From: Alphaproteobacteria bacterium
GTDB lineage: Bacteria > Pseudomonadota > Alphaproteobacteria > RF32 > CAG-239
Direction of reading: 5' to 3'
Length of the DNA stretch: 41,164 nucleotides
NCBI GenBank assembly: GCA_017543835.1
Contig: JAFYFJ010000065.1
Coordinates: forward strand, 1 to 41,164
Position 1 is the first letter of the stretch. Each line of letters opens with the position of its first letter. Position numbers and translations under genes: made by a program. Positions 1 through 41,164 of this stretch are shown here, one piece after another. The notes under the pieces were generated by a model. That model made no database searches and had not been told where the DNA came from. It saw only the letters and a program-made list of their open reading frames with translations.

Positions 1-935
1 TTACAACGCGGTTTGTGCGTTATTGGCAACCGACGATAGCGCTGTGGTTTGAGTCGGAATTTTGGCCGGCGATGCTCTCCAGTATTAAGCGCAGAAATAT
101 TCCGCTGATTTTGATTAACGGGCGGATTTCCAACAAATCGTTCAAGCGCTGGCAACAGTTTGATTACATCATTAAAGAACTGCTCGACTGCTTTACGGCT
201 TGCCTCGGACAGTCGGAAGAAGACGCGTATCGTCTGCGTATTTTGGGGGCAAAAGACGCGATGTGTTTGGGCAATTTGAAGTATGCCGGTTTGCCGATTC
301 CGGTAGACCAGGAAAAAAAGGCGGAATTGCTCAGACAAATCGGCGAAAGACCGCTGTGGCTCGTGAGTTCGACCCATAACGACGAGGAATTTAAAATCGG
401 CCGCTTTTTGAAGGATTTGCAGGCAAAACATCCGAATTTGCTGACCTTAATCGCGCCGCGTCACCCGAACAGAGGTCCGGAGATTAAGGAAAAATTGCAA
501 CAGGATTACGGATTAAATGTGGCGTTGCGTTCAGCAAATGAACCGATTACGCCGAAAACCGATGTTTATGTGGCAGATACCATCGGTGAAATGGGAATTT
601 GGTATGAAATCGCGCCGATTGTGTTTATCGGCGGGTCGCTTATTCCGCACGGCGGGCAGAACTTTATGGAGCCGTCGCGTTGCCGCGATGCCGTAATTGT
701 CGGACCGCACATGCATAACTTTACCGATGCGATGACCAGAGCCAAACACGCCGACGGCATTATTCAGGTCAACGATGTTTTGGAATTGATTGATATGGTT
801 GACCAGCTTCTGACCAACAAAGAATTGCTCGAAGCAAAGCGCAGTTTGGCATATAATTGGGCAACCGGCGAAGCCAAAGTTTTGGACGGTATTGTTGAAA
901 AAATCCAAGGATATATGGTCAATGAAGACTCCTAA
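1..935 (+). CDS. waaA: 3-deoxy-D-manno-octulosonic acid (Kdo) transferase, 5' end lies outside the window
   Basis: Motifs WFESEFWP, LINGRIS, GNLKY, STH..EE, IAPRHP.R, DTIGEMG, GGSL.PHGGQNFMEP. The frame is open from the window edge, and the gene overlaps lpxK. Confidence 0.95.
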   Translation, partial: TTRFVRYWQPTIALWFESEFWPAMLSSIKRRNIPLILINGRISNKSFKRWQQFDYIIKELLDCFTACLGQSEEDAYRLRILGAKDAMCLGNLKYAGLPIPVDQEKKAELLRQIGERPLWLVSSTHNDEEFKIGRFLKDLQAKHPNLLTLIAPRHPNRGPEIKEKLQQDYGLNVALRSANEPITPKTDVYVADTIGEMGIWYEIAPIVFIGGSLIPHGGQNFMEPSRCRDAVIVGPHMHNFTDAMTRAKHADGIIQVNDVLELIDMVDQLLTNKELLEAKRSLAYNWATGEAKVLDGIVEKIQGYMVNEDS

Positions 936-1887
936 ATATTGGCAATCAAACTCGCTTGTTTCCAAACTGTTGACACCTTTGGGAAAGTTATACGGCTTGG
1001 CGACCGCGTTGCGCCTCAAAATCAAAAAATCGCGCAAAGCTGAAGTGCCTGTTATTTGTATCGGAAACATAACCGCCGGCGGCACCGGTAAAACGCCGGT
1101 GGCGATTTCTGTTGCCAAGATGCTGACAACCGCAATGCGTCATCCGATTTTTGTAACACGCGGTTACGGCGGCAAGTTGCAAAATGTGTTGGTCAACAAC
1201 AAAAAACATACGGCGCAGGATGTCGGCGACGAGCCGCTTTTACTTTCGGATCAGGCGCCGGTGGTGGTTAATGCCGACCGCTATGCCGGTGCTGAGATGG
1301 CGGTGCGTGAGGGTGCTGATGTCGTGATTATGGACGACGGCTTTCAAAATCCGACGCTTTTTAAGGACTTGTCGTTTTTGGTATTTGACGGGCATTACGG
1401 TATCGGTAACGGTAAAATTATTCCGGCCGGTCCGTTGCGCGAAACTTTTGAGGACGGGATTAAACGTGCCGATGCGCTGATTATTTTGGGCAAAGATAAG
1501 CACGGCTTGGCCGAGCGCACAAAATTGCCGGTGTTCTACGGACATACCGAGCCGACACAGACAACCGTCGGCGATACCGATGTGGTGGCATTTGCCGGTA
1601 TCGGTCATCCGCAAAAGTTTTATCACACCTTGCAGCAACAGGGCTTTAATGTGGTGGAAACCGTCGATTTTCCGGACCATCACTTTTATAAAAAAGACGA
1701 AATCGAGCGCATTTTGCAACGCGCCAAAGAGTTAAATGCCGAAGTTTATACCACGGGCAAGGATTTTGTAAAGATTCCGACGCTGTATCACAACAGTATC
1801 AATGTGCTTGAAATTGCGGTGGTGTGGGATAAGCCGGAAAAGTTGTTGCAATTTATTCAAGATAAGATTTTCGGCGCTGAAGAATAA
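922..1887 (+). CDS. lpxK: Tetraacyldisaccharide 4'-kinase (lipid A 4'-kinase)
   Basis: PVICIGNITAGGTGKTP Walker A, RGYGG, GDEPLLL, MDDGFQN, PAGPLRE, FAGIGHP.KF, FPDHH. Start placed at ATG 922 (MKTPKYW). Confidence 0.95.
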   Translation: MKTPKYWQSNSLVSKLLTPLGKLYGLATALRLKIKKSRKAEVPVICIGNITAGGTGKTPVAISVAKMLTTAMRHPIFVTRGYGGKLQNVLVNNKKHTAQDVGDEPLLLSDQAPVVVNADRYAGAEMAVREGADVVIMDDGFQNPTLFKDLSFLVFDGHYGIGNGKIIPAGPLRETFEDGIKRADALIILGKDKHGLAERTKLPVFYGHTEPTQTTVGDTDVVAFAGIGHPQKFYHTLQQQGFNVVETVDFPDHHFYKKDEIERILQRAKELNAEVYTTGKDFVKIPTLYHNSINVLEIAVVWDKPEKLLQFIQDKIFGAEE

Positions 1888-1968
1888 TCCTTTACTTTAA
1901 GCTGTTTTCGTGCTTTAATGGGTTCAACAAACAAATTATCAAAGTTGAATCATTAAAACTATCATTAT

Positions 1969-3168
1969 ATGGACATAGCTGAAATTATGGAATGTTTCAG
2001 CCATAAGTGCTGGACATGGCGACGCGCCTTTTGCAACTTCTTTTTGTTGCGGCACAATCTTTATGCCGTCAAGTTGAAAGCGGAAATCGAGCCGGAAATG
2101 CTTGCGCAGTGCTGTCGTAATGAGGGCGATTTGCAAGAGATGTGGCGGTTGGCAAACTATCTCGATGATACCGAGGAAGAAATGCTCGAAATCATCGGCG
2201 ATTATCGCTATTTTCGCCCGATACCGTGGCAATACGATTTTGTGGAACAGATTTGCGAAAAGTCGAAACAGACGATTCCTCAGACTCTGCATTTGGATGC
2301 GCTGACCGACGCTTATTGCGTTGCGCTTTTTTCGGACAGGATTGACTTGCCGGAATTGACGCGGCAACTCGATGAAACTTATCTGAAGCTTTACGGAGAA
2401 GCGGCACACAAGCAGGAATTGTTGAAGCGCAATTTTTCGCTGACGTTGGAAACACTCGGACATCGTCGTTGGGGCGAAAGTTTCGACGGCTTGAATTTTC
2501 GCGAACTGGTTGAGGCCTACTTGCCCGACTGCCGCGAAAAAGGTATTGTTAAGGCATTGCAACAGGCCGAAACCGCCGAACTCAAACTTTCGGCCGAAGA
2601 ACGTGCGGCTCTGGGCTTTGCCTACTATTCGCCTTTTTTCATCAATGAGGCCGAATTGCAAAAGGGCAAAACACCTAAAAGCAGCATTTTCTCGTGTGTC
2701 GAAGAGCGGTTGAAAATAGAGCGGGAATATCGCAAAACGCTTAACGAATCACGTTATCGCGCACAAAGCGAAGATGAGGAGGACAACATTGACGATGCGC
2801 TTGCCAATACGCATAATGCCGTCTTTGTTGACCCGCTGGAAAAGTGTCTGATTGATACGCGTTACGGCGATGTGCTGTATGCCAATGTGTATATCGAACG
2901 TACGCCGGAGGATTTTTTGAACAATTCTCTGCCGGATTTTATTCGTTATCACAGAGGTTGCCTTTACACCGTTGAGTTTGTTGACGACATCAGACGGCTT
3001 GAAGTGGCTCAAGAGATGTTGCAACGTTTGAACGATGTTAATCGCAAAATGCTGTGGCTCGAACGTCATCAGTTGTTTGCGGGCAACGGCGCTTGGTCAA
3101 TCGCCGCGCGGCAAAAATATGCCGAATTGTATGCCGAACGCGCAACCTGTTTTTACGTCTGCACATAA
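1969..3168 (+). CDS. Hypothetical protein, 399 aa, probably helical, no family recognised
   Basis: Long ORF with host-like codon usage, an AT-rich upstream gap and a terminator directly after the stop. Confidence 0.8.
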   Translation: MDIAEIMECFSHKCWTWRRAFCNFFLLRHNLYAVKLKAEIEPEMLAQCCRNEGDLQEMWRLANYLDDTEEEMLEIIGDYRYFRPIPWQYDFVEQICEKSKQTIPQTLHLDALTDAYCVALFSDRIDLPELTRQLDETYLKLYGEAAHKQELLKRNFSLTLETLGHRRWGESFDGLNFRELVEAYLPDCREKGIVKALQQAETAELKLSAEERAALGFAYYSPFFINEAELQKGKTPKSSIFSCVEERLKIEREYRKTLNESRYRAQSEDEEDNIDDALANTHNAVFVDPLEKCLIDTRYGDVLYANVYIERTPEDFLNNSLPDFIRYHRGCLYTVEFVDDIRRLEVAQEMLQRLNDVNRKMLWLERHQLFAGNGAWSIAARQKYAELYAERATCFYVCT

Positions 3169-3213
3169 AACGAAACCTCTGCCGACAAGTTGTCCGCAGA
3201 GGTTTTGTTTTTT
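3167..3213. terminator. Likely bidirectional intrinsic terminator between convergent genes
   Basis: Stem AAACCTCTGC (3173-3182) / GCAGAGGTTT (3196-3205) with inner GACAA/TTGTC pairing, flanked by A- and T-tracts. Confidence 0.8.
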
Positions 3214-3241
3214 AGCGCAAACGGACTATTGCCGCTTGTTA

Positions 3242-3829
3242 TTAATCGTCTTTCTTTTCTTCATCGGTTGCCGGTTTCGGTTGAGCCGAAAACGGACGAA
3301 TACCCGCTCTGCCCGAAAGATGCGGCTTACGCATTTCCGGCTTATCTTGTTGCGGCATTTGCATATCTTTTAAATGCTTTTTATGTTTCTTAAAATGTTT
3401 CGGCGCGTGCATAGCGTCAAAAACATCGGCGCGACCGTCGGCGGCATTGATAATGATGACCGTGCCGGCACCGTCCGAGAACATCGGCATAGCGCCATAA
3501 TGTTTCGGCGCTTTCATCATTGTTTGATGCGGCGCTTTGCTCGGGCAACGACCGCAACAGCCGTGCAGCAATTCGTTAAAGCCCATACCGGCCAAGAAGA
3601 CGATGAGCAATGCAATCAACTTGCCGCCGCAACGTTTGCCGCAACGGCATCCGCAACCGCAGTTGCAACCGCCGTTTTCGCCGCAATGGCATCCGCAACC
3701 GCAGTTGCAACCGCCGTTTTCGCCGCAATGGCACTCTTTGCCTTCATTACAGCCGCAAGTGCATTCCGGCCCGCAATTACATTTCTTTTCCGGTGCGGTT
3801 TCCGGTGTTTTTTTATCTTTTGAAGCCAT
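3242..3829 (-). CDS. Membrane protein with N-terminal metallothionein-like Cys-rich domain
   Basis: 18 Cys in residues 17-67 (CxC/CxCxC), then hydrophobic helix LIALLIVFLAGMGF and a His/Lys-rich tail. RBS AAGGAAAG upstream. Confidence 0.75.
   Translation of the reverse strand: MASKDKKTPETAPEKKCNCGPECTCGCNEGKECHCGENGGCNCGCGCHCGENGGCNCGCGCRCGKRCGGKLIALLIVFLAGMGFNELLHGCCGRCPSKAPHQTMMKAPKHYGAMPMFSDGAGTVIIINAADGRADVFDAMHAPKHFKKHKKHLKDMQMPQQDKPEMRKPHLSGRAGIRPFSAQPKPATDEEKKDD
3638..3733 (-). repeat. 42-bp tandem repeat (2 copies plus partial) encoding CHCGENGGCNCGCG
   Basis: Unit GCCGCAA(C/T)GGCATCCGCAACCGCAGTTGCAACCGCCGTTTTC repeated head-to-tail on the + strand. Confidence 0.9.
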
Positions 3830-3984
3830 ATTTCTTTCCTTTCGTTATTATTTTCTTTCTATAAAATAAGAATTAATTATGTAAAAGTCCAGTAAAAAAA
3901 TGTTGACTAAAGTATGTAAAAAGCATAATATCCGACCGAAAAATCATAATGTAGATATAATTATTTAATTAAATTTTTGTGTGT

Positions 3985-4266
3985 ATGAGTAAAAAACAAC
4001 TGACTTTGGTAGACATTCGCCGTGCAATTGATGACCTGCGTGATTCGGAATTGAGTGAAGATGTGCGCAAGATGTCTGATGAAGCGCTTCTCAAATGTGA
4101 ACTTGAGGAAGATTTAGGGCTGGACAGTATGGATATTGTCGACTTTACCTTGAATTTGGAAAACAACTGTAATATTTGTCTGCCGCATCATATCGTAGAA
4201 GATATCAGACGCGACGGGCGGACGGTTGAAAAGTGCCTTGACGTGTGTAATTCGCTTCATTTCTGA
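3985..4266 (+). CDS. Acyl carrier protein-like (phosphopantetheine attachment domain)
   Basis: LEEDLGLDSMDIVDF..LE motif with conserved Ser; acidic protein of about 93 aa. Confidence 0.75.
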   Translation: MSKKQLTLVDIRRAIDDLRDSELSEDVRKMSDEALLKCELEEDLGLDSMDIVDFTLNLENNCNICLPHHIVEDIRRDGRTVEKCLDVCNSLHF

Positions 4267-4287
4267 GCGTGCACGTTTTTTCTCTGA

Positions 4288-4338
4288 CCGGTCGTTTCGG
4301 ATTGTGCCTTTCGGCATATCCGGCGGCCGGCTTTTTTG
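4288..4338 (+). terminator. Intrinsic terminator after the ACP-like gene
   Basis: Long imperfect hairpin CCGGTCG...GTGCC-TTTC-GGCAT...CGGCCGG followed by CTTTTTT. Confidence 0.6.
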
Positions 4339-4350
4339 TGCGCCGCGTTA

Positions 4351-5388
4351 TTACATGAACCACTTTAAGAGGCGGATAATGCCCATTTTGGCGGCCGAAT
4401 TATGTGCCGATACATTTTTGCGGGCGGCGATTTCGGCGCGGTTTTGATGATAATATTCATACGCCTTGAGCAACATTTCTTCGTTTTTCAAGGTCGGCTT
4501 AAAACCGAGCTTTCGCTTGATTTTGGAGGTGTTGAACACAAAGTTTGAAGCAATCATTTTGTATTGATAAGGCCCGAGCGGCGATAAATGCAACCAAAAA
4601 CAAATTTTCATCGCCAGAATCATCGGCCACTTCGGGAAATGCATCAACCGCGACTTTGAGCCGGAATGTTCAATCACATAAGTATAAACTTCGTTAAATG
4701 TTTTGACGTTGTCCGACCCGATGTTGAAAATGTCGGAATAATCGGCCGCAAGCGCCAATTCAAACGCCTTTGCCATATCTTTGGCATAAATAAACTGATA
4801 CACATTTTTGCCGTCACCGACCATCGGCAATTTGCGGTTTTCATCAATAAACTCAAACAAAATCGCGAGCAAACCCAAGCGTCCCTCGTCCATAATCGTC
4901 GGCGAGCGGAAGATAATGCTGTTAATCTTATCTTTGTGCGTCATCAGGATTTTTTCGCACTCCCACTTGGATTTACCGTAAATTTCCTGCGGCTCCGGCA
5001 CTTCATCTTCTGTTACCGGCTCATCAAAATTTTTGGCCCACAGGCAGTTTGAAGAAATGAAGATGATTTTGTTAACACCGTGCTTTTCCGCCATTTCGCA
5101 GACCATACGCGTGCCGTCAACATTGGAGTGCCATAATCTCTTTAAATCAGATTTGACGTGCGCCAACAAAGCGGCACAATGAAATACAGCATCAAATTTG
5201 TGCTCGGAAAAAACTTTTTCCATCAATATCTCATTACATATATCGCCTTGAATTGCCGTAAAATTTTCGTGCTTAAAATCATCGTACACCAAATCGATAC
5301 TGACGCATTTATCGCCTTTTTCCAAAAAATATTTTTTCAAAATCGAACCGAAAAATCCGGCGCCGCCGGTAATCAAATATTCTGCCAT
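4351..5388 (-). CDS. NAD-dependent epimerase/dehydratase (extended SDR)
   Basis: ITGGAGFFG Rossmann motif, FHCAA, NVDGT, ISS, catalytic YGKSK, FIYAKD. RBS AAGGAG. Confidence 0.9.
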   Translation of the reverse strand: MAEYLITGGAGFFGSILKKYFLEKGDKCVSIDLVYDDFKHENFTAIQGDICNEILMEKVFSEHKFDAVFHCAALLAHVKSDLKRLWHSNVDGTRMVCEMAEKHGVNKIIFISSNCLWAKNFDEPVTEDEVPEPQEIYGKSKWECEKILMTHKDKINSIIFRSPTIMDEGRLGLLAILFEFIDENRKLPMVGDGKNVYQFIYAKDMAKAFELALAADYSDIFNIGSDNVKTFNEVYTYVIEHSGSKSRLMHFPKWPMILAMKICFWLHLSPLGPYQYKMIASNFVFNTSKIKRKLGFKPTLKNEEMLLKAYEYYHQNRAEIAARKNVSAHNSAAKMGIIRLLKWFM

Positions 5389-5412
5389 AACACACTCCTT
5401 GTTACAGCCATA

Positions 5413-5441
5413 CTAGGAAAAATAAATATTTATGTAAAGTT
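5413..5441 (-). promoter_or_regulatory. Putative sigma70 promoter for the epimerase (coordinates approximate)
   Basis: Minus strand TTTACA-N17-TAGTAT upstream of the AAGGAG RBS. Confidence 0.45.
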
Positions 5442-5450
5442 TAAAATGAC

Positions 5451-5873
5451 TTATGCGAATTGTCGGGCAAATTCAAATTTATCAGTGCCGTTAATCAGCT
5501 TAATCTTATCGTTTTGCAAAATCAACGGCAATTCAACCGAAACAAAGGTGCTTCGCTTGTCGGCATTTTCCACAAACGCGGTGACGTTACCCGAGGCCGC
5601 CAAAATAAAGCGGCGCGATGCCGTTGCCCAAATTTGCATAAGTTCGGCCGGCGGATTCTCGTTGCCCGTTTCCAAGCCGAGCGCCATCAGTTTTTTGCCG
5701 CAAACCGTATCATCAAGCGTATAACTTCCGGCGTGTTCGGCAATATATTTTAAGGCCGCACGCTTATTGGCATCGGTCGGTTGATAGCTGATGCTGTAAA
5801 GCACAACGCTGTCGGCGGGGGTCGATACATCTTCGGTGGCGGCGATTTGCCGCGCAAGTTCAAGCTTATTCAT
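5451..5873 (-). CDS. Stand-alone ADP-ribosyl cyclase / CD38-like NAD+ glycohydrolase domain protein
   Basis: Ordered motifs VLYS, YTLDDTVCG, WATASRRF..AA, DKRSTFVSVEL match my recall of CD38 LLWS, FTLEDTLLG, WKTVSRRFAEAA, DKNSTFGSVEV. Confidence 0.7.
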   Translation of the reverse strand: MNKLELARQIAATEDVSTPADSVVLYSISYQPTDANKRAALKYIAEHAGSYTLDDTVCGKKLMALGLETGNENPPAELMQIWATASRRFILAASGNVTAFVENADKRSTFVSVELPLILQNDKIKLINGTDKFEFARQFA

Positions 5874-5890
5874 TGATTGTGCTCGATAAA

Positions 5891-6442
5891 TTATGCTTCT
5901 GCCGCTTCGGCGGTTGCTTTGTTGCGACGCGTATACGGACGGCGGCGCGGTTTACTTTCGGTTTCCGCCGCGGATTCTTCCGGTGCTTTTTCCGGCTCGC
6001 TGACTTCCACCACCGTAAAGTTGCGGCGACGGCGCATTTGCGGTTTTTCCGCCGGTGCGGTCGGTGTATTTTCGGTCGGCTCGACAGGTGCGCTCGGTGC
6101 CGGTGCGGCGCTTTCGGTTTCGACCAAACCGTTGTCGGCAACCGGAGCCGATTCGCCGTTTTCGCTCGGTGCATTGTTTGCGCTTTGTTGTTCGCGTGAC
6201 TGATATTTGCGTTCGTTGATTTCGGTCACGATTTTGCGATAGTGTTCGGCATATTGGCGAAACACTTCCATACCGACATAATCGCCGTTGTTTTGTGCCT
6301 CTTTGGCGAGTTCGTTGTAGCGCTTAATCAAATCAAGCGCGGTGCCGCTGCACTTTCCGGCCGGCGATACGCTGTCAAACTTATAATTCAAAGAATACAC
6401 GGCATTACCGCGAAACTTATTGTTATTGTTGATTTTTTTCAT
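5891..6442 (-). CDS. DUF4167 family protein (conserved in Alphaproteobacteria)
   Basis: FDS..P.GK..G.A..L..RY..LA.EAQ..GD.V..E.F.QYAEHY.KI, followed by a low-complexity tail with PRRRP..RR. Confidence 0.85.
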   Translation of the reverse strand: MKKINNNNKFRGNAVYSLNYKFDSVSPAGKCSGTALDLIKRYNELAKEAQNNGDYVGMEVFRQYAEHYRKIVTEINERKYQSREQQSANNAPSENGESAPVADNGLVETESAAPAPSAPVEPTENTPTAPAEKPQMRRRRNFTVVEVSEPEKAPEESAAETESKPRRRPYTRRNKATAEAAEA

Positions 6443-6577
6443 ATAAATCCATTCAATTTTTTTGCTAAATTAAAATTCAAAGGGCGAGCTAAAAATGCCC
6501 TACGAGAATTATATACTAACTTTTTTTGCGTTTGGCAACAGGTTTTTGCACGGCTGTAAATATTTTTGCGCTTAAAA

Positions 6578-7102
6578 TCAGAATTGCACCAGAGAATAAA
6601 CTTCGGCAATATCTTGCAATTTTTCGCGACCGTGCAAATCGGTCAGCTCAACCGCAAATGCAAATGCGGCGATTTCCGCTCCGAGTCTTTGCACCAAATT
6701 TGCTGCGGCCCGCGCTGTGCCGCCGACGGCGATTAAGTCATCGACAATGATGACGCGGTCGCCTTTTTGGAGCGCATCTCTGTGAATTTCGAGCTTGTCG
6801 GTTCCGTATTCGAGTGCGTATTCTTCGGCAATGGTATCCGCCGGAAGTTTGCCCGGTTTGCGCACCGGCACAAAGCCGCAACCGAGTTTGTAGGCAAGTG
6901 CGGCGCCGAAGATAAAGCCGCGTGCGTCAATCCCGACAACATAATCGATTTCTCGCTCGGCGAAATGTGCTGCCATCTCATCGATAATTTCCTTGAAAAC
7001 CGCCGGATTTTTCATCGCGGTCGTGATGTCTTTGAATTGAATGCCCGGTTTCGGATAATCCGGAACGTTGCGAATGGAATTTTTGATGTCCGTTAAGCTC
7101 AT
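6578..7102 (-). CDS. apt: Adenine phosphoribosyltransferase
   Basis: IRNVPDYPKPGIQFKDITT, DARGFIFG, RKPGKLP, YALEYG, PRPP motif IIVDDLIAVGGT. Start at MSLTDIK. Confidence 0.95.
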   Translation of the reverse strand: MSLTDIKNSIRNVPDYPKPGIQFKDITTAMKNPAVFKEIIDEMAAHFAEREIDYVVGIDARGFIFGAALAYKLGCGFVPVRKPGKLPADTIAEEYALEYGTDKLEIHRDALQKGDRVIIVDDLIAVGGTARAAANLVQRLGAEIAAFAFAVELTDLHGREKLQDIAEVYSLVQF

Positions 7103-7204
7103 TTTATACCTCTTTTTAGCGCTAAATTTCGATACTATTTTTATAAAAACATTTTTTTCAAAATTCAAGCGTATATTTTTTTTGCAAAAATGTGCGAAAA
7201 ACAC

Positions 7205-7233
7205 TTGCATTTGTTAAAAAATAGTGGTAAATT
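7205..7233 (+). promoter_or_regulatory. Putative sigma70 promoter of the hydrolase operon
   Basis: TTGCAT-N17-TAAATT with a TG extension, upstream of the AGAGGAAGG RBS. Confidence 0.5.
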
Positions 7234-7252
7234 TGACAAAAGAGAGGAAGGC

Positions 7253-8575
7253 ATGGATTTCGGGTATAAAACACTTTTGGCTTTGACTTTGGCAACGGCG
7301 GCTTGTTTTAGAGTAAAGGCGCAGAACACGGATTCGGAAAAAAAGCAAAATCTGCAAGAAGTTACGAATACGCGCGATAAGTCGGTGTCTGCCTCAAATG
7401 AAGGAAGCATCTCGTTTTTTGATGCCCGAAAAAATTATGACCCGTCTTCTTCGGCATATCTCGAAACGGAAGATACATCGCATGTGACAAGTGCTTGGGT
7501 GGAACATCCGAGCTTTGAAGAAGAAGTCAAAATGCCGGATATTAAGCCGAAATCGCAGTTAATCGCGCCGAATGTGTTGGCTAAAGATAATGTTACACCG
7601 TGGGAAAATACGCCGGAAGGAATAGAGTTGATGCAAACTTGGATTCGTTTGCAACAAGAAAACGGCAATTATAATGAATTAAAGCCGGAAGATGTGCAAA
7701 ATTTGCAAAAAATCAGCAACACCAGTCATCGATTCTGCGCTTTGGAGGCCGGATTGAAAAATTATGAAATGGACGGCGAAGATATGTTGCGCGCCAACAC
7801 CGACAGCATCGGTGTGGAGTTGGAAAAAGCGGCCGGTAAAGAAGCTACCGGTTCGGGTTCGTTTTGCTATCGGTGGATGAAGCATATTTTGATGGGGCTT
7901 ATTCCGATTGCGTATATGGAAGGTGATTATGCCAGAGAAGCGGCCGAATGGTTGGAAAAATGCCCGAATGTTGTCGGCACGCGCACGACTTTTATACAGA
8001 TGGATAAACTTGTTCCGGGCGCAGTTGCCGTGTTCGGCAAGGGACCGGGTGCTGAGGCCGGGCACATTTTAATCAGCGGCGCGGGTGACCGTAAAATGCT
8101 CAAGGAATATGAAACTGAGTGGGGGCAAAAATATTGGTATAGTCCGGCGCGCGATATTTCGGATAAAATTCGTCCGGCAAATGTGACGGGAAATCGCGGG
8201 AAAAATGGACATTATGCGCCAAAACCGAAAGTATTCTTCACCAAAAATTCGATGGTTTCCGATGTGACGATTTTGAAAGTCGGGTATCAATACACAAGAG
8301 AAAATTCTTCGCAGATGTTTATCAACACGCAGGATGTCTATAATTCGATTTTGAAAATCAACACAAAATCGGCCGAACTTGCGGCAAACAAAATTATAGA
8401 AGCACAAAAAGAAGTGGACGGATTCGTAAAGGCCGAAAACCAGACGGCATACCATAAGTATCCGAGTTTGCGTGCCGAAAAACCGCGTGCATCAAACAGA
8501 AAATTAAGCAAAAGGAAAACTTCAACGCGTCGCACTGCTCACAACAGAAGCAGAGGTCGCGGCGGTTGGGCATAA
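7253..8575 (+). CDS. Exported CHAP/NlpC-P60-like cysteine amidase (putative peptidoglycan hydrolase) with basic C-terminal tail
   Basis: Signal peptide MDFGYKTLLALTLATAACFRVKA|Q; SGSFC205YRWM..IL, PGAVAVF......GH271ILI and ISD fit a papain-fold Cys/His dyad. Confidence 0.6.
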   Translation: MDFGYKTLLALTLATAACFRVKAQNTDSEKKQNLQEVTNTRDKSVSASNEGSISFFDARKNYDPSSSAYLETEDTSHVTSAWVEHPSFEEEVKMPDIKPKSQLIAPNVLAKDNVTPWENTPEGIELMQTWIRLQQENGNYNELKPEDVQNLQKISNTSHRFCALEAGLKNYEMDGEDMLRANTDSIGVELEKAAGKEATGSGSFCYRWMKHILMGLIPIAYMEGDYAREAAEWLEKCPNVVGTRTTFIQMDKLVPGAVAVFGKGPGAEAGHILISGAGDRKMLKEYETEWGQKYWYSPARDISDKIRPANVTGNRGKNGHYAPKPKVFFTKNSMVSDVTILKVGYQYTRENSSQMFINTQDVYNSILKINTKSAELAANKIIEAQKEVDGFVKAENQTAYHKYPSLRAEKPRASNRKLSKRKTSTRRTAHNRSRGRGGWA

Positions 8576-8593
8576 CGGACAAAGGAGCGTTAA

Positions 8594-10297
8594 GTGGATA
8601 AGCAAACATTCGGATATAAAACGTATATAACGTTAGCACTTGCGGCGGCACTTTGTTGGCACTCAAAGACGCATGCCCAAGATTTTACAAATTCAAAAGA
8701 CAGTATCGAAGTCGATAATTCCAAGGACAAAGAGTTTGAAGTTGATTCCGCAACTGTTGATTTTGCGGCGCTCGGCGAAAACTATGTTTCAAATCAGATT
8801 CAGAGCGAAAAAGAAGTTTATAAGCTGAAAGAAGCCGAAAGACGCAACTTGGATGCGGCGGCAAAAGACAGTATTTTCCAAGAGCAAATTTATCAGTCGA
8901 TTCTTGAAATCGAGCCGCAATTGTTGCGCTTTATGGCACTTTCCGAAGATATAAAATTTGTGGCGTATAATGACAGAACGGGCAGAAAAATAACAATCGC
9001 CAACGGTCTGACCAGAATTGCCGGTCGACCGGTTCGCAGAGGCGATGTTATAAAAAGTGAGGAACAAATGATTAGCGAAACGCGCAATTTCTTTCGCCAA
9101 AAAATTGTTCCGATGATTGCAAAATATCTTCCGAAATGGCCGCAATTTGAAAAAAACGAAAAAATTGTTTTGCTTGATATGTTTTGGAACAACGGTGCCG
9201 GCGGAAATGTGTTGGTAAACGGTCCGACGAAAAACGCATATTGTCTGACGCTCTCCGATGCGCAAAAGCAGGAAATTGCCGATATAATCAAAAACAATGA
9301 CCAAAAAATCGTTTTTGAGGGACAGACCTATTCTTTGTGTGATTTACCGGAATATCGGAATATGAATGTTGATGAACGCACGGCAGTAAGCCCGATTTAT
9401 GCCAACAAACACATTGTTAAAGGCACGGATGTCAATATGGCGCTCGGCGAAAAATTTGGCTTGCTGATGGATGAAGAACGGCGCGAAGTTGTTGATTTGT
9501 TAAAACAAAAAGTCAAATTCAATGAATTTTCCGGCCCGTCTTTGCCTAATCGTTTTGATACGCAACACACAAACGACAGCACCATTATTTACGGCAATTT
9601 TTTAACGCAGATGTTGCCGTATTCTTATTCGGAAATTCGGCCGTATTATCTGTTGTCGGAAGAAAAACAGACAATAGTGACGCAAAAGTTGGCCGCAGCT
9701 AATAAAGTTACAAATTACAACGGACATACCGTATCGGCAAAAGATATTCAAGCGTGGTATTTTTTAAGCCCGAAAGACCAAGTGACAATAAAGGGAATCT
9801 TTAAGGGAATGCCGTTATTTAAGAAGAACTCGAAAAATCAGATGACCCCGATTTTGACCGGCCTGTGTTGCGAATTGAATCTTTATCTGGCCAACAAAAC
9901 GCCGGAAAACCGCGAACGTGCGGCAAACAGAATTGCTTCGTTTGTGCATTCCGGCGAGAAAATCGTGCCTCAATTGTTCAAACGCGCAAATCTGAGAGCC
10001 CTGATATTCAGCGGCAAAATCTCTCTTGAAGATGACAGTACGACCAACGAGAGCAAAACGGCAAGCATCAATTTGGATAAAATTCATTTGGGTGCGATTT
10101 CTTCGGCTAAAGTTTCGGCTTTTGATAATCCGAAAGCGCTCACGGAAACGCTTATGAACGTGAAAGCCGGCCAAAGTTATAAAGATACGATTGCGCGCGA
10201 AGAAGCGCGTGTGCAAAAAATCGTGTCGCGCGGCCGTAGAAATGTTCAAACAAAAATCAACTTTAAGAATGTTCGCTCCGGCGCGCGCGGGCATTAA
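8594..10297 (+). CDS. Exported GH24 (phage-type) lysozyme-like protein with large internal insertion
   Basis: GTG start with RBS AAGGAG; signal peptide ...KTHA|Q; SE118DIKFVAYND127RTGRKIT134IANGLT..V.RGD.I, LLDMFWNNG.G and distal FVHSGEKIVPQLFKRA...LIF. Confidence 0.65.
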   Translation: MDKQTFGYKTYITLALAAALCWHSKTHAQDFTNSKDSIEVDNSKDKEFEVDSATVDFAALGENYVSNQIQSEKEVYKLKEAERRNLDAAAKDSIFQEQIYQSILEIEPQLLRFMALSEDIKFVAYNDRTGRKITIANGLTRIAGRPVRRGDVIKSEEQMISETRNFFRQKIVPMIAKYLPKWPQFEKNEKIVLLDMFWNNGAGGNVLVNGPTKNAYCLTLSDAQKQEIADIIKNNDQKIVFEGQTYSLCDLPEYRNMNVDERTAVSPIYANKHIVKGTDVNMALGEKFGLLMDEERREVVDLLKQKVKFNEFSGPSLPNRFDTQHTNDSTIIYGNFLTQMLPYSYSEIRPYYLLSEEKQTIVTQKLAAANKVTNYNGHTVSAKDIQAWYFLSPKDQVTIKGIFKGMPLFKKNSKNQMTPILTGLCCELNLYLANKTPENRERAANRIASFVHSGEKIVPQLFKRANLRALIFSGKISLEDDSTTNESKTASINLDKIHLGAISSAKVSAFDNPKALTETLMNVKAGQSYKDTIAREEARVQKIVSRGRRNVQTKINFKNVRSGARGH

Positions 10298-10364
10298 GCC
10301 GTCTTGAAAATCATTAACGGCAAACTATATGTTTCGTTAGATATTTTTAACGAAAGGAGTTGTT

Positions 10365-10577
10365 ATGAAAAGAGCGTATGTTAATCCGGACTTGTGTATC
10401 GGTTGCGGGCTGTGTGTCAGCATTGTGCCGGAAGTTTTTCAACTCAATGCCGACGGTATTTCGGAAGTTTATGCCGAAACACCGGAAGATAAACGCGAAG
10501 AAGTGTATGAAGCGGTCGATTCGTGTCCGGTCAAAGCAATTTCGATTATTGACGAAGATGTGCCGGCAGAAGAATAA
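10365..10577 (+). CDS. Single-cluster ferredoxin
   Basis: CIGCGLC..I.PEVF ... AVDSCPVKAI; RBS AAGGAG. Confidence 0.9.
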   Translation: MKRAYVNPDLCIGCGLCVSIVPEVFQLNADGISEVYAETPEDKREEVYEAVDSCPVKAISIIDEDVPAEE

Positions 10578-10595
10578 TCTCCCGCCGTTATTATT

Positions 10596-11558
10596 TTAAA
10601 CCTGCCGCATTTCTTCCCAATTTTCCGGCTTAATCACCTTGACGTGTTCGCCCCATGTGTAGAGGTGCCAGTCCATCTCGACACGTCCGCCGGCCCGAAA
10701 CTTGACGGTCAGCGTGCCGTCGGGATTTTGAATCAATTCCTGCTTGGGATGAAAGATAAAGTTTTTGGCTTCCGTTGCCGCCTCTTTATCAAACAACCAT
10801 TCCACGTCAAACGGTTCTTCGTGCCACGCGCCGAACGATTCTTCGGCATAATCTTTGAGCGAGAAATTATCCGTATTGAAAGTTTCCGGCAAAATTTCGA
10901 CCGACTGAATGCCTGTAATCGAGAAATTACGCGGCTTTCCGCCGTCATAACCGTCGCTGTGCTTGGCAATCAGATAATGATTACGCTGGCCGTAAAGCAA
11001 ACCATACGGCACAAGTGTATAAGTCGAAGTTTTGCCGTTTTTCTTGGTATAAACCATTTTAATTTGATGGCAGCTCAAAATCGCGTGACGAATGTTGCGA
11101 ATAATATCCGCATCCACACTGATACGCGGCCCCGGACGGCAAATCACGCCCTCGGACAGCATCATTTCTTCGGCATCGACTTCAATCCGATTTTTTTGTT
11201 CCGGCTTGATTAAATTGCGCAATTTCAGTTCGACTTTGCCCAAAACTTCGGCCTTTTCTTTGATTCCGTTTTGCTTTAATAAATCAATTGCGGTTTTGAA
11301 TACGGCCAATTCTTCCGGCGCAAAAGCCAGCAACGAGTTCAGGTTGCGTTGCGGGATTCGCCAACGTTTTGTGCGCTCGCCGGTGTCATATTCCTCCATT
11401 TGCGGAAAATACAGCAGCAACGCGTCACGCATACGCTCGGCGGTGCGGCGCGACACATTAAACCGCTGACGAATATCATCAAGCGAAACGCCGTCACCGG
11501 CCTCTTGCATCCACAGCGCCAAATCAATCATATCATACACTTTTTCGTAGTTTGCCAT
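10596..11558 (-). CDS. driD: WYL-domain transcriptional regulator, DriD-like (HTH + WYL + WCX)
   Basis: SRRTAERMRDA...FPQME...TKRWRIP, PGPR, P.GLL.G..N.YL, FSL..YAEESFG..H, FRAGG..E..WHL.TWG closely follow my recall of Caulobacter DriD. RBS AAGGAGAG before MANYEK. Confidence 0.8.
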   Translation of the reverse strand: MANYEKVYDMIDLALWMQEAGDGVSLDDIRQRFNVSRRTAERMRDALLLYFPQMEEYDTGERTKRWRIPQRNLNSLLAFAPEELAVFKTAIDLLKQNGIKEKAEVLGKVELKLRNLIKPEQKNRIEVDAEEMMLSEGVICRPGPRISVDADIIRNIRHAILSCHQIKMVYTKKNGKTSTYTLVPYGLLYGQRNHYLIAKHSDGYDGGKPRNFSITGIQSVEILPETFNTDNFSLKDYAEESFGAWHEEPFDVEWLFDKEAATEAKNFIFHPKQELIQNPDGTLTVKFRAGGRVEMDWHLYTWGEHVKVIKPENWEEMRQV

Positions 11559-11609
11559 CGATTCTCTCCTTTGGAACGAGCTTACATCAATAATTATCAA
11601 ATTGCAAAT

Positions 11610-13664
11610 CTAAATAAAGCCGATAGGGCGGCTGACCGGCAATTTGTTTTGCTGTTCCTGCTCGAGCATCTTGATAAGTTCGGCCTTATTTTCGAGGCAG
11701 TCCAAGATTTCCGCCTTGTCGCGCACAACCACGAAATCGCCCGGTGTCAGTTGCGGCAAATGCCGTAAATCCGCATTTTTTATGCTGAAAAAGTGTTCAA
11801 AGCACAAACTGCGTTGTTCATCGGTCAGGTAGTCGTAACGCACCTTGAAGGTAAAGCGACGGAGCGATGCTTTGTCGAGTCGGTCCATCAGGTTGGTGGT
11901 GCAGATAAACGGGTATTTGTGCTGCTCCATTTGCGTCAGCATTTCGTTGACCTGCGTGACTTCCCAGTTGCGAAAAGCGCCGCTGCGTTCTTGCAAAAAG
12001 CTGTCGGCCTCGTCAAAAATCAGCAAGCCCTCGCGTTCTTTGGCCTCGGCAAATGCGGCGGCGATGTTTTCTTCGGTTTCGCCGACATATTTGCTTAATA
12101 AATCGGAGCAACGTTTTTTGATGACCGGCAAATTCAGCTTTTCGGCCAAATATTGCGCATAAGCCGATTTTCCGGTGCCCGAAGCGCCGTATAAACACAT
12201 CGAGAAGTTCATCTTGCTTAAGCCGAAAATGCGCTCGGCGAGTTTGTTCAAATCCACATCGGTATTCAAAAGTTTCGGGTTAAATTCGGTTGTGAGCTCA
12301 ACCTTTTCTTCTTTTACCTTGTAGCCGTTGTTGTAGGCCTGTTGCAACACATCGAGTGTTTGCTCAATATCTTTGATGTTGCCGCCGATGAGGTTGGTTG
12401 AGCGCACCGCCGAAGCAATAAAAGCCGGCGAGAGTGAATATTTTTTTGCAAATTTATTGACGGTTTCGGTATCCGCATCAAAATGGTTGTTGCACAAGTT
12501 TTTGCGCCACATTTGCGCGCGTATCGCCGGTTTTGGCGTTTCAAAATGCAGAGCATAGGTAAAGCGACGCAAATAGGCCTTATCCATATAGCGAATATGG
12601 TTCGAAATCCAAATAATCGGCTGCGGATTATTTTCGAGCAGGCGGTTGACCTGCAATTTTGTGATTTCTTCTTCTTTGCGGTTGCCGTAAAATGAGTGAC
12701 ATGAGCCCAAAACATCTTCCGCTTCGTCCATCATCAGACACACGTTTTTTTGCGCCCGCAAAATAATCTGCGCCCGTTGCAACTGTCTGTAACGCGAGTC
12801 GCCGTAATCGGCAATCATCGCGTTTTCATCTTCGCCTAAGGCATAAAGCTGTGTCGAGAGCGTTGCCGCCAATGTTTTTGCAAATTCGGTTTTGCCGGTC
12901 CCCGGTTCGCCGTAAAGCAAAATGTTGATGCCCTTCATCTTGCGTTTGAGCGCCGCGTCGAGCAACTTTTTGATAACTGCGGCCTGCTCGATATGCTTAA
13001 AATCACTCCAAGCCAGATTCGCGGTCTGCGGGTTGCCGACCAAAAAGACGCGCAACTGTTCGAGACTTTCGAAACGTTGATAATAGTAGTTGCGTGCCAA
13101 GCGCGTCACATCGATGTTGCCGTCGTATTCGCCCTCGATGAAGCCGAGCTGATACAACCGCGAGCCGTGACGACACATATCGTAAATCTTGTTCGGCTTA
13201 ATACCGGTAAAAACGGCACGGTCCAAAGCCGATAAATCGCGAGCGTTTCTGCGGGTAACATTGATGATTCGGCTGAGATATTCATCGCATTTTTCACGTA
13301 TGACGAAGCCGAAAAATTTGCGTTCGTCATTGGTCAGGCCGAACAGTTGTTGCAACAAATTCAGATTATTCTCAAGGCAACTGACGGCAAAATTACCGGT
13401 CATAATCGGATGTTGCTTGAGTTTCAGCGCCGCGCGTTTGATTTTTTGCGCCGCTTTAATCGGGTCGGTAGCGGCGAGTCCCTCGATTTCTTCTTCGGCA
13501 AGCAACCCCTTTTTGACCGCCCAATCTTTAATATCATTGAGGTTTTCCGAAACATAATCGACATTTCGCAACATATTGTAGACGTAGCCGAGATTCTGTT
13601 GTGCCTCAAACTTATCTAAATAAGATACTTTGGTTTTGATTTTCATTTTCAGCGGATTGCGCAT
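11610..13664 (-). CDS. Double-domain AAA+ ATPase
   Basis: Module 1 GEPGTGKT / MMDEAED / YLRRF; module 2 GASGTGKS / IFDEADS / TTN / SLRRF; C-terminal PIGF. RBS AAGGAG. Confidence 0.92.
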   Translation of the reverse strand: MRNPLKMKIKTKVSYLDKFEAQQNLGYVYNMLRNVDYVSENLNDIKDWAVKKGLLAEEEIEGLAATDPIKAAQKIKRAALKLKQHPIMTGNFAVSCLENNLNLLQQLFGLTNDERKFFGFVIREKCDEYLSRIINVTRRNARDLSALDRAVFTGIKPNKIYDMCRHGSRLYQLGFIEGEYDGNIDVTRLARNYYYQRFESLEQLRVFLVGNPQTANLAWSDFKHIEQAAVIKKLLDAALKRKMKGINILLYGEPGTGKTEFAKTLAATLSTQLYALGEDENAMIADYGDSRYRQLQRAQIILRAQKNVCLMMDEAEDVLGSCHSFYGNRKEEEITKLQVNRLLENNPQPIIWISNHIRYMDKAYLRRFTYALHFETPKPAIRAQMWRKNLCNNHFDADTETVNKFAKKYSLSPAFIASAVRSTNLIGGNIKDIEQTLDVLQQAYNNGYKVKEEKVELTTEFNPKLLNTDVDLNKLAERIFGLSKMNFSMCLYGASGTGKSAYAQYLAEKLNLPVIKKRCSDLLSKYVGETEENIAAAFAEAKEREGLLIFDEADSFLQERSGAFRNWEVTQVNEMLTQMEQHKYPFICTTNLMDRLDKASLRRFTFKVRYDYLTDEQRSLCFEHFFSIKNADLRHLPQLTPGDFVVVRDKAEILDCLENKAELIKMLEQEQQNKLPVSRPIGFI

Positions 13665-13710
13665 TTTATAAACTCCTTCATTTCGTTTGCAATTATGTTA
13701 TAAACCGCTA

Positions 13711-13731
13711 TTGCGTCAAAATGTGTCGTAT
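13711..13731 (-). promoter_or_regulatory. DriD-type WYL activator binding box upstream of the AAA+ gene
   Basis: Minus strand ATACGAC-acatttt-GACGCAA versus the DriD consensus ATACGAC-N7-GTCGTAT, followed by TATAACATAAT (-10-like). Confidence 0.6.
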
Positions 13732-13857
13732 ATAAAAATGAAACGCGAAAAAAATTATGCGAAAAATCGAATTTTTTGCTCAATTTATGAAAAAAATACT
13801 TGAAAAATCATAAAAATATGTTAGAAATAGCCCGAAGTCGCAATGGTGCGGCTTTAT

Positions 13858-13965
13858 AACAACACACACGCAGACAGGCGGAAACCGGCATTTTTATGGT
13901 TAAAAGTTGTCGATTTTTTCGCTCCGGTGCCGTCAAAGGCCAAGAGTCTGCGGAGGTTTAACCGG
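13858..13965 (+). ncRNA. rpsB 5' leader (t44 / S2-binding leader RNA)
   Basis: ACACACACGCAGAC ... CCGGTGCC ... GTCTGCGGAGGTTTAACC; CGCAGAC/GTCTGCG base stem and GGAGG..TAACC end as in the t44 leader, directly upstream of rpsB. Confidence 0.7.
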
Positions 13966-13983
13966 AAAAAGGATATATTAAAA

Positions 13984-14793
13984 ATGACAATTCCTACATT
14001 TACATTACGTCAGATGGTTGAAGCTGGCGTGCACTTCGGACACCACGCTCGTCGTTGGAATCCGCAAATGGCGCCGTTTATTTACGGCAAAAAAGACAAC
14101 GTTCACATCATTGATTTGCAAAAATCTTATCCGATGCTTTACAATGCGTTGAACGCAACACGCGATGTTGTGGCTCAAGGCGGTAAGGTTTTGTTTGTGG
14201 CGACAAAACGTCAGGCACAAGAAATCGTTAAGGAAAGCGCCGAAAGATGCGGTCAATACTATGTGAACTATCGTTGGCTCGGCGGTATGTTGACTAACTG
14301 GAAAACGGTATATAAGTCAATTACGCGCTTGAACAAGCTCAACGAAATGGAAGAAAAGAACGCTTATGACGGCTACACCAAAAAAGAAATCTTGAACCTC
14401 AAAAAAGAACGCGAAAAATTGGCGATTGTTTTGAACGGTATCAAAGATATGGGCGGTCAGCCGGATTTGCTGTTTGTTATCGATACACCGAAAGAGGCCT
14501 TGGCTGTTAAAGAAGCTAAAAAACTGGGTATTCCGGTTGTCGGCATTGTTGATACAAACGCTAACCCGAATGAAGTTGACTATCCGGTTCCGGGTAACGA
14601 TGATGCAATCAGAGCCATTCAGTTCTATTGCGATTTGGTATCCGGCGCTATTTTGGACGGTGTGTCGGCCGAAATCGCGGCAAAAGGTTTGGAAGTAGCG
14701 GACGCTGAAGTTGCAGCCGATGAAAAACCGGCTCCGAAAAAGCGTGCACCGCGCAAAACAAAAGCCGCCAGCGCCGAAGCTTCTGCCGAATAA
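13984..14793 (+). CDS. rpsB: 30S ribosomal protein S2
   Basis: EAGVHFGH..RRWNP.M, RWLGGMLTNW.T, PGNDDAIRAI. Confidence 0.98.
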   Translation: MTIPTFTLRQMVEAGVHFGHHARRWNPQMAPFIYGKKDNVHIIDLQKSYPMLYNALNATRDVVAQGGKVLFVATKRQAQEIVKESAERCGQYYVNYRWLGGMLTNWKTVYKSITRLNKLNEMEEKNAYDGYTKKEILNLKKEREKLAIVLNGIKDMGGQPDLLFVIDTPKEALAVKEAKKLGIPVVGIVDTNANPNEVDYPVPGNDDAIRAIQFYCDLVSGAILDGVSAEIAAKGLEVADAEVAADEKPAPKKRAPRKTKAASAEASAE

Positions 14794-14892
14794 GCAGACG
14801 CCGTTTTGGTATGGATTGAAAGGCGCGGCGGTTTAATCGGCTGACCGCGCCGAATTTGATAAGTTGAATTTTAAGTATAAGGAATTAAAATA

Positions 14893-15816
14893 ATGGCAGA
14901 AATTACAGCCGCTATGGTAAAAGAATTGAGAGAAACAACCGGCGCCGGTATGCTTGATTGCAAAAAGGCCTTGGTTGAAGCTAACGGAAGTATGGAAACA
15001 GCAGTCGATTGGTTGCGCAAAAAGGGCTTGGCTTCGGCCGCTAAAAAATCCAGCCGTATTGCCGCCGAGGGCTTGGTTGCCGTTTATGTTGACGGTAACA
15101 AAGGTGCTGCAGTTGAAGTTAACTCGGAAACCGACTTTGTGGCGAAAAATGATATTTTCCAAGCTTATGTTGAAGATGCCGCTAAAGTTGCTCTCGCCAA
15201 CAACGGTGATGTTGAAGCAATGAAAAATGCCAAAGATGCAAGCGGTAAAACATTCGGTGAGCGCTTGACGGATATGATTGCACGTATCGGCGAAAATATG
15301 AACTTGCGTCGTGCGAAAGTTGTTTCCGTAAATAATGGTGCCGTTTGCTCTTATATTCATAATGCGGCACGTGCCGGCTTGGGCAAAATCGGCGTTTTGG
15401 TTGCTTTGGAATCAACCGCGGATAAGGCACAATTGGCAGATTTGGGTAAGCACATCGCAATGCATGTTGCGGCGGCTCAACCGATTGCTTTGAATGTTGC
15501 CAGCGTTGACCCGGCGGCAGTCGAACACGAAAAATCTATTTTTGCCGCGCAAGCAGCTGCTTCCGGCAAACCGGCCGCTATCATCGAAAAAATGGTGGAA
15601 GGTCGTATCCGTAAGTTCTATGAAGAAGTTGTTTTGGAAGAACAAAACTACATTATGGACCCGGATAAAAAAGTTAAAGACATTATCGCCGAAAAAGCAA
15701 AAGAATGCGGTGCCGACATTAAGTTGACGGACTATGTGTTCTATAAATTGGGCGACGGTCTGCAAAAGAAAGAAGAAGATTTTGCGGCTGAAGTTCAAGC
15801 TCAATTGGCAAAATAA
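14893..15816 (+). CDS. tsf: Elongation factor Ts
   Basis: [49 protein letters not shown]. Confidence 0.98.
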
Positions 15817-15829
15817 TTTTGAAGATAAT

Positions 15830-15861
15830 AAGGCACTTCCGATTTGGCGAAGTGCCTTTTA
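15830..15861 (+). terminator. Intrinsic terminator of rpsB-tsf
   Basis: AAGGCACTT...AAGTGCCTT stem followed by a T-run. Confidence 0.75.
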
Positions 15862-15883
15862 TCCTAAAATAAAGGAAAGAAAA

Positions 15884-16561
15884 ATGGCGGAAGAAATCAA
15901 AAATAACAACATAATGACCGAAGCTCAACCGTTGCCGACCGCAAAAGAAAATGCGGCCAAAAGTGCGGATGCCGAAACATTACAATCGATTTTCAAGCCG
16001 CATATTCAAACGGTTCAACCGCAAGAATCTGCTTTGGCAACCAAAGGCATGATTAAGTGTTGGGCGGATGCCTTGACGCGTCTGACGGATTTTGAAGGAC
16101 GCACGACACGTTACGAATTTTGGGCGTTTCAATCGGTCAGTTTGGTGATTTTTTTGCTGCTGGCGCTTATCGGTTATTTTCTTTCCGAACCGAAAATGGT
16201 TATTGACATTTTTGCGCTCTATTTCTTGTTGCCGGCCGCAAGTTCCGCTACGCGCCGTCTGCACGACATTGCGTTGTCGGGTTGGTGGGTTTTGCCGGCG
16301 GTGGTGTTGGCATTGGCTACGCTTATTTGCTGGAATTTTGATGTGCACAATATGATATTGTTGCTGTTTGCGACTTTGGTTTATGTCACATATTTGCTCA
16401 GTTTGTTGCGGCAGAAAAATGACGGCTCGGATAATAAATACGGCGTTGCCGCGAAAGAAGCCGAGATATATCACTTTGAAAGTCGGGCTTATATCAGCTT
16501 TATGTTCACGTTTATGATTGGTTTGTGGCTGATTTTTATTGCCTATCTGCTCAAGTTTTAA
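15884..16561 (+). CDS. DUF805 family inner membrane protein
   Basis: DFEGRTTRYEFW, RRLHDI..SGWW, DNKYG and several TM helices. RBS AAGGA before MAEEIK. Confidence 0.85.
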   Translation: MAEEIKNNNIMTEAQPLPTAKENAAKSADAETLQSIFKPHIQTVQPQESALATKGMIKCWADALTRLTDFEGRTTRYEFWAFQSVSLVIFLLLALIGYFLSEPKMVIDIFALYFLLPAASSATRRLHDIALSGWWVLPAVVLALATLICWNFDVHNMILLLFATLVYVTYLLSLLRQKNDGSDNKYGVAAKEAEIYHFESRAYISFMFTFMIGLWLIFIAYLLKF

Positions 16562-17392
16562 TTAAATCTTTTGTGCAATTTGCAAATATTGCTGCGGCGT
16601 CAGATTTTCGGCGCGTGCGGTGGTTTCAATATTTAATTCGGCACAGATTTTTTCCAGATTCGGCACGGATTTCAAACTTTGGCGAATCATTTTGCGCCGC
16701 TGTCCGAAAGCAAGCTCGGTCAACTTTTCGACTTTTTGCAACACTTCCGCTGACGGTGTATCATCGTGCGGCACAAACAACAAAACCGATGACCAGATTT
16801 TCGGTGCCGGCGTAAAGCAACTCGGATTAAGATTCATCAATGTTTTGACGCGGCAAGTCAGTTGCGCCAAGACGGAGATGCGACCGTATGCCTTGCAATT
16901 CGGCTCGGCTACGATGCGCTCGGCAACTTCTTTTTGAAACATCAGGGTTAAACTGCGGTATGCGCGAATATTTTTCAGCCACATCGTCAACAACGGCACG
17001 GAAATATTGTAGGGCAGGTTGCTGATAATGTGCCGGTCGGTAAAATCATTTGCCGTAAAATCATATTTGAGCGCGTCGCCCTCGATAATTTGCAGTTGCG
17101 CGCCGACCGCATCTTGAATATCGTGCATAATTTGAATACAGCGCGTATCCATCTCGATAACCGTCAGCCGTTGCGGATTCGCCTTTAAAATGGCGCGCGT
17201 CAAACCACCCGGACCGGGGCCGACTTCAAACACCGCGTCTTTGCTGAAATCAGGTTTGTGCTGTGCCTCGAGTGATAAGCGGATGATTTTGTCGGTAATA
17301 TTCTGGTCAAGCAAAAAATTCTGCCCGAGAGATTTTTTTGCCATCAACTCATATTTATCGACCACATCTCTTAAACTCGGCAATTCCGTCAT
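16562..17392 (-). CDS. rsmA: 16S rRNA m6,2A dimethyltransferase (KsgA)
   Basis: KKSLGQNFL.D, EVGPGPGGLT, SNLPYNIS, MFQKEVAERI, AFGQRRKM.R.SL. Confidence 0.97.
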   Translation of the reverse strand: MTELPSLRDVVDKYELMAKKSLGQNFLLDQNITDKIIRLSLEAQHKPDFSKDAVFEVGPGPGGLTRAILKANPQRLTVIEMDTRCIQIMHDIQDAVGAQLQIIEGDALKYDFTANDFTDRHIISNLPYNISVPLLTMWLKNIRAYRSLTLMFQKEVAERIVAEPNCKAYGRISVLAQLTCRVKTLMNLNPSCFTPAPKIWSSVLLFVPHDDTPSAEVLQKVEKLTELAFGQRRKMIRQSLKSVPNLEKICAELNIETTARAENLTPQQYLQIAQKI

Positions 17393-18591
17393 CAGATTTT
17401 CTTTTCAATCAGGGCTTTGTTGCGCAAATCTTTCATATATTTGATGGCATATTCTTCAAATTTTTTATTTTCGAGATAGCTGCGAACTTCTCTTTTGCCC
17501 GGCAGTTTCGCGGTATCTGTTTTCGGGTTAAAGATTTTTTCAAGCTTCAATATATAATAATCGTTGCCATATAAAATCGGGTCGGTCACGCCGCCTTCCG
17601 GTAATCTCAAAACAGCATTTTCAAGCGGAGCCGGCAAGCGTCCTTTCAGCACCCAACCCAAGTGACCGCCGTTTGATGCGGTCGGGCTTTGCGAGAATTG
17701 CATAGCATAAAGTTCAAAACGGGAATCTTGGCGCAAAACCTCGGCAAGCGGTCTTAAATCTTTGGCATCTTTCTTGTTGATGACAATTTCCGAAACCATA
17801 TATTTTTGCGTTTTCATATCTTTGCGGATATCATCGTAGGCGCGTTGAATATCGTTTTCCCCGACGTTTATGTAACTGCGGGCCTTTTGTTGAACCAATT
17901 TGCGCCACGCCAAATCGGATTCGACCTGACCGGTCCATACATTCATCTGAACATTACCCTCAGCCAAGGCCTGTCTGAGTTGTCCCGGTTGCATATTGTT
18001 GGCTTGCTCAAAATTGCGCACGGCTTGATTGATTTCTTTGCGTGAAACGATAATGTTGTTTTTCTTGGCTTCTTGAATTTTCAGCTTTTCATCAATAGCC
18101 CCTTGCAACACGCGGTTGGTAATCATCTTTTTGGTTTTTTCGTTATACGGAATACCGGTGGTCAGAATAAAGGCATTGATACGGCTTTGCATATCGGTGC
18201 TGGTAATCGGCTCGCCGTTGACAAGCGCATAGATTTTGAGTTTGTTGCCGTAAAGCGTTATCGGTTTAAGCTCCTCGGCACGTTTGCGTGCGGCTTCTTC
18301 TTCGGCACGACGTTGCGCTTCCATTTGCGCCTGATAACGTTCGTATTCGGCTTTTTTGCGGGCGTATTCTTCGGCCTGTTTGCGCATTTGTTCGCGTTGT
18401 TTTTCAATCTCGGCCTTTTGGGCATCGGTCAGATTACGATATTCATTAGCGTTGCGTCGAAACATAATCGAATTGCTGTTCGGTTGCGCCGCACGAATAG
18501 ACGAATCAAGTTGTTTCATATCTAACTGTGCCAAAGTCGGATTCGCACCAAAAAGTAAAACAATGCTTGCAAACAATATTATTTTTTTCAT
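17392..18591 (-). CDS. surA: SurA-family periplasmic chaperone / parvulin PPIase with N-terminal coiled-coil extension
   Basis: Signal peptide, ALVNGEPIT..D, IDEKLKIQEA, FSQSPTA.NGG.LGWV, Y...LR.KA.IE; lies between lptD and rsmA. Confidence 0.85.
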   Translation of the reverse strand: MKKIILFASIVLLFGANPTLAQLDMKQLDSSIRAAQPNSNSIMFRRNANEYRNLTDAQKAEIEKQREQMRKQAEEYARKKAEYERYQAQMEAQRRAEEEAARKRAEELKPITLYGNKLKIYALVNGEPITSTDMQSRINAFILTTGIPYNEKTKKMITNRVLQGAIDEKLKIQEAKKNNIIVSRKEINQAVRNFEQANNMQPGQLRQALAEGNVQMNVWTGQVESDLAWRKLVQQKARSYINVGENDIQRAYDDIRKDMKTQKYMVSEIVINKKDAKDLRPLAEVLRQDSRFELYAMQFSQSPTASNGGHLGWVLKGRLPAPLENAVLRLPEGGVTDPILYGNDYYILKLEKIFNPKTDTAKLPGKREVRSYLENKKFEEYAIKYMKDLRNKALIEKKI

Positions 18592-18611
18592 CTTTTTTCC
18601 TTATGTTGTTA

Positions 18612-20894
18612 TTATGAACCGAAGCTACCGATAGTCTTGAGATAAAAGGTTGTGCTGAATTCATAATCATTATCTAAGTTCGGATTGCTCGTGTTGTATT
18701 TTTTAAAGCTCACATCCCATCTGAAGCACTCGTCATCATATATCACTTTTCCGCCATGTTCAAGTCTGCCGCGATGTTTTTTTGTTAAATCTTTTAAATT
18801 ATAAAGTGAAAAACTCCAGTTTTCGCTGACTTTGACCCTAACCGAAGTGCGAAGTTCTTTGCGCTCGGAATACAAATTATAATAACGCGTGTTACCCTGC
18901 AAAAAGATGTAAGAAGCATTAAACTTCAAAAATGCGGGACCGACCGATGAACTGAGTTCGCTGTATTTGGCATCGAGGTCTTTGCGGTCTAAGCGAAAAC
19001 GATATTGCAAGCTTAAGTATTCGTTCGGTGTGGCATTGATGCGCCCGACAAAGTCGCTGAAGTGCGAATTATCTTCGCTGTCCAAGCCCTGTAAAAAGGT
19101 TGAATGCTCGTCTTGTTCCAAACTTTGCGCAATAAAGGCCGATGTTTTGCCGAAGATATTGCCGTAAGAATTCCAGCGGAATCCGTAACTGACGCGGCTG
19201 CCGGTATCGTTTCGGTCATAACCGGAGTAGCGGTCTAAATCCAAAACGTTGGTATCGTCAAAATAAACATCTTCACTATCTTCGTTCGGAATTTTTTCGA
19301 TTTTGTTGCCGCCGTTCGGAGCCGCTACCGCGACAATGACCGGCTCAATGATTTGCCGCGATGTTTCGGTTGCCCGAACAAACGGCAGACGCCACTCAAG
19401 CCCTGCCTGCGGGAAAAAACGCGCCGTTGTGCCGGTGTAGGTATCATTATCCGTATAATGATAACGGTTCACATAATAAGCATCGGATTTTAAGGATGCG
19501 ACAAATCTGTATTTTTCGCCGTAAATCGAAGTGTATGGGAGTTCCCACGCATTAATCGATGTAACGCGTTGCGTTTCGGAGCCGTTGCGGTGATAAACGG
19601 AGGCCGTGCCGAATTCGTTGCGCAGATGCGAACCCCAAATCAGCGGGTCTGAATAAAACTCTGCTTCAATCAACGGTGCCACCGTCGGCTTTTGAGAATT
19701 AAGCGCATGAAAACGACGCACACTGCGGCGATGCAGGTTATAGCTCAAAATTTTGTAATAATAGGCGTCGATGCCCACATAATCGCGACCGGAAAAACGT
19801 TCGAACTTAACATTGGAATTAAGCCACGCATCATCTTGATTCGGCAAGTCCAAATCTTTCAGATAAACATAGTCCGAGGCATAGCGCCAGTCGTATGTTA
19901 AGCGCCAAGAATCATTGATGTCGTAACGACCTTTGGCAATAAAGTTGCCGCGATTTTTCGGCCGTTTCTTTTCGTTATCCTTTAAATACGAACCGGACAA
20001 ATATACATCCGCATTGTAGAAATAGTGCGAAAATTCGCCGCTCCACACCGGATTTTTGTTGGTTGAAAAAATCGGCGAGAACAAAACATTGGTCTGGTCA
20101 TTAACCGCCCAAAAATAACGCGGTTGAATATAGGCGTCCAAAAAGCTCGAACTGCCGATGGTCGGTGCAAGCAAGCCCGAGCGACGTTTAACCGTCGGGT
20201 CCGGATGCGTCATAAACGGCGTATAAAAAATCGGTATACGTTTGAAATAAACAAGCGCGTGGTTATAATACACATTTTGCGTTTCTTCATTGTGTTGAAC
20301 TTTACTTGCCTTAATTTGCCACAACGGACTTTTGCCTTCGCACACATCGCAGGCCGTATAAGAGGCCTTGCGCATAACTTTGGTATGGTTGTTCTTTTTG
20401 CGGAAACTTTTGGCCGTCACCAGCGATTTGTCTTTCAAAAAGGCCTTGATGTTAAACATATCGCCGACCGACATATTTTCGGACAGCACGATTTTATCAC
20501 CGTTAATCACCGAGCCGTCGGCGGCATAGAGGATAACATTGCCCAATGCCGTAACGGTGTCGGCATTTTCATCATACACCAACTTATCGGTCAAAAGGCG
20601 CATTTCTTCATATTTGATTTCGACATTACCGCTGGCCGTGATGATGTTGTTTTTATCGTCGTTTGTCATCTCGTCGGCGCTGAAGTCTATCGGCTCATCT
20701 TCGGCGGTTGCATTCGGCTTATCGGCAACGGTTTTGAAGTCCGCAATATTGTTGGAAACATACATCTCGGCGCTCGGATGCGTTTCTTCTTTGGTGCGAA
20801 ATTCTCCGGCTTCGGGAACAACAAATGCCGTCGCCGTTTTGAGCGAGAAAACGGTCATAATCAGTAAAATCGGAACAACTAATCTATACTTCAT
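18612..20894 (-). CDS. lptD: LPS assembly outer-membrane protein LptD
   Basis: OstA-like N-terminus (FSADEM, ASGNVEI), YTAC.VC...PLWQIKA, HPDPTVKRRSGLL.P, IPNEDS, RYSGYDR, YDDECF. Confidence 0.95.
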   Translation of the reverse strand: MKYRLVVPILLIMTVFSLKTATAFVVPEAGEFRTKEETHPSAEMYVSNNIADFKTVADKPNATAEDEPIDFSADEMTNDDKNNIITASGNVEIKYEEMRLLTDKLVYDENADTVTALGNVILYAADGSVINGDKIVLSENMSVGDMFNIKAFLKDKSLVTAKSFRKKNNHTKVMRKASYTACDVCEGKSPLWQIKASKVQHNEETQNVYYNHALVYFKRIPIFYTPFMTHPDPTVKRRSGLLAPTIGSSSFLDAYIQPRYFWAVNDQTNVLFSPIFSTNKNPVWSGEFSHYFYNADVYLSGSYLKDNEKKRPKNRGNFIAKGRYDINDSWRLTYDWRYASDYVYLKDLDLPNQDDAWLNSNVKFERFSGRDYVGIDAYYYKILSYNLHRRSVRRFHALNSQKPTVAPLIEAEFYSDPLIWGSHLRNEFGTASVYHRNGSETQRVTSINAWELPYTSIYGEKYRFVASLKSDAYYVNRYHYTDNDTYTGTTARFFPQAGLEWRLPFVRATETSRQIIEPVIVAVAAPNGGNKIEKIPNEDSEDVYFDDTNVLDLDRYSGYDRNDTGSRVSYGFRWNSYGNIFGKTSAFIAQSLEQDEHSTFLQGLDSEDNSHFSDFVGRINATPNEYLSLQYRFRLDRKDLDAKYSELSSSVGPAFLKFNASYIFLQGNTRYYNLYSERKELRTSVRVKVSENWSFSLYNLKDLTKKHRGRLEHGGKVIYDDECFRWDVSFKKYNTSNPNLDNDYEFSTTFYLKTIGSFGS

Positions 20895-22014
20895 ATTGCA
20901 ATTCCTTTGTGCCTTTCAAACGATGAAAATAAAACGGGTTGTAAAAGAGCAAAAGATAAACGCATATCACTAGCGGCAACAGGCAGTTAGCATATAACAG
21001 CGGCAAAAACAGCAAAAAGCGTCCTGCCAAGTTGGTCAGCGCCAAATCGGCACCGACAACCGCAATCATGCAAATCACTTCAACGGCCACGATTTTGGTT
21101 TGTCCGCGGCGGTTAAAATTGCTGATAAGGAGACCGGTGCAGGCAATAAGCGCCAACACCAGATTAAGCCACGGATACAAAATGCGGCGATGTCCTTCCA
21201 CCACATATTTGCGCACGTCGGCGGCGGATAAAGATTTGTCGTCGGCCGCGTTTATCAACTCCCAAAAGTTCTTTTCGCGCACGGTTTGTTCTTTGCGTTT
21301 GCTACCGCTGCCGGAGTTAAACTCGGCCGAGTAGCGCGAGAACGAAAGCATACTGAATTTGTTGGTTTTTTTATCTATTTCTTGTCGCACGCCGTTGATG
21401 AACAAAATACGCGAGCCCTTCGGTGACTGAATCAGCCGCCCTTTCTCCGCGGTCAATGTGACTTTGACGTTCGGTTTTGATTCGTCGCTGACAAAGATTC
21501 CCGACACCGAGCCGTCGTTTTCGTGCTTGTCGATAAACACCGTGATGCCGTTTTTGAGCGATGTAAATTCGCCCTCACGAAAGACGGCTTGTGTCATATT
21601 GTTTTGCACTTGCCACTCCAATTCGCGAAACTTTTGCTCGGAAGCCGGAATGCCGATGTTCATCACATAAATATTGAACAACGACAGCACCACACCGAGA
21701 ACAACCGCGGCGCGCGCATTTTGCCACGGACTGATGCCGGCGGACTGCATGACAACAAGCTCGCGGTCGGCTATCATACGATTATACACAAACATCACGG
21801 CCACAAACAGCGCAATCGGCGACAGCACGTTAAAAATACGCGGCATCAATAGCGAAGTCATCTCGGCAAACAAATATACCGGCAAACCCTGACGCGTTAC
21901 CATCTCCACAAAACGAAGCGACTGCGTGAGCCACAACATCGCCAGCAGAGAGCACGAAATCAGCACGAAGCCCGTAAAGATTTGTTTTGTAATATATTTG
22001 TTCAATATTCTCAT
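20884..22014 (-). CDS. lptF: LPS export ABC permease LptF
   Basis: WLTQSLRFVE, YNRM.ADRELVVMQSAG.S, FREG.F, TAEKG.L, multiple TM helices. Confidence 0.88.
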   Translation of the reverse strand: MRILNKYITKQIFTGFVLISCSLLAMLWLTQSLRFVEMVTRQGLPVYLFAEMTSLLMPRIFNVLSPIALFVAVMFVYNRMIADRELVVMQSAGISPWQNARAAVVLGVVLSLFNIYVMNIGIPASEQKFRELEWQVQNNMTQAVFREGEFTSLKNGITVFIDKHENDGSVSGIFVSDESKPNVKVTLTAEKGRLIQSPKGSRILFINGVRQEIDKKTNKFSMLSFSRYSAEFNSGSGSKRKEQTVREKNFWELINAADDKSLSAADVRKYVVEGHRRILYPWLNLVLALIACTGLLISNFNRRGQTKIVAVEVICMIAVVGADLALTNLAGRFLLFLPLLYANCLLPLVICVYLLLFYNPFYFHRLKGTKELQYEV

Positions 22015-22095
22015 AGGCGCGATTATAACGGCTATTTTTGCAGATTAAAATAAATATTTGCAAGATATACCCGCATATTTTGCGGCAAAATACAT

Positions 22096-22119
22096 AAAAA
22101 AATCCGGCAAAATGCCGGA
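22096..22119 (-). terminator. Intrinsic terminator after grpE
   Basis: TCCGGCA-TTT-TGCCGGA followed by a T7 run on the minus strand. Confidence 0.75.
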
Positions 22120-22143
22120 CTTGATTTTAGGTTGCGGAAAGCT

Positions 22144-22728
22144 TTATTTCGGGCCGCCTTTGGTCACAACCACCATCGCCTCGCGCAAAATACGGTCGTT
22201 AATCAAATAAGCCGACTGCAACTCGGCAATAACCGTTCCGGCCGGTTTACTCGGGTCTTCGACCTCTTGCACAACCTGCTCGAAATTCGGGTCAAACACC
22301 TTGTCTAAACTATCGATTTTTTTGATACCGAATTTGTTGAACACCTTAGTCAGTTCATTTTGCGTCATTTCCACACCTTCAAGCAAAGATTTGCATTGTT
22401 CGCGATTTTCTGCGGCAACGGATGTGACGGCACGTTGCAAATTATCGGCAACGCTTAAAAGCTCTTTGGCAAACGTTGCAAGTGCAAATTTGGCATTTTT
22501 CTCGATTTCCTGCTGACAACGTTTTTTGGTATTTTCGCTTTCGGCATAAGCGCGCAGATATGCATCTTTTAATTTGGCATTTTCTTCCAAAAGGTGTTGC
22601 AATTTTTCGTCTGCGGATTCGAGTTCTGCCGCATTTTCCTCAACTGTGTCCGATTCGTTTGTCTGTGCTGGAGTTTCCTCTAACTCAGGCTCAAAATCTT
22701 CTGCTTTGTGCGATTTATTCTTTGTCAT
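22144..22728 (-). CDS. grpE: Nucleotide exchange factor GrpE
   Basis: LRA.AE.EN.KKR, FAKELLSVADNL.RA, FDPNF.., YLINDRILR.AMVVV. Confidence 0.96.
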   Translation of the reverse strand: MTKNKSHKAEDFEPELEETPAQTNESDTVEENAAELESADEKLQHLLEENAKLKDAYLRAYAESENTKKRCQQEIEKNAKFALATFAKELLSVADNLQRAVTSVAAENREQCKSLLEGVEMTQNELTKVFNKFGIKKIDSLDKVFDPNFEQVVQEVEDPSKPAGTVIAELQSAYLINDRILREAMVVVTKGGPK

Positions 22729-22881
22729 TTTTCCCTCTTTTACAAAATAAATTAGGCGCTCGTTATATATAAAACTTAGTGTTTAATCCTTTAGAAGTCA
22801 ATACCCGATTTTTTTGTTGAAGATTATAAATAAAAGAATTATATTGTCTGCAGTTAACAATTATTTTCATTAGGGGGCGGA

Positions 22882-24915
22882 ATGTGCGCGGTAGTTATCG
22901 GTGCAGGGCAAAAAATTTTTGAATATTTACCGACGAATTTTAACAAAAAAAAGTTTATTATCAACTACCGTGTAACTAAAAATGATTTGTTGGCACAGAT
23001 GCAAAATATGTCAAAACATCAATGTCTTAACAATTCTCAGTGGCCGCAAATAGATAAAGTCAATGCGTGGATGATAAGTGCCGAAACCGCAACATTTATG
23101 AAGTGTGGCGGGTTGGGAATGGTGGCTTCCGAATTGCCGGAAAACTTCAATGCCGTTTTCGGAAAAGATGCGCACAATATTTCGATTATTACGCCGATGT
23201 ATTTGGGCGATACCGGCCGCAAAAAAGCCGAGTTGACGGATGGCGTTTATATCGGTGCCGAGGGTAAATCGACATCGGTCAAAAAAATCAAAACACTAAA
23301 AGTTCAGTTTGCCGGCAAGCAAAAACTGCGGGCGTTCAGCGCCGATATTTATGAAGGCGAACTCAATGGCGTGACTTATTACTTTGTGCGCTGTGACCAC
23401 TTTTTCGGCATCAATCCGGCCGAGAAAAATCCGTCGGGGCAAATCGGTTGCTATGTGTTGAACAAAGACGGTGTCGATGAGGTTGAGCGTTTTGCCTTTT
23501 TCTCCAAGGTTGTGTATTGCCTGTTGGAAGAATTGGTGCAAAAAACCGATAAACATATTGCCATGCCGAATATTTTGTTGGCAAACGACTGGCACAGCGG
23601 CGCACTTTCGGGTCTAACAAAATATTTGACGCTCGCCAAAGTTTATGTGAAACGTATGAATATGGCGACCGCCGAAAAGTTGCGCAATATTCCGATTATT
23701 CATATTGCGCACCACATGGGGTATCAGGGCTGGGATTACAACAATACTTCGCGGATACTCAATTCGCTTTATGAGGATTTGGCGACACTTGTGCTGAAAA
23801 ATGCCAAAGCGATTAAAAACAGTAATCCGCGCACGCAAAACACGCTCATTGTCAGCGATACCTATAATCAAGCGGCGGCAAATATGCATTTGGCGGATAG
23901 GATTATTACGGTTTCGCGCAATTATATGGAAGAAGTTTCGAGCAACAAAAGTTTCGGATTCGATTTCCGCGATGTGCTGAAAATTCGCAAGAACTACCGC
24001 AATTTTTTGGGTATTGTCAACGGTTACGAAAAACGTCTGATTTCGCCGAATGTCAAGAAAATTCAAGAGATTAACGAATATTTCAAAATTACCGATTTCA
24101 AGGTTTATGACGAGAAAAGTTTGAACATCAAACAGCACAACAAGCGTGAGTGTTTCAAACTGCTGTCGCGTTTGGCAACCGATGAGGCCTACAAAGAAAA
24201 AATGATTCCGCTGATAGACTTGTATCAATTCGATGACATTTCCGCGCTGATTCCGGAAGTCGAGCGGATTCCGGTGATTTGTATGACCAGCCGTATGGTT
24301 GAGCAAAAGGGCTATGACATGGCGATTCACGCGATTTTGCACAATATCGACCGCTATAAAAATGCGCCGGATAATTTCCCGATTTTTATTTTGGGTGGTG
24401 CCGGCAACAAGGATTTATACAGCGATTTGATGATGCTCAAAGACAATACCAAACAGATGTTCCGCGATTTTGCCAAGCGCATTTTCGTGTTCCGCGGTTA
24501 CAAAGATGAGTTTGCTTATTCGGTGCAGTTGGCGGCTGATTTTTATATGATGCCGTCGTATTTTGAACCCTGTGGTTTAACGCAAATGGAAGCCATGGCC
24601 AAAGGCACATTGCCGATAGCGACCTCTACCGGCGGCTTGGTTGACACCATTGAAGACGGCGAAGACGGTTTCCGCACCGAAGCGTTTTTTGCCGACGGCG
24701 AGAAAATCTATGGTGCCAACGCGGCGGCACAACGTTTGCAGAATAATCTCAACGCGTATGAAGATGTGCTCGATAAAGCACTACGTTGTTTTTATGCCGC
24801 GCCGGAGAAAATGCACCAAATGCAACGCAAGGCTATGCAAGACGATTTCAGTTGGTCATCGCCGAATGGTTCGGTGTATAAATACTTTAATTTATTCAAA
24901 ACCGGTATGATTTAA
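22882..24915 (+). CDS. glgA: Glycogen/starch synthase (GT5), unusually long; start codon uncertain
   Basis: E...F.KCGGLG (KxGG), ERFAFFSK, ANDWH, TVSRNY..E, GIVNG, SRMVEQKG.D, MPSYFEPCGLTQMEAM..GT.P...TGGLVDT, DFSW. Confidence 0.85.
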   Translation: MCAVVIGAGQKIFEYLPTNFNKKKFIINYRVTKNDLLAQMQNMSKHQCLNNSQWPQIDKVNAWMISAETATFMKCGGLGMVASELPENFNAVFGKDAHNISIITPMYLGDTGRKKAELTDGVYIGAEGKSTSVKKIKTLKVQFAGKQKLRAFSADIYEGELNGVTYYFVRCDHFFGINPAEKNPSGQIGCYVLNKDGVDEVERFAFFSKVVYCLLEELVQKTDKHIAMPNILLANDWHSGALSGLTKYLTLAKVYVKRMNMATAEKLRNIPIIHIAHHMGYQGWDYNNTSRILNSLYEDLATLVLKNAKAIKNSNPRTQNTLIVSDTYNQAAANMHLADRIITVSRNYMEEVSSNKSFGFDFRDVLKIRKNYRNFLGIVNGYEKRLISPNVKKIQEINEYFKITDFKVYDEKSLNIKQHNKRECFKLLSRLATDEAYKEKMIPLIDLYQFDDISALIPEVERIPVICMTSRMVEQKGYDMAIHAILHNIDRYKNAPDNFPIFILGGAGNKDLYSDLMMLKDNTKQMFRDFAKRIFVFRGYKDEFAYSVQLAADFYMMPSYFEPCGLTQMEAMAKGTLPIATSTGGLVDTIEDGEDGFRTEAFFADGEKIYGANAAAQRLQNNLNAYEDVLDKALRCFYAAPEKMHQMQRKAMQDDFSWSSPNGSVYKYFNLFKTGMI

Positions 24916-24920
24916 TTTTA

Positions 24921-27900
24921 TCAGAAGTGATACTTAAAGTCTAAGTTTGCGTTGGTGTGGGTTGTGCCGTCAATGTAAGAGGCAATTGCACCCATCAGCG
25001 AGAAGTCACTGCCGAAGTTGTAGTCAAAGCCGGCACGAACAACCACACGCTGATTCTTGCGCCGCTCATCGCGGATTTTGAAACTGCCGTTCATGCCCTG
25101 CATTTCAAGCTCGGTCGTGTATGGGTCGGCAAATTCGTGATAAGCCGCAACCCCCGCCCGCATCTGCAACTTGTGATTCGTGCCGAGCGTGATGTTTTTG
25201 TTGGCATAGAGTCCGAGTCCCGCCTCAACCGAATAATTGTTCTGCGACTTGATGCTGAGGGCAAACGGCGCACCATCTTCGTGACCTTTGACGTGGTAGC
25301 CGAGCATATTAAATTCTGCCGCCGGCGATAAACTCCAACCGCCCATATCTATCGGGTAGCGCGTTTCGTTCATCAGGCCCATCATGCGCTTTTCGACCGT
25401 GCCGTCGTAGGTGTGGTTGTAGCCGTTGCGGTCGTATGTGCCGTAAGCGTAACCGAAGCGCGGCGCCGTGATGAACTTAAAGCCGTAGCGGTTGTAGCCG
25501 AACGGAACGGACATTTGGAACGTTTCGTCTTTGCGCGAGTTGTTGTCGTGACGGTCGCGGCTGTTGACATTAGATAATGCCAAACTTAAGCCGACCGATT
25601 TGCGCCCGATACGCGTGTTGTAGAGTGCATAGCGCGCGTTTGAGCCCATACCGCTCTCAAAGTAGAACGGCGCAATACTGCCCGAAGTCGTCAAGTGGGC
25701 GGATTTGTCGTTGAACAGCTTGTCGTTGACATCGGCATTGAGCTCGCGCATCATCGTCATATCTTCAAAATTGAAGCGGTTGAACACATCGTCGGCGGTG
25801 AGGGCGTTAACCGCGGCGTTCAGCGCAACGAGCGAGTCTTTTTCTTTGAGCAGGTTAAAGAGTTCTTCGTTGTTGCCGGCATCGTAATTTTGCTTTAAGA
25901 AGTCTGCCACCGACTGATTTTGCACCACTTCATCAAACGGTTTCATGGTCAAAACGGCATCGGATTCGTTTTGGAGTTCGGCATCAAACAGAGCTGATTG
26001 CGAGAGCAGGTTCAGCCCCGAAACATCGCCGGCATCAATCATATTTTCGACCGTGTAAGTGTCGTCAAAGCCGTCGGTTACGACCTCCGAGCTCATCACC
26101 AAATCACCCGAAAACTCGTTCTCGATTTCAAAATGCGAGGTGTTTGTGGCGATGATGACACCGCCCGTCGACAATGTATCAAGAGAGCGCGACTTCAAGT
26201 TACCGTTTTGGTTAAATGTTGCACCGTTCAGGACAATATAAGGCGAAGCGCCGCAATTTTGCCCGCTACATTCGCCGATACCGGAAATTATAATCGTTCC
26301 CGTATTGGTGACGGCAACTTTAGAACCTTCGGCATAGATACCGTAATTGTTCTCCGAGGCACCGGATATATCAATCGTGCCGGCATTTGTAACCTTGAGG
26401 TTGTCGACATTTTCGGCATAAATTCCGTAAGCTGTATTGCTGCCGGATTTTTCGATTGTAATTGTGCTTCCGCTTGTATTGGTATAAGCGCCTGCCGTAT
26501 CGGCATAGATACCGTATATTGTGCCGGTTGTTTGTCCGTTTATGATTATTGTGCCGTTATTGGAACCGTTTTTGACACCGATGGGATTGTTGCTGTCGGA
26601 GATGGCTATTGTGCCGTAATTGTTACCTTTTTCTACACCGGTGGCCGTATTTGCGGCGCCGAATATTTCTATTGTGCTACCTTTGGCATTGGTGCCGTTT
26701 TTGATACCGACGGATTTTTGACCGCCGGATATGGAAATTCGATTCCTGTTCTCGCCACCATCCATACCGGTTGCCGATGTTGTGATATCTTCCAACGTAA
26801 TTGTGCCGCTATTATTGCTTTCCGAACTGTAAGAACCGGACATTCCGATTGCCGTGGATGCACCGTCTATCGTAATCTTATTTGTATTTATAACGGTAGA
26901 GCCCTCCATACCCGTAACTTTGCCGGTGTTGTTTTGCATCTTAATCGTGCCGCTGTTTTCCGCCGTTCCCTGATATGAATATATGCCGTATATATTACCG
27001 CTTTGATTGTTATTCATTTCTACGGTTCCGATGTTTGCAACGCTTTTATCCGAATATATGCCGTATATACTCTTACTTGAGCCGACATTGTTGTTTCCGT
27101 TTAACGTTACGGTTCCGGCATTAGAGGCATCTTGAGTTCCCAAATTACCGTTAGATACCTTAATTCCCGCTATTTCGCCGTTAGATGCGTTGAGCGTGTT
27201 GTTATTTAAGGTGATGGTTGCACTGGCAGCATTTTGAGCCGTGCCTTGTGCCAAGAACATACCCGTTAAGGTGTTGCCGGAAGTTTTGTTGCTGATTTCT
27301 ATCGAGCCGTTGTTGATTAGCTGACCATCCGGACCATTACTGTTGGCCATGTGCATACCGTATCGATAGTTTGCGCCTACACTATGTGTATCCGTGATAG
27401 TGCCATAATTTTCCAATGTTCCGCTCGTTGCCTGCATACCATAAAAAGAACCGGTTCTATTTCCTGCGTCAATGGTTGTTCCTTGAGGATTGATATTTCT
27501 GTTTGATTCACATCTGCCGCTAACCAGGTCGTAACCGTCTTCGCATTCTTCGCATCCGCCGTAATAAGGTGTATCCGGTGTTCCGATAACAACGCATGTC
27601 GGTGTTGTCGGTGTAGGGGTCAGGCAGTGCATGGCTTCTAATTGCTTTCCTTTTGTTTCGCAATAGCCGGCCGTGTTGGCAACACATTCACCGCTGTCAT
27701 CATTATAGGCCAAATTATTATCCGTGCATTCTGTGCACTTCCATTCTCCGCTTACACAACTTAATGTTTTGCAATAACCCGGTTTGTCCGGCTGCGGGTC
27801 GGTGCACTCTGTCGGGTCGTCAGCTACGCATTTGTCTCCATCAGGATGATATCCTGTTGCGCAGGTTTCGCATTGTTCTCCCTCATAGCCATCTTCACAA

Positions 27901-41164: not shown

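What the first reader, a model, noticed from the sequence alone, without database searches (positions are those of the whole stretch)
5451..5873. Stand-alone bacterial CD38/ADP-ribosyl cyclase-like enzyme with no secretion domain or obvious immunity gene
Seen: the 140-aa ORF has, in order, VVLY26S, YTLD54DTVCG, W82ATAS86RRF..AA and DKRSTFVSVE114L. Established, from recall: human CD38 has LLW125S, FTLE146DTLLG, W189KTVS193RRFAEAA and DKNSTFGSVE226V, with E226 as the catalytic residue. Bacterial ARC domains are mostly known as C-terminal toxin tips paired with immunity genes. Here it is a minimal cytoplasmic protein without a signal peptide, 17 bp downstream of the conserved DUF4167 gene. It keeps the catalytic Glu but has W125->Y and E146->D changes, at positions that affect the cyclase/hydrolase balance. 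Inference: a housekeeping or signalling NAD+-consuming enzyme (cADPR-like messenger), an anti-phage NADase, or a domesticated toxin.
Basis: partly seen in the sequence, partly recalled or inferred. Interest (0 to 1): 0.8.

Follow-up and report, generated by a model that had tools for sequence, protein, structure and literature searches.

The report
Stand-alone cytoplasmic CD38-like enzyme, lineage core gene
This small gene encodes a minimal bacterial version of the human CD38 NAD-cleaving enzyme that is not a secreted toxin; it is conserved across an entire order of uncultured gut Alphaproteobacteria, and its cellular role is still unknown.

Summary
ORF 5451..5873 (-) encodes 140 aa with every quoted motif, 17 bp downstream of a DUF4167 gene.

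It is a true ADP-ribosyl cyclase (ARC)/CD38-fold protein:
- A 32-sequence family profile hits porcine CD38 (E 8.9e-5), a Pantoea ARC toxin and about 35 other CD38/Aplysia entries.
- The AF2 model (pLDDT 92) matches Tac1 (Z 12.3), Pantoea ARCtox (Z 11.4) and CD38 (Z about 8.9).
- W82, S86 and E114 are invariant.

It does not look like a polymorphic toxin:
- No trafficking domain or Imm74 was found, and no Hcp, PAAR or TPS in the genome.
- The downstream gene varies between relatives.
- It is present in 227 of 282 genomes of its family and 1 of 396 other genomes of its class.
- dN/dS is about 0.14.

The closest known kind is the "Nac" non-toxin ARCs of Colautti et al. 2025. Unlike Nac1, this protein has no signal peptide.

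Y26 and D54 are ordinary for bacterial ARCs. The DUF4167 adjacency is genus-specific synteny. A 5'-nucleotidase-like HAD gene is sometimes adjacent and once fused.

Most likely it is a low-activity nicotinamide-releasing NAD(P)+/NMN glycohydrolase/cyclase. The substrate and role are untested.

The parts
5451..5873 (-). 140-aa stand-alone ARC/CD38-fold protein (catalytic domain only; stop codon included)
   Evidence: ORF. Family profile against PDB. AF2 model pLDDT 92, pTM 0.84. Foldseek and VIA matches to Tac1, Pantoea ARCtox, CD38 and Aplysia cyclase.
5532..5534 (-). Codon of E114, equivalent of the CD38 E226 / Tac1 E573 catalytic glutamate
   Evidence: Invariant in 32 of 32 family members. 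E in 85 of 91 wider relatives. Aligned to the ...SVE motif of CD38 and VELP of 9ro8. The catalytic role in CD38 and Tac1 comes from PMC12356396 section 7.
5616..5630 (-). Codons W82-A-T-A-S86 (W..S motif, equivalents of CD38 W189 and S193)
   Evidence: W82 and S86 are invariant in the family. W in 77 of 91 and S in 73 of 91 wider relatives. Alignment.
5712..5714 (-). Codon of D54, at the position of the second active-site acid (CD38 E146 / Tac1 E516)
   Evidence: At least 90% conserved in the family. The 5bnf alignment places it opposite the TLE.T glutamate. E in 38 and D in 29 of 91 relatives.
5796..5798 (-). Codon of Y26, aromatic at the CD38 W125 position
Evidence: At least 90% conserved in the family. 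Y in 61 and F in 25 of 91 relatives.
5874..5890 (-). 17-bp spacer between the DUF4167 stop and the ARC start; probable co-transcription
   Evidence: Coordinates. No minus-strand terminator-like site lies in the spacer, but the scan as a whole is no better than shuffles. Co-transcription is an inference.
5891..6442 (-). DUF4167 protein (183 aa), the upstream neighbour; a synteny partner within this genus only
   Evidence: Pfam PF13763 E 6.6e-16. Upstream on the same strand in 13 of 13 loci of the genus, 10 immediately adjacent. Never immediately adjacent in 18 loci of other genera.

Best explanation
The ORF encodes a minimal, cytoplasmic, stand-alone member of the ADP-ribosyl cyclase/CD38 superfamily. 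It belongs to the non-toxin ('Nac'-like) kind.

Shown:
- It has the ARC fold and keeps the catalytic Glu (E114), the W82..S86-x-R-F motif, the second acid (D54) and the aromatic Y26.
- It consists of the catalytic domain alone.
- It is a near-core gene, under purifying selection, in one family (which is nearly the whole order) of small-genome uncultured Alphaproteobacteria. It is essentially not found in the rest of the class.

Inferred mechanism: like CD38 and Tac1, it binds a nicotinamide nucleotide in the cleft between its two lobes. E114 stabilises the ribosyl oxocarbenium intermediate as nicotinamide leaves. The intermediate is then captured by water (giving ADP-ribose, or ribose-5-phosphate if the substrate is NMN) or by adenine N1 (giving cADPR).

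Because it lives in the producer's own cytoplasm without an inhibitor gene, I infer one of two things. Either it is a slow or regulated enzyme, or it prefers a minor substrate (NMN or another pyridine nucleotide) over bulk NAD+. The released nicotinamide can re-enter NAD through the genome's nadD-pncA-pncB-nadE cluster. The physiological purpose (pyridine-nucleotide turnover or a cADPR/ADPR-type signal) is not resolved.
For: Homology and fold:
- Family profile against PDB: best hit E 8.9e-5, with about 37 ARC entries.
- VIA Z 12.3 (123 residues, rmsd 3.0) to 9ouf (Tac1), 11.4 to 9ro8 and 8.2-8.9 to CD38/Aplysia entries.
- The listed Foldseek top ranks are all CD38/ARC.
- Wider relatives reach Pfam PF02267 above its cut-off, for example P0200 at 35.6 bits and P0191 at 30.4 bits.
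- W82, S86 and E114 are invariant; Y26, D54 and T109 are at least 90% conserved.

Not a toxin:
- The protein is 140 aa, the catalytic domain only.
- No longer form was found.
- Neighbours have no toxin, immunity or defence families.
- No Hcp or PAAR in the genome.
- The downstream gene differs between close relatives: the SDR gene is downstream in 2 of 12 loci.

Conservation:
- Present in 45 of 49 genomes of the genus, 227 of 282 of the family and 18 of 23 genera.
- Present in 1 of 396 non-family genomes of the class, and there inside a 1499-aa open frame.
- Median pairwise dN/dS is 0.14 over 55 pairs.
- The 13 sequences of the genus form one group with support 88/70.
- In a 92-sequence domain tree the window lies in a 20-leaf group made up of the window, 18 stand-alone proteins and one ankyrin-repeat fusion. 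24 of 25 C-terminal toxin-type domains lie in the other half (FastTree, midpoint root, supports not examined).

Salvage route in the genome: NadD-like, isochorismatase (PncA-like), NAPRTase and NadE lie at C113:3269-6732. No NadA was found.

Precedent: Nac1, a stand-alone ARC without immunity, could be purified from the E. coli cytoplasm and makes cADPR plus ADPR (PMC12356396, section 8). CD38-NMN complexes are among the structural matches (4ogw and 3dzj).
Against: - No activity was measured, so substrate and product are inference.
- Colautti et al. report that even strongly weakened Tac1 variants stay toxic in E. coli (PMC12356396, section 7). A cytoplasmic NADase therefore needs an explanation that I cannot show.
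- The gene is dispensable. In one genus only 24 of 56 genomes carry it, and 5 of 23 genera show none.
- The NMN-recycling idea failed its complementarity test. In that genus CinA/PncC is found in 1 of 32 genomes without the ARC and 3 of 24 with it.
- Inheritance is not purely vertical. The two sequences sampled from that genus fall in different well-supported groups, and another genus has two ARC types and two copies in several genomes.
- The window protein alone is below Pfam's cut-off (14.9 against 25 bits).
That W82, S86 and E114 line one pocket rests on homology to CD38, not on measured distances.
Confidence: 0.55

Rival explanations
1. It is a dedicated second-messenger synthase. It makes cADPR (or a related cyclic/linear ADP-ribose signal) in the cytoplasm, and an unidentified receptor reads that signal.
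For: Nac1 makes cADPR and ADPR in about equal amounts, and its authors propose a signalling role for non-toxin ARCs (PMC12356396, sections 8-9). A conserved single-copy gene under purifying selection fits a regulatory function.
Against: Nac1's cyclase bias was tied to loss of the second acid (Ala). Here that position is an acid (D54), and T109 sits where CD38 has T221; from recall, T221 favours hydrolysis. No conserved partner gene that could be a receptor was seen in 31 loci. The gene is missing from many genomes of the family.
Confidence: 0.15
2. It works on mononucleotides together with a 5'-nucleotidase-like HAD phosphatase. One possibility is an NMN/NR nucleosidase route that degrades pyridine mononucleotides to nicotinamide without touching the NAD+ pool.
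For: A HAD-IA gene whose best NCBIfam match is TIGR01993 pyrimidine 5'-nucleotidase (42.7-109.5 bits, below the 142.9 cut-off) lies next to the ARC gene:
- It is immediately upstream in 6 of 31 family loci (L003, L009, L032, L013, L016, L020).
- It is one gene away in 2 loci (L015, L024).
- It is fused to it in a 369-aa ORF in L018.
The fused form exists as cluster P0271 with 5 member sequences from two sources. G146 has the same 373-aa open frame. NAD-dependent LigA is present and no CinA/PncC was found in the genome. CD38 binds NMN (4ogw and 3dzj).
Against: - The window's own genome lacks the linked HAD orthologue; the best match is 24% identity on C114.
- The fusion is a single small lineage: 1 fused cluster among 27 hits.
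- The fused HAD type is common without the ARC. It is in 29 of 32 ARC-negative and 6 of 24 ARC-positive genomes of that genus.
- HAD adjacency elsewhere may be leftover synteny of a prmC-DUF4167-phosphoesterase-HAD-clpB-ARC region.
- CinA shows no complementary distribution.
Confidence: 0.15
3. It is a toxin after all: an orphan or domesticated polymorphic-toxin cassette, kept in check by an unrecognised immunity protein or delivered by an unrecognised route.
For: Its closest solved structures are the two bacterial ARC toxin domains (Z 12.3 and 11.4). Distant relatives are fused to RHS, PAAR, WXG100-like, DUF6861 and RTX modules. T6SS-type ARC immunity proteins have no recognisable family (PMC12356396, section 8), so an immunity gene could be missed. 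DUF4167, of unknown function, is always upstream in this genus.
Against: - No trafficking domain.
- No Hcp or PAAR in the genome.
- The gene after it is variable.
- DUF4167 is not adjacent outside the genus: within 4 kb in 6 of 18 loci and never immediately adjacent.
- The near-core, syntenic distribution with dN/dS 0.14 is unlike polymorphic toxins.
Confidence: 0.08
4. It is an anti-phage abortive-infection effector that depletes NAD+ on infection.
For: NAD+ depletion is a common defence output (established knowledge). A small constitutively present enzyme could be held inactive until triggered.
Against: No PADLOC match. No sensor or partner gene is conserved next to it. It sits among housekeeping genes (prmC, clpB, apt, DUF4167) rather than in a variable island, and is near-core in the family.
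Confidence: 0.05
5. It removes or remodels NAD caps on RNA rather than acting on free NAD+.
For: From recall, Aplysia ADP-ribosyl cyclase acts on NAD-capped RNA and is used for that purpose in NAD captureSeq. The search listing and abstract of PMC10937652 show that TIR NADases decap NAD-RNA. The upstream DUF4167 protein has an Arg-rich acidic tail.
Against: The DUF4167 linkage is genus-specific.
Confidence: 0.04

Closest known systems
Nac ('nontoxic ADP-ribosyl cyclase') enzymes; founding example Nac1 of Actinophytocola oryzae (Colautti, Kim & Whitney, J Biol Chem 2025, PMC12356396)
   Same: Both are stand-alone bacterial ARC-fold proteins. Neither is encoded with polymorphic-toxin machinery or with an apparent immunity gene, and both keep the catalytic Glu.
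   Different: Nac1 has a Sec signal peptide and is proposed to act outside the cell; this protein has none. Nac1 has Ala at the second-acid position; this protein has Asp (D54). This protein is a near-core gene of a whole bacterial family. I could not compare the sequences directly, because no Nac1 sequence was available through the tools. The paper's supplements were closed, so I cannot tell whether this family is among their unlisted Nac examples.
Tac1 (Streptococcus parasanguinis T7SSb LXG toxin, PDB 9ouf) and Pantoea ananatis PAAR-ARCtox (PDB 9ro8)
   Same: These are the best structural matches (Z 12.3 and 11.4). They have the same compact catalytic domain of about 130-150 residues and the same W..S and V-E-L-P motifs.
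   Different: They are C-terminal tips of secreted toxins paired with immunity proteins (Imm74 or ARCimm). This protein has no N-terminal domain, no immunity candidate and no detected secretion system, and it is conserved across its lineage.
Metazoan CD38 / BST-1 / Aplysia ADP-ribosyl cyclase (Pfam PF02267)
   Same: Same fold and active-site residues: E226, W189, S193 and E146 correspond to E114, W82, S86 and D54. Z is 8.2-8.9 over about 124 residues.
   Different: The metazoan enzymes are about 250-residue disulfide-rich ectoenzymes. This protein is 140 aa and cytoplasmic, with a single conserved Cys (C58) and about 22-25% identity.

Membership tests
ADP-ribosyl cyclase / CD38 superfamily (Pfam PF02267, bacterial minimal ARC domains included) | Significant sequence/profile similarity to family members | tested here: met
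   Family profile against PDB: 5bnf 8.9e-5, 9ro8 2.2e-3, then about 35 CD38/Aplysia entries. Three close homologues carry precomputed PF02267. Wider relatives score above the 25-bit cut-off. The window protein alone scores only 14.9 bits, E 0.017.
ADP-ribosyl cyclase / CD38 superfamily (Pfam PF02267, bacterial minimal ARC domains included) | Two-lobed ARC fold | tested here: met
   AF2 pLDDT 92 and pTM 0.84. Foldseek E 8.4e-6 to 4e-4, with only CD38/ARC entries listed. VIA Z 12.3, 11.4 and 8.9.
ADP-ribosyl cyclase / CD38 superfamily (Pfam PF02267, bacterial minimal ARC domains included) | Catalytic glutamate (CD38 E226) plus the W189/S193 motif | tested here: met
   E114, W82 and S86 are invariant in 32 of 32 and aligned to the CD38 residues.
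ADP-ribosyl cyclase / CD38 superfamily (Pfam PF02267, bacterial minimal ARC domains included) | NAD(P)+ glycohydrolase/cyclase activity | not testable with these tools
   Needs enzymology.
Bacterial ARC polymorphic toxins (Tac1 / ARCtox type) | N-terminal trafficking domain (LXG, PAAR, VgrG, Rhs, CdiA ...) | tested here: not met
   The 140 aa are filled by the catalytic fold. No longer homologue was found (which the tool itself rates as weak evidence). 211 near-length homologues have E<=0.001, and the 120 listed are 136-171 aa.
Bacterial ARC polymorphic toxins (Tac1 / ARCtox type) | Adjacent cognate immunity gene (Imm74 or ARCimm-like) | tested here: not met
   Neighbours are an SDR epimerase and DUF4167, and no Imm family was hit. 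The downstream gene varies among 12 loci of the genus. Imm74 was not found in the genome, but the control genomes were silent, so that part is inconclusive. Unclassified immunity folds cannot be excluded.
Bacterial ARC polymorphic toxins (Tac1 / ARCtox type) | A delivery system in the genome | tested here: not met
   Hcp, PAAR and TPS were not found. The TPS control was silent, the assembly is 89.9% complete, and T7SS was not searched.
Nac (non-toxin stand-alone ARC; PMC12356396) | Tac1 homologue not encoded with toxin-system components and without an apparent immunity gene | tested here: met
Nac (non-toxin stand-alone ARC; PMC12356396) | Non-toxic in the cytoplasm; cADPR as a major product (shown for Nac1 only) | not testable with these tools
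   Needs expression and HPLC-MS. The Nac1 signature (Ala at the second-acid position) is not present here: D54.
Anti-phage defence NADase systems | Match to a known defence-system model, or a defence-island context with a sensor partner | tested here: not met
   No PADLOC hit. The context is housekeeping and no partner is conserved.

The most novel reading that the evidence does not exclude
A whole order of uncultured gut Alphaproteobacteria has domesticated a CD38-type enzyme as a cytoplasmic housekeeping gene. Two forms of this reading remain open. It could be the first bacterial intracellular cADPR/ADPR second-messenger synthase that is a lineage core gene. Or it could be the missing gene for a pyridine-mononucleotide nucleosidase (NMN to nicotinamide plus ribose-5-phosphate), acting with a 5'-nucleotidase-like HAD partner to which it is occasionally fused.
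Probability: 0.2. Interest if true: 0.75.

Novelty: new member of a known kind. Interest (0 to 1): 0.45.

Why it matters
Bacterial CD38-like enzymes were characterised only in 2025, almost all as secreted NAD-depleting toxins. The single studied non-toxin example is a secreted enzyme of unknown role.

This family differs in three ways. It is intracellular, it lacks an inhibitor gene, and it has been kept under purifying selection in about 80% of the genomes of one bacterial order while being essentially not found in the rest of the class. It therefore gives a defined comparative set for asking what a cell gains from a CD38-type enzyme in its own cytoplasm, and how such an enzyme is kept from draining NAD+. 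The set includes natural presence/absence within one genus, paralogues, and a HAD fusion.

If the enzyme makes cADPR, it would put that messenger into ordinary bacterial physiology. If it is an NMN/NR nucleosidase, it would fill a gap in NAD-recycling maps of reduced genomes.

Tried and rejected
- DUF4167 as a dedicated partner or immunity protein: rejected as unsupported. It is upstream in all 13 loci of the genus. In 18 loci from 16 other genera it is within 4 kb in 6 and never immediately adjacent. I did not run complex prediction because I do not claim binding.
- apt and the SDR epimerase as partners: not conserved. apt is in 2 of 12 and SDR in 2 of 12 loci of the genus.
- NMN-deamidase complementarity: CinA is found in 4 of 56 genomes of the patchy genus, 3 with the ARC and 1 without. 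There is no complementarity.
- Isochorismatase (PncA-like) profile in the same genus: 12 of 24 ARC-positive against 3 of 32 ARC-negative genomes. This goes in the expected direction, but the genomes are kin and the strong hits are a different isochorismatase type from the window genome's PncA-like gene. I treat it as a lead only.
- Fused-type HAD profile: 29 of 32 ARC-negative against 6 of 24 ARC-positive genomes. The HAD does not depend on the ARC.
- Fused or longer forms of the window protein: none found.
- The apparent 369-aa HAD-ARC fusion in L032 contains Ns (X in the translation) and was discarded.
- Imm74 in the genome: none found, but the control genomes were silent. The TPS control was also silent.
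- Expression: the look-up of sequencing runs listed no RNA holder, only one run of unknown kind holding 0.30 of the words.
- Promoter/terminator scan: counts were within the shuffles.
- The search for related loci with 10 distant stand-alone relatives failed for lack of a conserved stretch. With 5 sequences it returned 13 loci. By record title, 11 are uncultured Alphaproteobacteria/Rhodospirillaceae genome bins, one is a Lachnospiraceae-labelled bin, and one is a weak Bacteroidia match (E 1e-3). The organisms holding the more distant stand-alone relatives (P0130-P0148) remain unidentified.
- The search of earlier findings was not open.
Full report
**1. Observation**

The ORF listing gives an ATG-started 140-aa ORF at 5451..5873 on the minus strand. 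The upstream ORF, 5891..6442 (-), is a DUF4167 protein (PF13763, E 6.6e-16), and the spacer is 17 bp. The N-terminus has no hydrophobic stretch. This was judged by eye, as no signal-peptide predictor was available.

**2. Is it CD38/ARC-like?**

- The single sequence gives only weak hits, but both point the same way. Pfam PF02267 scores E 0.017 at 14.9 bits, under the 25-bit cut-off. PDB 9ro8, 'ADP-ribosylcyclase toxin', scores E 0.0073.
- The protein has 211 near-length homologues at E<=0.001. The 120 listed are 63-96% identical and 136-171 aa long, and the named ones are hypothetical proteins of uncultured Alphaproteobacteria.
- A profile of 32 of these homologues (A1) hits porcine CD38 (8.9e-5), 9ro8 (2.2e-3), about 30 human CD38 entries (about 0.01) and Aplysia cyclase (0.26-0.6). 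Only 5 of the 42 listed hits are something else.
- The printed alignments put W82, S86 and R-F on CD38's W189, S193 and R-F. They put E114 on E226, and D54 on the TLE.T glutamate of porcine CD38.
- The AF2 model built from A1 has pLDDT 92 and pTM 0.84.
- Foldseek lists only CD38/ARC entries, with E 8.4e-6 to 4e-4.
- VIA-align gives Z 12.3 (123 residues, rmsd 3.0) to 9ouf, the S. parasanguinis enzyme. It gives Z 11.4 to 9ro8, the Pantoea T6SS ARC toxin, and Z 8.2-8.9 to CD38 and Aplysia cyclase.
- An all-against-library HMMER search with A1 finds 614 proteins at E<=0.001. I scanned 93 of the 150 listed against Pfam. Many of them reach PF02267, and some carry RHS, PAAR, WXG100-like, DUF6861, SLH, peptidoglycan-binding, RTX or ankyrin modules.

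Homology to the ARC superfamily is therefore secure. W82, S86 and E114 are invariant in the family, and Y26, D54 and T109 are at least 90% conserved. I could not measure pocket distances, because no model coordinates were available.

**3. The two 'unusual' residues are not unusual**

I aligned 91 wider relatives to the profile. The Y26 column is Y in 61 and F in 25. The D54 column is E in 38 and D in 29. The D-bearing proteins include many whose ARC domain is C-terminal in a 290-480-aa protein, which is the toxin-type architecture. These substitutions therefore do not set this protein apart.

What does mark the stand-alone group is an insertion after the Y-S motif: S-[IV]-S-[YF]-x-P-[TS]-x-x-N-[KR].

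**4. Distribution**

- The window lies in a 1.32-Mb assembly that is 89.9% complete.
- The gene is found in 45 of 49 genomes of the genus and 227 of 282 genomes of the family. It is in 18 of 23 genera, and in 178 of 219 high-quality genomes.
- A draw from the order was all the same family, with 166 of 201 positive.
- In a class-wide draw it is found in 1 of 396 genomes outside the family. There it is a partial match inside a 1499-aa open frame. One other weak match, a 264-aa protein with no Pfam family, was seen earlier.
- One genus is patchy (24 of 56 positive) and five small genera show none.
- Median pairwise dN/dS among 12 orthologues of the genus is 0.14, with dS 0.8-1.5, close to saturation.
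- In an IQ-TREE of 35 sequences from the family, the 13 from the genus form one group with support 88/70.
- In the same tree the two sequences from the patchy genus fall in different well-supported groups.
- One genus has two ARC types, with two copies in several genomes, so there has been some duplication or transfer inside the family.
- In a FastTree of 92 domain sequences, the window sits in a 20-leaf group made up of the window, 18 stand-alone proteins and one ankyrin-repeat fusion. 24 of 25 C-terminal toxin-type domains lie in the other half. This tree was midpoint-rooted and I did not examine supports, so it is descriptive only.

**5. Context**

Within the genus, DUF4167 is upstream on the same strand in 13 of 13 loci, and immediately adjacent in 10. 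The gene downstream varies: the SDR epimerase of the window recurs in 2 of 12 loci, and apt also in 2 of 12.

In 18 loci from 16 other genera, DUF4167 is within 4 kb in 6 and is never the immediate neighbour. The commonest upstream gene there is ClpB, in 12 loci. The recurring order is prmC, DUF4167, a membrane metallophosphoesterase (YaeI/LpxG-like), HAD, ClpB, ARC. The DUF4167 adjacency is therefore best read as leftover synteny after local deletions. It is not good evidence for a functional pair.

No toxin, immunity or defence family was found in the neighbours or in the rest of the window. The genome shows no Hcp, PAAR, TPS or Imm74, although the controls were silent for the last two.

**6. 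A lead: HAD 5'-nucleotidase-like genes**

A 213-236-aa HAD-IA gene, whose best NCBIfam match is TIGR01993 pyrimidine 5'-nucleotidase (below cut-off), lies next to the ARC gene in several genomes:

- It is immediately upstream in 6 of 31 family loci.
- It is one gene away in 2 more.
- A second, more canonical HAD of the same subfamily (109.5 bits) is fused to the ARC in a 369-aa ORF in L018.

The fused protein exists as one cluster (P0271, 5 members) among 27 hits. The other 26 hits are stand-alone HADs.

The link is weak for three reasons. The window's genome lacks the linked HAD. The fused-type HAD is commoner in genomes without the ARC, at 29 of 32 against 6 of 24. The other adjacencies may again be leftover synteny.

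**7. NAD metabolism of the host genome**

- One contig carries NadD-like, isochorismatase (PncA-like), NAPRTase and NadE genes in a row (C113:3269-6732).
- NadA was not found.
- NAD-dependent LigA is present.
- CinA/PncC was not found.

Nicotinamide released by an ARC enzyme therefore has a recycling route. I tested whether the ARC substitutes for PncC in recycling ligase-derived NMN. In the patchy genus, CinA occurs in 3 of 24 carriers and 1 of 32 non-carriers, so there is no complementarity. Isochorismatase-family genes are commoner in carriers, at 12 of 24 against 3 of 32. These genomes are kin, so this is only a lead.

**8. What is known**

I read two 2025 papers.

Colautti, Kim and Whitney (PMC12356396; abstract and sections 7, 8, 9 and 18 read):
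- Tac1 is a T7SS toxin that hydrolyses NAD(P)+ through a cADPR intermediate.
- E573 is essential, and E516 (CD38 E146) promotes hydrolysis of the intermediate.
- Even crippled variants stay toxic in E. coli.
- A set of homologues without toxin context or immunity genes, named Nac, is probably not toxic.
- Nac1 has a signal peptide and Ala at the E516 position, and makes cADPR and ADPR in about equal amounts.

Martinkus et al. [quoted passage not shown]

My searches for ARC together with Alphaproteobacteria terms and for DUF4167 turned up no description of this family.

**9. Verdict**

This is a real, minimal ARC/CD38-fold protein and very probably an active enzyme. By context, distribution and selection it is not a polymorphic toxin or a typical defence gene. 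It fits the recently defined Nac kind, as a cytoplasmic, lineage-core variant.

The most likely chemistry is E114-dependent release of nicotinamide from NAD(P)+ or NMN. The enzyme would be kept harmless by low activity, by regulation or by substrate preference. This step is inferred and not shown.

Three things remain open and need the bench: the substrate, the product (linear or cyclic), and the cellular role.

Noticed in passing
L018:3989-5098 (-), genome G143; also G146:C29:36360-37451: Natural fusion of a pyrimidine-5'-nucleotidase-like HAD domain (TIGR01993, 109.5 bits) with the ARC domain in one 369-373-aa open frame. The same protein exists as cluster P0271 (5 members).
   Followed up: partly
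G000:C113:3269-6732: NadD-like, isochorismatase (PncA-like), NAPRTase and NadE genes lie in a row, a whole Preiss-Handler salvage route in one cluster. NadA and CinA were not found in the 89.9%-complete assembly.
   Followed up: partly
window 24921-32453 (-): A 2510-aa ORF with no Pfam family at E<=1e-5, by far the largest gene of the window.
   Followed up: no
window 3242-3829 (-): A 195-aa ORF with repeated C-x-C-G-x-x-C-x-C-G cysteine motifs followed by a hydrophobic stretch (metallothionein-like, possibly membrane-anchored). No Pfam or NCBIfam match. Homologues are present in L005 and L007.
   Followed up: no
window 7190-8575 (+): A 461-aa ORF with no Pfam or NCBIfam family, divergent from apt. 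It is conserved in relatives, with tblastn hits in L004 and L005.
   Followed up: no
window 10596-13664 (-): A WYL/WCX-domain regulator gene (10596-11600) sits next to a 684-aa double AAA ATPase gene (11610-13664). This could be a regulated stress or defence pair.
   Followed up: no
window 39946-40263 (-): ARAGORN calls a permuted (two-piece, starred) tmRNA with tag peptide ANDNFAPVAVAA.
   Followed up: no
G255:C8:39301-39705 and G255:C26:17822-18226 (L033, L037); several other genomes of genus g44 and g46: Some genomes of the family carry two ARC copies. The second is much more divergent (135 bits against 195 bits to the profile; long branch in the tree).
   Followed up: partly
G675:C10:161511-161672 (L036): This is the only match in 396 other genomes of the class. 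It is a partial ARC-like stretch inside a 1499-aa open frame, which looks like a large toxin-type protein.
   Followed up: no
genus g33 (G129-G184): Gene content splits the genus. Genomes with the ARC tend to have a roughly 100-bit isochorismatase and lack the fused-type HAD; genomes without the ARC show the reverse. This probably reflects two subclades.
   Followed up: partly
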